This document shows, one piece after another, positions 1 through 64,000 of a DNA stretch of 64,000 nucleotides (the stretch's first letter is position 1; each line of letters opens with the position of its first letter). The notes under the pieces are model-generated. The model saw nothing but the letters and a program-made list of their open reading frames with translations, was not told the DNA's origin and ran no database searches. This DNA is from Nitrosopumilus sp. GTDB taxonomy: Archaea; Thermoproteota; Nitrososphaeria; Nitrososphaerales; Nitrosopumilaceae. The position numbers were made by a program, and so were the translations under genes. The DNA lies in assembly GCA_965207075.1 (NCBI GenBank), contig CBDBLO010000002.1, positions 608,001-672,000 of the forward strand. Reading direction: 5' to 3'.

Positions 1-408
1 AGCAGAGGATGATCTGCGCGCACCCTTGCGGGCAGGCTTCTTGTCGCCGTCCCCGCCGCCGCCGTCGGAAGGCCCGTGTTCTGACTCTTCGGTTCTCCGC
101 GCGAGTGCGTCGCTGGCGTCTGTAGGGTCGGGGGACGCATCGGAGTCGGAGCTACCACCGTCGGCGCGACCTGACTTTTTGGGGCGCGGCTTCCTAGATC
201 TTGCGGCCGCGGGGGCGTCAGACGGTTGGGGTGATGATCCAGAACCTGCCTGCTTTTTGGCCCTTGTCGGACGCCTCTTTTTTGGAGGAATGGCATCTAG
301 AATGTCCTTGCGGCGCTTTAACTCTGCCAGCTCGGCCTTTATCCTCTCAATCTCCTCGAGTTCCAGCTCCCGCTTCTTCTCGTCCATTACAGCACCAACT
401 CTCTGCAT
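1..408 (-). CDS. Hypothetical protein, coiled-coil N-terminus plus low-complexity region (partial, runs off window start)
   Basis: Manually translated open frame MQRVGAVMDEKKRELELEEIERIKAELAELKRRKDIL... with no stop to position 1; start at 408 or 387. Confidence 0.6.
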   Translation of the reverse strand, partial: MQRVGAVMDEKKRELELEEIERIKAELAELKRRKDILDAIPPKKRRPTRAKKQAGSGSSPQPSDAPAAARSRKPRPKKSGRADGGSSDSDASPDPTDASDALARRTEESEHGPSDGGGGDGDKKPARKGARRSSSA

Positions 409-537
409 CCCGTGGCAGGCATCCAAGCACCCTGACTGCCAACAGTGCTATTATTGTTGCTAAAGAGGTGATATGCGCCGCACTCTGTGCAGACACGGAG
501 GCCGCAGTCGCTGTCACGTTCCTGACTGCAACAAAGC

Positions 538-1020
538 CTACTCAACGACAAACTCTCCCCGGATAGATATCGTCTCCCCGTCATGACGCATCTCCGCCAC
601 AATCGCATACGAACCCGGAGAGTCCGCCGCGGCCTCAAAGTCGCCCTCCACAGGGAGATCCATTCCGGCATCTACAAAGCACTGCTCAAAGAATGCCTCC
701 TGGGCCAAGACCGCACCGTCACGGTCGTACATTGTAATGTAGAGATCGCCGCAGTCAAACGCCGCGTCACTGACGGAGACACCGACGGCAATCTGGCCGC
801 CTACACTGTACGATTCGGAGAGTCCCACTATGAGGATGCCGTCGTCTGAGGAATGCGGGCCGGATACATACGCCGTCCCGTGTCCGCCCGACGACTGTGG
901 GGGCCACATCTGCATCTCGCGGCCCGGCTTGTCGAGCACGTCGGCCATTACGGCGGTTGCAAGTGACAGGGACAGTATGATTGGGAGCACAAAGATCACG
1001 AATGTCCTTCTAGACGCCAT
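538..1020 (-). CDS. Hypothetical secreted protein (possible Ig-like fold)
   Basis: 160-aa ORF with N-terminal signal peptide (RRTFVIFVLPIILSLSLA) and beta-rich body; TATA-like ATATAT upstream. Confidence 0.65.
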   Translation of the reverse strand: MASRRTFVIFVLPIILSLSLATAVMADVLDKPGREMQMWPPQSSGGHGTAYVSGPHSSDDGILIVGLSESYSVGGQIAVGVSVSDAAFDCGDLYITMYDRDGAVLAQEAFFEQCFVDAGMDLPVEGDFEAAADSPGSYAIVAEMRHDGETISIRGEFVVE

Positions 1021-1437
1021 GCAGTGCAGCAGGGACGCCCATATATCTATCTGACAATCGCACTGGTGAGGCTTCGCTTGAGCGCGACAATATGCAGTGT
1101 ATGTGAGTACTTGTTGCGCAACTTACACATACGGGCGCCGCCGCGTAGCCGCCGCCGCGGTGCGTGGCAAGGAAGTCATATCTTCGGGGTTTCGGCCTCG
1201 GCCGCTGTAAGGCGCCTGCCGTCGTTATCCTGCTTGTGATGCTGTCGCATGGTGCCGGCAATGCCGCTTGCAGTAATAACAGGCGTCCGAAAGATCCTCT
1301 CTTTTCCTGCTCCGGCATGTCTGACTCCTGACACCCGTGTCCGGCGCTATTACAGGCCTCGTTGCCGACACCTCCTCGGCATCAGGAACGGGCAAATGTA
1401 CGAATAAGTTAAATCGTAGGCGCGAAACAATGGCGCG

Positions 1438-3537
1438 ATGAGGCTTCGAAAGTTTAGAGTCAGGGCGTACCGCTGCATACACGACTCGGGGGAGATTACG
1501 GTAGGCGACCTGGCCGCGTTCGTGGGCAGGAACGAGAGCGGCAAGACGACCATCCTCCAGGCCCTTACCCTCCTGAACCGGGACGAGCAGGTCTCGGAGC
1601 TCGACTTGTGCGACGAGATGGACGAGGAGCTCAAGAGCGAGATAAGGCTTGCGGAGGGGCAGTTTGAGCTCAACCCCAACGAGATTGAGATGATAAGGGA
1701 GCGCTTTCCGGGACTGCCGGAGATCAGGCGCATGACGCTGTACAGGACAAACCGGAGTCCGGGAGTCCAGTACGAGTTTGACAACATGCCCGTCGACGAG
1801 GGGCGCGGCAGGGACCTCAACTCCTGGGAGAACTTTGCAAAGAAGGTAATCTCGTTCACAGACACCATTCCAAACCACCTCAGGATACAGGTGGACACGT
1901 CGTTCTTTGAGGGCCCCATTCCGGAGACTCAGGAGTCCTTTGACAGCCAGATGGCCGAGTTCGGCAACAGGTTCCACGTCATAGCCATACAGGAGCCGGA
2001 GGTCGTGGCCGAGTGGGAGAAGATCTACGAGAGCCCGGAGAACAGGTTCGACAACCTGCTGAGCGGGGAGAGCGAGAGGGTCGCGCTCGACAACTTTGTA
2101 GGCTCCAACCTGCACCCTAGGTTCGTCTACTTTTCGGACTACAAAAAGATCTTTGGCAACATAAACCTCAGCGAATACGTCAGGGAGGAGAGGGGCACTA
2201 CATCTGGCCGGTCGATAGAGTACGTGGAGGAGTTCGACAAGGCCGAGACCGTGAGAAACCTCTTCTATCTGGCAGAGCTCGACATGGACGAGCTGGAGGA
2301 GGTGAAGAACAGCCCCTCAAAGTGCATCAAGCTGCTCAACGCCGCGTCAAACAAGCTCACGTCTAGGCTCAACCCGGCCTGGAAGGGCGATCCCATACGG
2401 ATAGAGCTGAGGTACAACCCGGGCAACATCATGAGCGTGGTGATATCCGACGTGCACAGGGACGGAAACGTGACAAACACGGGGCTATTGAGTCGCCGGG
2501 CGGAGGGCTTTAAGTGGACGTTCTCGTTCATCGTAAACTTTGCGGCCGAGACCCAGAGGGCGGAACTAAAGGAGGCCATACTGTTGCTCGACGAGCCTGC
2601 AAGGAACCTGCACCCGACGCAGCAGATGGGCATATCGGACCTGCTGAGGAGCCTCGCCGGATCAAACCAGGTGCTCTACGCCACGCACTCGCCGTTTATG
2701 ATATTTGACTATACCCCGGGGAACCTGCTGGTAGTCGAGCTCGACAAACGTAGGCACCTGAGCCGCATATTCTACGACTATTGGAACGCCGACGACAAGA
2801 CCCTGACGCCGATCCTGTACGGGCTGTCACGGGGCCAGGTGGAGTCGGTGGTCGACAGGGAGATCGGGACAAACTCGAGGCCCATCATAATTGTAGAGAC
2901 CATGTCCGACTCCATGTACCTCAACGCCTTTGACAAGTTTCTGCAGGATCCCAACATATCGATGAACCCGCTCAACGTGGTGGCCGCATACAGCAAGAAC
3001 TCGGTCCTGCCGCTTGCCATATTCTATAGAAACCACGGGTACAAGACGTTCATACTGCTTGACAATACGGACGAATCAAGGCAGATATCGGCCCAGCTCA
3101 CGGCAAACGGCTTTCTGCCGGTGCAGACCATATCCTACGAGCTTGAAGGCAAAAAGCTAGAGTCCATAGAGGATTACATCTTGCCGGAGGACTATCTGCA
3201 CCCGGTAAACCAGACCTATGAGATAAAGCTCAGGCGCGAGGGATACACCAGCATAGGGCTGGGGGATCTGGACGAGAAGCAGGACCACAGGGGCATACTT
3301 GCCAAGCTTGCCGCCGTATGGCAGGATCATGCCGATGACGAATGGGGGGAGTTCAGCAACGAGGAGATCACAAGGTACATCTGCGAGAAGATCACTCTTG
3401 ATGAGGCAAGCTTTCTGTCCGACAAGACCCGGGACAGGTTCAGGTCGCTCTACAGGCTCATGGCCGAGCGCATCAGGCAATACCAGAACGTGGTGGCAAA
3501 GGCGGATTTGGACAGATACCGGCGTGCAAAAGCGTAA
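1438..3537 (+). CDS. OLD-family ABC-ATPase/TOPRIM protein (ATP-dependent endonuclease-like)
   Basis: Walker A GRNESGKT, Walker B LLLDEP..LHP, H-loop ATHSP, TOPRIM-like IIIVETMSD. Confidence 0.85.
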   Translation: MRLRKFRVRAYRCIHDSGEITVGDLAAFVGRNESGKTTILQALTLLNRDEQVSELDLCDEMDEELKSEIRLAEGQFELNPNEIEMIRERFPGLPEIRRMTLYRTNRSPGVQYEFDNMPVDEGRGRDLNSWENFAKKVISFTDTIPNHLRIQVDTSFFEGPIPETQESFDSQMAEFGNRFHVIAIQEPEVVAEWEKIYESPENRFDNLLSGESERVALDNFVGSNLHPRFVYFSDYKKIFGNINLSEYVREERGTTSGRSIEYVEEFDKAETVRNLFYLAELDMDELEEVKNSPSKCIKLLNAASNKLTSRLNPAWKGDPIRIELRYNPGNIMSVVISDVHRDGNVTNTGLLSRRAEGFKWTFSFIVNFAAETQRAELKEAILLLDEPARNLHPTQQMGISDLLRSLAGSNQVLYATHSPFMIFDYTPGNLLVVELDKRRHLSRIFYDYWNADDKTLTPILYGLSRGQVESVVDREIGTNSRPIIIVETMSDSMYLNAFDKFLQDPNISMNPLNVVAAYSKNSVLPLAIFYRNHGYKTFILLDNTDESRQISAQLTANGFLPVQTISYELEGKKLESIEDYILPEDYLHPVNQTYEIKLRREGYTSIGLGDLDEKQDHRGILAKLAAVWQDHADDEWGEFSNEEITRYICEKITLDEASFLSDKTRDRFRSLYRLMAERIRQYQNVVAKADLDRYRRAKA

Positions 3538-3691
3538 CCTTAAGAGGCGTGCGGACTCTCTGGCCAAACGTGGATGCTGCATGCGTGGGTTATATTACAG
3601 CGGACACCAAATGGGGGGTGTGGCATTTGGCAGGCACGCGTCTTGCATACGTAGATCCCGGTGCCGGATCAGGGGAGGATGATCTGGGCGT

Positions 3692-6079
3692 ATGAGTGAC
3701 GGACCGACGCGCCTTGCGCGGAACCTTGGAATGCAGGCGACGACGATAATGGCGGCCTCATCAAGAAGCCGTCGCGTCGTTGCAGTGATGCCGGCCGCTG
3801 CAGTGATGGCGATAATCGTAATTGCAGCCGCCTCGGATACGTCGGCATGGCCCGCGACAGGCGAGGCCGCGTTCCCCGCTGCAAACCACGCGTACGCACA
3901 GCAGCAGCAGCAGCAGCAGGACGTCACAGTATCGAGCATATCCATAGGGGGGACCAACCTCATTACGCTAACCAGCTCTGAAAGCGCCCCCGACGTATCC
4001 ATGCTAAGACTGTGGCTTAACTCTGACAGCGGCGCCGTCTTCAAGTCGTTCAAGACTGAGATTGGATGGACGGGCCAAAAGACGCCGCAGGGCGTCGTTG
4101 TGTTTACAACCGCGGTACCGCTAAAGCCTGGCGGGTCTGTCAAGTTCGGGGTCGAGACCGACGCGGCAGTCTCGGGAATCAACTGGAAGGCAGTCGGCCG
4201 GGACGGCGCCGAGGTTGCAACCGGCATGGTGACACCCGGCGAGATGCCCGAGATTGACGACGCGCAGCCCCCGGACGGCGCAGGAGATCCGGGGACTGAC
4301 GTACCACCGCCCCCGACACAGCCGCCCCCGACACAGCCGCCCCCGACACAGCCGCCCCCGACACAGGGCATCACCTCGGAATCCGACTTTAGGATAATAC
4401 CCCTCAAGCCAAGCGTCGGGGCCACGATCAGGGTCGCAGGCGAGGAGTTCGGGCCCAACACGCACTATGACTTTTACATAAACAACCGCATACTTGGGGG
4501 GTTTATGACGGGAGGCGACGGAGCGTTTGTAACTACAGTAAAGTTGCCCTCCAACCTGCAGGCCGACAGGGTCAACTTTGCCGCAAGGAGCGTGGAGGGT
4601 GACGAGGTGGTGCGCAGCCTGAGGCTGAGTCCCGCAGAACAGAGGCCGCAGCTCGGAGGCGGGCAGGGCCCGGGTGGACAGCAGTCCGCACTCGGCATAT
4701 CCGGCATAGCGGAGACTGTAAAGATAGGTGACCGGATCACAATGGAGGGATCCGGGCGTCCGGGCAGCACGCTGGTATTGTACGTGACCAGCCCTGACGG
4801 AGATCAGATAAAATCCAACATAGTAAAGGTGGACGGCTCGGGCAGCTGGTCCGTATCGGAGGCGTTCCTGGTGGGCGCCGACATGAAGATAGGCAGCTAC
4901 AACACCGTCATTACGGACGGATTTGCGTCAGAGAGCAGGTCCTGGTCAGTCGTGATCGAGGAGGGAATCAAGATAACGTCTAGCAAGCTAAAGTACGACC
5001 GCAGTGACGTCATGCAGTTCAACATAACCACCATAAACAGCGAGCCGCTAAAGGTGCATCTTGAAAACCCGAACAACATTGTAGTATATTCGGACATAAT
5101 ACGCACAAACGGCTCAGACTCGGTTGCGTTTGACTACGAGACGAGCTTTAGCGACGCGGAGGGCACGTACACGCTGATTGCGACGCAGGGAGACTACAAG
5201 CAGTTCCTGTTTGTAGGGATCAACGAGCTGCCAAAGGTCAAGATAAGGTTCGATCTTGACAAGGTAAACTATGGATTCTCAGACGTCGCCATAATCAGCA
5301 TAGCTGCAAAGCCGTCGGATACGATCAGGCTCAACATACTGGACAGCTCCGACAACATAAAGTATACCGAGTCCCTCACCGTGCAGTCCGACGGCAGGGG
5401 CGTGGTCACGTTGGACCTGAATGCCTTTGATGACGGCATATACACAGCAGAGCTTGAAAAGGGCACCGAGAAGACGTCCAAGGAGTTTACCATAGGACTG
5501 CAGTCGAGCATCTCCAGCATAGAGGTGGTGCCCATAAAGCCGCCGTACTACCGTGGCGAGCAGTTCCTCGTCTCAGTCGACACGGGCGACGCAAAGGTAC
5601 CGCTTACCATCACAATGACGGACCCGGACGGGGAGGTCGTCACGACCAAGGAGACGTTCTCTACTACGATCAGGGTCGACAAGGACGTGGACAGCAGCAA
5701 GGCGCTCGAGGCGCTTATGATACCCTCTCACGGCAAGTTCGGAACGTGGACCATAACTGCAAGCAGCGGGGGAAGCAGCCACTCGGCCCAGGTCGAGGTG
5801 ATACCCGAAACCATGTCGATACAGGTGCTCGGCATAAAGAGCGAGCACTCGATAGGCAGGTACATAGACATAATGGTGGTAGGGGCAGAGCAGAGCGTGT
5901 GGGTCCAGGTGTCGGCGCAGGACGGCACCCCGATCGGCTCGGAGCAGAAGATATCCATAACGGGCGAAAAGGTGGCGTCTGCAAAGTGGGCCATTCCGGA
6001 CGACGTGCCGCCCGGCACGTACGTGCTCAAGGCCCGGGACACCCACGACAACACGGCCGAGACCGAGATTGAGCTATAG
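3692..6079 (+). CDS. Large secreted/surface protein with Ig-like repeats (thaumarchaeal biofilm-associated-type)
   Basis: 795 aa; signal-like hydrophobic N-terminus, Pro-rich linker, repeated beta modules (PDG..GxY/W); start uncertain. Confidence 0.75.
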   Translation: MSDGPTRLARNLGMQATTIMAASSRSRRVVAVMPAAAVMAIIVIAAASDTSAWPATGEAAFPAANHAYAQQQQQQQDVTVSSISIGGTNLITLTSSESAPDVSMLRLWLNSDSGAVFKSFKTEIGWTGQKTPQGVVVFTTAVPLKPGGSVKFGVETDAAVSGINWKAVGRDGAEVATGMVTPGEMPEIDDAQPPDGAGDPGTDVPPPPTQPPPTQPPPTQPPPTQGITSESDFRIIPLKPSVGATIRVAGEEFGPNTHYDFYINNRILGGFMTGGDGAFVTTVKLPSNLQADRVNFAARSVEGDEVVRSLRLSPAEQRPQLGGGQGPGGQQSALGISGIAETVKIGDRITMEGSGRPGSTLVLYVTSPDGDQIKSNIVKVDGSGSWSVSEAFLVGADMKIGSYNTVITDGFASESRSWSVVIEEGIKITSSKLKYDRSDVMQFNITTINSEPLKVHLENPNNIVVYSDIIRTNGSDSVAFDYETSFSDAEGTYTLIATQGDYKQFLFVGINELPKVKIRFDLDKVNYGFSDVAIISIAAKPSDTIRLNILDSSDNIKYTESLTVQSDGRGVVTLDLNAFDDGIYTAELEKGTEKTSKEFTIGLQSSISSIEVVPIKPPYYRGEQFLVSVDTGDAKVPLTITMTDPDGEVVTTKETFSTTIRVDKDVDSSKALEALMIPSHGKFGTWTITASSGGSSHSAQVEVIPETMSIQVLGIKSEHSIGRYIDIMVVGAEQSVWVQVSAQDGTPIGSEQKISITGEKVASAKWAIPDDVPPGTYVLKARDTHDNTAETEIEL
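4308..4366 (+). repeat. 15-bp tandem repeat (x4) encoding PPPTQ
   Basis: CCGCCCCCGACACAG repeated four times. Confidence 0.95.
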
Positions 6080-6131
6080 GGCTGCGGAGCCGATGATCAA
6101 GACATTTATTGATACCGCTCAGACTGCGGCC

Positions 6132-6662
6132 GTGAACCTCAAGGGCATGATAAGCAACCATCCCGGCTTTCCAAAGGAGGGCGTCGTGTTCCGTGACTTT
6201 GGGCCCATACTGGCAGATCCGCAGGCCCTTGCCCACGTGGCAGGCGAGTTTGGGGAAAAGTTTGACATGGCAGGCGTGGACATACTGGCCGGCATAGAGT
6301 CCAGGGGGTTCATCATAGCGACCATCCTGGGGGCAAGATACGACAAGGGCATGATAATGATACGCAAGCCCGGCAAGCTGCCCGGGAGCACCAAAAAGAG
6401 GTCGTACCAGCTGGAGTACGGGCACAGCAGCCTGGAGATACAGGACGAATCCATATCAAAGGGGCAGAGGGTTCTCATATGCGACGATCTGCTTGCGACA
6501 GGCGGCACCGCAAAGGCGGCAGGACAGCTGGTGGAGGACGCCGGGGGCGTGGTGGCCGGATTTGCATTCGTCATAGAGCTGGCGGGCCTGGGGGGCGCCG
6601 ATGCCATATCCGGGTATGACTATGGCGCACTTGTACGCTATGATGATGACGATAATGAGTAA
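6132..6662 (+). CDS. apt: Adenine phosphoribosyltransferase
   Basis: PGFPKEGVVFRD, GIESRGF, IRKPGKLP, LEYG, DDLLATGGT; GTG start inferred. Confidence 0.95.
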   Translation: MNLKGMISNHPGFPKEGVVFRDFGPILADPQALAHVAGEFGEKFDMAGVDILAGIESRGFIIATILGARYDKGMIMIRKPGKLPGSTKKRSYQLEYGHSSLEIQDESISKGQRVLICDDLLATGGTAKAAGQLVEDAGGVVAGFAFVIELAGLGGADAISGYDYGALVRYDDDDNE

Positions 6663-6686
6663 ATTGACCGGTATGGAAGAAGACTG

Positions 6687-7496
6687 GTGATGACTAGCAT
6701 GGACGGGGCCACGACGGCGGAGATTGGGATATTCGGAGGAACCGGGCTGTACGACTCGGAGATGCTCGAGGATGCGCGCGAGGTAAGGGTCCGCACCAGA
6801 TACGGCGACCCGTCAGACGCGGTTACGGTCGGGACCTTCAGTGGCAGGAGGGTTGCGTTCCTTCCAAGGCACGGAAAAAAGCACGGGATTCCGCCGCACC
6901 TGATAAACTTTAGGGCCAACATAGAGGCGTTCAGGCAGATGGGCGTCACGCGCATAGTAGCGCCATCGGCGGTAGGAAGCCTGAGGGGGGAGCTAAGGCC
7001 AGGCGACTTTGTCATGCCCTCCCAGTATGTCGACTATACAAAGTCAAGGGAGTACTCGTTCTCTGAGAAGGGCAGGGTCATACACATATCCATGGCGGAC
7101 CCGTTCTGTCCGGAGCTGCAGGATTCCATTTCGGAGGCCTCCGGCAAGCAGGGCATCGAGCTGCAGACGGGCAAGACCTATGTGTGCATAGAGGGCCCGC
7201 GCTTCTCCACAAAGGCCGAGTCCAAGATGTACAGGAGTCTTGGCGCCGACGTAATCGGCATGACGCTGGTGCCCGAGTGCCAGCTTGCCAGGGAGGCCCA
7301 GATGTGTTATGCGTCAGTGTCTACCATAACCGACTATGACGCGTGGGCCGAAAAGCCGGTGACGGCAAAGGAGGTGATGGAGACGCTATCAAGAAACGTG
7401 GAGCGCACAAAGGCGCTGCTGGCAGAGCTGGTGGGCCGCATACCCGTCGAGCGAGAATGTCGGTGCGCCGACGCGCTCGGCGAGGCAGAGTTCTAG
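6687..7496 (+). CDS. mtnP: S-methyl-5'-thioadenosine phosphorylase
   Basis: [35 protein letters not shown]. Confidence 0.95.
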
Positions 7497-7618
7497 AAAG
7501 GGAATCAAGCGCGGTGGCGGCTATAATTATGGTGGCCGGCGGCTAGTCGCGGCAGTGCGGCGCAGCGTCCGGCCATGGCGCGGCGTGACCGTGCTTGCGG
7601 CCATCACCGCCGCAGCCA

Positions 7619-7921
7619 TCAGTCGTCTGCAAACGTCTCCCGCGACAGCCCCTCTGGAAGCGTCAGGTCTCCCTGCAGCAGGCTCCTTTGCAGCTGCATT
7701 ACAACCTCGTCCGGATCGTATCCTGCCTCCCTCAGGCCCCGTTCGGTCGACTCTGACAGCTTGGCCCCGATGTTCTGCCCGCCTATCCTGCCAAAGGCTA
7801 TGGCCTCGAATGGAAACTTCAGTGTGCCGTCAAGCGTGAACGTGCCGTCTATCTTGGCGGCCATCTGCGTGCCCCCTATCCCGATTATGTGCACGTCAAG
7901 GTTGGGCGGGTCGTCCTCCAT
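7619..7921 (-). CDS. Conserved hypothetical protein
   Basis: ORF from MEDDPPNLDVH, typical codon usage, co-oriented with neighbours. Confidence 0.7.
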   Translation of the reverse strand: MEDDPPNLDVHIIGIGGTQMAAKIDGTFTLDGTLKFPFEAIAFGRIGGQNIGAKLSESTERGLREAGYDPDEVVMQLQRSLLQGDLTLPEGLSRETFADD

Positions 7922-7925
7922 GTAA

Positions 7926-8330
7926 TCAGATCTCCACGGCTTTGTTGACATAGTCATCAACAAGAAAGCTCCAGTGCTGGTCGTCGACGATCTCAAAGTT
8001 TGAGACGCGGAGCTTTATCACGCGCTCGTCGAGGCACTCGTGGCTTATCTCGTCGTCCTTCCTGAACTTTACAAGCTTCCACTTGTACCTGCCCTGCTGC
8101 AGCTTGCAGACGCTGACTGCCCACTTCTGATCCGCGTCTATGCGGGGCATCCCGACCAGATCCGCCAGCTCCTCGATTCCCAGCTGCTTTTCCTCGCAAA
8201 AGCGCTTTTTGCATGCGACGCAGCGCCACACGTCCACGGAGCCGATTGTCCGCTCGTTGACGTTGATGTTCACGACGCCAAAGTAGACCGGCTGGTGACT
8301 GCGGCACTCGGTGCCCTCATCCGACGACAT
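7926..8330 (-). CDS. Conserved hypothetical Cys-containing (Zn-ribbon-like) protein
   Basis: MSSDEGTECRSH...WRCVACKKRFC. Confidence 0.7.
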   Translation of the reverse strand: MSSDEGTECRSHQPVYFGVVNINVNERTIGSVDVWRCVACKKRFCEEKQLGIEELADLVGMPRIDADQKWAVSVCKLQQGRYKWKLVKFRKDDEISHECLDERVIKLRVSNFEIVDDQHWSFLVDDYVNKAVEI

Positions 8331-8352
8331 GATACGCGCGCCTCCCCGTCCT

Positions 8353-8706
8353 TTATTTAGTCCTTGCAGAGTCGTACGGCTCCTCGAGGGCCGCCCCGAC
8401 CGCATCCACCACCTTGTTGCGCCCAAACGGCCTGCCATCCCGCTCGCATATGCGCCTGAGCATGTTGACCGCGGTAAACCGGGGATGCATGGCCTCGAAC
8501 TTGGTATCGGGCATGTCAATGAAGGCGCCCAGCTCCACGAGTGACCTTGCAGAGTCGAGCGCCTCGGATGCTGGCACGTCAAGGCGGGAGGCAATCTCAT
8601 CAGGATTCATCATGCCGTCGCACGTGACAAGCAGGTACGTCTTTGCCTGGAGCGCGCTTATGCCCAGCTCCGACGTCAGATCATCCTCGATCTTTGATAA
8701 CGACAC
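8353..8706 (-). CDS. TrmB-like winged-helix protein
   Basis: LGISALQAKTYLL...EIASRL...SLVELG pattern. Confidence 0.7.
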   Translation of the reverse strand: MSLSKIEDDLTSELGISALQAKTYLLVTCDGMMNPDEIASRLDVPASEALDSARSLVELGAFIDMPDTKFEAMHPRFTAVNMLRRICERDGRPFGRNKVVDAVGAALEEPYDSARTK

Positions 8707-8835
8707 AGCGCAGGTGGCACCAGGATGATAATAAAGCGTTTACAATGGTGCAGAGGCCGCCGCCGGGGCGGCAGTCCGCCTCCCTCTCCGCCGCCTCGTA
8801 CGATGCAGGGCATGGCGCGCCGGACGCGGCGGGGC

Positions 8836-9102
8836 CTACGACCCGGAAGGGGATGGCTCCCCGCCGCCCAGCAGCAGCCTCTTTGATATTTTGAGTGAAA
8901 AACCCATTGCGACAAAGTGCGTTATCACGCCGCTGACCGCGCCAATCATCATGTCGTCAAGCACCACCCACACCGCAAAGAACACGGCAAGTGACGGGGC
9001 CGTGACTATGGCGCCTATTATGGAGCCCTTTTTTACAATCTCCTTCGTGGTGAGCTTGGGCCTGGCAGCCTTTTTGTCATCAGACGTCATTTGAACTGCC
9101 AA
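8836..9102 (-). CDS. Small two-TM membrane protein
   Basis: Two hydrophobic segments, basic termini. Confidence 0.65.
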   Translation of the reverse strand: MAVQMTSDDKKAARPKLTTKEIVKKGSIIGAIVTAPSLAVFFAVWVVLDDMMIGAVSGVITHFVAMGFSLKISKRLLLGGGEPSPSGS

Positions 9103-9152
9103 GCCTCCCCCCGCACAGCAATAAAAATCAGATCAAGCCCACCTAATCGATC

Positions 9153-9981
9153 TTGGCGCCCCTCCTAATTATTGGAATATCCGCGCCCCTCGGCAGGCCC
9201 TTTAAAGCAAAACCCCGGATGAGGCCCGAGGCCGACGGCATACTCAGGAGGGTCGAGCGGTCCCACGCGGCGGGGTTCGACGAGACGAGCTGGAGCGACG
9301 GCGGCAGCCCCGCGTACGTGAACGCGGCGCAGTCAGGCGACTGCATCGCGGTAAGCATCGGCAGCAGCAGGGCCACCCTGATGCTGGATGCGATGGACGG
9401 GTTCCGCGGGGTTGCGACGACCGACGGGTACGGCGCGTACGACGGGTTCGGCGCGGACGGCAGGCACCAGGCGTGCTAGGCCCACCACCTCCGGGAGACG
9501 GGGCACCTGGCCAGAAAGTACGGCTGCGCCGTCCCGCCCGAAGTGAAGCGCGTCCGCCGCGAGCTGCACGAGGACCACCAGTCCGTATTCCACACGGCCA
9601 AACTGCTGGCCGCTCAGGGCGCGCACTCGCCGCGCCTGCGGCACGCGATGGACCGCGTGATGCAGGATATGATGGACGAATGCCGCCACAATGGAAGCAA
9701 CGATCCCGACATGCTCAAGGTGCTCGACAAGCTGCAGCGGCAGGCGCCGCGCATGTTTACATTCTTGGAGCACCCCGGCGTCGACCCCACGAACAACGCG
9801 AGCGAGAGGGCGCTGCGCTATACCGTGGTGTTCCGGAAGGTCATAGGGCAGACCAAGGGTGGCCCCCAAGCCATGAGGCGCCTGGCCGACTTTGCCACGT
9901 GCGTCCTCACGTGGCGGAGGCAGGGCAAGAGCGTGTACGAAGAGGTCGCCCGACTGATATAAGGGCCACGTGAACTCATAC
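9153..9981 (+). pseudogene. IS66-family transposase remnant (5'-truncated, internal amber stop) with right end
   Basis: DETSW, TDGYGAYD, QAC*AHHLRE (normally CWAH), PTNNASERALR; right end reads GTATGAGTTCAC on the minus strand. Confidence 0.88.
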
Positions 9982-10052
9982 GATCCGTCGATCAATAAGC
10001 TTTTCTGTGGTTGCCCACCATGAGGCGAAATTTTCAATGAGCGTTACTCTAG
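9981..10052 (-). mobile_element. Isolated left end of the IS630 element found at 11486 (inverted copy)
   Basis: 71/72 nt identical to the reverse complement of 11486-11557. Confidence 0.92.
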
Positions 10053-10121
10053 GAGTGAGATAAAGCCGTCAACCCGCGCAAGTCCGTGGTTGCCGCATTG
10101 CAGGTCCGAACCGCGCGGCCA

Positions 10122-10158
10122 AAAGGCACTCCAAATCTGGATAGACCTTCTTATATAA
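10122..10158 (+). promoter_or_regulatory. Promoter with TATA box and upstream palindrome, shared with 13552-13588
   Basis: AAAGGCACTCCAAATCTGGATAGACCTTCTTATATAA; TCCA-N4-TGGA palindrome. Confidence 0.7.
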
Positions 10159-10180
10159 AGCATGAATACAAGTCGGTGCG

Positions 10181-10918
10181 GTGATTGCAAAAACACAAAA
10201 AACGATTATTGAGAAGAACGTCCTTGCCATATTGTTCCTAGCTGCGGGATTCGTGTTCGCGTGTTCTGCTCCATATGTGATGGCCGGCGACGGGGACGAG
10301 GGTATAAGCAACTACCTCTGGAGCAAGGCCAGCTCGGACGGACACAGATCGATGCTGGACTGTCTGGACGCACCCCATGCTGACATATGTGACATACCAT
10401 ATGACTTGGCTTCCAACATAAACAACATAGCTGGCGACCTCAGCACGTCACAGATACGAACCGAGGCGTCCCATGCCGAATCCAACGTGAATGGCTTCAA
10501 CGTCTACATAGACGTGAGGGAGGCATCCTCGTCTCAATTCGACGTAAGGCCGTCCAACCTCGGATCCGGCCTCACAGCGACATACATGTACGAACAGCAT
10601 TGCACACACTTTTGGTGGCGGGGGTGGTGCACAGACAGTGACTCGTACTTTGTCGACTTTGACATAAAGGTCAACACCAACAACGCCTTCGATTTCGGCA
10701 CCGACGAATCTTGTGACGGGGAGCTCCCGACCAAGTGGGATCTAGAGAAGGTACTGGGACACGTGTTATTCCACATGTTCGGTTCGGAACATGCCACTTC
10801 TTCAGATAGCATAGTATACAAAGGAGGATACGTCTGCGATACTGGCAAGGTTCCGACATCACACGACAAATCCGCAATAGACAGAAAGTTCGGTCCAAGA
10901 GTGATGTGGGTTGACTGA
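10181..10918 (+). CDS. Secreted matrixin (M10 metzincin)-like protein lacking the catalytic Glu
   Basis: Signal peptide; WDLEKVLGHVLFHMFGSEH matches HExxHxxGxxH with E>V; SIVY at the Met-turn; PTSHDKSAIDRKFG resembles the terminal helix. Confidence 0.75.
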   Translation: MIAKTQKTIIEKNVLAILFLAAGFVFACSAPYVMAGDGDEGISNYLWSKASSDGHRSMLDCLDAPHADICDIPYDLASNINNIAGDLSTSQIRTEASHAESNVNGFNVYIDVREASSSQFDVRPSNLGSGLTATYMYEQHCTHFWWRGWCTDSDSYFVDFDIKVNTNNAFDFGTDESCDGELPTKWDLEKVLGHVLFHMFGSEHATSSDSIVYKGGYVCDTGKVPTSHDKSAIDRKFGPRVMWVD

Positions 10919-11489
10919 CAAGAAGAACGTCTTGCTTACCGTGGCGGCCGCCACCGCGGTACTTTCTGCTGTGCTCTATGGAGTGGGCCAGACGGGCGTC
11001 ACGGCCGAGAGGTTTGTGTGGGGACAGTACACCCCCTGGGACACTGAACGCATGTTCAAGCACTCTGATGCCGTCATACATGGCGCCGTCTTGAGCGCCG
11101 AAAAGGTGGTGCGCGAGGAGATGGAATACATCGACGACACTGACAAGGTGGAAAAGATTAGGAAGATGCCGTACCAGATACTGCAGATCAAGGTGAGCGA
11201 GTCCTTCAAGGGCGACTTAGACGGAACCGTGAAGGTCAGGGACAATCTAGACGCCATAGTGACTGAAAATGGCGAGAAGATACAGGTGAGGTACGACAAC
11301 TCTATTTCCTACGAAGGCGGTGAGGCAGGCATATTCTTCATCGATAAGATCGACGGAGAATACGTTCTAGATGGCCACTACGGGTTCTTTAAGCGCGACG
11401 ACACGTCGCTCAAGTCGGGTTTTCTGGGCGATGCCACCCCTGCGGACATAGAGAATGTAATACAAAATCTCTCTCAGCAGTACGACTAG
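10911..11489 (+). CDS. Exported TIMP/NTR-like OB-fold protein
   Basis: Signal anchor; MFKHSDAVIHGAV...YQILQIKVSESFKG resembles the TIMP N-domain; overlaps the upstream gene. Confidence 0.6.
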   Translation: MTDKKNVLLTVAAATAVLSAVLYGVGQTGVTAERFVWGQYTPWDTERMFKHSDAVIHGAVLSAEKVVREEMEYIDDTDKVEKIRKMPYQILQIKVSESFKGDLDGTVKVRDNLDAIVTENGEKIQVRYDNSISYEGGEAGIFFIDKIDGEYVLDGHYGFFKRDDTSLKSGFLGDATPADIENVIQNLSQQYD

Positions 11490-12488
11490 AGTAACGCTCA
11501 TTGAAAATTTCGCCTCATGATGGGCAACCACAGAAAAGCTTATTGATCGACGGATCGCCGAACCGTCCATGAACGAGAACAGCAGGAAGATCCGGGAGCT
11601 GAAGGAGGCCATGCGTGCAGAGAGGGACATCAGGATCCGCAACAGGATGATGGCGGTCCTGGGCGCGCTCAAGGGCCACTCTACAAGGACCGCATCTGAT
11701 TTTGCCGACGTGGACCAGCGAACGGCGCAACTGTGGGTTGCCCGGTTCAACGAGGGCGGCATCGGTGGCCTACGGGACGCTCCCGGGAGGGGCAGGGCTT
11801 CACGCGCCAAGTATGGGCGGATCAGGAGGCTTGCCGGCAGGCTTGCCGGCAGGAACATGCTCACCCCGAGAAAGCTGCGGAACTGGATACGCAGCAGGAT
11901 GCATGTCAGGCGCAGCCTGTGCAGCGTGCGCAGGATCCTGCGACACCTCGGGTTCTCATCCAAGAGGTCGACCACCCTGTACGCCTCGGCCGCCGACGAT
12001 GACACGGTAAGGCAGCGGCAGGCCGACGCCGCAGGCACAATACCGGGTGCAAAAAGGCGCGGCAGGAGGGGCAGGACCGTCGTGTTTGGCGCGCTTGCGG
12101 AGGACGGAACCGGATTGATGCGCAGTATGAAAGGTTTGACGGCCCGACGTTCGTAGGGTACCTCAGGGAGGTGCGCCGCAAGTGGGGCAGCGTCCTATTC
12201 GTAACGGACAACGCAAGCCAGCACAAGCACAGAGAGGTGAAAAAGTACCTGAAGGAACACGACGGGGTGGAGATCCTGTACCTGCCCACCGCGACGCCGA
12301 AGCTCAGCGCAGTCGAGTCCGTCTGGAGGGTTGCAAAATACATGCTTGCCGCCTCAGAACACTACGAGACGTGGGAGGATCTGACGCATCGGTGTCCGAG
12401 TATTTCAGGACGTGCTCAATCAGGCTTGACATATACAGATTTCTGCACCGCTGCGTATGAGGCGAAATTTTCAATGATCGTCACTCTT
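11488..12488 (+). mobile_element. IS630-family IS, transposase frameshifted and internally deleted
   Basis: TIRs AGAGTAACGCTCATTGAAAATTTCGCCTCAT / ATGAGGCGAAATTTTCAATGATCGTCACTCT; HTH LWVARFNEGG, DNASQH, LPTATPKLSAVESVW split across frames; CTAG target. Confidence 0.9.
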
Positions 12489-12763
12489 GTGGCTCCATGT
12501 CTCCTTGCCCGCCCGTGACTTTTTCTCCTCCCGGCGCCGCCGTCCCTGCAAATGCATATGCCGAGTCCACCTGTCCCGTGGTTTCTGTGTGTTGGCAAGT
12601 TCGCCTTTGTGCTTCGGTACGCGCGGCCCGTAAAATGCTGTATGCGCCCAGGCCAATTCCGGGTTCGTTGCCATGCATGCGCTTCATCTTGTAATTCTGG
12701 GCGCAAGATCAACTGGCCTGTCGCCGTACCGAGTATAAATAAAAAAGAAAAATGTGGCGGCTG

Positions 12764-13375
12764 TCATCTTTGGACCTTTAGTCTGACAGCGTCTCTGACT
12801 TCCGCTAGGTCTATCGGGTCGTGTCCTACCACCTTGTCCAACTCGGTGGTAACCGTGGTCTTGCCTGAGACTATTGGATAGTAGTCTGCAAAGCCTGACA
12901 CGTACAAGCGCCTGTCGTTTTCAATCAGAAAGACGCCCTTGTCTCCCAAATTGTAGTCGAACGCATACACATTCATGTAAACGGCCTTGTGGCCGTCACT
13001 CGTACCGACTTCCACCCATACTAAGCGGTCATATACCGTAATGGTTTTGGGGTCCAAACCGACATCGTCTGCCAGTTTTTCCAGTATGCGGATCTTTATC
13101 TCTTTCATCGGCACGCGGTCGGCCCTGACAAACTCGTCACCGTTCTCATCAACGCCAGCGATCTCCTCTGTGAAGAGCTTGACATCAAGGCCCACTATCT
13201 CACCTATAACTACCGCGCCAGCCTTGTCGACAGACTCGGCAAAGGTGAGGCCGGTGTCCCATTGCGTCTTATTGGACACCACGACGGCCGGATCCATTTC
13301 AGCTAGTATGTATGGCGTCGATGCTGCAGCAATTATTATTATTGCTGTCATCAGGCCAAACTTTTTGCCAGTCAT
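12764..13375 (-). CDS. Exported TIMP/NTR-like protein, paralog of 10911-11489
   Basis: MTGKK plus signal; KAGAVVIGEIV...MKEIKIRILE...YNLGDKGVFLI parallels SDAVIHGAV...YEGGEAGIFFI. Confidence 0.6.
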   Translation of the reverse strand: MTGKKFGLMTAIIIIAAASTPYILAEMDPAVVVSNKTQWDTGLTFAESVDKAGAVVIGEIVGLDVKLFTEEIAGVDENGDEFVRADRVPMKEIKIRILEKLADDVGLDPKTITVYDRLVWVEVGTSDGHKAVYMNVYAFDYNLGDKGVFLIENDRRLYVSGFADYYPIVSGKTTVTTELDKVVGHDPIDLAEVRDAVRLKVQR

Positions 13376-13530
13376 GTATATCGGCTCTCCAAATCTATTG
13401 TCCGCCTGAATGCGTATCGACACCAGTCAATACCCGCGCGGTGGTGTGCAAACGCAGGCATCATCCCGATCGTATCGGCCAACACAGACGCCGTGGCAGA
13501 AGATCTCAATTCTTCATCTTTTACGGTCAT
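13372..13530 (-). pseudogene. Internally deleted remnant of a second matrixin-like gene
   Basis: Signal-like start behind the shared promoter; ADNRFG just before the TIMP-like start resembles the AIDRKFG C-terminus. Confidence 0.4.
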
Positions 13531-13551
13531 TACACCCCCTTGCGCCCTACG

Positions 13552-13588
13552 TTATATAAGTAGATACATCCGTATCTGGAGTGCCTTT
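13552..13588 (-). promoter_or_regulatory. Paralogous promoter with TATA box
   Basis: Minus strand AAAGGCACTCCAGATACGGATGTATCTACTTATATAA. Confidence 0.7.
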
Positions 13589-13814
13589 CTACATACGTGG
13601 AACCCCTCCTTTCTTACGGTGGCCAGTGCCATCTTGGAAGTCTGGACTGACGTTGCCCCCGCGCATGTTGACACGGCAGGTACCTTGTATGATGCGACAA
13701 AAGTTGCGCGGACTGCCTAACTACAGATGAGCTCACATGCGGCATCCGCAGAAATGCAAGTATTGCCTGCAATTCCAATGATTTTTTATTACATGTACGC
13801 GGGATATTGTACGG

Positions 13815-15098
13815 ATGGCGAGACTGACATACAGGATCACGGTACTAGTGACTGCGCAGATCTTTCTGATCGTTACAAGCTTTTTAATCATGATCCATTT
13901 CGAGTCGCAGCTGAACCTTGCAGGAAACGTAGTAAATGTAGCCGGAGAGAACAGGGTGCTGACGATTCTGGTGCGCGATGAGCTCAGGGACAAGTTATTC
14001 CAAGAGGGCAGCCAGGCGCTCGACGGAAACCGAACGCTTGCGGCGCTAGACGCGCTGGAGTCAAACATACTCTTCCTGAAGGAGGGCGGAACATCGTCTG
14101 GGATAGAGATCAGCCCGCTCTCGCCGCGCTTTGAGGGCGACTGGAACCTGATATGGGACATGTTTGGGCAATACAGGGCCGAGGTTCTGGAGCGCCTCTC
14201 TACTGATAACACTGCCACTGCCGCATCGATCACCGGCATCGACACCATAAAGCACACCGGTGACAGGCTTGTCGCGCTCTCCGACGAGCTCACCGACAAG
14301 CTTAGCCACGACGTGGACGTGCTTTTATCCAACCTCATACGTCTCCAGGTGCTTCTTGGCATCACCAACGTAGCGGCGCATATCTTCCTGATCTTCCTGA
14401 TCTGGAGAGTATTTAGCAGGCATACCGCGGAGATGGTCAGGATGGGAAAGATTACCGCAGTGGGCGAGCTTGCAGTCGCGATGGCCCACGACATGAAGAC
14501 TCCTCTTGGAATCATACAGAACTCGACTTCCCTGATCAGACATCGCGGGGGCGATTCCGATGTAATCGGATCTACCATCGGCAGGATGGAGCGCGCCGTA
14601 AGGAGGATGTCGCACCAGATCGACGGCATAATGAACAGCGTCCGCAACGTCCCGCTCGTGACGTCACCGACGTCCGTGTCGGAGATGCTGGGCAGATCCG
14701 TCGCCTACGTGGACATACCAGATACCATAAGGATCAGCATGCCCAAGGACGACGCGCTCGTCACGTGCGATCCGGCAAAGATGGAGATGGTCTTTGCCAA
14801 TCTTTTGCTGAACGCGATCCAGGCAATAGGCGACGACTACGGATACGTAACTATCAGGCTGGCGGATGGTGAAACGGTGACGATAGAGTTTGAGAATTCG
14901 GGACCCCCGATTCCGGCAAGCCACATGGCGTCCCTCTTCGAGCCTCTATTTACCACCAAGCCGCAGGGCACCGGCTTGGGACTTGCCAGCTGCAAGAACA
15001 TCGTGGAGCAACACGGGGGAAGCATCAGCGCCAGCCGAGATCCGGTCGTGTTTACGCTGCGACTCCCGAAGGCCGGGACAGGCCGCGAGAGGGGGTGA
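13815..15098 (+). CDS. Membrane sensor histidine kinase with NarX/PilJ-like extracellular domain
   Basis: 2 TM; H-box AHDMKTPL; N-box NLLLNAIQA; FEPLFTTK; GTGLGL; VNVAGENR P-box-like motif. Confidence 0.92.
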   Translation: MARLTYRITVLVTAQIFLIVTSFLIMIHFESQLNLAGNVVNVAGENRVLTILVRDELRDKLFQEGSQALDGNRTLAALDALESNILFLKEGGTSSGIEISPLSPRFEGDWNLIWDMFGQYRAEVLERLSTDNTATAASITGIDTIKHTGDRLVALSDELTDKLSHDVDVLLSNLIRLQVLLGITNVAAHIFLIFLIWRVFSRHTAEMVRMGKITAVGELAVAMAHDMKTPLGIIQNSTSLIRHRGGDSDVIGSTIGRMERAVRRMSHQIDGIMNSVRNVPLVTSPTSVSEMLGRSVAYVDIPDTIRISMPKDDALVTCDPAKMEMVFANLLLNAIQAIGDDYGYVTIRLADGETVTIEFENSGPPIPASHMASLFEPLFTTKPQGTGLGLASCKNIVEQHGGSISASRDPVVFTLRLPKAGTGRERG

Positions 15099-15475
15099 TC
15101 GAGATGCCCGTCAAGCCCAAAAGGATCCTTGTGGTTGACGACGACCATGACTTTCTTGAGTCGATGCAGCTGCTACTGCTTGACTACGGGCACGAGGTGA
15201 TTCCCGCCTCAAACGGCAAGGAGGCCGTCGAAAAATATGCCGAGTATGGGCCCGACATCGTCTTGCTGGACTTTAAGATGCCCGGCATCGACGGCTATGA
15301 GACTCTGACGCACATAGTCAAACTCGACCCGGACGCGAGGGTTGTCCTCACCTCGGCCTATGCACTCGACGATGCGCAGTACAGAAGGGCGGTAGACATG
15401 TCGCTTTCAGGACTGCTGCCGAAGCCTATCGAGTTTGCAAACCTGGCAAAGGTAATCACTAGGCATGCAAAGTAG
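15095..15475 (+). CDS. Single-domain response regulator (CheY-like)
   Basis: ILVVDDD, LLDFKMPGIDG, KP. Confidence 0.95.
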   Translation: MIEMPVKPKRILVVDDDHDFLESMQLLLLDYGHEVIPASNGKEAVEKYAEYGPDIVLLDFKMPGIDGYETLTHIVKLDPDARVVLTSAYALDDAQYRRAVDMSLSGLLPKPIEFANLAKVITRHAK

Positions 15476-15486
15476 CTCGGGCGTCC

Positions 15487-16353
15487 TCAGAGAATCCAGC
15501 TGCTGTCCTTGGTAAGGGATCTCAGCCTCTCCCGGTAGCGATCTACCGCCTGCTCAAAAAATCTCCGGTACCACTCGCACATCTCGGGATCGCGCAGCAG
15601 CATCCTCCTGGCCCTGTCTATCCTGCCTTGGGACATTCTCGCGTTGGAGCTGGCCGACTTGTAATACATCATAAAGGTGTAGAACCAGTACGATATCTGG
15701 TCGGCCAAGTCTCCCTCGGAGATGGACTCGAACCTTCGGGCGTACTTGGTCTGCAGAAACGACATAATCTCGCAGAGCTGCGCGTTGCCGGACCCGGAGT
15801 TGTCCAGGAGGATCCCCTTGGCCAGGATCCTCAGCTTGTATATGTCCGTGCCCACTGCCGACTTGAGGGCTTCCCACTTGCCAAACACCTTGGGAAGAAC
15901 GCCTGCGTACATGCGGGCCATTCGATCCACATCGTCGCGGGACGGGTTCAGTACGTCCATGCAGTACAGTATTCCGTGCAGTGAGAGCCTGTATCTGCTG
16001 TAGGGCCCCTTCTTCTCCCTGACGACCAGTCCCAGGTCGAGCATGCCTCCGGACTGCTTTTTGGTGTCGTACCTTCCAAGGAACAGCCTCCTGTACGCCT
16101 TCTCCTTTGCCCTGATCAGCGATACGTCGGAGGTGCGCAGCATGAGCTTTGTCATGTCCCAGGTGGTACACGCCCCGTTTGCAAACATGATCTGGAGTAT
16201 GTCCTGCATTCCAGCCTGGTGCCTGCTCTTGGCGTTCGAGAAGCTCCCGTACAGTCTGTATGCCGCAGGCCGCGTGTAATACTTGTATGAGGCAAGGTTG
16301 CCGTACTGCGTGTCGTAGTTCTTTAGGTGTGGAGGAACACGGGGTTCTGACAT
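15487..16353 (-). CDS. Conserved hypothetical protein (possible winged-helix)
   Basis: 288-aa ORF; LDLGLVV...YRLSLHG wing-like motif. Confidence 0.7.
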   Translation of the reverse strand: MSEPRVPPHLKNYDTQYGNLASYKYYTRPAAYRLYGSFSNAKSRHQAGMQDILQIMFANGACTTWDMTKLMLRTSDVSLIRAKEKAYRRLFLGRYDTKKQSGGMLDLGLVVREKKGPYSRYRLSLHGILYCMDVLNPSRDDVDRMARMYAGVLPKVFGKWEALKSAVGTDIYKLRILAKGILLDNSGSGNAQLCEIMSFLQTKYARRFESISEGDLADQISYWFYTFMMYYKSASSNARMSQGRIDRARRMLLRDPEMCEWYRRFFEQAVDRYRERLRSLTKDSSWIL

Positions 16354-16578
16354 GTCAGGGCGCGCGGTGTACTGGTAATCTAAACTTTCTCAAACCCCCG
16401 TCGTACGCACGGGCCTTGACTCCACCCAGAGCAGAAAAAACTGATCAATTAGTATGCGAATTGGCCCAATCCTTGGATCCCGCTCCGCGGCGGCGCCTGC
16501 AGAGGTGACCGGCCCCGATGCCCCGCGCCCCCCAGATCAACATCGTTTTTATATTTGGCAGATGCCGAGTCAACGTAC

Positions 16579-17037
16579 TTGGCAAGTTACAAGGGAGCCT
16601 ACAGCAATGAGCGGTCGTTTGGAATAGCGCTTCCCGTTATAGCGATAATGTTTGTCGGAGCGGTCTACTTTATGTCGCAGAGAACCGACGCGGGGTTTGC
16701 AAGCTTTATCCTGGTGGGGGCGGGTGCCGTAACCATGATCTACTGGGTCCGCATGCTGCAGAGGATTGCGCAGGACCACAAGCCCGCATACACAAAGGCC
16801 AGGGAGCAGGAGAGCAAGAACTGGATGTACGACTTGATGAAGGGCGAGGGCGAGTCCGTGTTCGTAGCGGAGGTGCCGGGCCCCGAGGACAAGATAGCCG
16901 TCAGGCTGATCGACGGCGTGCTGTACATACGCGGCTCGGGCGGGTTCGGAAAGGAGGTTCCCATAGAGGGGGCGGAGCAGATGCAGATAGTGGACTTCAA
17001 GTACAGGAACGGCGTGCTCACGCTGAGAATCCGGTAG
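16579..17037 (+). CDS. Membrane-anchored Hsp20/alpha-crystallin domain protein
   Basis: 2 TM then VAEVPG...YRNGVLTLRI. Confidence 0.8.
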   Translation: MASYKGAYSNERSFGIALPVIAIMFVGAVYFMSQRTDAGFASFILVGAGAVTMIYWVRMLQRIAQDHKPAYTKAREQESKNWMYDLMKGEGESVFVAEVPGPEDKIAVRLIDGVLYIRGSGGFGKEVPIEGAEQMQIVDFKYRNGVLTLRIR

Positions 17038-17051
17038 CAGCCGTGCAGCAG

Positions 17052-18182
17052 TCACAGGCTCTTTGCAAGCTCGAGCTTCTGCGGAAGGTACTTGTCCGTG
17101 ATGTTGGTAAGCCCGTATTTTGAGAACGCCTCTAGTTCCGCCTTGCGCTTGAGCCTCAGGAACACGTCAAGCTCCTTGCGCCATACGCCGTAGGCGTACC
17201 TCGGATCGCTCTTCAGATCGTGGCATCTCTTGATGTCCGACTCTGTCATTGGGATGGTGGGCAGCTTGTACTTTTCAATGTCCGTGGCCCAGACCCCGAC
17301 CCACTTTGCGTCCGGGACGGTCAGCTCGCGCAGGTGTGCCGCATTGGCGGAGCCTGACTTTATCACCATGGCGATGTGCTCCCCGTACACGTCCCCGTCA
17401 GTCAGGATTATTATGGGCAGCCCCATCTCGTCGTGCAGCCGCTTGAGGAGCGTACGCGTGGAGCGCGGAGCCTGCCCCCCGGTGTTCACTATTATCGACT
17501 TGAATTTCTTGTCAACCTGCTCCTCCACGAACCTGGTGAACAGCCCGCCCTTCTCTATCGCGATTACAATCTCGGCGCTGGTGTCGACAAGCTCCGCGGT
17601 GGTGAGGCTCGGGCCTATGGAGTACCCGTCCGGATGGTTTGAGAGGTTCATCGTCTTGCCCTCGTACCCTGGGATGGTGTACTCAACGCTGAGGTCGCCG
17701 AATATGGTGCTGCGCTCCTCCGGGAATATGTGAAAGTCCTCCCGCGGCCTTGACGTAACAGCCTCTAGGTCCACAATGATGTTGTCCGACTCGGACTGGT
17801 TCTCAAACTCGATTGCGAAGGCCTGGGACGAATAGTAGACGTCCCTGAGGGTCGAGGACTTTTTCTCCTTTGTAAGCCTGTTTGCAAAGAACGCAAGCCA
17901 CATCAGCTGCGTAAACGACCGGAGCTGCGAGGAGTTGTGCGAACTGCGCATGGCCGACGCGTTGCCCAGTATGTACTGCCGGGTCGCGTCGTCAAATACG
18001 ATGTTGTTTACAGACCTGCTGGGTATGGAGAACGAGGGGAACCTGCCCGCGTTGAGGTCGTCGTATATGCGGGCGCCGTGCCCCTTGAGCTCGCCCAGTA
18101 TGTTCTTCTGCTTTAGCCTTGCCTTTGTCGCCGCGTCGACCTTTGGCTTTTTTGCGGCCCTGCGCTTTGCGCTGCCTGCCAT
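17052..18182 (-). CDS. top6A: DNA topoisomerase VI subunit A
   Basis: STLRDVYY, IEKGG, TDGDVYG, KAELEA. Confidence 0.97.
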   Translation of the reverse strand: MAGSAKRRAAKKPKVDAATKARLKQKNILGELKGHGARIYDDLNAGRFPSFSIPSRSVNNIVFDDATRQYILGNASAMRSSHNSSQLRSFTQLMWLAFFANRLTKEKKSSTLRDVYYSSQAFAIEFENQSESDNIIVDLEAVTSRPREDFHIFPEERSTIFGDLSVEYTIPGYEGKTMNLSNHPDGYSIGPSLTTAELVDTSAEIVIAIEKGGLFTRFVEEQVDKKFKSIIVNTGGQAPRSTRTLLKRLHDEMGLPIIILTDGDVYGEHIAMVIKSGSANAAHLRELTVPDAKWVGVWATDIEKYKLPTIPMTESDIKRCHDLKSDPRYAYGVWRKELDVFLRLKRKAELEAFSKYGLTNITDKYLPQKLELAKSL

Positions 18183-20458
18183 TATGGCGCTGACCTCCTA
18201 CTGCTGCCTGCATGGGGGCCGGCGCTTTTCTGCCGCCCCCGCCTCTTTATAGTCGCCGCCACGAGCGCCTTTTTCCCCTTGCGCGACTGTTGTTGCTGCC
18301 GCTGCCGCTGCTGCGCGGCCCTCTTCGAAGAGCGGGCCTTCTTTGAGGATGCAGCGGATCTTCGGGCCGCAGCCTTTTTCCTGCCGCCGGGGGCGGAGAC
18401 CAAAGTACCGCCGGTGTCGTCAAACGCCTTCATTTCCCCAACTGACATGTCGGAGGTACTGCCTTTTATGTCGGGCGCGCCGACGGGTTCTGCATCATCA
18501 ATTTGATCATGACTGCCGCCGGGCGCGCCGTTATCGCCGCGGTCGTCGCTTGCGCCGCGCCCGCCGGTCTTGGACTGTTGTAATGATGATGATGATGGTG
18601 ATGAGGCCGATGCCACCTCTGCGTCAAGCGTATTCCCAAAGGATGTATTTCGGAGAACCTTCTGGTATGCCGGCTCCTTCCTCTTGCCTGACAGTTCGGT
18701 GCAGAACTGGGCGATCATTGGGACGTATTTCGCATACAGGTTTGCGCGCCTCTTTGCGGCCTCGGCCTGCCCCCTCTTGGACATGTAGCCGGCAAGCTTT
18801 CTGGACAGGTACTGCAGGGCCAGCCGCAGTTCGCGCTCTATCTCGGGCCTGTCGGCCACGTTCTCCTTTCCGGCCGTCTTGTACGGCACGCGCGTGGAGC
18901 ATATGTGCGACACGATGACAAACGGCGGGTCGCCCTTTACCTTGTAGCGGGCCCAGTCGATGTCGTTTACCACCTTCAGCACCACGTCGCTCCCCTCGTC
19001 ATACAGCAGGGGGATGCGGTTGGCAAACCGGTACACGTGCGGACCTCCGGACGGTATCTGCCCCCCGTACGCGATCCCCATCTCCACGACGAACGGGAAT
19101 CCAGAGTACGCCGACGCGGGCCGCTGCACCACCGCCGAAAAGTCCGGCTCGAAGAACTTTGCAATCCCCTTTTCAAGCGGCTCGGCCCCGAGGGGCGCAA
19201 GGCAGCTGGAGTCGGGCGCCAGGAACGCGTCATACTTTTGAAGCGAGTCGCTCAGGCCCACGAGCTCCTGGTTCGTCAGGGTGCCCACCCTCTTCTCCGG
19301 CTTGAACCCCGCGAACTCGGAAAATTTGGCGGCCGTGCTTACGCCCACGCGCTGAAACCGCTTTGTGAGGAACGCCGCGAGCTGCTCCCCCTGGACCGTG
19401 TTTGCAAGCTGCCTGTAGTAGGGGCTGTCGCTGCTCATCGGGATGGACTTTGTATCGGACGTCGCAAGGTCCCAGTATGATATCAGGCCGTTTGCCACGT
19501 CGATGTCCTCTATCCGGACGCGGCTAATGGCGTCGAATCCCATCTTCATAAACGACATCATGGCAAGTACGATCCTGACGTGCCTCGTGAGCCCCTTCCA
19601 TTTTTTTGCGGTGCGCGACATTATCTTTGCAAAGTCGGCGTCCTTCTTGACCCCTATGTCCTTGCATATCTTTGAGATCATCGCGCTGTTCACCACGGGT
19701 ATGTCAAACTGCGACTCGACGATCATGCGCCGTATGCGCTCCACGTCCACCCCGTGCGGGTGCGGCCTGATTATGGTGGGCGGGGGCGGTATCTCCTTTA
19801 CGAACCTGGGGTGCGAAAAGGACTGCCCCTTCGGATCGTCAAACTTTATGGTCGCATACGGCGTAATCAGCGACGTCTCGTACACATAGTCGCGTATCTT
19901 GGAGCCGGCCTTTGAGTAGTCGCCCTCCAGGCATATGCTTACCGACAGCCCCACCTTGGACACCTCGCGCGTCTCGTGCCTTACTATCACGGGCTTGTTC
20001 TTCTGTATGTCAAGCAGTATCTCAAACCTGTCCTGCGTCTTTCCGTCCACGGAGCTGTGCACCACGACAGGCGTGTTGGTGGTGATCTGCCCGTACAGTA
20101 TCGCCATGGTGGCCCCGAGCCCGAACATGCCGCGCGCCTGCTTGAGCCCGAACTTTGAGCCGTACAGGACCGTTCCAAACGCAAGCGGTATGTGGTCTGC
20201 GTCTACCCCGGGGCCGTTGTCCTTGACGGTCAGTACGTAGTGGCGCGGATCCGGCTTTGACGGGTCGACTGCCTTTATCATGAGGTGCACGTTTGGAAGT
20301 ATGCCCTTCTGGTCGCATGCGTCAAGGGAGTTCTCGACCAGCTCGCGGACGGCAGTATACAGCGAGCGCGTAGGGTTGCTGAACCCTGCAAGGTCCCTGT
20401 TGCTGTAGAAGAATTCGCTCGGCGAGATCTGGTTGAACCGCTCCTTAATCTGAACCAT
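18182..20458 (-). CDS. top6B: DNA topoisomerase VI subunit B with long disordered C-terminal tail
   Basis: ELVENSLDA, DNGPG, YGSKF, RFANRIPLLY. Confidence 0.97.
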   Translation of the reverse strand: MVQIKERFNQISPSEFFYSNRDLAGFSNPTRSLYTAVRELVENSLDACDQKGILPNVHLMIKAVDPSKPDPRHYVLTVKDNGPGVDADHIPLAFGTVLYGSKFGLKQARGMFGLGATMAILYGQITTNTPVVVHSSVDGKTQDRFEILLDIQKNKPVIVRHETREVSKVGLSVSICLEGDYSKAGSKIRDYVYETSLITPYATIKFDDPKGQSFSHPRFVKEIPPPPTIIRPHPHGVDVERIRRMIVESQFDIPVVNSAMISKICKDIGVKKDADFAKIMSRTAKKWKGLTRHVRIVLAMMSFMKMGFDAISRVRIEDIDVANGLISYWDLATSDTKSIPMSSDSPYYRQLANTVQGEQLAAFLTKRFQRVGVSTAAKFSEFAGFKPEKRVGTLTNQELVGLSDSLQKYDAFLAPDSSCLAPLGAEPLEKGIAKFFEPDFSAVVQRPASAYSGFPFVVEMGIAYGGQIPSGGPHVYRFANRIPLLYDEGSDVVLKVVNDIDWARYKVKGDPPFVIVSHICSTRVPYKTAGKENVADRPEIERELRLALQYLSRKLAGYMSKRGQAEAAKRRANLYAKYVPMIAQFCTELSGKRKEPAYQKVLRNTSFGNTLDAEVASASSPSSSSLQQSKTGGRGASDDRGDNGAPGGSHDQIDDAEPVGAPDIKGSTSDMSVGEMKAFDDTGGTLVSAPGGRKKAAARRSAASSKKARSSKRAAQQRQRQQQQSRKGKKALVAATIKRRGRQKSAGPHAGSSRRSAP

Positions 20459-21035
20459 GAACGACACCCGTCTTCTCTTCCCACAGGATCATTCGCTCCT
20501 GCCTCTGCCGCCGGTTCGCGGCCTCGAGCCGGTTGTATACCGCCCCGTGCATGCTTCCGCCGGATATTGCGCCGACCGCGTCGGCGGCGCGCTTCAGCCT
20601 GCTTCCTGCCCCGATAATCGAAACCGTCTTTCCATATACGGATATCCGGGTGCCGCTGAGCTGCTCCATGTTTTTCCTTGCTCTGCCGCGCTCTCCTATA
20701 ATCCTACCCCTTATCCTCTCGATGTTGGCGCGCGACTTGCCCCCGAAATCGGCCAGGCTTATCACGTGCAGCGAGTTCTCATCCTCAAGAAGCGTCATGG
20801 CGACGTCGGGCGCAAAACCCCTGCCGATGGCCATTACTATCTCTACTGCCTTGAAGGGGGCGTACTCCTCGCCGGCCGCGTCACCCTCCGCGGACACCCA
20901 CACCTCGCCGGTCGAGCCGTCCACTGAGATAGCGACCCCGCACCTGCGCTCTATCTCGGATTTTGCCGAGCCTTTTTTTCCGATCAGCACCGCCACCCGC
21001 TCGTGCGGTATTCGGATCATCTTGTCAAACATCAT
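20445..21035 (-). CDS. KH-domain RNA-processing protein (Dim2/Pno1-like)
   Basis: LIGKKG, AIGRGF, GRIIG.RG, GSMHGAVY. Confidence 0.92.
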   Translation of the reverse strand: MMFDKMIRIPHERVAVLIGKKGSAKSEIERRCGVAISVDGSTGEVWVSAEGDAAGEEYAPFKAVEIVMAIGRGFAPDVAMTLLEDENSLHVISLADFGGKSRANIERIRGRIIGERGRARKNMEQLSGTRISVYGKTVSIIGAGSRLKRAADAVGAISGGSMHGAVYNRLEAANRRQRQERMILWEEKTGVVHGSD

Positions 21036-21939
21036 GATGACGATGTCATCTCCTCCATGATACGGCCTGGATCGTCCACGCTTACCCCCTTCTTCTCAAA
21101 GAATCTTGTAATGTTGTTAATATCTCTTTGAAGAAACATGCGCGCGTTAGGATGCCGCCGGTCCACTGCAGAGCCCAGGTCGAACACGACAAGCCCCCTG
21201 CCGCGCACCTTGAAGATGTTATACTCGGAGTAATCCCCGTGCACGAGGTTTGCCTTTGCATACATGTCCCTGAGCATGGACAGGGCCCCGCGGTAGTCGC
21301 TGTAGTCGACAGGCCAGTGCAGCAGCTGCGCGGCGGGGCGGCCCCTGGCGCCGCTGCCGTCGTCGCCGCTGCCGGAACCGGGGGCGTGGCCCGCGTCTAT
21401 GAACTCCATTGCCAGGACGTTGTTTGCGACATGGATGGGCCTCGGAACGAGAATGCCGGCCTCGGCGCACTGCGTCAGGTTGCGGAACTCCTTTCTTGCC
21501 CAGAGGTACACCATGTTGCGCGTGCCCCCCCTGACTGAGGCAAACCTCGGGTCGCCATACATGTATGCCTGCCGGCGCTTGAAGTTGGAGGTGCTGACCA
21601 GGTATATCTTGAGGGCGACGTCCTCCCCGGCGGGGCCTAGGCCCCAGAACACCAGCGACTCCTTGCCTGCGCTCACCGAGCCGTGACGCCTGAGAGTATG
21701 CCGTCAGTTATCATCTTGTAGAGGGTCATCACGGTGCGCTTGTCGAGCACCTCGTTTACCACCTTGTTCTTCTTAAAGCCGTCTGCCAGCTCCCTTCTCC
21801 TGCGGTGGTGCAGCTTGGGCTCTAGCATCTCCTCAAATGCCTCGCCGGGGGACGGGCCGTCCTGCATGCCGCCATCGCCATCGCCATCGCCATGCCCGTT
21901 ATGATCATCGCCGGTATGGCTGCCCGTCCCACTGTCCAT
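21032..21939 (-). pseudogene. rio1: RIO1 serine kinase split by a 1-nt frameshift (or sequencing error)
   Basis: N-part EVLDKRTVMTL (21673-21939) and C-part SAGKES, WARKEFRNL, LVHGDYSEYN; one added A near 21684 restores VNGSVSAGKES. Confidence 0.85.
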
Positions 21940-22318
21940 GACAGTGTATCGCGCCGCCGGCTAAAATTGATTTCCGTCGGCTCGCATGGCCCCGCCGCCG
22001 GATGAACCCTGCGGTTTTCCGGCGGGACGTGCTGCGCGATACCATGCCGCCGCATGCGGCGGCCGGACGCATAGAGTTGATCATATTATCCGCTCGTGGA
22101 CGCGCGCCGGGCCCGTACGCGTCGTTGCGTGGCGCGGTGCGCCGGCCCCCGCATTGCATGAAAGATCGTATCTGCCATACCCAATATAGTCACCGACAAC
22201 AAAATTACCCACCATGCGCATAACAACTTCGCGCGCTGCGGTATAGGATTTCAGGCCATAATTTTAAATTTAGATCAGGCGTTTGGCGCGTACGCATTCC
22301 GTCACACGGGCGCATAGC

Positions 22319-22618
22319 CTACATTTTGAAAATCAGGAGAAACGGAACGTTGGATATTGTTCTGGCGCCGTCCCTTGAGCCGACGCCGAGCTCGGTGGCC
22401 AGTGAGACGGCCTTTTCTCCGACCATGTTGATAATGGACGAGTCCCTGAGCAGCCTCGACGCCTTTTCTCTGGATATTATTTCCCCGCCATAATATTCCT
22501 CGCTGATGTGCATGGTGTGATCGTCGTCCCCCTGACCGATGCGCCTGCCGAGCAGTTCTGCATCGCACATGTTGAGCATCATGTTTCCTTGGTATTCGGA
22601 GACGCGCGCCGAAAACAT
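22319..22618 (-). CDS. DUF424 family protein
   Basis: MCDAELLG, YYGG, INMVGEKAV, ISNVP. Confidence 0.88.
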   Translation of the reverse strand: MFSARVSEYQGNMMLNMCDAELLGRRIGQGDDDHTMHISEEYYGGEIISREKASRLLRDSSIINMVGEKAVSLATELGVGSRDGARTISNVPFLLIFKM

Positions 22619-22622
22619 GCTA

Positions 22623-23054
22623 TCACGCGTACTTGCCCTTTAGCGTGGATTTTGCCCCGCACGCCTCGCATATCAGAAACGATATCCGGTTCTCCCTGGA
22701 CGTCTTCGTGTCCGGGCTCTTGCAGGTGGGGCACTCGAGATAGTCCTTTACGTATATCTGGAACAGGCGCGTAAAGTCGTCGGGGTCCCTCCTGCCGATG
22801 AACATGGCCTTGTCGCCTATCCGCTCGGCCGGCACCGCGAACTCCTTTGACAGGTACTGGAGCAGCTTGTCAGGATCGCGCCTCAGCACCTTGGGGAACT
22901 CTGCAAAGTTCCGCAGAAAGGTCTTCTGCCCCTCCCGCATCACGTCGACCACCGGCAGCTCGAACCGCGCGGACTGGCCGTCGTCGCGCCTCTGCCCCCG
23001 GCCGATCTCCCCCTCGATTCTCTTGAGCAGGGCCTCGTAGTCTTTTGCCGCCAT
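22623..23054 (-). CDS. eif2b: Translation initiation factor aIF-2 beta
   Basis: RFELP, NFAE...LRRDP, CPTCKSPDT, CEACGA. Confidence 0.95.
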   Translation of the reverse strand: MAAKDYEALLKRIEGEIGRGQRRDDGQSARFELPVVDVMREGQKTFLRNFAEFPKVLRRDPDKLLQYLSKEFAVPAERIGDKAMFIGRRDPDDFTRLFQIYVKDYLECPTCKSPDTKTSRENRISFLICEACGAKSTLKGKYA

Positions 23055-23118
23055 TACAGGGGCCCTCGACAGCACACGCTATATGGGTTTTGAAAAAATG
23101 GAGTCGGAACTCCGGGTG

Positions 23119-23262
23119 TTATGGTTTGCCAATCCTAAAGACACCGGTTCCACATACGGGACAGGTGCCCTTGACGGCCGGTCTTCCGTTCTTTAGCGTG
23201 GTCTCTTGCGGGTCCTTGATCTCACACTTTGCTCTGCATTTGACGCAGTATGCTTGAACCAT
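23119..23262 (-). CDS. Small Zn-ribbon protein (DUF5679-like), 47 aa
   Basis: Manually translated MVQAYCVKCRAKCEIKDPQETTLKNGRPAVKGTCPVCGTGVFRIGKP; below the ORF-track cutoff. Confidence 0.88.
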   Translation of the reverse strand: MVQAYCVKCRAKCEIKDPQETTLKNGRPAVKGTCPVCGTGVFRIGKP

Positions 23263-23513
23263 TTCAAAACTGCTTTTCTGTGCATGTATATAGTAAGAGT
23301 CAGTGAAATTTGTTTAACAATGTTATTAATTTTTAATGTGTGAATTCCACCCTTCGGGTTCCTCCGGGAAGAAGAAAATCACCGGATCGTGCGTTTTATA
23401 ATGCAAAAATACAAGAATTGCACGTATTGCGGGTATTTCATGGGTTTTTTGATCAGAATAGCCGTATGACGTCGCGCCCACGAATTATAAGTTACGTGCA
23501 CCGACAACCGGTA

Positions 23514-24044
23514 TTGGCCTCCAAACGGGGAATTGTCATAACGGCGGTTATACTGGCCGGCATTACCGGCGCAAGTTTTCTGGCCTGGCTGCCGGGGAGC
23601 GGTGGTGGCGGCGCGTCAAACCAGGCCACCTTTGTGATATCAGACCACAAGGAATATCTTGACAGCGTCAGGAACATACACGAGGTTCTGGTCGAATCCA
23701 CCGCGATCGAGTTTGAGATGCTGCTGGACGGCGAGATCACGGCGGCCGAATACACGAGAAGCTCGGAGACCACCTCGACACAGACTGCCATGCAGATACG
23801 CGAGTTCATCACCTCAAAGCCCCCGGAGGAGTGGCAGGAGAGCTACATACTGTACGGCGAGGCGCTCAGGTCGTTTAACACGTACGTGGCAGAGACCCAG
23901 GCAGTGGCCAGCCTGATCGAAGAGGGGGGACTGGACGGCATATCCGACGCGCACCTGCGCGAGTCGCTCCAGAGGACAGAGTCCCTGCTCTCAGAGTCCG
24001 ACGAGTACGTCAAGAGATCCGATGCCGCAAGGCCTCCCGCGTAG
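23514..24044 (+). CDS. Membrane-anchored helical hypothetical protein
   Basis: TTG start MASKRGIVITAVIL; TATA (TTATAA) about 25 nt upstream. Confidence 0.75.
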   Translation: MASKRGIVITAVILAGITGASFLAWLPGSGGGGASNQATFVISDHKEYLDSVRNIHEVLVESTAIEFEMLLDGEITAAEYTRSSETTSTQTAMQIREFITSKPPEEWQESYILYGEALRSFNTYVAETQAVASLIEEGGLDGISDAHLRESLQRTESLLSESDEYVKRSDAARPPA

Positions 24045-24111
24045 TCTTGGCAGCGCTCCCGGCTTGCGGCACAGAACCAGTCTTTATTTGGGCGCCGCAG
24101 GCTCCAAGGGC

Positions 24112-25104
24112 ATGGACGGCGGCAGCGGCACCGGAGACGCCCGTGGCGCCGATGGCGGTGACGCGCGCGCAGGCAACCCAAGGGCCGGGATGCCCGTCGT
24201 AACGGGGAGGGGCATGACGGCGCTTCGCAGAAAGTTTGGCGGTGACGAGATGTCAGACTCGCGGGGCATAACTCGGGCCAGGCTCCTGACCCGGTTCGTG
24301 GGGGATCTAAGCTCCAAAAAGTTCGGCGCCATAATATTTGGATACGAGGGGGTGTTGCGCGATTACGGCGGCGGACACACCATGCCGCTAAAGGAGATTG
24401 GCGCCGAGCTTGAAAGAATCATGCGCGGCGGAATTATAGTCGGAATCGCGTCAAGGAGCGGCCACGAATCGATGGCCGCGGAGCTCCGACACATGATAAG
24501 GCCCGAATACTGGGATGACACGTGTGTCGGATATTGCAACGGAACCGACATCAGGGCGCTGAGCGATGCGGAGACAAGCCAAACTCGTGCAAGTAACGAT
24601 CACGTTGAGTTTGTCACTAACGCGATCGAGTCAAGCGACGTGATCTCGGAATCCGACGTTACATATTGTGGAGGCCAGGCATCGATCAAAAACAGCGGCG
24701 GCGCCGGCGCCAAAAAATACAGCGCAGATATGATTCTCCGCGCGATGGCGGGCGCCGGCGCGACAATGCGGCGTAACGTCAAGGTGTTTGAGTCCGACGG
24801 GTACATAGACGTCGTCCCGTACGGCGACTCGAGGTACGAGGTGGTGAGGCGCACGAAGCTTGCACTCCCAAGGGATCGCTACATACTGTGCATAGGGTGC
24901 AGGGGCCAATGGCCCGGAGCCGACTGCGAGCTGCTGGCCCACAGGTACTCGCTGAGTACGGGCACCGTGTCTGCCACCGCATCCTCGTGCTGGAACCTGC
25001 TGCCGGAGGGGGAGGGCGGCGAGCAGGGGGCGCTCACATACATGAGAAGTATGCGCGTGGGGGACGGCAGCGGCCAAGGCGGCTGGTTCACCGTGAGGAT
25101 GTGA
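24112..25104 (+). CDS. HAD (Cof/type IIB)-like protein with degenerate catalytic motifs
   Basis: IIFGYEGVL (for FDYDGTL), GIASRSG, GYCNG, LCIGCRGQWPGAD (for GD.G..PGND); start uncertain. Confidence 0.65.
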   Translation: MDGGSGTGDARGADGGDARAGNPRAGMPVVTGRGMTALRRKFGGDEMSDSRGITRARLLTRFVGDLSSKKFGAIIFGYEGVLRDYGGGHTMPLKEIGAELERIMRGGIIVGIASRSGHESMAAELRHMIRPEYWDDTCVGYCNGTDIRALSDAETSQTRASNDHVEFVTNAIESSDVISESDVTYCGGQASIKNSGGAGAKKYSADMILRAMAGAGATMRRNVKVFESDGYIDVVPYGDSRYEVVRRTKLALPRDRYILCIGCRGQWPGADCELLAHRYSLSTGTVSATASSCWNLLPEGEGGEQGALTYMRSMRVGDGSGQGGWFTVRM

Positions 25105-25270
25105 CTGCCGCCGGCACCTCAGGCGTCCGGGATGCGCGGGGCTTGCGGCCGCGGGACGATCGGCGGCAGGGCCGCCGTTGGCCGGCCCGGACACACATAT
25201 AAGGCCACATACATGGCGGGTTCGCCCGCACGCCGGAAATCGTTAAAAGCAATCTGCACTATATAACGAC

Positions 25271-26491
25271 ATGTCGCAGCGCGCAGGCAAGGTCGAGAAG
25301 GACGTGAGCTCCTCTTCTGCAAGCAAGCTGCTTGTGGTGTGCGTCGACAGGGACAACGACGTGGGGGAGAAGGCCGGCATAGAGACCCCCGTGATAGGGA
25401 GGGACTCTTGCATAGAGGCGGCCCAGCGGCTGGCGCTGGAGGATCCCGAGGACGCGGACTCCAACTCTATATTCGCTGCCATAAAGACGTACGAGGATCT
25501 CATCAGCAAGGGGTATACCGTCGAGGTCGTCACGGTCGCGGGCGTGAAGAACAGGGGCGTGCAGGCCGACGAAAAGATACTCGCGGAGATCAAAAAGATC
25601 CAGAGCGAGTTTGGCGCAAACGGCGCCGTCATAGTGTCAGACGGCGAGGACGACGAGAGCGTCATACCCGTGATACAGAACGCGCTACCCGTCGTGTCCG
25701 TGCAGCGCGTCGTGATGAAGGTGAGCCGGAGCGTGGAGTACTCGTACGCGGTGCTGGGAAAGTACCTGAAGACAATCGCGTACGACTCCAGGTACTCGAA
25801 ATTCTTTCTGGGGGTCCCCGGAATACTGCTGCTGATGGCGGGCATCGCCACGGTCTTTAACTTTACAGAGATAATATTCGCCGCAGTGATCAGCATACTG
25901 GGAGGGGCCTTTCTGATCAGGGCCTTTGACATAGACAGGGCTTGGGCCAGCCTGTCAAAGCCGACGCCGATGGGATTCATACGCATCTTTACAATGGTGA
26001 CCGGGATCATCCTCATCATGTCGTCCATCCCAGCCGGGATCGGGGCCGTGGATGAAAACCTGTTGGAGCTGGACACGGACATAGTCGCCAAGGTGTCGGA
26101 CAAGGTGCTGATCGGGCAGTTCATCTCGGGCGCCCTGCCCATACTGTGGATAGGGCTTGGCGCCATACTTGCCGGCTCGCTGCTGAGCAACCTGATAGGG
26201 GGCACGCCAAGGCATACGGTCGACATACTGAGGCCTGTAGTCCTGGTGGCAATCTATCCGACTGCGTACCAGTTTACGAACATCATGATCCACGACGAGA
26301 GCTCCTTTACCCTGATCCCGCCCCTTATTGTGGGGCTGGCAGTCACGCTGGCCATAGCGTCCGTCCTGTTCAAGAAGTATCGCAGGCGCAGGACGGGCAA
26401 GGACGCGGCGGCGGCCGACGCCGACGAAGACGACGGCGGCGCCAGCAGCGGCGATGCTGAAACGGAACCGGGCAAGGAAAGGCAGTTATAA
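25271..26491 (+). CDS. DUF373 family membrane protein
   Basis: VCVDRDNDVGEK, DPEDADSN, VSDGEDDE, C-terminal TMs. Confidence 0.92.
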   Translation: MSQRAGKVEKDVSSSSASKLLVVCVDRDNDVGEKAGIETPVIGRDSCIEAAQRLALEDPEDADSNSIFAAIKTYEDLISKGYTVEVVTVAGVKNRGVQADEKILAEIKKIQSEFGANGAVIVSDGEDDESVIPVIQNALPVVSVQRVVMKVSRSVEYSYAVLGKYLKTIAYDSRYSKFFLGVPGILLLMAGIATVFNFTEIIFAAVISILGGAFLIRAFDIDRAWASLSKPTPMGFIRIFTMVTGIILIMSSIPAGIGAVDENLLELDTDIVAKVSDKVLIGQFISGALPILWIGLGAILAGSLLSNLIGGTPRHTVDILRPVVLVAIYPTAYQFTNIMIHDESSFTLIPPLIVGLAVTLAIASVLFKKYRRRRTGKDAAAADADEDDGGASSGDAETEPGKERQL

Positions 26492-26506
26492 CAATATTCG
26501 GTATGC

Positions 26507-27310
26507 TTGGACAGCATGGCAGGGGGCATAAGGAGCGCGGCGTTCGGCCTCTTTGGCTTTTACAGACTGTACAGCGGGAGGCTTGAGCGCGAGATAAGGG
26601 CCGGGGACATACCGAACCACATGGCGCTGATACTTGACGGCAACCGCAGGTGGGCAAGGCGCCATCTTGCGATGGAGAGAGACGGGCACGGCAGGGGCGC
26701 CGACGCGGTCGAGAACCTGCTTGACTGGTGCGAGGAGCTTGACATCAAGATAGTCACGCTATACGCGCTCTCGGCGGAGAACCTGTCAAGAAACGACCAG
26801 GAGCTGCAGGACCTCTTTGAGCTGATAAGGGCCAGGCTTGAAAAGCTGCTGGCCGACCCGCGCATACACCGGAGCCGCATGAGGGTAAAGGCGATCGGGA
26901 GGATAGAGATGCTCCCGGATACGATACGCGACGTGCTGCACCGGCTTGACGAGGCCACCAAGGGGTATGACTGCCGGTTCCTGAACATCGCGCTTGCATA
27001 CGGGGGCCAGTACGAGATGGTCGACGCCGTGAAAAAGATAGGGGAGAAGATAAGGGAGGGCAGGCTCAAGGTGGACGAGATCGACAGGGGCGTGATAGAG
27101 TCGAACCTTTACACGTCGCACCTGCCCCAGCCCTCGCCGGACATGATACTCCGCACGTCCGGCGAGAAGCGGCTGAGCGGGTTTCTGATGTGGCAGAGCG
27201 CGTACAGCGAGCTTGTGTTCATGGACATATTCTGGCCCGAGTTCAGGAAGATAGACCTGATGAGGGCGATCCGCACGTTCCAGAAGAGAAGGCGGAGGCT
27301 TGGCCGGTGA
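26507..27310 (+). CDS. uppS: Polyprenyl diphosphate synthase (cis-prenyltransferase)
   Basis: HMALILDGNRRWA, SAENLSR, RTSGEKRLSGFLMWQ. Confidence 0.96.
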   Translation: MDSMAGGIRSAAFGLFGFYRLYSGRLEREIRAGDIPNHMALILDGNRRWARRHLAMERDGHGRGADAVENLLDWCEELDIKIVTLYALSAENLSRNDQELQDLFELIRARLEKLLADPRIHRSRMRVKAIGRIEMLPDTIRDVLHRLDEATKGYDCRFLNIALAYGGQYEMVDAVKKIGEKIREGRLKVDEIDRGVIESNLYTSHLPQPSPDMILRTSGEKRLSGFLMWQSAYSELVFMDIFWPEFRKIDLMRAIRTFQKRRRRLGR

Positions 27311-27744
27311 GCGCGGCGCGGGAAGAGGTTTCTGCAGGCGTCGTCCTGTATAGGATGCAGGACTCGAGGCGCCTGTACCTCGTACTCCGGTACGCGGCCG
27401 GGCACTGGGACCTTGCAAAGGGCAAGAGGGAGCCGGGCGAGTCGGACGTGCAGGCGGCGCTCAGGGAGGTCAGGGAGGAGACCGGGATCTCAGACGTGGC
27501 CCTGCACGAGGGCTTTGCAAGGCGCATCGAGTACGAGTTCGTGGACGGAGATGGCGCGGCGGTGCGCAAGACCGTGACGTTCTTTCTCGGGGAGACCGGG
27601 GCAAGGGATGTCACGCTGTCCGACGAGCACCGGGACTATGCGTGGCAGGAGTACGGCGGCGCGGTACGCGCGGTCACGTACCCCGCGGCGGCGGGCGTGC
27701 TCGGGGCCGCGGACGCATGGCTTGACGGCGCCGGCGCGGCGTGA
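27307..27744 (+). CDS. NUDIX hydrolase (Ap4A hydrolase-like)
   Basis: GHWDLAKG..EPGE...AALREVREETG, LSDEH. Confidence 0.92.
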   Translation: MSAAREEVSAGVVLYRMQDSRRLYLVLRYAAGHWDLAKGKREPGESDVQAALREVREETGISDVALHEGFARRIEYEFVDGDGAAVRKTVTFFLGETGARDVTLSDEHRDYAWQEYGGAVRAVTYPAAAGVLGAADAWLDGAGAA

Positions 27745-27973
27745 TGCGGCGACTGGCCTAGTGCCGCGGGGAAGCGAGCCACGAGCGCGCGACAGGCCGC
27801 TTGCGGCCGCGCCGGCTTGCAGGACGCGGCGTGCCGGGGTGCTTCCGGACGGGCAGAACGGACACTTGCTACTGCACTGAGCTGCCAAAACGGCGAATTC
27901 TGGACAACCATATATGGAGCGTCGGGACGCGCGTACCCTTCCAGGACGGAGCTGGAAAAACAATCCCGGACAA

Positions 27974-28732
27974 TCAGGTTTTGCCAGACGAGATGCTCTG
28001 GTGCATGGACATGGCCGCCCGCGTCATGTCGTCGGCCCGTATGATGGAGCGCCCCGCAATTACATAGTCGGAGCCGGCGCGTATAGTATCCGCGGCATCG
28101 GCCCCCTGCGCCCCCACGCCGGGGGATATTATGAGCATGCGCCGCCCGCTCTTTTGTATGCGCCTCGAGCACTCCCTTATGACGGCCGGGAACGTGGCGC
28201 CCACTATGACGCCGTCCGCGCCGGAGTCGAGCGCCCAGTCAAGAAAGATCTCGTGCATCTTTCGGGTGCTCTTGGATCTCGGCGTGGGATGCGCCCTCAT
28301 CTCATAGGACGCGCGGGCCTCGGGCGCGCTCATGTGGCACAGCGTGATTACGCCCCTGCCGCGCCTGTGCGCGGACCTGACCAGACTCCTGAGGCCGTCA
28401 AGCCCCATTATCGGGTTTGCGATCACGGCGTCAAAGCCCATGTCCCACAGGATCCCAGTCGCGACTCCGTTGGTGCTGCCTATGTCGTTGAGTTTTATGT
28501 CCGCAATGGCCTGCAGCCCGAGCCCGTGGGCGGCGTCGGTTATGGAGGACACCTGCCTGATGCCAAGCGGCAGCAGCAGATGGTAGTTGATCTTTATGGC
28601 GCAGATGTATGCCGACAGCTTCCTGATGTCGCGTATTACGGGGGAGGCGGCCAGGGAGCGGCCCGTGTAGTCGCAGGCAAGTATCACGCGCCGGCCCGAC
28701 GCCTCTGACAGCTTGGCACTAAACGTCCTCAT
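27974..28732 (-). CDS. pyrF: Orotidine 5'-phosphate decarboxylase
   Basis: ADIKLNDIGST, VGAT, SPGVGAQG, GRSI. Confidence 0.95.
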   Translation of the reverse strand: MRTFSAKLSEASGRRVILACDYTGRSLAASPVIRDIRKLSAYICAIKINYHLLLPLGIRQVSSITDAAHGLGLQAIADIKLNDIGSTNGVATGILWDMGFDAVIANPIMGLDGLRSLVRSAHRRGRGVITLCHMSAPEARASYEMRAHPTPRSKSTRKMHEIFLDWALDSGADGVIVGATFPAVIRECSRRIQKSGRRMLIISPGVGAQGADAADTIRAGSDYVIAGRSIIRADDMTRAAMSMHQSISSGKT

Positions 28733-29519
28733 AGTCTATCAGTGGATGGCTGCCTTTGAGCCTAATAATCTTCAGGTACAAGTAGCCGTGCTCGGTCGGG
28801 GCGTCCACGAACGCGGGCCCTGCATCGCTTTGTGTAGAGAACATCAGAAACGGCTTTGCGGGATCAGAGTCAAGCTCGACGTACGCAAAGAGCGCTGGCG
28901 CCTCCGCGTCGCCGTAGCCCTGCTCCAGCGTGGCGCCAAGAAGCCACTTGCGGCCACGCCGGAACAGGAGTAGCGGAAACGGAGAGTCCACGCGCCCCCA
29001 CATCATGCCGATCAAGCTGGAGAGATCCTCCAGTATTATGGGATGATACCTGTCCTCCGCGCCGCTATCTGGAAGCAGTATCCCCGGAAGCGATCTTATG
29101 CGTATTATCGGGGAGTATGCCATGCTCGAGTCGGACATCGCAGCGGACGTCCCGTGCTCCTCCCTTCCGCGCCTCAGACCGTAGTACAGGTGGTGCCCTG
29201 CCGCGGGACCGTCGCCGCCGTCAAACGGCACGTAGTATATGATGGGCCTGCCGCGCATCACGTCCGCCTGGGCGCAGAGAATGTTCACGTCGTCGTGCTT
29301 GTGGGCCATGCATGCAGAAGGCGCGCTTTCCAGCGCGCATACGAGCCGCGAAAAGTCGAGGCACGACTCAAGCTGGATATAGTACGGGCGTGTGCCCCAG
29401 TGATCTTCCACGCCCTCGGTGGCAGAGACCGATCCTGCCGCATCTCCCCTGTCTGCAGGCACGGTCGCCGCCGCCTCCGCTGTCTTCGTCGCCACAATCA
29501 GACCTGAGCGCAGTATCAA
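28719..29519 (-). CDS. Conserved hypothetical protein
   Basis: 266-aa ORF overlapping the pyrF start; start uncertain. Confidence 0.7.
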   Translation of the reverse strand: MILRSGLIVATKTAEAAATVPADRGDAAGSVSATEGVEDHWGTRPYYIQLESCLDFSRLVCALESAPSACMAHKHDDVNILCAQADVMRGRPIIYYVPFDGGDGPAAGHHLYYGLRRGREEHGTSAAMSDSSMAYSPIIRIRSLPGILLPDSGAEDRYHPIILEDLSSLIGMMWGRVDSPFPLLLFRRGRKWLLGATLEQGYGDAEAPALFAYVELDSDPAKPFLMFSTQSDAGPAFVDAPTEHGYLYLKIIRLKGSHPLIDYEDV

Positions 29520-29555
29520 ATTAAACCTATTAGAGCCATCCGAGCACGGGCCCCG

Positions 29556-30560
29556 TCATGCGGCGCGCCTGTCGATTACGTCCTCGACGCCGGGGCCCGT
29601 CCCTATGACGGCGGCCGGGATCCCCAGCGCGTCCTCTATGCCTGAGACGAACTTTTTTGCCTCGGCGGGAAGGTCGCCAAACGACCTGCCGCCTGCGCAC
29701 TCCGGATACAGTACGTCAAGCTTTGTCAGGGCAAACTGCGTCGCCCCGTTGAGCATCGCGGCCCGCGCGGCCAGGCTCATGTCAAAGTCCGCCGCGCGCC
29801 GCGGCCTGCCGGTTACTGTTCCGAACTCCGACCATCCCCTCTGCGAGGCCTCCTCGTCGGACAGGGCGTTTTCCAGGGGCCCTGTCCCCACACGCGTGAC
29901 ATACGACTTGAAGACCACCATGACCTCGTCCACCTTTGTGGGGCCCAGTCCGACGTCGGCGCATATGCCCGACGCGGTCACGTCCTTTGACGTCACGTAC
30001 GGGTACGTTCCGTGCCACAGCGACAGGAACGTGCCTTGGGTACCCTCCACCAGCACGTCCCGGCCCGCCGCAAGTGCCGAGTTTATCTCGTGGGGCACGT
30101 CGGCGATCATACCTGACAGGGACTCGACGTCGCGTGCAAGCCTCAACGTGCGCAACGCGCGGTCCGAGTTTGCAGGGCCGGTTCCGGAACCCGTGCTTCC
30201 TATCGTATCCTTGAGGCGGCCTCCCGAGTCCCTCTCGCGGTGAGCAGGGTCTATTATGCCGCAGTTGGCGTCCAGATACGCCTGCTTTTGCGCGCCAAAG
30301 TCCTCGACCTCCCTTAGCAGTACGTCGGGATCCACCACCACGCCGGGGCCTATCATCACCCTTGCACTGCGGTTGAGAAATCCGCTTGGCAGCATGCGCA
30401 CCTTGTACGTCCTTTCCCCGTCCCGTATGGTGTGCCCCGCGTTGGGGCCCGCGCCGCCCCTCACCACGATTCCCGGCGAGTCCCTGGTTGCAAGGTACGA
30501 GATGATCTTGCCCTTGCCCTCGTCCCCAAAGAATCCGCCAACCACTACGGTCGCTGCCAC
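29556..30560 (-). CDS. purA: Adenylosuccinate synthetase
   Basis: GDEGKGK, GPNAGHT, EGTQG, YPYVTS, GTVTGRPRR, TKLD. Confidence 0.96.
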   Translation of the reverse strand: MAATVVVGGFFGDEGKGKIISYLATRDSPGIVVRGGAGPNAGHTIRDGERTYKVRMLPSGFLNRSARVMIGPGVVVDPDVLLREVEDFGAQKQAYLDANCGIIDPAHRERDSGGRLKDTIGSTGSGTGPANSDRALRTLRLARDVESLSGMIADVPHEINSALAAGRDVLVEGTQGTFLSLWHGTYPYVTSKDVTASGICADVGLGPTKVDEVMVVFKSYVTRVGTGPLENALSDEEASQRGWSEFGTVTGRPRRAADFDMSLAARAAMLNGATQFALTKLDVLYPECAGGRSFGDLPAEAKKFVSGIEDALGIPAAVIGTGPGVEDVIDRRAA

Positions 30561-30749
30561 GGTACGGCGGGCGCATTGCATCTTAATTAATGTAGTATGG
30601 AGCAACCCGGCCGGGTGCCCGCGGCGCCGCGCATGGGGGCGCCCGGACGCGCTTGGTACCATCGCCATCGTCGCCATCGCCACAACTGTCCCCATCCTCG
30701 AAACCGCCGCGGCGGAGTCGTTATATTCTCGCCGCGCCGCCGCCATGTG

Positions 30750-31214
30750 ATGGCGACTGAAAACTTTGCCGGCAACATCATAGTCAGCTTGGCAAGCCTG
30801 CCGGACTTTCTGAGAAAGCCCATATTGACAAAGCGGATGAACGAATTCTTTGCGCTGTCGGAGCCTGAAAAGCAGGAGATCATACGCAATGCCCTGGAGG
30901 CGGGACCCACCGTGGATTTTGGCAGGTTTGAGAAACTCTTCAGGACATGGCTTGAGGTGCTGGCGGGACTGCCGCAGGACCGGCGGGCGGAGCTCGTGGG
31001 TGCGTACGCCGTGGAGATCTCGCAGAGTCCCGGACGACTGGTCGCCTTTAACATGGACGCCATATATGGCATATTCCTGACGCTGAGCCCCGACCAGCAG
31101 GAGTCAGTCGCCTCGTCCGTAAGGGACGCGGTCTCGGCGCTCGGCGCGCGGGATCAAAGAACGATCAGGATGATTGTGCCCGATGCGGCGCAGGCGCGCG
31201 TCGGCATCGCATGA
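30750..31214 (+). CDS. Conserved hypothetical helical protein
   Basis: MATENFAGNII...; TATA (TTATAT) at 30721. Confidence 0.75.
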   Translation: MATENFAGNIIVSLASLPDFLRKPILTKRMNEFFALSEPEKQEIIRNALEAGPTVDFGRFEKLFRTWLEVLAGLPQDRRAELVGAYAVEISQSPGRLVAFNMDAIYGIFLTLSPDQQESVASSVRDAVSALGARDQRTIRMIVPDAAQARVGIA

Positions 31215-31227
31215 CCGGCGGGGTACC

Positions 31228-31518
31228 CTAGGCCTGGGAACCCGGAGGGGGATCGTCCGGGCGCCGGTTGTCCTCGTTTGTGAAATCTATGACGTCGCCG
31301 TCAGGAGACATGACGCCGACGAATATCTTTTCGTTCTTGCGGAGCATCTTGCGGTGATCCGGCATGGACATGTCAAGCCGCATCTCGTTCATGACCATGA
31401 CGCGGTACTCTTTCCACTCGGCCCAGCACTTGTTGCACGTGGGATACTTTTCGGCCACCATGTCCAGAACCTCGGAGTCCGGTATCTGTAGCTTGCACTT
31501 GGTGCACTGCCGCCCCAT
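31228..31518 (-). CDS. Fe(II)-trafficking YggX-like protein
   Basis: CNKCWAEWKEYRVMVMNEMRLDMSMPDHRKML. Confidence 0.8.
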   Translation of the reverse strand: MGRQCTKCKLQIPDSEVLDMVAEKYPTCNKCWAEWKEYRVMVMNEMRLDMSMPDHRKMLRKNEKIFVGVMSPDGDVIDFTNEDNRRPDDPPPGSQA

Positions 31519-31557
31519 GGCGCACAGTCCCCGGACGGCTCTTTTATCTCTTATTGA

Positions 31558-33081
31558 GGAACTGCTTCCAGTCCGTGATATTAGCTGGGCATGCCGTAAT
31601 CGACAGCCCGGCCAAACACCGCGCCTGCACTCTGACGTTCTTTCTCCATTCCGCTGCGGGAAAGGGAACGCGCCTGCACTTGGCTCTCGTGCCCCCTCGC
31701 GGGGCCCCCGACCGCCTCTGAGAAGCAGTTGAGGCGCGCGTCCAGTTCGCGTCTTACGAGGGCCGTTCCTGCCCCCGTGGCCTGCCATTTTCTCGTCGTA
31801 TCACCGGGGTCTGTGGGCGGCAGGCCGTATCCCCCGATTACCATGGCCGCGTTGACGTCGGCCTGTTGAACGTAACTGCACTTGGTGCACCTGAACATGT
31901 CCCTCGTCACCCTCGAGGACTTGTCGACGTGCCCGCACCTCGCGCACTCCTGCGACGTGTACCTGGGGTCGACCGTGATGATCTGTATGCCCGCGAGCTC
32001 GGCGCGGTTTCGTATGCGCTGCTCGACGGCGCGGTGCCGTACGAAGCGCATCTCGCGGTTGAGCCCCCTCTTGTGGGAGCCGCGCCCCCTGCGGGTCATG
32101 CTTGATACCTTGAGGTCCTCGAGCACGATCACGCCGGGTGCGTGGTCGTCGCACACGTGCTTGGCCGCGATGCACTCCGCGTACTGGCGGCGGCTTCTGG
32201 TCTTCTGCAGGCGCCTGCGGAGCCGCGCGTGCAGCCTCCTGAGCCTGTTGGAGTGCTTGTTCATCTTGGACATCCTTGACTGCATTTTTTGGTATTCCGC
32301 GCGGCCGTCCCTGAACGGCGCGGCCGTGTCGTAGGAGTCCTTTGCGATTGCACTTCCCCCGCGGTCCATGGTCACGACCACCGTGGGCTCTGCGACGCCG
32401 CGGTCAACCCCCTTGACCGTCGCGTCCGCGGGCACGCCCCGCTGCGGCGGCATCCCGACGCGGCACGACACGTGCAGCACGTACCGGCCGCTCCGCGTCC
32501 TGGTGAACTCGTACGATCTTGGTTCGTGCTCCATGACCTCGTTGGGTACGGCCGCGCGGACCGTTCCAAACGACGGCAGCATGATGCCGTACCTGTCGAC
32601 TATGCGCGGCGCGAGCGCGCACCTCACGGAGATTGCGGAGTGCCGTTTCCTCGTGCGGTGCCTGAGGCCGCCGCGTCCGAACCTCGCTGCCAGTTTGTGC
32701 GCGGTGCATGCGTCTTGGATGCCCGCACGCTGTATCCCCGCGGGAATGGCGCGCATCCACTCCTGTTCCCGGCGCATGGCCGTCAGCTCCTTGTACAGCC
32801 CGTACTCGCTCACGGCATCGCCCGACATGATCCTCCCGACGGACCAGTTGTACGCGTGGCGCTGGGCGACGCGGTACGAGTCGATGAGGCGCACCTGGTC
32901 GGCCGCCAGCGATATGGCGACCCGGTACTTGCGGTATGCATGCAACACGTAACACGTAAGGTGATAATGTTATTATGCCTTGTTTCCAATGTGAGGGGCG
33001 CGCCGCCGTGTGGCTGCCGGCTGCATCCTGTCCGTTGGCCGGAGCATCAGTCCGGACATATCACGGATTGGAAGCGGAGCC
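31558..33081 (-). mobile_element. Inverted-repeat-bounded element carrying only tnpB
   Basis: 24-bp IRs GGAACTGCTTCCAGTCCGTGATAT (31558-31581) and revcomp GGCTCCGCTTCCAATCCGTGATAT (33058-33081), 20/24 match; no transposase. Confidence 0.65.
31581..32948 (-). CDS. tnpB: RNA-guided endonuclease TnpB
   Basis: RuvC-I GVDRG, RuvC-II VIVLEDL, Zn finger TSQECARCG...FRCTKC, RuvC-III ADVNAA. Confidence 0.93.
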   Translation of the reverse strand: MLHAYRKYRVAISLAADQVRLIDSYRVAQRHAYNWSVGRIMSGDAVSEYGLYKELTAMRREQEWMRAIPAGIQRAGIQDACTAHKLAARFGRGGLRHRTRKRHSAISVRCALAPRIVDRYGIMLPSFGTVRAAVPNEVMEHEPRSYEFTRTRSGRYVLHVSCRVGMPPQRGVPADATVKGVDRGVAEPTVVVTMDRGGSAIAKDSYDTAAPFRDGRAEYQKMQSRMSKMNKHSNRLRRLHARLRRRLQKTRSRRQYAECIAAKHVCDDHAPGVIVLEDLKVSSMTRRGRGSHKRGLNREMRFVRHRAVEQRIRNRAELAGIQIITVDPRYTSQECARCGHVDKSSRVTRDMFRCTKCSYVQQADVNAAMVIGGYGLPPTDPGDTTRKWQATGAGTALVRRELDARLNCFSEAVGGPARGHESQVQARSLSRSGMEKERQSAGAVFGRAVDYGMPS

Positions 33082-33124
33082 GGTTCTCACAAGTCATAAT
33101 AGTGGCCGGCGCCCATGGCCGCGC

Positions 33125-33337
33125 GTGAAGATAAAGTGCCCCAAGTGCAGGGAGGATGCGGTACTCTCACCAGACTTTGCCAAGGTAAAGTGCGGCACGT
33201 GCGAGTTTGACATGAGTTATGGGGACTATGTAGAGTATGTCGCGCACAACGATCCCACATACTCTGACATACTGAGCGACTATGCCGGGGCCGCCGGCAA
33301 GGGGCAGTCGTCCGGCACCCTCGACGAGTGGGACTAG
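33125..33337 (+). CDS. Small Zn-ribbon protein
   Basis: KIKCPKC...KCGTC, acidic C-terminus. Confidence 0.8.
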   Translation: MKIKCPKCREDAVLSPDFAKVKCGTCEFDMSYGDYVEYVAHNDPTYSDILSDYAGAAGKGQSSGTLDEWD

Positions 33338-33381
33338 GCAGTAGGACTAGAGACTAAATACTGCAACGACAATCAGACACC

Positions 33382-34227
33382 GTGGAGTTTCTGCTAGAGA
33401 ACATACTCAATATGATAGGGTTTATCGTGGGACTGGCCATAGGCCTGATGTCGCTGATCGGATTCCGCAATACCGGCAGTCCGACGCTCTTTAGGCTCAC
33501 AATCGCGTTCTTTGCCATAAGCGCCGGGTTCCTGATCATATGGGTCGGCTACCTGGCCGCGGATTTTGTGACAAAGTCCGGCGACATAGAGAGGTGGGTG
33601 CAGACCACCGGCATAATAGTCCAGACGGTCGGGTATTTCTTCATCGCCTTTTCACACAGCATCAAGGCCTTTCTGCCAAAGTCAAGCTACTTTAGGTCGG
33701 TGGGCGTGGTGCCGCTGTTCCTGATATCGTCCGTGCAGATAGAACACATATTCAGATCCATCTCGTTCATACTCTTGGCATACGGGGCCATCGAGACCAT
33801 ACTGTCGTATCTGGAAACCCGCAACCGCGGGGCCATATCGGTGGCGTCGGGGCTGGCGCTCTTGGCGCTCGGCGAGTTTCTCGGATGGTACTCGTTTGTA
33901 TTTCCAGAGTCCATACTGTACACGACGTCCATATCGATAAAGATCGCCGGGCTTGTTGCCCTCTTCATACCCGTAAGCAGGCTGCCGCTCACGCGCATAA
34001 GGGTCGACGACGGCCTGGATGGCGAGGGGGATGAGTGGGAAGAGGAAGAGGGGGAGGAGGAGGAGGAGGGGAGAGAAGATGACGGCGCGCGCCGCGAGGA
34101 AGGCAGGGAGGACGGAGGCGCCGATACGCACGGGCGCGGGCAGGAGCCGGCGGCAGAGGAGGCGCGGTCCGCACCGGCGCCAGGCGGCGGAAGCCCCGGG
34201 CGCGTGGAGCCGAAGGACGGCAGATGA
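33382..34227 (+). CDS. Multi-pass (about 7 TM) membrane protein with acidic tail
   Basis: Hydrophobic helices, then poly-E tail. Confidence 0.8.
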   Translation: MEFLLENILNMIGFIVGLAIGLMSLIGFRNTGSPTLFRLTIAFFAISAGFLIIWVGYLAADFVTKSGDIERWVQTTGIIVQTVGYFFIAFSHSIKAFLPKSSYFRSVGVVPLFLISSVQIEHIFRSISFILLAYGAIETILSYLETRNRGAISVASGLALLALGEFLGWYSFVFPESILYTTSISIKIAGLVALFIPVSRLPLTRIRVDDGLDGEGDEWEEEEGEEEEEGREDDGARREEGREDGGADTHGRGQEPAAEEARSAPAPGGGSPGRVEPKDGR

Positions 34228-34339
34228 CGCGATCGCAGGCAGCGGGCACGCCGCATGCAGAGTTAGTCAAGATCTTTTTGCTCTTTGGTTTACCAGTCAA
34301 AATCAGTACTTTATCATACAAGATGCGCGTATCATATGC

Positions 34340-34627
34340 ATGGCAGGATACCGCACCCGCATGGAAATAATCGGAGACATACTGTCCACGACCAGGGACG
34401 ACTGCCAGGACGAGCAGGGGGCCACCGTAACATACCTCATTAAGAAAGCCAACGTCTCGTACCCCCGGCTGTCCGAGATACTGAGCATGCTAGTCAAGCA
34501 GGGACTCTTGGAGGTGGACAGGACAAAGAACTCCAGCAAGTACCGGATAAGCGAGAACGGAAGAGAGTTCCTCCTGGCATACAACACGTTCACGGAGTTT
34601 TCAAGCGACTACGGCCTGAACATATGA
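34340..34627 (+). CDS. Winged-helix transcriptional regulator (HTH_45-like)
   Basis: YRTRMEIIGDIL, KANVSYPRL, YRISENGREFL. Confidence 0.9.
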   Translation: MAGYRTRMEIIGDILSTTRDDCQDEQGATVTYLIKKANVSYPRLSEILSMLVKQGLLEVDRTKNSSKYRISENGREFLLAYNTFTEFSSDYGLNI

Positions 34628-34668
34628 CGGCAGGCATGAGGCCGCCCGGCCAGAAGCGGGCTCCTCCG

Positions 34669-34866
34669 TCATGCCCGTGCAGGGTCACATACAGGGGGAG
34701 ACGCCGCCGGTGATTGTGGCGGCAGTTGTGGCGGCAAGGGTGGCGATGATGCCCGGCTGTATGGCAAGGGCTGCAACCCCGCCTCAAACTCGTCAAAGTC
34801 GTCCTCAAACTCGTCGTCAAAGTCGTCCTCGAACTCGGTGTCGCCGTAGTCGGTCGGGTCGGACAT
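34669..34866 (-). CDS. Small acidic repeat protein
   Basis: EFEDDFD repeated; AT-rich promoter-like stretch near 34890. Confidence 0.4.
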   Translation of the reverse strand: MSDPTDYGDTEFEDDFDDEFEDDFDEFEAGLQPLPYSRASSPPLPPQLPPQSPAASPPVCDPARA

Positions 34867-34975
34867 GCGCGCCCCGCCGCGGCGGCCGAATTAAAGCTTT
34901 GACGCGTCCCTGCAAGGCACGGCCACCCGAACGCGGCCCTGTACAAAATATTAGATGCGCCGGCGCAGCGCATAC

Positions 34976-35620
34976 ATGACAGAGGGCACCGGCGGCGAGG
35001 GGGCCATGACCAGGGTGGCCTGCGACGGTGACGGGATTGCCGCTGCCGCACGGCTGGTCAGAAGCGGGGGGGTCGTAATATTCCCGACCGATACGGTATA
35101 CGGCATAGGATGCGACCCCTACAACGCCAGGGCGGTCCAGAGGATATACGACATAAAGTCGAGGGAGCGGACAAAGCCGCTGCCCGTACTGGTCGATTCC
35201 GCCAGGACCGCCGGCAGGATATCCGTAATGGATGACGAGACGGTCCGGCGCATGGCAAGCAGGTTCTGGCCGGGCCCCCTTACGATGATCCTCGACGTGC
35301 GTGACAGGCGGCTTGCCGAATCCCTGAACCTTGGCGGGCACGGGGACGGGATCGCCCTCCGGGTCCCCGCCCACAAGTGTACCCGTATGCTGCTTGGCTC
35401 CTGCCGTATGATTGCAGGCACCAGCGCCAACGTGTCCGGCGCGGGGTCGACCGGCGATCCGGACGCGTGCGCCGGCGCAATGAAGGGATACGACATGATC
35501 CTCGACGGCGGAGTCATACGTGACCCCGCAGAGTCCACCGTCGTGGACGCCAGGGGCGGGCGCGTCACCATGATAAGGGAGGGCGGCCGGCTGAGCATGC
35601 AGGAGCTGCTAGGGGCATGA
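34976..35620 (+). CDS. sua5: L-threonylcarbamoyladenylate synthase (Sua5/TsaC)
   Basis: FPTDTVYGIG, IKSR...KPL, FWPGPLT, RVP, TSANVSG. Confidence 0.95.
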   Translation: MTEGTGGEGAMTRVACDGDGIAAAARLVRSGGVVIFPTDTVYGIGCDPYNARAVQRIYDIKSRERTKPLPVLVDSARTAGRISVMDDETVRRMASRFWPGPLTMILDVRDRRLAESLNLGGHGDGIALRVPAHKCTRMLLGSCRMIAGTSANVSGAGSTGDPDACAGAMKGYDMILDGGVIRDPAESTVVDARGGRVTMIREGGRLSMQELLGA

Positions 35621-36141
35621 ACCTGATCATAACGTGCGCGAGGCACACTGAGGAGGACGCGGCAGGCGAGCTTGCCAGAGTGCTGGAGTCGATGGGCGAC
35701 GACAGTCCCGACATTATGGTCACCCCCATGTCGGGGATCCTGACTGCCAGCACGGGGGTCGAGCCGGCGTCGGTCCCGGCCAAGTTCAGGGAGACGCTCG
35801 AGGACGAGCCGTGGTCGATAAGGTACTGCCTGAGGGTCATCCCGGTATTCGAGACCGTCAAGACAGACGTCGTGGAGATCGTTGGAGCGGCGACTGCGAT
35901 GGCCCTGCAAAAGATACCCGGGGATGCGACGTACAGGATCACGGTCGAAAAGCGCAACACGGGCGTCTCCGGAAGCGAGATAATATCCGGGATCGCCCGC
36001 GGCATCAGCAACCCAGTCTCACTTGAGCATGCCGACGCGACCGTGCTGGTAGAGGTACTGGGCGGGACCACCGGCATCTCCGTACTGCGCGACTCGGAGA
36101 TCTTTAGTGCAGAGAAGGTACGCCGCGGCATGAACGCGTGA
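35617..36141 (+). CDS. THUMP domain protein
   Basis: LRVIPV, YRITVEKR, VSLEHAD.TVLVEVLG. Confidence 0.88.
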   Translation: MNLIITCARHTEEDAAGELARVLESMGDDSPDIMVTPMSGILTASTGVEPASVPAKFRETLEDEPWSIRYCLRVIPVFETVKTDVVEIVGAATAMALQKIPGDATYRITVEKRNTGVSGSEIISGIARGISNPVSLEHADATVLVEVLGGTTGISVLRDSEIFSAEKVRRGMNA

Positions 36142-36215
36142 CTCACGCGGCGGAGGCGTTTAGCACCGCGGCATGAACGCGTGACTCACGCGGCGGAGGC
36201 GTTTAGCACCGCGGC
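36123..36215. repeat. Perfect 43-bp tandem duplication across two convergent stop codons
   Basis: 36123-36165 equals 36166-36208, followed by CCGCGGC microhomology. Confidence 0.95.
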
Positions 36216-36986
36216 GCGCTCTGCCAGGACGTCCTCAAGCGGCGTCTCAGACGGGGCCGAGTTTATAGTCCTCTTGGTGATGCGGAACTCTTTGCGCAGG
36301 AATCCCGCATTGTCTGCCGTGAACGGCTCGGTCAGAAGGGGCTCCAGTTCCCTGTACAGCGAGTCGAGCGCCCTTGCGGGCCCCATGGACACGACCAGAA
36401 AGGCGTCCGACGAGGAGGGCCTGATGCCTGCAGTCCTTATGGCGGCAGATATCTGCGTGGTGAGGGCAAACCGCATCAGGATGTCCGTCTCGACGCGGTT
36501 TGCAATCAGGATGCCCCTCTTGTCGGACTCTACTGACAGGGCCAGTATCTTTTGCGCGTGAGACCTGTTCAGTACGAACCTGGCGGACAGCGCCTGTATG
36601 CTCAGCCTTGGGTGGCGTCCGCGCAGATCATCGAGGAACGCGGAACCCGGCGGCCCCTCCGGCCGCACCGCCAGAACCTCCAGGCGCCTGCCCCCGATCT
36701 CAAACCGGACGCGCCCCCGGCCGCGGGCGCCCCCGTGTATCACCGGTATGACGCTGACCGTGTCGCCGCTTTTGGCAACAGAGTCCATGCCGTCGGCAGC
36801 AGAGGTGTCGATGCCGTTTATTGCGACAAGCGTGTTGCGCGGATCCAGTGCGGGGGCGCCCTCCACGCGCATGCCCTGCAGCACCTCAAAGATCCCGGTT
36901 ATCGTGATCTCGGATCTCTCTATGTGCACCCTGTCGGTGCCAAGCGACTTTTTTGCGCCGCCGACAAGCTCTACTGTAATCATCAT
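36186..36986 (-). CDS. cgi121: ThiS/MoaD ubiquitin-like domain fused to KEOPS subunit Cgi121
   Basis: LVAING...GDTVSVIPVIHGG, then ETDILMRFALTTQISAAI..AG. Confidence 0.88.
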   Translation of the reverse strand: MMITVELVGGAKKSLGTDRVHIERSEITITGIFEVLQGMRVEGAPALDPRNTLVAINGIDTSAADGMDSVAKSGDTVSVIPVIHGGARGRGRVRFEIGGRRLEVLAVRPEGPPGSAFLDDLRGRHPRLSIQALSARFVLNRSHAQKILALSVESDKRGILIANRVETDILMRFALTTQISAAIRTAGIRPSSSDAFLVVSMGPARALDSLYRELEPLLTEPFTADNAGFLRKEFRITKRTINSAPSETPLEDVLAERAAVLNASAA

Positions 36987-37024
36987 CCGTGGCCCGCCCG
37001 TGCAGGCCTTAAGACTGTATCAGA

Positions 37025-37498
37025 TCAGGCACTGCTTACGGCACTGTCGCTATCGCTTGCAGGCGGCGTGGTGGAATCCGCATCTGGTGCGGCTTCGACG
37101 TCTTTTGCGGCGGTATCGGTAGCATTGACAGCATCAGCATCAGCCGTGCCGGGTTCCTTGCCGTCGCCGTCATTCGCGCGTTCATCACCGCTGCCAGACG
37201 CGTCATCGCCCTGCTCGTCCTTTGCCGCGGCCGCCTTTGCCGCGGCAGCCTCCTCCTCGGCGACTCTCTGCGCCTCTTCCTCCTCGGCCCTCGCCCGCTC
37301 CTGCGCCTCTCGCGCCCTTGCTGCGCGGATCTCATTTTTGACCGTCTTTGTGATGTAGCCTGCAATCTCGTTCTTGAGTCCCTTTGAGCGTACGACGGAG
37401 ATGTAGTCAAGCGTCTTTTTGTTGTGGGCAAAATCTTCGCCGAACTCCGACCGGTGCTTCTCCAATACCTCGAGTGAGAGGCGTCTTACCCTGTCCAC
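37025..37498 (-). CDS. rps17e: 30S ribosomal protein S17e with acidic extension
   Basis: FGEDFAHNKK, SKGLKNEIAGYIT. Confidence 0.93.
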   Translation of the reverse strand: MDRVRRLSLEVLEKHRSEFGEDFAHNKKTLDYISVVRSKGLKNEIAGYITKTVKNEIRAARAREAQERARAEEEEAQRVAEEEAAAAKAAAAKDEQGDDASGSGDERANDGDGKEPGTADADAVNATDTAAKDVEAAPDADSTTPPASDSDSAVSSA

Positions 37499-37719
37499 AA
37501 CGCCACATGCTGCGGGGGTATTTTATACCTATGAGTCTCGCCGTGCCGCCGCAAGCTGGCGCGTGGGCCGAACAGGTTGGCCGCGCCACTCTTGCCGTTG
37601 CCGTCTCTACCACCATATCGCCATCATTGCCGTCATCATTGCCGTCATCATTGCCGCCATCGCATGCGGCCCGGCACACTGCAGCCGGAGCAGTGCGCGT
37701 CGCACCGGCCTACGAAGGA

Positions 37720-38493
37720 TCATCCCGTCCCAAGATAGTTTGCAGAGTTTTTTGCAACCGCGTCCGCCACGGAGTCAAACGGCATGCGGCGCACCTCTGC
37801 TATAGTATGAAGCACGCTTGCAACAAAGCAGGGGTGCCCCGCCTTGAGCTCAAAGCATCTTGAGAACTGCACGGGCCCGTCCGTCTCCACCAGAATCCTG
37901 TCCATGTCGGACAGCTCGATCAGCCTCTGCTTGTCGTTTGCGTACGTGGCGACCGGCCCAAACGACACGTAAAAGCCCATGTCGCGCGCCCGCGCAAGCT
38001 GCCTCTTGCTGCCGTCAAACCAGTGAAGCGACGCGCGTTCCGCATCAAAGGAGGTCATGACGTCAAACACGCGCTCGAGGCTCTTTCTCGAGTGTATGGA
38101 GACGGGCTTTCTGAGCCGCGACGCCAGTTCCAGCATGTGCTCAAAGGCGCGCACCTGGCCCGGGGGTATCCTGCCGTCACTGGCGTAGGTGGGGTCGAGC
38201 CCGATCTCGCCTATCCCCGCTATGCGGTCGGCGTTCTGCTCGGCAAGAACCGCGGTGTCGCGCAGCGCATCCTCCATGCCGGGACCCGCGACGCGCTCGG
38301 GGTGTATCCCGACAAAGGGCAGGATGCAGGCGCCCATGCCGGATATCTCCAGCGTCCTGACCGAGTCTACGTAGTCCATGGACACGGCGCATGCGGTAAT
38401 ATCCAAGCGCTCCATATACGAGACCGTGTAATCCAGCTCGCCGGCATACTCGGCGTCTGACAGGTGGACGTGGGAGTCCACGTATCGCGCCAT
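37720..38493 (-). CDS. tatD: TatD family hydrolase
   Basis: DSHVH, GIHP, IGEIGLD, SIHSR, LHWF, ETDGP. Confidence 0.94.
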   Translation of the reverse strand: MARYVDSHVHLSDAEYAGELDYTVSYMERLDITACAVSMDYVDSVRTLEISGMGACILPFVGIHPERVAGPGMEDALRDTAVLAEQNADRIAGIGEIGLDPTYASDGRIPPGQVRAFEHMLELASRLRKPVSIHSRKSLERVFDVMTSFDAERASLHWFDGSKRQLARARDMGFYVSFGPVATYANDKQRLIELSDMDRILVETDGPVQFSRCFELKAGHPCFVASVLHTIAEVRRMPFDSVADAVAKNSANYLGTG

Positions 38494-38585
38494 GCCTGTA
38501 CCGCAAAGTTGGTTTGTATAAATCGATTCAATGGTTGCATTTTTTTTGCCTAGTGTCTTTTTGAGCGGGACGCGCACGCGCGCGT

Positions 38586-38804
38586 ATGGCAAAGTCAGAG
38601 TTTGGCATCACCGTCATGTACAGAATCCTCAAAAAAGCGGGGGCCGCCCGGGTCAGCGACGAGTCGGCCGAGGAGCTTAGAAGAACCATAGAGGAGGTGG
38701 CAGACGGAATAGCAAAGGGCGCCGTAGAGATGGCGGGGCATGCAAACCGCCGGACCGTCAAGGGCGAGGACGTCAGGATGGCGACGCGCCACTACCGGAT
38801 ATAG
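38586..38804 (+). CDS. Archaeal histone
   Basis: RILKKAGAARVS.E.A...AGHANRRTVKGEDV. Confidence 0.93.
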   Translation: MAKSEFGITVMYRILKKAGAARVSDESAEELRRTIEEVADGIAKGAVEMAGHANRRTVKGEDVRMATRHYRI

Positions 38805-38838
38805 CAAGGATTAATTGCTTGCGCGCCTCACGCACGCC

Positions 38839-38910
38839 GGTAAGGTGGCAGAACGGTTATGCGTGGGCCTGCAAAGCCTATACAAGGGGGTTCGACTCCC
38901 TCTCTTACCT
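38839..38910 (+). tRNA. tRNA-Cys(GCA)
   Basis: Acceptor GGTAAGG/TCTTACC, anticodon loop CTGCAAA, T-loop TTCGACT. Confidence 0.93.
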
Positions 38911-38918
38911 CGTAATTA

Positions 38919-39404
38919 TCAGGGGGTTATGATTATCGCGCCCTCCATCCAGGGGTGCAGCGTGCAGTAGTACTCGTACGTGCCCGGGGCCTTGAAGGAG
39001 AGCGTGTAGGAGTCGTACGGGTCCATGTACCCGCTATCAAAGGTGTTTGCCGGACTGTCGTACGTGCCGGCCGTCACTGTATGGAATGCAGAGTCCTCGT
39101 TTGTCCACGTTATGGGCTCCCCGGCAGGCGCCTCGTATACGGACGGCACGTAGCAGCCGTCGGTCTCCTCGCAGCCTGGCCGCGACACCTTTGTCGGCAT
39201 TGAGACATCCGTGCCGCGGCCATCCGAGTCCAGTACCTGCACGGCGCCGTCCACATGGGACGCGCCGCTGCCGCCGGCCCCCGTGCCGCCGCCGGAGGGA
39301 TCGGACTCGTCAATCGCGATTACCGCCACCACTGCCACCACCGAAACCGCAAGTACGGATGCCGCTATCGCGGCCACAACCATCAGCCGGATGCTGCCCT
39401 CCAC
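38919..39404 (-). CDS. Membrane-anchored blue copper protein (plastocyanin-like)
   Basis: WTNED..FHTVT, YYCTLHPWMEG type-1 Cu ligands. Confidence 0.93.
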   Translation of the reverse strand: MEGSIRLMVVAAIAASVLAVSVVAVVAVIAIDESDPSGGGTGAGGSGASHVDGAVQVLDSDGRGTDVSMPTKVSRPGCEETDGCYVPSVYEAPAGEPITWTNEDSAFHTVTAGTYDSPANTFDSGYMDPYDSYTLSFKAPGTYEYYCTLHPWMEGAIIITP

Positions 39405-39545
39405 GCATCAGCGCGGCATGCAGGGTGCTAAATAGTTGAGTCCAAGGGCCGCGCATGCCCAGTCCGCCCCACGTACGGGCACGCGTCGTCATGGTGGAAC
39501 CCGCCTGAAAGATCGTTTTTATACAGATGCAAGATAGCGCGGCCG

Positions 39546-39713
39546 ATGGCAAGGGAGAAGACGTGCACCGTGTGCAAGGCATCGACCCAGCGTGAATTCT
39601 ATCCTATGAAGGAGTGGGACGTGGAGGGCCCGCTATGCGGCGACTGCTATTCAAAGAGGATACACGATCATTATCCCGGGGAGCACGTCAGGATCAACAA
39701 GGATCTTGACTAG
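39546..39713 (+). CDS. Small Zn-finger protein, 55 aa
   Basis: Manually translated MAREKTCTVC...PMKEWDVEGPLCGDCY...; TTTTATA upstream. Confidence 0.8.
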   Translation: MAREKTCTVCKASTQREFYPMKEWDVEGPLCGDCYSKRIHDHYPGEHVRINKDLD

Positions 39714-39774
39714 CCGCGTCTGCACCTGTTGCCGCCACTGCTGTTACCTATAGTCACCATCACCATCACCATCA

Positions 39775-40389
39775 TCATAATGATGATTCCTTGGAGTACT
39801 TGTGCGTGTACATGCAGTTCCATACGAGCGGGTCGCCCCGGACCGCTTCCTCGTCAGATTCGCTGATGAACCTAATGTCGGTCACTGTCTTTTTTCTGCG
39901 GGACAGCGTAACCTGGAACGTGACGAACTCCTTGCAGTCGCACACCTTGTAGAGGCACGCATCATTGTCGTTCTCGTCGTGATCACTTGCCTCGTGGCCG
40001 CACCTGCAGATCTCGCCCCCCTTGGACTCTTCAAGCGCCTTTTTCTTGTACACACCAAGCCGCAGGTATGCCTCGCCGTCGTGCCCCTTTTTGAAGCGCT
40101 CATAATTGTCCGATATCGGGAGATTCTTACAAAACGAGAGGTTAGAGGAGGGCCTCTGGGTCTGGGCGCCCATGATGAACCAGTAGGTGCCGTCGCCGTC
40201 GGACTCTACAAACCTGATCTTGATGGTGTGATCTAGCCACCAGTGTATGGTCTCTTGCCATATGTACAGTGACTGCTTTTGGTCCGCAATCAGCGGGGCC
40301 ACGTTCATCCGTAGGTCATAATACCGGTACGCAACGCCCTGTATGTCGTCAAACCACGGTATGGGCGAGAGGGGGGAGGGTGAAGACAC
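39775..40389 (-). CDS. Conserved hypothetical protein with C-terminal Cys/His cluster
   Basis: IPWFDDI...CRCGHEASDH...C..CDC; GTG start inferred. Confidence 0.75.
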   Translation of the reverse strand: MSSPSPLSPIPWFDDIQGVAYRYYDLRMNVAPLIADQKQSLYIWQETIHWWLDHTIKIRFVESDGDGTYWFIMGAQTQRPSSNLSFCKNLPISDNYERFKKGHDGEAYLRLGVYKKKALEESKGGEICRCGHEASDHDENDNDACLYKVCDCKEFVTFQVTLSRRKKTVTDIRFISESDEEAVRGDPLVWNCMYTHKYSKESSL

Positions 40390-40770
40390 GAGGAAAAAGT
40401 GGCACGTGCGATATTTATCTGATCGCAGGCAGTGCACGATCCGTGCCGGGGCCGGTGCCCACATCAGAACACTGCGCCGCGCGATCTTGATGACTTGGCA
40501 TGCTTGTGCGCCAGTAGTATCCGCAACGCGGAGGCAGCCATTCAATTCCCTCTGGCACCGCCCCTTCCCTCCTCCCCCCTCGTGGCGACGATGTGCGGAC
40601 GCATGGGCAGTTCGGTAGATGGCATGCCCGGATGTTTGACGGGTAAAGGAGGGGGGAAGGGTGGGAAGAGTAGGAGTGTTGAACGGTTCCCGTTGGGGGG
40701 CAATGTAGTATCCTCGCATATGATGACGTGGATAAGATATAGTTATAATGGAGTTATGTAATGGTGAAGC

Positions 40771-41052
40771 ATGGTAGCATACAGAACAAGCATGCAGATT
40801 GTAGCGGATCTACTGACCGTAACACAGGAATCTGGACGGGACGGCATCAAGACCACGTCCCTGCTGACAAAGGCCAACCTCTCGCACTCACGATTATCAA
40901 AGTTCATGAACAACCTGACCGGGGCCGGACTTGTAAACCGCATCGAATATGACGGCAGGAACACTTTCGTAATAACCCCCAAGGGCAGGCAGTATCTGGA
41001 GTCGTACGTAAAGTTCTCCAGCATTGCAGAGTCCTTCGGACTGGACCTGTAG
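40771..41052 (+). CDS. Winged-helix transcriptional regulator (HTH_45-like)
   Basis: YRTSMQIVADLL, KANLSHSRL, ITPKGRQYL. Confidence 0.9.
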   Translation: MVAYRTSMQIVADLLTVTQESGRDGIKTTSLLTKANLSHSRLSKFMNNLTGAGLVNRIEYDGRNTFVITPKGRQYLESYVKFSSIAESFGLDL

Positions 41053-41177
41053 GCGGCTAGCCGTCTTTTTTCTCATTTTTTGCAAGCCTCCGGCGTGGTT
41101 TGCGCGCCGCCGCCGCCGCCGCCGCATGACGCCGTTACAGCAGGCACCAGGCAGCCGGCAGCGCGCGGCCAAGCCGC

Positions 41178-41387
41178 CTACTTTCTAGACTTTTTGCGCT
41201 TGTCCCTTGTAAGCTGCCGCTGCTTTCGCGTCTTGTACGAGTCATACAGGAATATCGCGACGATTCCGCCAATCGAGGCGTAAAAGAGACCCGGAAAGAA
41301 CCTGAGCTCGCCGGTGGTCGGGCTCACAAAGGAGATTGGAATCCCGACAAACATGAATATCAGAATCACGGTAAGGTACTTGTCCAC
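41178..41387 (-). CDS. Small two-TM membrane protein
   Basis: Two hydrophobic helices, basic tail; divergent TATA at about 41411. Confidence 0.7.
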   Translation of the reverse strand: MDKYLTVILIFMFVGIPISFVSPTTGELRFFPGLFYASIGGIVAIFLYDSYKTRKQRQLTRDKRKKSRK

Positions 41388-41439
41388 GGTATGCGCACGC
41401 GGGAAAACCATATATCTTTTTGATCCTCCACCACCTCAG

Positions 41440-41646
41440 ATGGCAAGGGGACTGGAGGTCGCGGGACTCGGGCTGGTGGCCGTAATGATACTGAGCTTTG
41501 TCGGGGCGCTCCGCCCCGCAGTCGATGCCGGAACGTCGTACGTGTTCTGGGGCTGCGCCGCCGGGGCTCTCGGCATAATCATATACAGAAAGATGAAGAA
41601 CAAAAAGGAAGGCGCAAAATCCCGGGGCGGCGAGGCCGGCGCCTGA
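41440..41646 (+). CDS. Small two-TM membrane protein
   Basis: MARGLEVAGLGLVAV...; basic tail. Confidence 0.6.
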   Translation: MARGLEVAGLGLVAVMILSFVGALRPAVDAGTSYVFWGCAAGALGIIIYRKMKNKKEGAKSRGGEAGA

Positions 41647-41967
41647 CAGGCGACGCGCCAATTCCGCGGACCGCGTGACACCCTGCGGCGTGACGGGCAG
41701 GCGCGTTATTGATCATAATCATTATGATCATGGTGGTGGCCATGGTGGTGCAGCGATGCCGCGCCCCGTGCAGTGAACCCATGCCCGCGCCCTCTTCCGG
41801 CGCGGTCGCGCCGCCGCCACCGCCGCTACCCCGCGGTACAGGAGGCACCATCGCAGTGGCGCCGGCGATCCGTAGTGGTGGTGGTGGTGGTGGTGGTAGC
41901 AGCAGCGCCCGATTTGCTAGAAAATACCGACAGATCTATAAGGAAGGATCGGACTCCAAGAGTAGTC

Positions 41968-42066
41968 ATGGGGACATCCGGTGAGGAGAGATGGTGGGAG
42001 GGCCTCGGCGAGGAACTCCAAGTCGACCTAGAGTCCCTCGACGAATCCGAGTCGCAGGCGCGGTGA
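41968..42066 (+). CDS. Possible acidic microprotein (32 aa)
   Basis: MGTSGEERWWEGLGEELQVDLESLDESESQAR; CTATAA about 27 nt upstream. Confidence 0.35.
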   Translation: MGTSGEERWWEGLGEELQVDLESLDESESQAR

Positions 42067-42121
42067 GGCACCGCACGCCCGAGTTTCCAACCATCTGGGA
42101 GTTTTATCGGGATTAGTAGTA

Positions 42122-42198
42122 TGGAGCCTCGGACGGGATCTGAACCCGCGACCTAACGCTTACGAGGCGTTCGCTCTACCAGGCTGAGCTACCAAGGC
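42122..42198 (-). tRNA. tRNA-Thr(CGT), CCA encoded
   Basis: GCCTTGGTAGCTCAG...AACGC-CTCGTAA-GCGTT...GGTTCAGATCC...CGAGGCTCCA. Confidence 0.94.
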
Positions 42199-42246
42199 AT
42201 GTGTGGCGGTCGTCATCAGAGTTAATAAAAAGTATCCCAAAGCGAT

Positions 42247-43590
42247 GTGGTGAAAAAGACGATCTCGGGGATCAGGGGGATTGTCGGAGACGACATTGGC
42301 ATCAGGGACGTAATCAAATTCTGCGGCAATTTTGCGGGCCTGTCGGGCGGCAGGTGCGTGACCGGCAGGGACACCAGGCCGTCGGGACCAATGATGGAGC
42401 GCGCAGCCCACGCGGGGCTGATGGAGGGAGGCGTGGACGTGTACGATATGGGCGTGGCGCCCACGCCCGTGGTGTTCCGGGAGGCAAGAAGGATCGGCGC
42501 CGGCGTGGTGGTAACGTCGTCGCACAATCCGCTGGAATGGAACGGGTTAAAGTTCGTCATAGGCGGCAGGGGGATAAACGAGTCGGAACTCCCGCTTATA
42601 ACGGGGACGCGCAGCCGCGGGGACGGCGCACAAGAGGGCGGCGACAGGGACGCCGTCGCCGCCGCGGCGGCTACGACGGAACCCGGAGTAAGGCGCAGCC
42701 ACGCGTCGTCGTACGTGGAGGAGGCAGCAGGGGTAATCGGGGAGATAGAGGGCAGTCCGCGGATTGCAGTGGACGTGGGCGGGGGCGCCGCCGCGCACGT
42801 GGCGCCTCGCCTGTACGAAAAGATCGGCTGCAGCGTCAGCGTGATAAACTCGGAGCCGCGCTCCAGGGGGCCCGACCCCACCACGGACGGCCTCGACGGC
42901 CTCGTGTCGCTGTCAAGGACAAAGGGCATCATAGGATTCGCGTTTGATCTTGACGGCGACAGGCTTGTCATCGTAGCCGACGGGGCGAAACAGACGCCCG
43001 ATGCGACACTGGGGCTTGGCATTGCGGGCGCGCTCGACATGGGATACGAAAGGTTTGTCCTGAGCGCAGACACCAGCCGGGGCGTGGAGAGGCTCATAGA
43101 GTCGCACGGGGGGGCCCACACGAGGGCAAAGGTCGGGGAGGCAAACGTAGTGGAGGAGATGGCAAAGGTCGGGGCCCAGGCCGGGGGCGAGGGGAGCAGC
43201 GGGGGCTTCATCCTGCCCGAGTTCAACCACTGCCGGGACGGCATACTGGCCGGGGGCGTGATAGCAAGAATGCTTCAGGAGGACGGCGGGGCGCGGTTCA
43301 GGGAGGTGATTGGCATGCTGGGCAGATACCACATAATCCGGACCAAGATGCCTGCGGGGGCAGGTATGCGGCAGCGCGACATGGTGGAGCGCGCCCTCAA
43401 GTGGCTGGAGTCGGAATGCTCCGAGGTCCAGAGGCTTGACGGCGTCAGGGGGGTGATAGACGATGACAGCTGGGTACTGGTGCGGGAGTCAAACACCGAG
43501 AACGCAGTCAGGCTGTCCGCAGAGTCCTATGACGCGACGAGGTGCGAGGCCGTGATCGGGGACGTGAGGCGCGTCATGGCGGGAGGATAA
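42247..43590 (+). CDS. Phosphoglucomutase/phosphomannomutase family protein
   Basis: SGIRG, GRDTR, TSSHNP, FDLDGDR, GGEGSSGG, RESNTE. Confidence 0.93.
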   Translation: MVKKTISGIRGIVGDDIGIRDVIKFCGNFAGLSGGRCVTGRDTRPSGPMMERAAHAGLMEGGVDVYDMGVAPTPVVFREARRIGAGVVVTSSHNPLEWNGLKFVIGGRGINESELPLITGTRSRGDGAQEGGDRDAVAAAAATTEPGVRRSHASSYVEEAAGVIGEIEGSPRIAVDVGGGAAAHVAPRLYEKIGCSVSVINSEPRSRGPDPTTDGLDGLVSLSRTKGIIGFAFDLDGDRLVIVADGAKQTPDATLGLGIAGALDMGYERFVLSADTSRGVERLIESHGGAHTRAKVGEANVVEEMAKVGAQAGGEGSSGGFILPEFNHCRDGILAGGVIARMLQEDGGARFREVIGMLGRYHIIRTKMPAGAGMRQRDMVERALKWLESECSEVQRLDGVRGVIDDDSWVLVRESNTENAVRLSAESYDATRCEAVIGDVRRVMAGG

Positions 43591-43607
43591 GCCGGCAGGT
43601 GAGCGCA

Positions 43608-44648
43608 ATGGGCAGAGGGAAAAAGACGGCATCGCCACGCAGGGGCGGCACGGCGGCGGCAGCAGCAATAAGCGAGCGTGACGTGGCCGCGACAATGCGC
43701 CGGATGCTGGGAGGCGGCACGCCGGAGCCCGACGACGTCGGATATGCGCAGGTCGGCAAAAAGACCATGGTCATCAACACCGACACCTGGGTCCAGAGCA
43801 CGGACATGCCGCCGCGGATGACCCTGAGGCAGGCTGCAAGGAAGAGCGTCGTATCCTGCATAAGCGACCTGGCCGCCAAGGGGGCCAGGCCCAGGTTCGG
43901 GGCCATATCGGTCAACATACCAAAGGGCGCGACTCGCGGCGACATCAGGGGCATGGCAGGCGGGTTTGCAGACGCCGCGGGCGAATACAACGTCAGGATA
44001 GTGGCGGGGGACACCAACGCCGGGAGGGAGTTCGTCTTCAACGTGTGCATGGTCGGGGAGCACACCCTGAAGCAAAAGGTGGCCCGGGGGGGAGCAGGCC
44101 CGGGGGACGGGATATTCGTGACGGGCCCGTTCGGGTACACAGCGCTCGGGTTCAAGGTGCTCTTGGAGGGGCATGCCGGAAGCGGGGGCGCGGTCAGGAG
44201 GTCTGTGCGCTCGGTGCTGCATCCGGAGGCCAGGGCCGAGTTCGGGGCAAGATGCGCCAAGCACTTTACGTCCGCGATGGACTCAAGCGACGGGCTCGGG
44301 TTCACGCTCAACGAGATGGCAAGGCAGAGCGGCCGCACGTTTGAGGTGCACGGCGTCCCCGCCACAGTACAGCTTGAGAGGTACGCGCGTCAGAACGGGA
44401 TGAGTCTGGATAGCCTTGTGTTTTATGGCGGGGAAGAGTACGAGATAGTGTTCACGGCAACGGCGTCCGGCGCCAAGAGAATAGCCAGGGTTGCGGACAG
44501 GCTCGGGGTTCCTCTGATGAAGATCGGCACCGTAAAGGATTCAGGGTGGGACGGGAGGTGCCCCGTGTATGTGCGGCGCGGTGGAGGCGACGACGACGAC
44601 ACCCGCGTCAAGATAGAGGATTCCGGGTGGGAACACCTTGCATCCTGA
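43608..44648 (+). CDS. thiL: Thiamine-monophosphate kinase
   Basis: SDLAAKGARP, AGDT, AMDSSDGL, GGEEYEIVFT. Confidence 0.93.
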   Translation: MGRGKKTASPRRGGTAAAAAISERDVAATMRRMLGGGTPEPDDVGYAQVGKKTMVINTDTWVQSTDMPPRMTLRQAARKSVVSCISDLAAKGARPRFGAISVNIPKGATRGDIRGMAGGFADAAGEYNVRIVAGDTNAGREFVFNVCMVGEHTLKQKVARGGAGPGDGIFVTGPFGYTALGFKVLLEGHAGSGGAVRRSVRSVLHPEARAEFGARCAKHFTSAMDSSDGLGFTLNEMARQSGRTFEVHGVPATVQLERYARQNGMSLDSLVFYGGEEYEIVFTATASGAKRIARVADRLGVPLMKIGTVKDSGWDGRCPVYVRRGGGDDDDTRVKIEDSGWEHLAS

Positions 44649-44705
44649 TGGATGCGGCCCAGTGCGTGCAACCGCACGGATTGCATACGGGCCTGCGGTC
44701 GGGGG

Positions 44706-45032
44706 CTACTCGCCCCTCATGGGCGAGCCGCGCTCTACGCCGTCTGCAATCTCTATAATGACGCTTGCCGGAAGCAATGGAACGCACTCGTTCATCCATA
44801 TCTCGTCAAGCTTGATCAGGCGCCTCGCGTCGTCGACGGGTATCTCGTCAAGCGTCATGTCCGGGTAGGCGGAATGGATCGCGTAGCCCTGCCGCGCCAC
44901 GTCAGCGCACTTCTGCTCCAGGGGTGTCACGATGTTGTCCCCCACCGGTACCACGTGCTGCAGCGCTATGGAGCCGAATATGGCAGCCGCGACCGCCGTC
45001 CCGGCCACTGCAAGCAGCATTCCGCGTGCCAT
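44706..45032 (-). CDS. Hypothetical membrane-anchored protein
   Basis: N-terminal TM, two Cys. Confidence 0.6.
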   Translation of the reverse strand: MARGMLLAVAGTAVAAAIFGSIALQHVVPVGDNIVTPLEQKCADVARQGYAIHSAYPDMTLDEIPVDDARRLIKLDEIWMNECVPLLPASVIIEIADGVERGSPMRGE

Positions 45033-45137
45033 CGCGGCATATGGCAGCGACGCGTATTTGAAGCATCTGCGCACGCCTCTTGCGCACGGTGTATGCGCCG
45101 CACGGCCCGATGCGTAGTGTATTTTAAACCCCCATGA

Positions 45138-46034
45138 ATGGATGGGTTATTGCCAGATGGGGAAGGAGAGTACAAGGAAGCCGCTGACAAGGCCCCCGAG
45201 GAGAGTGCCGCGGAGGCCGAGCAGGACGTACCGCAGGCGGAAGGCGCCGGAGGGGACAAGGGCGCTGCGGCCGACGACGGTGGCAGGGATGACGGCGTGA
45301 ATGGCGACAACGACGGCGATGACAAAAGTAATCAGGGTAACGACGACAACGCTGGCGGCCAGTCCGGCCCTGACAACACCGCGGCAGAAGACTCTCCGGA
45401 CGAGACGGCCTCCGACGGGGACGGTGACAGTGATGACGAGGAGGCGAAGACAGTAGAGATCTCCACGTCAGACGCGCAGGCCCAGCTTGCAAAGCTGCGG
45501 ACGGCAACCGAGACGCGCGCCAAGGCCATCCAGGCCGATGCCGAGTCCTCAGAGAGCATGGTGGACGCGATAAAGGCCGAAGACGTGTCCCAGGCCCGTC
45601 GCAGGCAGCAGCAGGATGCTGATGCGGCGCAAGAGTCCGCAAGGCACGAGAATGAAAAGTGGGGGATAGCCCACATCTTTAGCAGCTACAACAACACGAT
45701 AATCCACATGACGGACCTGACGGGCGGGGAGACCGTTGCGATCAGCTCGGGCGGCATACACGTCAACGCCGACAGGTATGAGTCGTCGCCGTTTGCCGCA
45801 ATGAAGGCCGCAAACGCCGTAATCGAGTCTGCAAGGGCAAAGGGGTTTGTAGGATTTCACATCAGGGTGCGCGCGGTAGGCGGCGTGGGATCAAGGGTGC
45901 CGGGACCCGGGGCGCAGTCTGCAATCAGGGCGTTGGCAAGAGGCGGGTTCAAGATAGGCAGGATTGACGACGTGACGCCGATTCCGCACGACACCACCAG
46001 AAAAAAGGGCGGCAAGCGCGGCAGAAGAGTCTGA
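45138..46034 (+). CDS. rps11: 30S ribosomal protein S11 with about 170-aa acidic N-terminal extension
   Basis: [42 protein letters not shown]. Confidence 0.96.
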
Positions 46035-46160
46035 GCATTCGAGATCGACTGCAGCCCTTCAAGACAATTCCCACCAAGACCGCAGGTGCCACGCGTACGC
46101 GACATGGCATCATCCCCCTCCCGCAGTGACTATAATCCCCCGTGACGCAGCCGTGCGGCA

Positions 46161-46499
46161 TCAGCGTCCCCGCTCTGTCACCCTGACCTTTACGCTGCAG
46201 CTTCTTGACGCAAAATAGTCCGAGAGGAACATGGCAAAGCGCCTCGAGCGGTCCTTCTCCTTCTGATATTTGGCAAGCATGTCGGAGAACTCGGACTCGA
46301 TTCCGGCCTGGAGGTCTGGCTTTATCGACAGGACGAAGAACGTCCATCCAAAGTGCTCAGACGGCGGCCCCATCTCGTAGCCGTTGTACGCTCCCACCAG
46401 GCTCTCCATGTGGGAGAGGGCCATCTTGATTGCAAGCTTGTCGCCGGTATAGTCGTGCCCGGCAATCTCAAGCGAGACTCCCGCATCGTGCGCGCTCAA
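46161..46499 (-). CDS. Conserved hypothetical protein
   Basis: 112-aa ORF, HFGWTFF motif. Confidence 0.65.
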   Translation of the reverse strand: MSAHDAGVSLEIAGHDYTGDKLAIKMALSHMESLVGAYNGYEMGPPSEHFGWTFFVLSIKPDLQAGIESEFSDMLAKYQKEKDRSRRFAMFLSDYFASRSCSVKVRVTERGR

Positions 46500-46680
46500 C
46501 GTGCATGCGGCCCCCCGGCAGCAGCAGCAGCAGTAGCAGCAGCAGCAGTAGTGGCACCTAGATGCAGGCCAAGATTGGGATGGGCGCGATGTCCGCTACT
46601 GCCGCTACTACCGCCGCTGTTGCAACAGCGACAACAGTGTGCCATGACACTGCATGCGTCACGACGCATACGGCGGGGCG

Positions 46681-47148
46681 TCAGTTGGCGTCATCCTCCC
46701 CCGCAGCAGCAGCAGCAGCCGTGACGGTGCTGCCGCTTCTCACATTCTTCAGCCTGTCGGAGATGGAGACGAACTTTCCGTCCTTCTCTATCTTGATCGA
46801 CGTCCTGATCTTTACTGGGAGCCCAACCATGCGGAACACGGCCAGCAGCTGCCCCCCGTCAATCTTCTCTGGAATGTTCTCTGAGCGTATTATCTCTGCC
46901 AGCCTGCCCACTATCACCTTGGCCTCTGCCGGATACTGGGCCTCTGCGCCCTCGAGCACCTCGAGCCCCCTGAACCCGAGCGACGCCACCACCACGTCGC
47001 GCGCCGTTGCCGGCCCGCCACTCCCCTTTTCCGAACCGCCGGCCTTGCCCGCCTCCTCGCGCCCCTTTTTTGCGGAGATGTTCCTCTGCATCTCTGCCAG
47101 CCTCCTGGCCTTTAGCCTCTCAAGCTCCGCGTCGCCGCCCTCTGACAA
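46681..47148 (-). CDS. PDCD5-like double-stranded DNA-binding protein
   Basis: DAELERLKARRLAEMQ. Confidence 0.75.
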   Translation of the reverse strand: MSEGGDAELERLKARRLAEMQRNISAKKGREEAGKAGGSEKGSGGPATARDVVVASLGFRGLEVLEGAEAQYPAEAKVIVGRLAEIIRSENIPEKIDGGQLLAVFRMVGLPVKIRTSIKIEKDGKFVSISDRLKNVRSGSTVTAAAAAAGEDDAN

Positions 47149-47152
47149 GCCA

Positions 47153-48607
47153 TCACCCCTTCATGACGCCCATGGGGACGAGCTTTGCGACCTTTGTCCC
47201 GATGCCGAGCGCGTGCGACACCTCCACCACGGCATCCACGTCCTTGTACGCCTCCGGCGTCTCCTCGACCACCCCGTCCCGCGTGAGCGACTTTATGAAT
47301 ATGCCCTTGCTGTTAAGCGACGCCCTGACCTGCTGCTCCGTATAGCTGCGGCGCGCCTTGGACCTTGACATCATGCGCCCCGCGCCGTGCGCCGTGGATC
47401 CAAAGCTCAGGCTCATTGCGTTTGGCTGCCCCAGAAGAATCCAGCTCGCGGTGCCCATTGAGCCGGGCACCAGCACCGGCTGCCCGATGTCCCTGTACCT
47501 GGCGGGGACCTCGCTGCGGTCCGCCGGAAACGCCCTGGTGGCCCCCTTGCGGTGCACCACCAGCCTGCGCCTCTCGCCGTCCACCTCGTGCTCCTCCACC
47601 TTTGCGATGTTGTGGGCCACGTCGTACACCAGCCGCATGCCCAGGTCGGTCTCGGACCGTGAAAAGACGCGCTCAAACGACTTGCGCGTCCAGTGGGTTA
47701 TCATCTGCCTGTTGCTCCACGCAAAGTTGAGCGCCGCAAACATCGCCCTGCGGTACGACTCGCCCTCCTCCGACGAGTTGGGGACGCACGCAAGCTCCCT
47801 GTCCGGCAGGGTTATGCCGTACTTTGGCATGCACCGCTCCGACACCCTCAGGTAGTCGCTGCATATCTGGTGCCCGAACCCGCGGGACCCGCAGTGGATC
47901 AGTATGGTTATGGAGCCCAGCCTTATCCCCATCCGCTCGGCCGCAACCTCGTCGTGTATCTCCGCCACCTTCTGGATCTCCAGAAAGTGGTTCCCGGAGC
48001 CCAGGCTGCCAAGCTGTGGGGCGCCCCTGCTCTTTGCCTTTTCGGAGACCGCGCCGGGGTCGGCGCCGCCTATGCGCCCGGACTCCTCGCAGGAGTCCGC
48101 GTCGTCCGTGGAGCCGTACCCGTTCTCCACCGCCCAGTCCACCCCCCTTACCATCACCTCGTCAAGCTCCGACTTTCTGAGCCGGACGGCGCCCTTTGAG
48201 CCGACGCCGGAGGGGATGGCGCCAAACAGGTCCGATACCACGTCCTTTATGCGCGGGCGCATCTGCGCCTCGTCAAGGTCCGTCCTCAGCAGCCTGACGC
48301 CGCAGTTGATGTCGTACCCGACGCCGCCGGGGCTGATCATGCCCTCGTCGGCGTCCATGGCCGCCACGCCGCCGACCGGGAACCCGTACCCCTCGTGCCC
48401 GTCGGGCAGCACCACCCCGTGCCCCACTATGCCCGGTATGGACGCCACGTTGCAGGCCTGCCTTATGGTGCGGTCGGTCATCATCTTGCCAAGCAGCGCG
48501 TCGTCGGCGTATATGCGGACGGGCGCGATGCGGCCGGACGACTCGTCGGGCTCTATCACGTACTGGTTCCTTCCGGTTTGCACCGGCCGTACTGCATGGT
48601 CTGGCAT
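47153..48607 (-). CDS. rtcB: tRNA-splicing ligase RtcB
   Basis: PDGHEGYGFPVG, GYDINCG, GSGNHF, HCGSRG, HNIAK, HRKGA, HGAGR. Confidence 0.97.
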   Translation of the reverse strand: MPDHAVRPVQTGRNQYVIEPDESSGRIAPVRIYADDALLGKMMTDRTIRQACNVASIPGIVGHGVVLPDGHEGYGFPVGGVAAMDADEGMISPGGVGYDINCGVRLLRTDLDEAQMRPRIKDVVSDLFGAIPSGVGSKGAVRLRKSELDEVMVRGVDWAVENGYGSTDDADSCEESGRIGGADPGAVSEKAKSRGAPQLGSLGSGNHFLEIQKVAEIHDEVAAERMGIRLGSITILIHCGSRGFGHQICSDYLRVSERCMPKYGITLPDRELACVPNSSEEGESYRRAMFAALNFAWSNRQMITHWTRKSFERVFSRSETDLGMRLVYDVAHNIAKVEEHEVDGERRRLVVHRKGATRAFPADRSEVPARYRDIGQPVLVPGSMGTASWILLGQPNAMSLSFGSTAHGAGRMMSRSKARRSYTEQQVRASLNSKGIFIKSLTRDGVVEETPEAYKDVDAVVEVSHALGIGTKVAKLVPMGVMKG

Positions 48608-48993
48608 TTGCCTGCAAAACGGGAAATGGCATTTTAAATCATAAGGTCGGCATGCCGGCCGGTCCCGGAGGCGCCTCACTCCTCCCCCCTTCTCTCCTCG
48701 TCCCCCGCGGGGCCGATAGGCGCGCTGTTGGCACGACGGCGCGCCCATCGTCGGGAAGACCGCCGGTTATTTCAGTCCCCGCATCACAGAATGCAGCCAA
48801 GGTGATTGGCAAGTTAACGGGGGTTATCTTCTTGTGGAAGTGTCGAAAGCTGAGGCCGGGCGGGTAAATCTTTGGGATCCAAGCAAGACTAGAAAGTGGT
48901 GTAACCCAGTCTGGGATTATGTACAAAGGAAGGCCAAGTGTGTTAGTTACGCGTGAGCTAAACCTTTAAAACTGTATATAAGTTTGGTATTGT

Positions 48994-49179
48994 ATGGCAT
49001 ATGATTACGATGCCTTGTTTGAAAAACTTGAACAAGCCAAGATTGACAGAGAGGAAGCCGTAAGAGAAGCTAAAGCTGCTGGCCGACAAGACATTGCCGA
49101 CATTTTGTCTGATGATGGTGATGTTAGTTTTGATGACACTATAAACAAGTGCAAAGCTGTGTTGAAAACTAATCCATAA
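48994..49179 (+). CDS. Cargo microprotein A (61 aa)
   Basis: AT-rich ORF with TATA (TTTAAA/TATATAA) upstream. Confidence 0.65.
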   Translation: MAYDYDALFEKLEQAKIDREEAVREAKAAGRQDIADILSDDGDVSFDDTINKCKAVLKTNP

Positions 49180-49257
49180 CACCAAATGTTATTGCAAATG
49201 ATCCATACGCTGTGTAAATTAAGACAAAAGTACACACGAAAATATCAATAGTTAAAC

Positions 49258-49428
49258 TTACCGTAAGTTACGTAATTGGCGTAGCTTTTCTTCTTCCTTT
49301 GCCACCCTGTCTCGTAAAATATCGGCGACATCAAAACACCCGTGGTGTTCAACATCTATTATTTCTTCATGAAGCCACTCGACAAATTTTTCTTGTTTAG
49401 CAAGTTCTGTTTCGTAATCAAACGTCAT
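49258..49428 (-). CDS. Cargo microprotein B (56 aa), probable paralog of A
   Basis: Manually translated MTFDYETELAKQEKFVEWLHEEIIDVEHHGCFDVADILRDRVAKEEEKLRQLRNLR; TATA upstream. Confidence 0.65.
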   Translation of the reverse strand: MTFDYETELAKQEKFVEWLHEEIIDVEHHGCFDVADILRDRVAKEEEKLRQLRNLR

Positions 49429-49483
49429 TTTGTTCTGTCGGGGGTTGTTTTAATTCTATATATTTTTTTATGAAAGTGAGCTG

Positions 49484-50044
49484 ATGGGCGCACACCTCCA
49501 TAAAATCACCCTGCATGTCGGAGAAGGCTGGAGGACGGACGAGCTCTGCCTGAAAAAAGGTGAAACTGCAAGTATCCGCTTGCCATGCTCGGCTCCGAAA
49601 TCAGGTTCTGGCTGGCGCAGACGATGGCCACACACAAGGGACACAGCGACGTTACGCTCATGTTTACCAAGGCCAAGAAGGCAGTGGGGCAAGGTTCCCT
49701 CCAACCTCATATCTGGCGGAGCCTCCAACTTCGCGCATGCCCACAAAAAGCAGTACACGGCCAAGAATTTTTTACACAAGGATTCCGAGCACCATGGGCA
49801 CATCCACATGTCCGGGGACATGAACACCAACAACCAGGTGGAGTCCTTCGACGGGAACATCTTGGGGGCCAGGAAGAAAGTCGTCTGGGGCACCAAGAGG
49901 GATGATTCGGTCATACTGAAGGGATTGCAGATCCACCACAACTTCATCAGGTCGCACCTGGATCATGGGCTCAAGCAAGTGGAAGATGGTCATCCGGAAT
50001 GCCGTCAAATTCGCCAGCTTCTGACACTTTCCACGAGAAAATAG
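49484..50044 (+). pseudogene. IS6-family DDE transposase remnant
   Basis: WRTDEL, NNQVESFDG, LKGLQIHHNFIRSH; KWKMVIRNA in a shifted frame. Confidence 0.8.
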
Positions 50045-50110
50045 CTCCCGTTAACTCACCAATTCCCAGACAAGAAAGGGTTTATTTTGAAACACGTGGT
50101 ACTCGACGCG

Positions 50111-51478
50111 ATGGCCATCCTCCCGATCGACGACGGACGGTACGGCACCGACGAGATGAAGGCCGTGTTCGGGGGCCAGAACAAGATAGACTGCCAGGTG
50201 TTGATAGAGGCCGCGGTCGCTTCGGCGCAGGGCGAGATCGGCATGATACCGAGGAGGGCGGCCTCGGCAATCAGGAGGGCCGCCAGGCCCGGAGCCATAT
50301 CTGCAAGGCGTGTGGCCGCGCTGGAGGCAAAGCGCGACCACGACACGGCCGCGCTGGTGGAGGCGCTGGGCCGGATATGCCCCGAGCACGCCAGGCCCTG
50401 GATCCACTACGGGCTTACAAGCAACGATCTGGTCGACACCAGCAACTCGATGCTGATGCGCGACGCCATGAACATCATGTATCCCAAGGCCGCCAAGCTG
50501 GCATCCGTGCTGGCGGACATGGCTGCAAGGTACGCGGACGTCCCGGCAGTCGGCAGGACCCACGGGCAGCACGCAAGCATAGTGTCGTTCGGGCTAAAGT
50601 TTGCAAACTGGGCGGCCGAGATGGCGGCCCACATGGATAGGATGGACGAGATGAAAGAAAGGGTACTGGTATGCAAGACGCTGGGGGTGGTCGGGACCGG
50701 CTCCCTGATGGGAAGGAGGGCGCCCGACGTGCAGAAGAGGGTGGCCCGTACGCTCGGACTGCACCCAATTGCTGTGGCAACCCAGATCGTACCGAGGGAG
50801 AGGTACGCCGAGTACGTGTTCGGGGCGGCGCTGATCGGGGCGACGCTCGAGAAAATTGCAGTCGAGATCAGAAACCTCCAGAGGACGGAGATAGGCGAAG
50901 TGGCCGAATCCTTCAGAAAGGGACAGATGGGAAGCAGCGCCGTCCCGGTAAAGCGCAACCCGATAAAGAGCGAGCGCATAACGTCCCTCGCCCGGATCCT
51001 AAAGGCCCAGGTCGGCATATCCATGGACAACATACCGCTGTGGCACGAGCGCGACCTGTCAAACTCTGCAAACGAGCGGTTTGTCATACCCACCGTATCC
51101 ATCCTCGCCGACGAGATGATGCGCACGATGCTGTGGGTGGTGCAGAACCTTAGCGTCGACACCGGCCGTATACGCGGCAACCTTGACGCCACGAAAGGCC
51201 AGATATTTGCAGAGTTCGTGCTGGAGGCCATGATAAGTAAGGGGGTGCCGCGAATCACGGCGTACGAAGCCGTGCAGAGGGTCGCATTCGAGGCGAACCG
51301 GACCGGCATGCCGTACGACGAGGCCATAAAGTCGGACAAAGCGACGTCGGCCGTACTGGACCCGCGGGAGGTGGACCGCATATTCGACCCCGCAAGGCAC
51401 CTGGGCGCGTCTGCCCGGATAATATCCGGCGTGGGCAGGATGGTGCGGGGCAGGGTCAGGCGGCGGGTCTCCTTCTGA
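50111..51478 (+). CDS. purB: Adenylosuccinate lyase
   Basis: IHYGLTSND, GRTHGQHA, GSSAVPVKRNP, HERDLSNS. Confidence 0.96.
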   Translation: MAILPIDDGRYGTDEMKAVFGGQNKIDCQVLIEAAVASAQGEIGMIPRRAASAIRRAARPGAISARRVAALEAKRDHDTAALVEALGRICPEHARPWIHYGLTSNDLVDTSNSMLMRDAMNIMYPKAAKLASVLADMAARYADVPAVGRTHGQHASIVSFGLKFANWAAEMAAHMDRMDEMKERVLVCKTLGVVGTGSLMGRRAPDVQKRVARTLGLHPIAVATQIVPRERYAEYVFGAALIGATLEKIAVEIRNLQRTEIGEVAESFRKGQMGSSAVPVKRNPIKSERITSLARILKAQVGISMDNIPLWHERDLSNSANERFVIPTVSILADEMMRTMLWVVQNLSVDTGRIRGNLDATKGQIFAEFVLEAMISKGVPRITAYEAVQRVAFEANRTGMPYDEAIKSDKATSAVLDPREVDRIFDPARHLGASARIISGVGRMVRGRVRRRVSF

Positions 51479-52454
51479 TCCTGAGGACGGCCTTGTGTAT
51501 TCCGGATCCGTACTGCATGGCCTTTTTCCTCTTTTGGTAGGACGTGCGGGGCACGCCCACCGCGCTGGCAAGCCGTCTTATCACGTGCTTGCGGTACATG
51601 TCGCAGGGCCCCCGTATCTTTTCGGACAGCGGTATGCCGTACGCGGCCCTGCAGAACCCCTCGCTTAGGAGCGGCTGGAGCACGGACACGCCGCACGGGG
51701 ACGCTACCCTGTCGATTGCGCGCATCATGCGCAGCTCGTTGTCAAGCTTTTGGCGCATCAAGCCATAAATGACGTCCGCAGTGCTGCTGCTGGTTTGAGC
51801 GGGGCCGCATGTAACCGTGACGGCGTAATCCGTACTACTGGCACCGGCATGGGAGCTGCGGCCGTCGCTGGCCACGGCGCCACCGGCAGTAGCGCCACCG
51901 CCGCCACCGCCGCCACCGCCGCCACCGCCGCCACCGCCGCCACCGCCGCCACCGCCGCCACATTCACGTAGCGCGCGTCTGTACGCGTCATACCCGCAGA
52001 ACATCTCGTCGATCCCGTTTGCCGTCAGCACGACGTCAACCGGTATGGTGCGCGCCAGGCGACATATGTGGTAAAAGGCCACAGAATTCTCTATCCACGA
52101 GAGGTTGTCCGTGCGTATTACATCTCGCACCGACTCGTACACGTCGCCAAAGTCGGGCGTGTCCCCGATCGTCAGCGTGTGGTGGCATCCCCACATGTGC
52201 GGCATCTCCGACGCGACCACGCGGGCAAACTCCACGTCGTGTGACCCTTCAAACCCGACTGTCAACAGCACCACATCGTATCCCATCGCGTCGCATACGG
52301 TTGCAAGCAGCGTGCTGTCGACCCCACCTGAAAAGGCGACGCCTATGCGGCCGCCCGCGCCCTGTTTACCCAGAGCGTCGCGTACCGAGAGCTGCATGGC
52401 ATCGAGTATCGTACGGCATGCGTCATCCATGGCGCTGCTGTCGTACGTCATCAT
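51456..52454 (-). CDS. Asparagine synthase C-terminal-like protein with poly-Gly insertion
   Basis: AFSGGVDS, ANGIDEMFCGY, KKAMQYGSG. Confidence 0.88.
   Translation of the reverse strand: MMTYDSSAMDDACRTILDAMQLSVRDALGKQGAGGRIGVAFSGGVDSTLLATVCDAMGYDVVLLTVGFEGSHDVEFARVVASEMPHMWGCHHTLTIGDTPDFGDVYESVRDVIRTDNLSWIENSVAFYHICRLARTIPVDVVLTANGIDEMFCGYDAYRRALRECGGGGGGGGGGGGGGGGGGGGGGATAGGAVASDGRSSHAGASSTDYAVTVTCGPAQTSSSTADVIYGLMRQKLDNELRMMRAIDRVASPCGVSVLQPLLSEGFCRAAYGIPLSEKIRGPCDMYRKHVIRRLASAVGVPRTSYQKRKKAMQYGSGIHKAVLRIRRRPAA
51893..51960. repeat. 9-bp microsatellite (CCGCCACCG)n encoding about 22 Gly
   Basis: Directly visible tandem array. Confidence 0.95.
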
Positions 52455-52502
52455 GCGTCATGCATCAGCAATCCATTTAACTGTCATGCGACATGTGATG
52501 TC

Positions 52503-52787
52503 ATGCCGGCCGTGCTGTCCGAAGAAGAGGTAATGAGTGCGACAAGCGGCATGGCCGGGTGGGAGGTCGTCAACGGCAAGCTCCACAAGGAGTACCTGTT
52601 TGACACGTTCAACGCCGCGTTCGGATTTATGGCGAGGGCCGCCATGGAGATTGAAAAGGCAAACCACCATCCAGAATGGCTCAACGTATACAACAGGCTG
52701 ACCATAGACCTGACTACCCATGACGCGGGGGGCATCACGTCAAATGACATCAACCTGGCGAAGGCGCTTGACTCACTGCTTGCGTAG
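52503..52787 (+). CDS. phhB: Pterin-4-alpha-carbinolamine dehydratase
   Basis: FNAAFGFM, NHHPEW.NVYN, LTTHDAGGIT..D. Confidence 0.95.
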   Translation: MPAVLSEEEVMSATSGMAGWEVVNGKLHKEYLFDTFNAAFGFMARAAMEIEKANHHPEWLNVYNRLTIDLTTHDAGGITSNDINLAKALDSLLA

Positions 52788-52919
52788 GACTGACGGTTTT
52801 TCAGGTGCCCGCGCCGGACCCTGTCGCGGATGGAAGTCCGTTGCACACTTCGGCTTTATGGCCGGATCGTGTTCTAGCGTCGCGGCCATCTGGCTTCCAA
52901 ACCGGCTCTTATTGTGGGC

Positions 52920-53154
52920 TTATTTTATCAGTCCGTTTTCGTAATCACTAGAAAATTCATCCCTAGCGATGTCAACGTCTGACAGTATGCCGTGTTGAGT
53001 TCCAATGCTCAGTATTTTATTTCCAGCAGGCACAGGTAAAGATACCTTCCTTTCTCAATGTGAGATGACTATCTTTTCTGCGGGTTATGGTAAATCCCTT
53101 TCTCTGCGGATACCTTGTCATTTGATTACCTGCCATCTTGGGTATTTTTGGCAT
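52920..53154 (-). pseudogene. hicA: HicA toxin pseudogene
   Basis: MPKIPKM...KGFTITRRKDSHLTL, frameshift, then VPAGNKILSIGTQHGIL. Confidence 0.8.
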
Positions 53155-53363
53155 TATCGCTCTACTATGAGCATGTTAAAATCTGTCGCACTTCTGAGCT
53201 CCTCGGCCGCAAGCTCCACTGCCTCTCGCATGCTCTCTACGACCTTACCAAATGTTTCACCTTGTGAGTTCGCATGCAACTCATCACATCTTCCGACGAA
53301 GATCCCGTCATCGTCCTTGGTTATCATGACTGAGTACGTCTTTTTTTGTACTGTAGCGCTCAT
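53154..53363 (-). CDS. hicB: HicB-family antitoxin
   Basis: YSVMITKDDDGIFVGRCDEL..SQGET...MREAVEL. Confidence 0.88.
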   Translation of the reverse strand: MSATVQKKTYSVMITKDDDGIFVGRCDELHANSQGETFGKVVESMREAVELAAEELRSATDFNMLIVER

Positions 53364-53659
53364 GGCGCCACTCCCCTCAAAAGCATTAAAAAGATTACGT
53401 ACCTTACATGCGTTCTCATGTATGGCCAAGGGCAAAAATTCGTGAGCAAGCACTTGCTCTGAATGAAACTTTTATTGATCGTGGTCAAGAGGATGGCCGC
53501 GGCGAACCTAACGTATTACAACTGGGAGAGCGCGCGGCATGTCGTGGTATGCGCGTAAGGATTCGACCTCTCCAATTGCGAATATGCACAACCATCCGGC
53601 TTGTTGACTATGCGCAGAAGATGTAACGGCCCAATGACGTACACGACCATGTACGACAC

Positions 53660-53926
53660 TTATCTGAATCTATAGGATCGTGCTCGTTTGTCAACTGTTA
53701 TCACACACCCTCATCAATCCATTTTGTAAATCCAGTATTGCCCTGTAATCGCCCACGCGCAGTCTGTGTAATGGCACACCGGATAGGCGCATCGTAGACG
53801 CGTATGGATCCAGTCTTGCGATCTCGTCGATGTGGTCCATTATGCGGGCTGCCATTTTTTGTCACTCTTGGCTATTCTCGCCAGGCTATTTTCAGCCTGT
53901 TTGGTATAAATGACATCCCACGCCAA
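53660..53926 (-). pseudogene. relE: RelE-family toxin pseudogene
   Basis: MAWDVIYTKQAE, frameshift in A-run, HRLRVGDYRAI, second frameshift, VDKR. Confidence 0.82.
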
Positions 53927-53930
53927 TGCG

Positions 53931-54161
53931 TCACAGCCCTAGCTTTTTCCTCAGATCCGAACCGGATATGATTCTCCCCGCCCGGACGTCTTGCATCCCC
54001 CGTTCTACCGCTTTAAGCTCGTCGTCATTCAAGTGGCGATCCATGTCATAGACTGCTATCATTCTTTTTATGACATCCTCCAATGACTCCCTAGGGTGAT
54101 TCTTTCTATCTGAGATTAGCGTTTTTGTCTCGGCATCGATTCTCACGGTGGTTGCAGTCAT
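53931..54161 (-). CDS. Antitoxin cognate to RelE (N-terminal DNA-binding domain)
   Basis: TTVRID..TK..HPRESLEDVIKR; ERGMQDVRAGRI tail; directly upstream of relE. Confidence 0.8.
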   Translation of the reverse strand: MTATTVRIDAETKTLISDRKNHPRESLEDVIKRMIAVYDMDRHLNDDELKAVERGMQDVRAGRIISGSDLRKKLGL

Positions 54162-54294
54162 GTTATGTATACCATTGTATATGGAAGTATATAATATTGC
54201 GCGGAGCGGATTCTAGCAAATGCGGTTGATGGGAGTTCATACGAATTGCAGAATGGGTCTGAGGATTCGAGATTATGAATCCACGTAGAAACGC

Positions 54295-54587
54295 GCATCG
54301 GCAACCCATTTAACTGTCATGCGGCACTGGATGTCATGCCGGCCGTGCTGTCCGGAGAAGTGATAATGGACGCGACAAGCGGCATGGCCGGGTGGGAGGT
54401 CGTCAACGACAAGCTCCACAAGGAGTACCTGTTTGACACGTTCAACGCCGCGTTCGGATTTATGGCGAGGGCCGCCATGGAGATTGAAAAGGCCAACCAC
54501 CATCCAAACGGCTCAACGTATACAACAGGCTGACCATAGACCTGACCACCCATAACGCGGGGGGCATCACGCCAAATGAAATCAAGA
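54295..54587 (+). pseudogene. phhB: Degenerate duplicate of phhB including its promoter
   Basis: Near-identical to about 52462-52755; 1-nt deletion after HHP; 3' end lost. Confidence 0.92.
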
Positions 54588-54874
54588 TCAATCGATGTAA
54601 GGAGATTGATCTTGCAGGCGAGATACGTACGGAGATGCGGCATGACCTGCTAAAATGATTGCCCAGAACCCACATCTTCACCTCAGTACCATCGCTATCC
54701 CGTGAGGTTCACGTTAGTCCGAGGAATTCAGATTCTGATGCCATATTATAGCACTGTAATATAAAAACGTCTCGGATTGTGGAATCCGGGTGAAGGCGGT
54801 GGCCTGATGTTTGATCCTACAACCCTCCAGAACTTGTCCACACAGAGTCCTCAATCGTAGTTCTAGAGGAAGCG

Positions 54875-55066
54875 ATGAAAAATTACCGCAGGGACGTCAT
54901 AACAGTTATGCAGGGCGAACACTTTACCGCCAAGCCTATCAAGAGTATTCGGGCAGACCTAAAGTACATAACTGGTGTCTGCGATGCGACGAATCAGATG
55001 ATGGACTCATGTGAGAAGAGCGCGAATAAGAAGGACAAAGAGCCTGCCAAGGAGGCCGACGTCTGA
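54875..55066 (+). CDS. Hypothetical microprotein
   Basis: 63 aa; TGATG overlap with the next gene. Confidence 0.5.
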   Translation: MKNYRRDVITVMQGEHFTAKPIKSIRADLKYITGVCDATNQMMDSCEKSANKKDKEPAKEADV

Positions 55067-55149
55067 TGTCTTGTTGTTCATACCCCAGCGTGTGCGAGCA
55101 CTGTCGCCATTGCCACAACTGCCTTAGTGTAACAGGAGGTATAGACTGA
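55066..55149 (+). CDS. Cys-rich 27-aa peptide
   Basis: MSCCSYPSVCEHCRHCHNCLSVTGGID; GGAGG upstream; TGATG overlaps on both sides. Confidence 0.55.
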   Translation: MSCCSYPSVCEHCRHCHNCLSVTGGID

Positions 55150-55697
55150 TGCCGCAAAAACGGAATCCTACAGGTATGTACAAGTTCAACAAAGAAGGGA
55201 AGGCAGAACGTTGGATAGTAAAGCCTGATGATCTCAGCCACCTGTGCATGTATCGGCCGATAAACGGGGCGTTAGAGTTCTGGTGTGGCAAGTGTGAGGA
55301 GAACGTAACACCTGAGTCCAAGGTCAAAACACGGGACGTATGGTGTCCCAAGTGCAAGGGTAGTATTGTAGTAAGGTGTGCTGAGAAGGCGACTATGGCC
55401 GACTGGATGGAAGAGCCTGACAATGGAGATAACTGCCTTGGTGCAACTGATCCGAACGCCCCAGAGTTCACCTTTGACTCGGATCATTCGATTCGGGACA
55501 TGACATTCTGGTGCTCAAACCGCGACTGTGTGCATTCGAATCATATAGATCCAGAACGCAAGAGGCGCAGTGAGAACCTGACAGTCATGCACACGGAGCC
55601 GTATGGTGCGATACACTGCCCGGCATGCGGCAACGATGCATTGTTTGTGGAGCTGTCGCCCAAGCTGGAAAAGGAGGTATTCGGACGTGTCTCATGA
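55149..55697 (+). CDS. Multi-Zn-finger protein
   Basis: CGKC, CPKC, CSNRDC, CPAC; GGAGGT upstream. Confidence 0.75.
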   Translation: MPQKRNPTGMYKFNKEGKAERWIVKPDDLSHLCMYRPINGALEFWCGKCEENVTPESKVKTRDVWCPKCKGSIVVRCAEKATMADWMEEPDNGDNCLGATDPNAPEFTFDSDHSIRDMTFWCSNRDCVHSNHIDPERKRRSENLTVMHTEPYGAIHCPACGNDALFVELSPKLEKEVFGRVS

Positions 55698-55806
55698 TTT
55701 ACCGCCCACGTGTCCCAACTGCGACTGGCCCATAGAGGATTCTGACAACTCGTATTACGCAAAGCGCAACGAGGGCTATGTGCGGTACTGGTACGAATTC
55801 AGTTGA
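55687..55806 (+). CDS. CxxC microprotein (39 aa)
   Basis: GTG start, SHDLPPTCPNCDWP; GGAGGT upstream. Confidence 0.5.
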   Translation: MSHDLPPTCPNCDWPIEDSDNSYYAKRNEGYVRYWYEFS

Positions 55807-55832
55807 TGGACGTGCTTCCGCATGTAAGCGTC

Positions 55833-56093
55833 CTAGCCGCACCCTCTGCACTTGAGAACAATCTTCTTGTCGGGAGCATCATCATCCTCAAACCTCTTGT
55901 TCCAATACCGCGTCCTGTACCGCTTTACCCTGCGGTCAAACCGCGCCCAGAACTCCTTGTCGGTTGCTAGACGTTCATGATATGCATTGTACAAGGCGGG
56001 GGCCCACGACTGCATGTGGACGAGGGCCATGTCCAGGGGTATACTGTACCGTCTTAGGGTGGATCCAGCTAGAGTGAGAACGCGTAGGTTCAT
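55833..56093 (-). CDS. Hypothetical protein
   Basis: Aromatic/basic ORF ending CRGCG; start uncertain. Confidence 0.4.
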   Translation of the reverse strand: MNLRVLTLAGSTLRRYSIPLDMALVHMQSWAPALYNAYHERLATDKEFWARFDRRVKRYRTRYWNKRFEDDDAPDKKIVLKCRGCG

Positions 56094-56177
56094 ACACCGC
56101 GGGGGTGGAGTATGATCATGACAAAGACCAAGTTCACACCAGAACAACCACTAAGGTATAAAAATAAGTCATCAGCC

Positions 56178-56217
56178 GGTACTCCTGCGAATTCGTGATA
56201 TGTGAATTCACAGTACC
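56178..56217. repeat. IS6-like terminal repeat with collapsed partner
   Basis: GGTACTCCTGCGAATTCGTGATAT...GAATTCACAGTACC. Confidence 0.65.
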
Positions 56218-56268
56218 TTATTGAGGACGTGGGGGAATGGTGTGTCAGGGGCGTAGTGTGAAGGGATG

Positions 56269-56427
56269 TTATTTATCAAGTAGGTTTTTCAGTGTGTTTG
56301 CTAGTTCTGTGAGCCTTGTTACGCGTGCCGCTGATTCAGCATGAGCTTCACGGGCAACTTTAAGTTCGTCCATGGTAATTCTGTACAGGCGGTCAATCTG
56401 TAGTCTTTCATCCCCTGTTAGCGTCAT
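56269..56427 (-). CDS. Coiled-coil microprotein (52 aa)
   Basis: MTLTGDERLQIDRLYRITMDELKVAREAH...; AT-rich divergent promoter 56430-56470. Confidence 0.55.
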   Translation of the reverse strand: MTLTGDERLQIDRLYRITMDELKVAREAHAESAARVTRLTELANTLKNLLDK

Positions 56428-56476
56428 TTGTGAATATAGACGATATGTTTATTAAAATGTTATTATAACATACAGT

Positions 56477-56575
56477 ATGAAAAACAAGGACCGTGTTAAA
56501 GAAATTGAAAATAATGCTGCTAGTCCAGTTGTGGCGGACATGGCGCGGCGGCTGAGAGAGGCTATTGAGTCCTGA
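56477..56575 (+). CDS. Microprotein (32 aa)
   Basis: MKNKDRVKEIENNAASPVVADMARRLREAIES. Confidence 0.4.
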   Translation: MKNKDRVKEIENNAASPVVADMARRLREAIES

Positions 56576-56588
56576 CCTGTCAAATTTA

Positions 56589-56797
56589 GGTACTACTGCA
56601 AATTCATGATATGTGTATGGCGGCAGTTAGAAATTGAAAAGCTAACGAGAAATGCCCTGTTGTGAAAAATGTCGGAAATTGATGGACTTGGCGGTGTTCT
56701 GGATGATCACCACGCGTGGACGTTGATAAGTCCTTAGTGCCTTGTATAGAATTTGTATATAAAGGCGGATTCTATATCACGAATTCGCAACAGTACG
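56589..56797 (-). mobile_element. 209-bp MITE with IS6-like TIRs
   Basis: GGTACTACTGCAAATTCATGATAT and revcomp CGTACTGTTGCGAATTCGTGATAT; internal VIIQNTAK resembles the IS6 transposase C-terminus. Confidence 0.7.
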
Positions 56798-57022
56798 CAA
56801 GATCATCATCTTATTATGCCAGTTTTGGGCAATAGTACTGCCGCACCTGGATCCCACGGGCTGACTGAGTCAGCGCCGTGGGCCCATTCGGGGGCGGTAT
56901 TTCTATCCATCTGGACATTTTGCGCTCCAGTCTCTTTTTTGAGCGCTCTCGTAAGATCCATTGAACCCGCCACGCGCGGCTCTAGACCGCGGTTTTTAAA
57001 CAAACAAATTGCATGTGCACTA

Positions 57023-58126
57023 TAGCTAGAAGCAAAAGTCCTTGAGGGATCAAACTTGTCAAACAGAAACAGATTTTGATCCCCCTGTATCACGCACGGC
57101 ATGGCAACAGTAGGACCGGAGGACCTGAGGAAAGCGTACAGGAAGGAAAGAGACCCACGGGTCAAGATCAGGATGGCTGCGGTAAACATGGTATGCATGA
57201 ACAACGAGAGCATACAGCATACGGCGGACTCGCTCATGCAGTGTCCCAACTGGGTCTCCATGTGGGTCGAACGCTTCAAGGAGGGCGGCATAGTCGCCCT
57301 CCGGGACCTCCCAAGGCCTGGCAGGCCGCCCAAGGTGGAGCGCAGTGAGATGGAACGTATAATGCGCGGGGCATCCGGGTCAAGGACCACCGCCACCGCG
57401 CTGCAGCAGGACATACGTCAAAAGACGGGAGCCTTGTTCCACATCACGTACGTCAGGAAGCTCATGCACAGGTACGGCCTGACCCCCAAGGCCGCCACCG
57501 CGATACACGTCAACCGCGCGGGCAGCAGGGCCGTGAACGCGTGGCGGTACCGCGCAAAAAGGCGCATTTCACGCCTGAAAACGGCCGGGTTTACGATACT
57601 GGCAGAGGACGAGTCCTTCTTCATCCATGACACCAAGTCCGGGCGCAAATACTGGTCCCCTGCGGGGACAAGGATAACCGTCCCGTACACTGGAAGCCAC
57701 AAAAAAGTGACGGTATACGGGGCCGTCACCGACGGCGGGAAGCGGTTCTTCAGGGTGTACGACACCGGGTTCAACACGGAGACGTTCATCCGGTACGTCG
57801 TGGAAATGAACAGGCGGTTCGGCAAAATAGTCGTGGTTCTGGACAAGGCGTCACCGCACTGCTCCAAGGCCCTGAAGCAGAGATTCGGGCGCGACAGGGA
57901 CGTCAGGTTCGTCTACCTGCCGCGCGGATCGCCGTACCTCAACATGATCGAGGAGTACTGGCGGCAGGCAAAGCACCGCCTGCTGGTATCAGAATACTAT
58001 CCGACGTTTTCCGACATGAGAAGGGCCGTATCCGAATACTTCAGGACATCGAGGCTCAGCCTTGACATGTACGCGTACCTTGACAGGTGGTCAGCACCAA
58101 TACTCAAGAACTTTTGATCTTAGCTA
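57023..58126 (+). mobile_element. IS630-family IS, apparently complete
   Basis: TIRs TAGCTAGAAGCAAAAGTCCTTGAG / revcomp TAGCTAAGATCAAAAGTTCTTGAG; flanking TA. Confidence 0.92.
57101..58117 (+). CDS. IS630 transposase
   Basis: HTH WVERFKEGG..PRPGRP; D(EDES), D(LDKAS), E(NMIEEYW); uninterrupted 338 aa. Confidence 0.94.
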   Translation: MATVGPEDLRKAYRKERDPRVKIRMAAVNMVCMNNESIQHTADSLMQCPNWVSMWVERFKEGGIVALRDLPRPGRPPKVERSEMERIMRGASGSRTTATALQQDIRQKTGALFHITYVRKLMHRYGLTPKAATAIHVNRAGSRAVNAWRYRAKRRISRLKTAGFTILAEDESFFIHDTKSGRKYWSPAGTRITVPYTGSHKKVTVYGAVTDGGKRFFRVYDTGFNTETFIRYVVEMNRRFGKIVVVLDKASPHCSKALKQRFGRDRDVRFVYLPRGSPYLNMIEEYWRQAKHRLLVSEYYPTFSDMRRAVSEYFRTSRLSLDMYAYLDRWSAPILKNF

Positions 58127-58139
58127 TACATTGTATATT

Positions 58140-58316
58140 ATGTACATAGACGAATGTGGCACGGAGCGAACGTCGGATCAAACGCAGCATCTTCTCGTTT
58201 CAGTAGTGGTAATACATGAAAAAAACTTGCAGGATGTGTATGCGGTAGTTCGCAGCATACGTAACACAGTCTTTCCTGCTAGATTTGAGCATTCTGAGAT
58301 TCATGCCCAGAGCTGA
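58140..58316 (+). pseudogene. DUF3800-family N-terminal fragment
   Basis: MYIDECG...VVIHE...EIHA, truncated at the IS end. Confidence 0.6.
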
Positions 58317-58405
58317 CAAGTTAACGGGAGATGTCTTCTCATGGTAAGCGTCGGGATCTGGCGGTTTGACGGCGTTCTGGATGACCGCCTTCCACCTGTT
58401 CGCTG
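58310..58405 (-). mobile_element. Right end and transposase 3' tip of an IS6-like element
   Basis: Resembles revcomp of 49975-50066; RWKAVIQNAVK. Confidence 0.8.
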
Positions 58406-58654
58406 TATCTGCTTGCGACTCATGGGTCTCTTGATCGTACGTGATGCAACAGTCGCCCCCCATCATGCTCCGTACACGGAACACCCTGCTGATCGCAACC
58501 ATCTACTCCATACAAACTGGATTGCCAGATCCGTTTTACAAGTGTCAGAATCCCCGGATTCGTGCGCGATGCGCAGGATAGGTGAATGGTTGTTGTGTCT
58601 CTGAGAGCGGCCCGCTTATAGAATTTATAACGATCTCATGCGGGGCACGGTATT

Positions 58655-59563
58655 ATGGATTCGACGCCGCCTGCCGCATCACCATCGCCATCATCGACGC
58701 GCCCGCCGCGGCCGCCCCCCTCCGACCAGTCCCAGATACTCGACTCGGACTTTGTGTACGTGGACGGAAAGGGGAACACGATGAAGAGCAGGACGGAGCT
58801 TGCCGTGTCCCAGATGCTGGACTTTCTCGGCATTGCGTACGAGTACGGGCACGCCGTGGACCTGGGCGACGGCGAGGGCCGGACGGTACGGATCGACTTC
58901 AAGACCGACAGGGGCCTCATAGAGGTGATAGACGGCGAGGACGATCTTGCCAAGTATGAGATGGTGAGATCCCACCCCTCGACTGCGTCGTCCGGCACGC
59001 GTATCATGGCAATAGGGGGGGCCAGGAACGTGGCCCGCATAAGCGAGATTGGCGACGTCATATGCTATGACAACAAGGCGCCCCAGACGGGCTCGATATT
59101 CCTGGAGGATCCCTCGTTCTCGTTTGACTATGCACACATACTGCCCCTCGTCGAAAAGTGCTCCATACTGCACGGCCACACGTCGTCGGTGATGGTCGAG
59201 CTGGTCGGGCAGATGAAGGACAACCTGCTGGTCGACTTTGGGGTGGCAAAGGAGATCATAAGGGAGGCGGTGTCCGTGTTTGACCACAAGTTCTTCATAA
59301 ACGAGAAGTACGTGGCGGGGCGGGACGACGCACACTATACGGTGAGGTTCAACGGCCCGAGGGGCAGGTTCGACCTGCAGGTGCCAAAGGACACGACGTA
59401 CCTGCTAAGCGGAGAGGCGACCGTGGAGAACTTGGCGACGGAGCTGATCAGGCTGCTTGCGCCAAGGATGCCGCCAAACGTGGAGGCAGTCGGCGTCTAC
59501 ATATACGAGGGGTACAACAAGGGCTCCCACATCATAACAAAGATCAGGGACATTGCGCAATGA
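58655..59563 (+). CDS. queD: QueD/PTPS-like protein with N-terminal PD-(D/E)XK-like domain
   Basis: FDYAH, CSILHGHT, VDFG, FDHKF, TVENLA, IYEG; N-terminal KSRTE...YEY...IDF...IEV. Confidence 0.85.
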   Translation: MDSTPPAASPSPSSTRPPRPPPSDQSQILDSDFVYVDGKGNTMKSRTELAVSQMLDFLGIAYEYGHAVDLGDGEGRTVRIDFKTDRGLIEVIDGEDDLAKYEMVRSHPSTASSGTRIMAIGGARNVARISEIGDVICYDNKAPQTGSIFLEDPSFSFDYAHILPLVEKCSILHGHTSSVMVELVGQMKDNLLVDFGVAKEIIREAVSVFDHKFFINEKYVAGRDDAHYTVRFNGPRGRFDLQVPKDTTYLLSGEATVENLATELIRLLAPRMPPNVEAVGVYIYEGYNKGSHIITKIRDIAQ

Positions 59564-62061
59564 GCGGCGGTAATGACGGTGACGGGGGCGATGGCAGGAG
59601 GGCCCCCGCAATAACAGAAAAGGCCTGGAACCCTGGGCTTGAGTCTGAGATACGGAGAAAGTGGCAGCAAGAAGACACCTACAGGTTCACCATGCAGGAG
59701 AAGGGCCGCAACTATACTATCGACACGCCGCCCCCGTATCCGTCGGGCAGGCCCTGGCACATCGGGGCCGCGGCCCACTATTCGCAGATAGACATGATAG
59801 CCCGCACCGCCCGCATGTCGGGAAAAAACGTCTACTTTCCCATAGGGATAGACAGGAACGGACTGCCAGTCGAGATATACACGGAGAAAAAGCACAACAT
59901 CAGGATGCGGGAGACTGACCGCACCGAATTCCTGGAGATGTGCAGCGACTCGCTTGACGAGCTGGAGTCCGAGATGGTCCAGATAATGGACGGGCTGGGG
60001 CTCAGCGGCGACACGTCGGCCAGGTACCGCACCGACACGCCCCAGTACAGGGCGCTCACGCAGGCCACGTTCATCAAAATGTGGCGCAACGGGGACGTCT
60101 ACCTGGCAAACAGGCCCAACAACTACGACTGGGTGTCCGGCACCACCATAGCGGACGCGGAGATCGCGTACGTCGAGATGCCCGCAAAGCTCGTACACAT
60201 GAGGTTCAAGCTCGAGGCCCCGCGGGAGGGCGGCAAGGACCACATCATAGTCGCGAGCACCAGGCCCGAGCTGCTGTGCGCCTGCAGGGCCGTGATAGTG
60301 AACGCCGACGACGAGAGGTACTCGGGGTGCGCGGGCCGGACCGTTACGGTGCCCGTTACGAACCAGAAGGTGCCCATACTGGAGCACCACTCGGCAAGGG
60401 CCGAGTTCGGGTCGGGCGCCGTGATGGTGTGCAGCTATGGTGACCAGAACGACGTGGCGCTGTTCCGGGAGCTGGGGCTCGAGGAGGTGGCCGCCATAGG
60501 CCTCGACGGCCGCATGGCCGATGCCGCGGGCCCCTACGCGGGCCTCAGGCCAAAGCAGGCGAGGGCCAAGATCATCGAGGACATGCAAGAGTCCGGAGAC
60601 ATCATCAGCAGGGTGGAGGAGATCACGCACCGCACCCCGGTGGCGGAGAGGAGCAGGAACCCCATAGAGATAATCCCGATGGAGGAGTACTACATGAAGC
60701 AGATGGACTACACGGACAGGATCAGGGAGATGGCAGAGAAGATAACCTTCCATCCCCCCATGCACAAGCAGGTCCTGTTCAACTGGCTCGAGTCCATAAG
60801 CATGGACTGGCCCATATCGAGGCGCCGCTACTACGGCACCGAGATTCCTGCATGGCGCTGCCAAAAGTGCGGCGACACGTACGTGCCGGAGCCCGGAAGG
60901 TACTACAGGCCCTGGACTGAGGAGTGTCCCGCCCGGGAGTGCCCCAAGTGCGGGGCGTCGGACTTTGCAGGAGAGGAGCGCACGTTTGACACGTGGATGG
61001 ACTCGAGCATATCGCCGCTGTTCATATGCGGGTACGCGGGCGGCGGGGCGGACGGTGAGGTAGCCGACGGGGCTAACGACAGGTTCGAGAGGCTGTATCC
61101 GGCCTCCATCAGGCCCCAGGCAAAGGACATAGTCAGGACCTGGCTGTACTATACGCTGCTGCGGTGCGACAAGATGACCGGCACGGCGCCCTGGTCGGAG
61201 GCGTGGATAATGGGGTACGGGCTTGACGAGCACGGGCTGAAGATGAGCAAGAGCAAGGGCAACGCGATAGACCCTCTCCCGGTGATAGAGAGGCTCGGGG
61301 CCGACACGTTCCGGTTTTGGAACGCAAGCGAGGTGAACCACGGGTACGACTTTAGGTGCAGCGAGCAGAAGATAGAGTCGGCAAAAAAGTTCCTCAGCAA
61401 GTTGTGGAACGTCTCCCGGTTCCTGTCATCATTCGAGGTCCCGGACGGGGGGGGCGGTAGCGCGGACCTGCTGGTGCAGGACAAGCCGGCGCGCGGCAGC
61501 CTGCAGGACGCGGACCGGTGGATACTCGGGGAGCTTGACGCGCTGGTAGAGCGGTGCCGCAGGGGGTATTCGGAGTACAACTTTTTCACCCCCGCCATCG
61601 CGGTCAGGGAGTTTACGTGGAACGTGTTTGCCGCGCACTATATCGAGATGGTGAAGGGGAGGGCGTACGGGGAAGGCTTCTCTGAGGGGGAGCGGCGGGC
61701 GGCCGTGCGGACGCTTCACGCAGTGTTGCACGCCATACTGAGGCTGCTTGCTCCCATCACGCCGTTCATCACGGAGTACCTGTGGCAGAGGATGTACGCC
61801 GCGCCGGGCGGCAAGAGCATACACCGCGAGGCGCTGCCCGGCCGCGCGCCCGCATCGGACAGCGGCCATGGCGCGGGCGGCCCCGACGGCGGTGACGACG
61901 CTACCACCAGGGCGATAACAGAGTTCAACTCCATGGTGTGGAACAGGAAAAAGTCCGAGAACCTGTCGCTAAAGGACGGGATTGCACTGGAGATTCCGGA
62001 CGCCCTAAAGCCGTTTGAGAGGGACCTGAGGGCGATGCACAACATAACAAACAGTGGCTAG
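59560..62061 (+). CDS. valS: Valine--tRNA ligase
   Basis: IDTPPPY, HIGA, DWPISRRRYYG, DTWMDSS, KMSKS. Confidence 0.96.
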   Translation: MSGGNDGDGGDGRRAPAITEKAWNPGLESEIRRKWQQEDTYRFTMQEKGRNYTIDTPPPYPSGRPWHIGAAAHYSQIDMIARTARMSGKNVYFPIGIDRNGLPVEIYTEKKHNIRMRETDRTEFLEMCSDSLDELESEMVQIMDGLGLSGDTSARYRTDTPQYRALTQATFIKMWRNGDVYLANRPNNYDWVSGTTIADAEIAYVEMPAKLVHMRFKLEAPREGGKDHIIVASTRPELLCACRAVIVNADDERYSGCAGRTVTVPVTNQKVPILEHHSARAEFGSGAVMVCSYGDQNDVALFRELGLEEVAAIGLDGRMADAAGPYAGLRPKQARAKIIEDMQESGDIISRVEEITHRTPVAERSRNPIEIIPMEEYYMKQMDYTDRIREMAEKITFHPPMHKQVLFNWLESISMDWPISRRRYYGTEIPAWRCQKCGDTYVPEPGRYYRPWTEECPARECPKCGASDFAGEERTFDTWMDSSISPLFICGYAGGGADGEVADGANDRFERLYPASIRPQAKDIVRTWLYYTLLRCDKMTGTAPWSEAWIMGYGLDEHGLKMSKSKGNAIDPLPVIERLGADTFRFWNASEVNHGYDFRCSEQKIESAKKFLSKLWNVSRFLSSFEVPDGGGGSADLLVQDKPARGSLQDADRWILGELDALVERCRRGYSEYNFFTPAIAVREFTWNVFAAHYIEMVKGRAYGEGFSEGERRAAVRTLHAVLHAILRLLAPITPFITEYLWQRMYAAPGGKSIHREALPGRAPASDSGHGAGGPDGGDDATTRAITEFNSMVWNRKKSENLSLKDGIALEIPDALKPFERDLRAMHNITNSG

Positions 62062-62828
62062 CCGCGCCTTTTGCGCCGCACCGCGTCCACAAAGTACTTG
62101 TGCACGGCAAGGTCGCCGGACAGCTCCGGGTGGAACGCCGTGCCGATTATGTCGCCCTTGCGGACCGCTACTATTCTGCGCCGCGGGCCGCTGCCGCCGG
62201 CATCGGGGGCCGCGTCACCGTTATCACCACCACCACCACCATCAGCATCAACGCCACCACTACTGTCGCCCACGCCGGGCGGCAGCTCGCAGAGCGCCTC
62301 CACGTCAGGCCCCGTCCCGCATACGACGGGGGCCCGGATAAAGACGCCCTTGAAGTTTGATATCGAAAGCGGCCTGATGTCCAGCTTGGCCTCAAAGGAC
62401 TGGCGCTGGCGCCCAAAGGCGTTGCGCTGCACCTCGACGTCGAGCACCCCTAGGAGCGGCTGTCCGTCAAGCCTTCCGACCGTACGGTCGTCGGCGGACC
62501 TTGCAAGCAGGATCAGCCCTGCGCATATGCCCAGGACAGGCATGCCGTCGCCGCTGACCCTTTCACGTATGGCGTCAAGCACGCCGCCTGCAGCGGAGAG
62601 CCTGCCGATGGTGGTGCTCTCGCCGCCCGGAATCACGAGCCCGTCGAGCCTTGATATCTCGTCGGCGGTCTTTACCTGCAGCACGGCGTCGTCCTCAAAG
62701 CCGCGCGGCGCCTTTAGCGCGCTTGATATGGCGGCCACGTTCTCTGCCACGTCGCCCTGTACGGACAGCACCCCTATGCGGACGCCTTTTCTGCCGCTAC
62801 CGCTGCTACTGCCGCCGCCATCGCTCAT
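62058..62828 (-). CDS. pdxT: PLP synthase glutaminase subunit
   Basis: PGGESTT, GICAG, RNAFGRQ, FIRAP, FHPE. Confidence 0.96.
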
Positions 62829-63793
62829 GCCGATGCCCCCCTCTCCTGCATGCGCAAGTCAAGCGTCTTTACGTCCAGCCCCAGCATGGACTGCCTCTCG
62901 TCGATCATCTTCTGCGCCTCGCATACCACGTCGGGATCGTCCCAGTACGTGGTCGCCATGACTATGGACCGCGCCCGCTCGGCCGCGTCGTCGGAGCTGA
63001 ATATGCCGGACCCGACGAATATCCCGTCGCATCCCAGCGACATCAGATACGCCGCGTCCGCTGGGGTGGCGATGCCGCCGGCCGCAAAGTTTACGACCGG
63101 CAGCCTTCCCAGCTTTGCAGTCTGGTCTAGAATGTCGTACGAGACGCGGAACTCCCTGGCCAGCCTTATCATGTCCTGCCTGTCCCCGGAGTCCCTGACC
63201 GCCCTTATGGCGCGCATCTCGTCGTTGAGCTTCTTGATGTGCGTGACAGCCTCGGCCACGTTGCCTGTCCCCGGCTCGCCCTTTGTGCGTATCATGGCCG
63301 CGCCCTCTTCTATGCGCCTGAGGGCCTCGGCAAGCGATCGCGCCCCGTTTACAAACGGCGTGGTAAAGTCCCACTTCCATATGTGGTGGGACTCGTCGGC
63401 GGGAGTTAGCACTTCAGACTCGTCGACCATGTCGACGTTGCAGGATGCCAGCACCCGGGCCTCGGCCACGTGCCCTATCCTGCACTTTGCCATCACGGGT
63501 ATCGTAACGGAGTCCATGATCTCCTCTATGATCTTGATGCTTGCCGTGCGGGCGACCCCGCCTGCGCGCCTGACGTCGGAGGGCAGCTTGTCAAGCACCA
63601 TGACCGACACGGCGCCCGCCTCCTCTGCGATTCTGGCCTGCTCCGTGTTGGTCACGTCCATGACGACCCCGTTTTTGAGCATGTGTGCGAACCCCCGCTT
63701 CAGCCTGGCGGTGCCCCGCATGGAATCGGCAGAGCCGGACTTGTCGCGGACGACCCCGGCCGCGTCGCCGCGCTGCCCCGACAGTGATATCAT
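62825..63793 (-). CDS. pdxS: PLP synthase lyase subunit
   Basis: [41 protein letters not shown]. Confidence 0.97.
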
Positions 63794-63849
63794 ACGTGGG
63801 TCGACGCCTCAGGCTATTTTATCTATTTGCTATGGTTCCCGTGCATTAT

Positions 63850-64000
63850 CTGGCGGCGGCTCCAACCCCCTTGAGATACGATCCGCTTCCTGCTGGCGTG
63901 CAAACCCCGGTGATTGTAGTCTGTGCCCAAAAACAGGCCGGGCCGTTAAGACGAATCGGAAGCCTTCTCATAGGGGTGCCTGTGTCCCAACCGGGCCATC
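63850..64000 (+). ncRNA. Probable SRP (7S) RNA, 5' part
   Basis: Non-coding; divergent TATA near 63817; Alu-domain-like start GGCGGCTCCAACCCCCTTGAGATACGATCCGC; the diagnostic helix 8 would lie beyond the window. Confidence 0.45.

Follow-up and report, generated by a model that had tools for sequence, protein, structure and literature searches.

Could a matrixin-like protease and a partner with the fold of animal TIMP inhibitors be encoded side by side in an archaeal genome? Animal matrix metalloproteinases (MMPs) and TIMPs are named M10A and I35, respectively, in MEROPS. In the reviews searched, TIMPs are presented as metazoan or eukaryotic: one abstract terms them a eukaryotic family (PMC4860685), and prokaryotes are unmentioned in another review (PMC9409782). 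Sparse Nitrosopumilales MMPs are listed in a 2025 study on the gene transfer of MMPs, in which TIMPs are never mentioned (PMC12587646). Literature searches combining TIMP-like proteins, archaea and metalloproteases returned nothing, and those on Nitrosopumilus and metalloprotease returned nothing relevant. No relevant title was present among those listed for TIMP and Thaumarchaeota, and the titles and abstract openings retrieved for TIMP or NTR domains in prokaryotes contained no prokaryotic TIMP-like protein. Within this material, the only prokaryotic metzincin/TIMP-like pair in print is Mtz-Tim (LMRG_00713/00714) of Listeria monocytogenes with its Firmicute relatives, described in 2021 by authors who knew of no earlier bacterial TIMP-like protein (Boichis et al., PMC8235301).

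The genes that raise the question are located in a 64,000-nucleotide stretch of Nitrosopumilus sp. DNA, hereafter the window, and are listed with the neighbouring features in Table 1. In the open reading frame list, ORF1 and ORF2 are same-strand neighbours that overlap, as the initial annotation had stated, the overlap being 8 nt, and the strings quoted there from the second protein are found at aa 48-66 and aa 88-101 of ORF2. Its description of the zinc-binding motif, with three His kept and the general-base Glu replaced by Val, is equally accurate: V195 is encoded by GTG at 10763-10765, and SIVY follows at aa 210-213. Both proteins open with a hydrophobic helix in the predicted models (residues 2-28 in ORF1). 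The TATA-like TTATATAA is located 23 nt upstream of the ORF1 start. A scan for bacterial promoters and terminators is uninformative for an archaeon. Logan contigs from two studies (X1; X2 and X5), one of which may be the source of the window, show no differences from it over 10040-11500, and a further run (X6) covers short parts of the stretch only. Since identical contigs came from two studies, the sequence does not reflect an assembly slip. The features of the two ORFs also exceed chance, because each ORF has a conserved family and the pair is adjacent in other genomes.

Table 1. The protease/TIMP-fold cassette and its surroundings, with positions numbered along the window
Feature	Position	Strand	Details
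IS66-family transposase fragment	9543..9962	+	PF03050, E 1.1e-10; left of the cassette
Solo end of IS630-like element	9981..10052	unassigned	72 nt; 99% complementary to 11486-11557; left boundary of the cassette
Promoter-like element	10122..10158	+	37 nt; ends in TATA-like TTATATAA at 10151-10158; putative promoter
ORF1, matrixin-like (Peptidase_M10-like), putatively secreted zinc protease	10181..10918	+	GTG start, 245 aa; carries E195V and H156Y
Zinc-binding motif HVLFHMFGSEH	10760..10792	+	aa 194-204 of ORF1; three His kept, general-base Glu replaced by Val
ORF2, TIMP/NTR-fold partner	10911..11489	+	TTG start, 192 aa, no Cys
Predicted parts of ORF2			N-terminal membrane helix aa 4-27; linker strand aa 30-36; NTR-like OB domain aa 38-192
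ORF2 aa 30-42 (linker and GQYTP ridge)	10998..11036	+	predicted inside the protease active-site cleft
IS630-like element	11485..12490	+	34-nt terminal inverted repeats; abuts the ORF2 stop codon
Split transposase of the IS630-like element	11569-12156; 12171-12518		HTH part; DDE_3 part
Orphan ORF2 paralog	12764..13423	-	26% identity to ORF2; homolog-matching start probably ATG at about 13375
Second copy of promoter-like element	13552..13588	-	upstream of the orphan paralog; 81% similar (inverted repeat)

On sequence grounds, ORF1 is a member of a small family of matrixin-like proteases (Pfam Peptidase_M10) in Nitrosopumilaceae. PF00413 is matched by all 12 protease family members of the alignment (A3), with a best E of 2.5e-5; one relative (L025) scores 29.6 bits, above the Pfam gathering score of 24, and ORF1 itself scores 16.1 bits (E 0.011), below it. 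Among the weak PDB sequence matches of the protease profile, 44 of 46 are matrixins or fragilysin; a designed protein takes the top two places and is read as a chance match. The nearest language-model (Atlas) clusters of ORF1 have Peptidase_M10 in 95-100% of their members (score 0.95), and an NCBIfam search gave sub-threshold noise only. The AlphaFold model of ORF1 is poor (pLDDT 45.2), and the top Foldseek rows obtained with it consist almost entirely of catalytic domains of MMPs, together with snapalysin, karilysin and fragilysin, all of them weak matches (best E 8.4e-3, none <=0.001). When predicted in complex with ORF2, ORF1 has a pLDDT of 77-78.

Of the 14 other family members read, every one keeps the HExxH Glu and 13 have the complete motif with three His; the window copy departs from the HExxHxxGxxH consensus. 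A Met-turn Met is absent from every family member within 9-10 residues after the third His, where the Met-turn would lie judging by matrixin sequences; the position reads SIVY, SITY, SIVF, DLRF and similar. Neither a cysteine-switch motif nor a long pro-region is readable in the ORF1 translation.

ORF2 is predicted to have the NTR-type OB fold of the animal TIMP inhibitors. For its AlphaFold model (pLDDT 86.9), the top Foldseek matches are NtA and TIMP-2/-1 at probability 1.00, in agreement with the TIMP/NTR fold expected in the initial annotation. In VIA-align, the model superposes on N-TIMP-3 with Z 11.5 and an rmsd of 2.6 Å over 116/121 residues (model 38-192 on chain 1-119), and on N-TIMP-1 with Z 11.3; among 48,161 chains, NTR modules take the first 12 places, and Z does not exceed 6.8 for generic OB folds. 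The nearest Pfam-bearing Atlas clusters are likewise TIMP, NtA and NTR (scores 0.79-0.85). At the level of Pfam models, none of the 33 ORF2 family members matches TIMP, NTR or NtA (PF00965, PF01759, PF03146) at E <=1, ORF2 itself has no Pfam match, and there is no TIMP among the PDB matches of the partner profiles. Some partner proteins bear extra C-terminal domains, for example, cupredoxin. The lack of Cys1, already remarked upon from the sequence, extends to the whole protein: with zero Cys, ORF2 has neither the mature N-terminal Cys1, which in TIMPs chelates the zinc through its amino and carbonyl groups, nor the six-Cys disulfide framework of the TIMP N-domain. G38 aligns with TIMP residue 1, and 37 residues precede the OB domain. 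Because of these residues and the missing Cys1 and disulfides, a classical TIMP mechanism in ORF2 would need cleavage.

The N-terminal ridge of ORF2 is predicted to occupy the active-site cleft of the protease. The complex of ORF1 and ORF2 scores 0.87 against 0.01 for the best control, a mark attained by 116/157 solved complexes and 2/215 mismatched pairs, and this high score may reflect memory of, or likeness to, solved MMP-TIMP complexes rather than independent evidence. The runs share >=92% of contacts, and the partner pLDDT is >=89. At the predicted interface, H194, V195, H198 and H204 of ORF1 meet aa 30-42 of ORF2, a segment in which G37W is private to the window genome. The Peptidase_M10 matches, the N-TIMP scores and a complex that beats its controls together bear out the earlier proposal of a coupled MMP-like/TIMP-like module.

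How widely does this pairing occur? Protease matches at E <=4e-18 were found in 6 of 301 genomes, and in all six the partner gene follows directly on the same strand; at a seventh, metagenomic locus (L025), protease and partner are adjacent and divergent. The cassette is also present in low-GC (31-36%) relatives, and one genome (G177) has two 2.4-kb copies with 99.7% identity. Partner genes occur alone or next to broken proteases as well, namely the window paralog and those of G006, where the gene adjoins an IS630-type transposase, G122 and G274. For the orphan paralog in the window, there is no protease gene beside it, and reading 13370-13760 in three frames of the minus strand revealed no protease remnant. 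In addition, small winged-helix regulator genes adjoin the cassette in L005/L023 and L016, and no match to such a regulator was found in the window or at the other cassette loci.

The window cassette is associated with mobile elements, with IS ends on both sides, and viral sequences were searched as well. Against 50,697 phage records, ORF2 gave matches (tblastn) only to four Listeria 'phage' contigs at E = 1, which lie within an ABC-2 type permease ORF and are read as chance. For P0003, an intact homolog of the protease, the only matches were two at E = 5, to Streptomyces phage Joe. A scan of IMG/VR with the protease alignment produced 8 pattern matches and no relative, BFVD gave no match at E <=0.001, and no PHROGs family was matched by more than one member of either the protease or the partner alignment.

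What has happened to the protease in the window genome? E195V is private to this genome, occurring in one of 15 family members. Five private changes in ORF1 fall at sites invariant in 8 close homologs (H37D, R49K, N98H, H156Y and E195V), compared with 0-4 such changes in P0002-P0008, and H156Y removes another near-invariant His. In relative-rate tests against the sister sequence P0002, window ORF1 shows 24-27 private changes versus 9 with four outgroups (p 0.003-0.009) and 21 versus 10 with outgroup P0008 (p 0.048), and no significant difference with outgroups P0007 and P0009; it has changed about 2.5-3 times faster than its sister. For ORF2, no difference was found in 10 of 10 tests. The junction of the two genes has also changed: the TAA stop and ATG start of the G033 copy correspond to TGG and TTG in the window. 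Judged from this comparison, window ORF1 reads through its stop codon, leaving ORF2 with a probably weakened TTG start. We infer from the sequence that the activity of window ORF1 has been lost, and this copy is most probably an enzyme that has been inactivated and is decaying. Since it keeps its full open frame, at about 23% divergence from the nearest relative, the three His that bind zinc and also the six Cys common to close homologs, it may have been inactivated only recently or be retained for binding. Protease loss is recurrent, because in two other genomes of the genus (G122 and G274) stop codons interrupt the protease gene next to a partner gene that is intact. The partner gene thus outlives the protease, as seen in the probably dead window copy and in these broken copies.

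Among known systems, Mtz-Tim appears by analogy to be the closest. According to the published description, Tim is anchored in the membrane and is cut by Mtz at a point about 50 residues from the Tim N-terminus, a cut that the E136A mutant of Mtz does not make (PMC8235301). As far as that description goes, the two systems share a gene for a small secreted HExxHxxGxxH metzincin directly followed by one for a protein with a TIMP-like fold; an N-terminally membrane-tethered partner with a linker before the TIMP-like domain (here predicted as helix aa 4-27, aa 28-37 and a domain from aa 38); and genes that are always paired and linked to mobile elements, prophages and transposases in Listeria and IS elements in the archaeon. 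Moreover, the nearest language-model clusters of both window proteins are commonest in Bacillota. The systems differ in that the window cassette is archaeal rather than from Firmicutes, with a transmembrane helix instead of a lipobox as anchor, and in that the archaeal protease family lacks the Met-turn Met and the window copy is probably dead. The likeness is to the published description; in the phage records and PHROGs families searched, no link was found at the sequence level or through phage families.

Animal MMPs and TIMPs (PF00413 with PF00965) resemble the archaeal pair in the matrixin-like domain, in a partner model that superposes on N-TIMP-3 and N-TIMP-1 (rmsd 2.6-3.0 Å, 116 residues), and in a predicted complex that sets the N-terminal ridge of the partner on the catalytic His residues. 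However, the archaeal partner has no Cys1, disulfides, TIMP C-terminal domain or Pfam TIMP match and shows 14-18% identity in structural alignment, the archaeal protease is without the cysteine-switch prodomain and Met-turn Met, and the archaeal genes are co-encoded in one operon. Agrin NtA, the PCOLCE NTR domain, complement C345C, meteorin and hookworm AceES-2 share the OB-type fold (Z 7.9-10.3 against the ORF2 model), whereas these proteins come from eukaryotes, contain disulfide bonds and for the most part do not inhibit proteases. For potempin A-karilysin and sermetstatin-snapalysin, the inhibitor gene stands beside the protease gene. Both systems (8b2q and 4hx3, respectively) thus combine a secreted metzincin with a co-encoded protein that fills its cleft, as do AprA-AprI and serralysin-Inh (cited in PMC8235301). 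However, the folds of these bacterial inhibitors (AprI, Inh, potempin A and sermetstatin) are not NTR/TIMP-like.

We propose, with a probability of about 0.6, that the locus is an archaeal version of the metzincin plus TIMP-like cassette known in prokaryotes, of which the window copy is degenerating between insertion sequences while the TIMP-fold protein likely remains functional. ORF1 would be a small secreted matrixin-like zinc endopeptidase, and ORF2, translationally coupled to it, would be anchored in the membrane by its N-terminal helix and expose an OB domain of the TIMP/NTR type to the cell exterior. Where the cassette is intact, the segment aa 30-42, with the near-invariant Q39 within it, would occupy the protease cleft in a substrate- or inhibitor-like manner. 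By analogy with Listeria, the protease may cut the linker of its partner; such a cut would release the TIMP-like domain and give it a new N-terminus where TIMP residue 1 lies, and the freed domain could then block the protease or act on the cell surface. In the window genome, the protease would have lost its catalytic base and be drifting, with its partner conserved. The cassette there would be a stranded copy, and of its two proteins the TIMP-fold one alone would probably still work.

Could the loss of the Glu instead have been selected? The initial annotation proposed a purpose-built dead decoy, useful to a symbiont in animal extracellular matrix, and a pseudo-enzyme that binds zinc and ligands, e.g., as a decoy or adhesin acting with the TIMP-like protein in a host matrix, would explain why frame, His and Cys pattern survive the divergence noted above, why the same sequence recurs in contigs from two studies, and why the interface with ORF2 is still predicted confidently; G37W in the cleft-binding segment could be a co-adaptation. 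The dead-decoy reading is not supported, however, because the homologs keep the Glu in 14 of 14 cases. The substitution is confined to one of 15 members and comes together with further marks of relaxed constraint (the H156Y change, the higher rate of change, the loss of the stop codon and a weaker start for ORF2), protease loss recurs in other genomes beside intact partners, and a role in host matrix sits poorly with a cassette also present in low-GC relatives and with a closest known system that is described as acting on the envelope of its own producer (PMC8235301). We therefore regard a selected pseudo-enzyme as unlikely. It is very improbable that the Val variant retains protease activity with another residue as general base. 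An intact frame and retained zinc ligands are all that speak for it, whereas the Glu is kept in all 14 relatives. In zincins, replacement of the HExxH Glu abolishes catalysis. The E136A mutant of Listeria Mtz lost Tim cleavage (PMC8235301).

The role of ORF2 admits another reading, which we hold tentatively, as possible rather than probable: not an inhibitor, it would be the dedicated substrate or effector of the protease, a role proposed for Tim in Listeria, or else it would help the protease to fold or dock it at the membrane, and its TIMP-like fold would bind targets on the cell surface. Partner genes would on this account survive without a working protease because of that function, and they do persist alone or by broken proteases in the four cases given above. 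The NtA, PCOLCE NTR and complement C345C domains bind varied ligands according to their entry titles, some partners have the additional C-terminal domains, and the Listeria phenotypes are described as requiring Tim cleavage by active Mtz (PMC8235301). On the other side, the predicted interface lays the partner segment across the catalytic His as TIMPs do, and the best structural matches are inhibitory N-TIMP domains from protease complexes, although both are compatible with a substrate role too.

Under the proposed cassette, a predicted archaeal family of TIMP-type fold, genetically locked to a matrixin-like protease, would extend the metzincin/TIMP-like pairing to a second domain of life and offer a Cys-free model of an NTR domain engaging a metzincin. 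The probably dead window protease and the broken copies in G122 and G274 show, in addition, a partner outliving its protease. With the archaeal cassette, the origin of the MMP-TIMP partnership becomes open to test. A wider and distinctly speculative idea, which we consider even less likely than a selected pseudo-enzyme, is that cassettes of a matrixin and an NTR/TIMP-fold protein arose long ago in prokaryotes as mobile units, now shared by Archaea and Firmicutes, in which the partner is a protease-activated inhibitor, and that the animal MMP-TIMP system descends from them by gene transfer. If so, the cut in the linker would create a TIMP-like N-terminus, and TIMPs would not be a metazoan innovation.

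The cassette comprises two genes overlapping by 8 nt, ORF1, which encodes a matrixin-like protease, and ORF2, which encodes its partner. All the strings quoted in the initial annotation were found in the window translations, and HVLFHMFGSEH occupies residues 194–204 of ORF1, with V195 encoded by GTG at 10763–10765. Since Logan contigs from runs of two studies, one of which may be the window's own source, show zero differences over 10040–11500, the Val codon does not stem from an assembly error. A TATA-like TTATATAA lies 23 nt upstream of the ORF1 start, within a 37-nt element. At the junction of the two genes, the TAA stop and ATG start of the genome G033 correspond to TGG and TTG in the window; therefore, ORF1 extends by three codons and ORF2 starts with TTG.

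Features of the cassette and its surroundings (window coordinates)
Feature	Coordinates	Strand	Description
Inverted repeat	9981-10052 and 11486-11557		72-nt, 99%; brackets the cassette
Cassette	10053-11485		between the repeat arms
ORF1	10181-10918	+	245 aa
ORF2	10911-11489	+	192 aa
IS630-like element	11485-12490		34-nt terminal repeats; split transposase (HTH and DDE_3 parts)
ORF2 paralog (second partner copy)	12764-13423	-	26% identity to ORF2, E 1e-5
Histidine kinase gene	13815-15098	+	HisKA and HATPase_c; divergent neighbour of the paralog

A search of 5.8 billion proteins returned eight ORF1 homologs (42–77% identity), to which a profile search added three members and genome and metagenome scans others. 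Pfam Peptidase_M10 is matched by 12/12 members of the family alignment (best E 2.5e-5); with a cut-off of 24 bits, window ORF1 falls below it (16.1 bits) and a metagenomic relative on contig L025 above it (29.6 bits). The PDB sequence matches, all weak, are matrixins or fragilysin in 44 of 46 cases, and the closest language-model clusters (score 0.95) consist of small “matrixin domain” proteins from prokaryotes, one cluster being from Nitrososphaerota. The AlphaFold model of ORF1 has a low pLDDT (45.2), and its Foldseek matches, nearly all MMP catalytic domains, are weak (best E 8.4e-3). Met is absent from the presumed Met-turn position of every protease member inspected. On this evidence, we read the ORF1 family as a divergent matrixin-like family.

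Among 301 Nitrosopumilaceae genomes, nine matched the protease profile. Three matches are weak, covering 36–41 residues around the zinc motif within frames of 380–455 aa, and six are strong (E ≤ 4e-18). The partner lies directly downstream on the same strand in all six strong-match genomes (window, G033, G047, G177, G122 and G274), while on L025 the two genes are neighbours in divergent orientation. In G122 and G274, which belong to the same genus, the protease is interrupted by stop codons beside an intact partner, and orphan partners occur in G006 and as the window paralog; therefore, the partner repeatedly outlives the protease. G177 has two copies of a 2.4-kb unit with the whole cassette, one at locus L006 and one at L012 (99.7% identity, about 830 kb apart). 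In two lineages, the cassette is immediately preceded by a small winged-helix-like gene of about 100 aa (L005/L023, 2575–2901, and L016, 2832–3128; 30% mutual identity); none is present near the window cassette.

For ORF2, nine close homologs were found, and an exhaustive profile scan across 1.84 billion representatives gave 42 matches at E ≤ 0.001. Its AlphaFold model, built on a 33-sequence alignment (pLDDT 86.9, pTM 0.76), best matches agrin NtA, TIMP-2 and TIMP-1 in Foldseek (E 1.9e-4 to 2e-3, probability 1.00). With VIA-align, residues 38–192 superimpose on N-TIMP-3 (chain 1–119) with Z 11.5 and rmsd 2.6 Å over 116/121 residues, and Z is 11.3 for N-TIMP-1. When 48,161 chains were searched independently of Foldseek, the best 12 were all NTR modules, with generic OB folds appearing from Z 6.8. 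The closest language-model clusters are Bacillota “cell surface proteins” of about 200 aa with no Pfam family (0.96–0.97), and the closest family-bearing ones are TIMP, NtA or NTR (0.79–0.85). Therefore, the predicted TIMP/NTR fold is well supported. Membership in the TIMP family lacks such support, since Cys1, disulfides and any profile match are missing: ORF2 has no Cys at all, in agreement with the lack of Cys1 noted initially, it matches no Pfam family, and 0/33 partner members match the TIMP, NTR or NtA models. In some partner relatives, among them P0029 and the L017 protein of G006 (1474–2397, minus strand), the usual anchor is preceded by an additional multi-helix membrane region of about 100 residues at the N-terminus. 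The partner relative P0028 (303 aa) and the L025 protease (524–1855, plus strand; 443 aa) each end in a plastocyanin/cupredoxin-like copper domain, which hints at a link of the cassette to the copper proteins of ammonia oxidisers.

Complex prediction for ORF1 and ORF2 scored 0.88, 0.87 and 0.87 in three runs, against 0.01 for the best control; 0.87 is attained by 116/157 solved complexes and 2/215 mismatched pairs. Contact agreement between runs is at least 92%, and partner pLDDT at least 89. The predicted interface joins protease residues 128–142, H194, V195, H198, H204 and 215–219 to partner residues 30–42 and several loops, the nearest contacts being between partner 38–41 and protease 131–134; we take this to be the TIMP binding mode. 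Because many MMP-TIMP complexes have been solved, this score may mirror likeness to them and not be independent evidence.

Then, is the Val195 protease a decoy? The initial annotation proposed an MMP-like/TIMP-like module, which the adjacency in 6/6 genomes and the predicted fold bear out, and suggested that it may comprise a dead decoy, of use in animal matrix, allowing that the copy would simply be decayed if homologs normally keep the Glu. They do: HE is kept in 14/14 other members with the motif read (P0002–P0009, P0061 (the L005 protein), P0062, P0063 and the L006, L018 and L025 proteins), although P0063 is a second kind of degenerate member, with its first zinc-binding His replaced by Ser (SEFTH...). 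Window ORF1 has five private substitutions, including H156Y, at sites invariant across eight close homologs. In relative-rate tests against its sister P0002, it has 24–27 versus 9 private changes with four outgroups (p 0.003–0.009) and 21 versus 10 with P0008 (p 0.048), while the difference is not significant with P0007 and P0009; for the partner, 10/10 tests found no difference. With its private changes, faster rate and altered junction, window ORF1 shows sequence marks of relaxed constraint. The decoy proposal is consequently not supported, and window ORF1 is most likely an inactivated copy within a family that is otherwise catalytic.

In the source genome (2.23 Mb, two contigs), the protease is present once and the partner twice. 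The right arm of the 72-nt repeat is the end of the IS630-like element, which is matched 22 times in the genome and directly adjoins the ORF2 stop codon, where TA seems to be its target site. This copy of the element apparently lacks about 100 bp internally relative to other copies in the genome. The left arm, a solo end, lies beside an IS66 fragment. GC is 0.52 at 10001–11000 and 0.57–0.64 on both sides; the window is mostly 55–65% GC, and the cassette loci L006, L016 and L018, from genomes assigned to the same genus, are 33–36%, which is an unusually broad range within a single genus. Beside the orphan paralog there was no visible remnant of a protease gene; the paralog bears a second copy of the 37-nt promoter-like element (13552–13588, 81% similarity), suggesting a shared regulator site.

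The closest studied system is Mtz-Tim of Listeria, in which a secreted metzincin gene precedes one for a TIMP-like lipoprotein (PMC8235301). There, the genes are described as invariably paired across Gram-positive bacteria and adjoining phage or transposase genes, as the window cassette is flanked by IS ends; Tim is cut by Mtz about 50 residues from its N-terminus, freeing a TIMP-like fragment, and the E136A mutant of Mtz gives no cleavage (PMC8235301). By analogy, intact archaeal proteases would cut the partner linker immediately N-terminal to Q39, a near-invariant residue that adjoins the one aligned with TIMP residue 1, and the freed TIMP-like domain may block the protease or act on the envelope. 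In the literature on TIMP-like proteins, archaea/Thaumarchaeota, prokaryotic NTR domains and MMP transfer, we found no description of an archaeal matrixin/TIMP-fold cassette. The window cassette is an archaeal variant of the recently described prokaryotic metzincin and TIMP-like kind, in which the Val195 protease of this genome could at most bind its partner.
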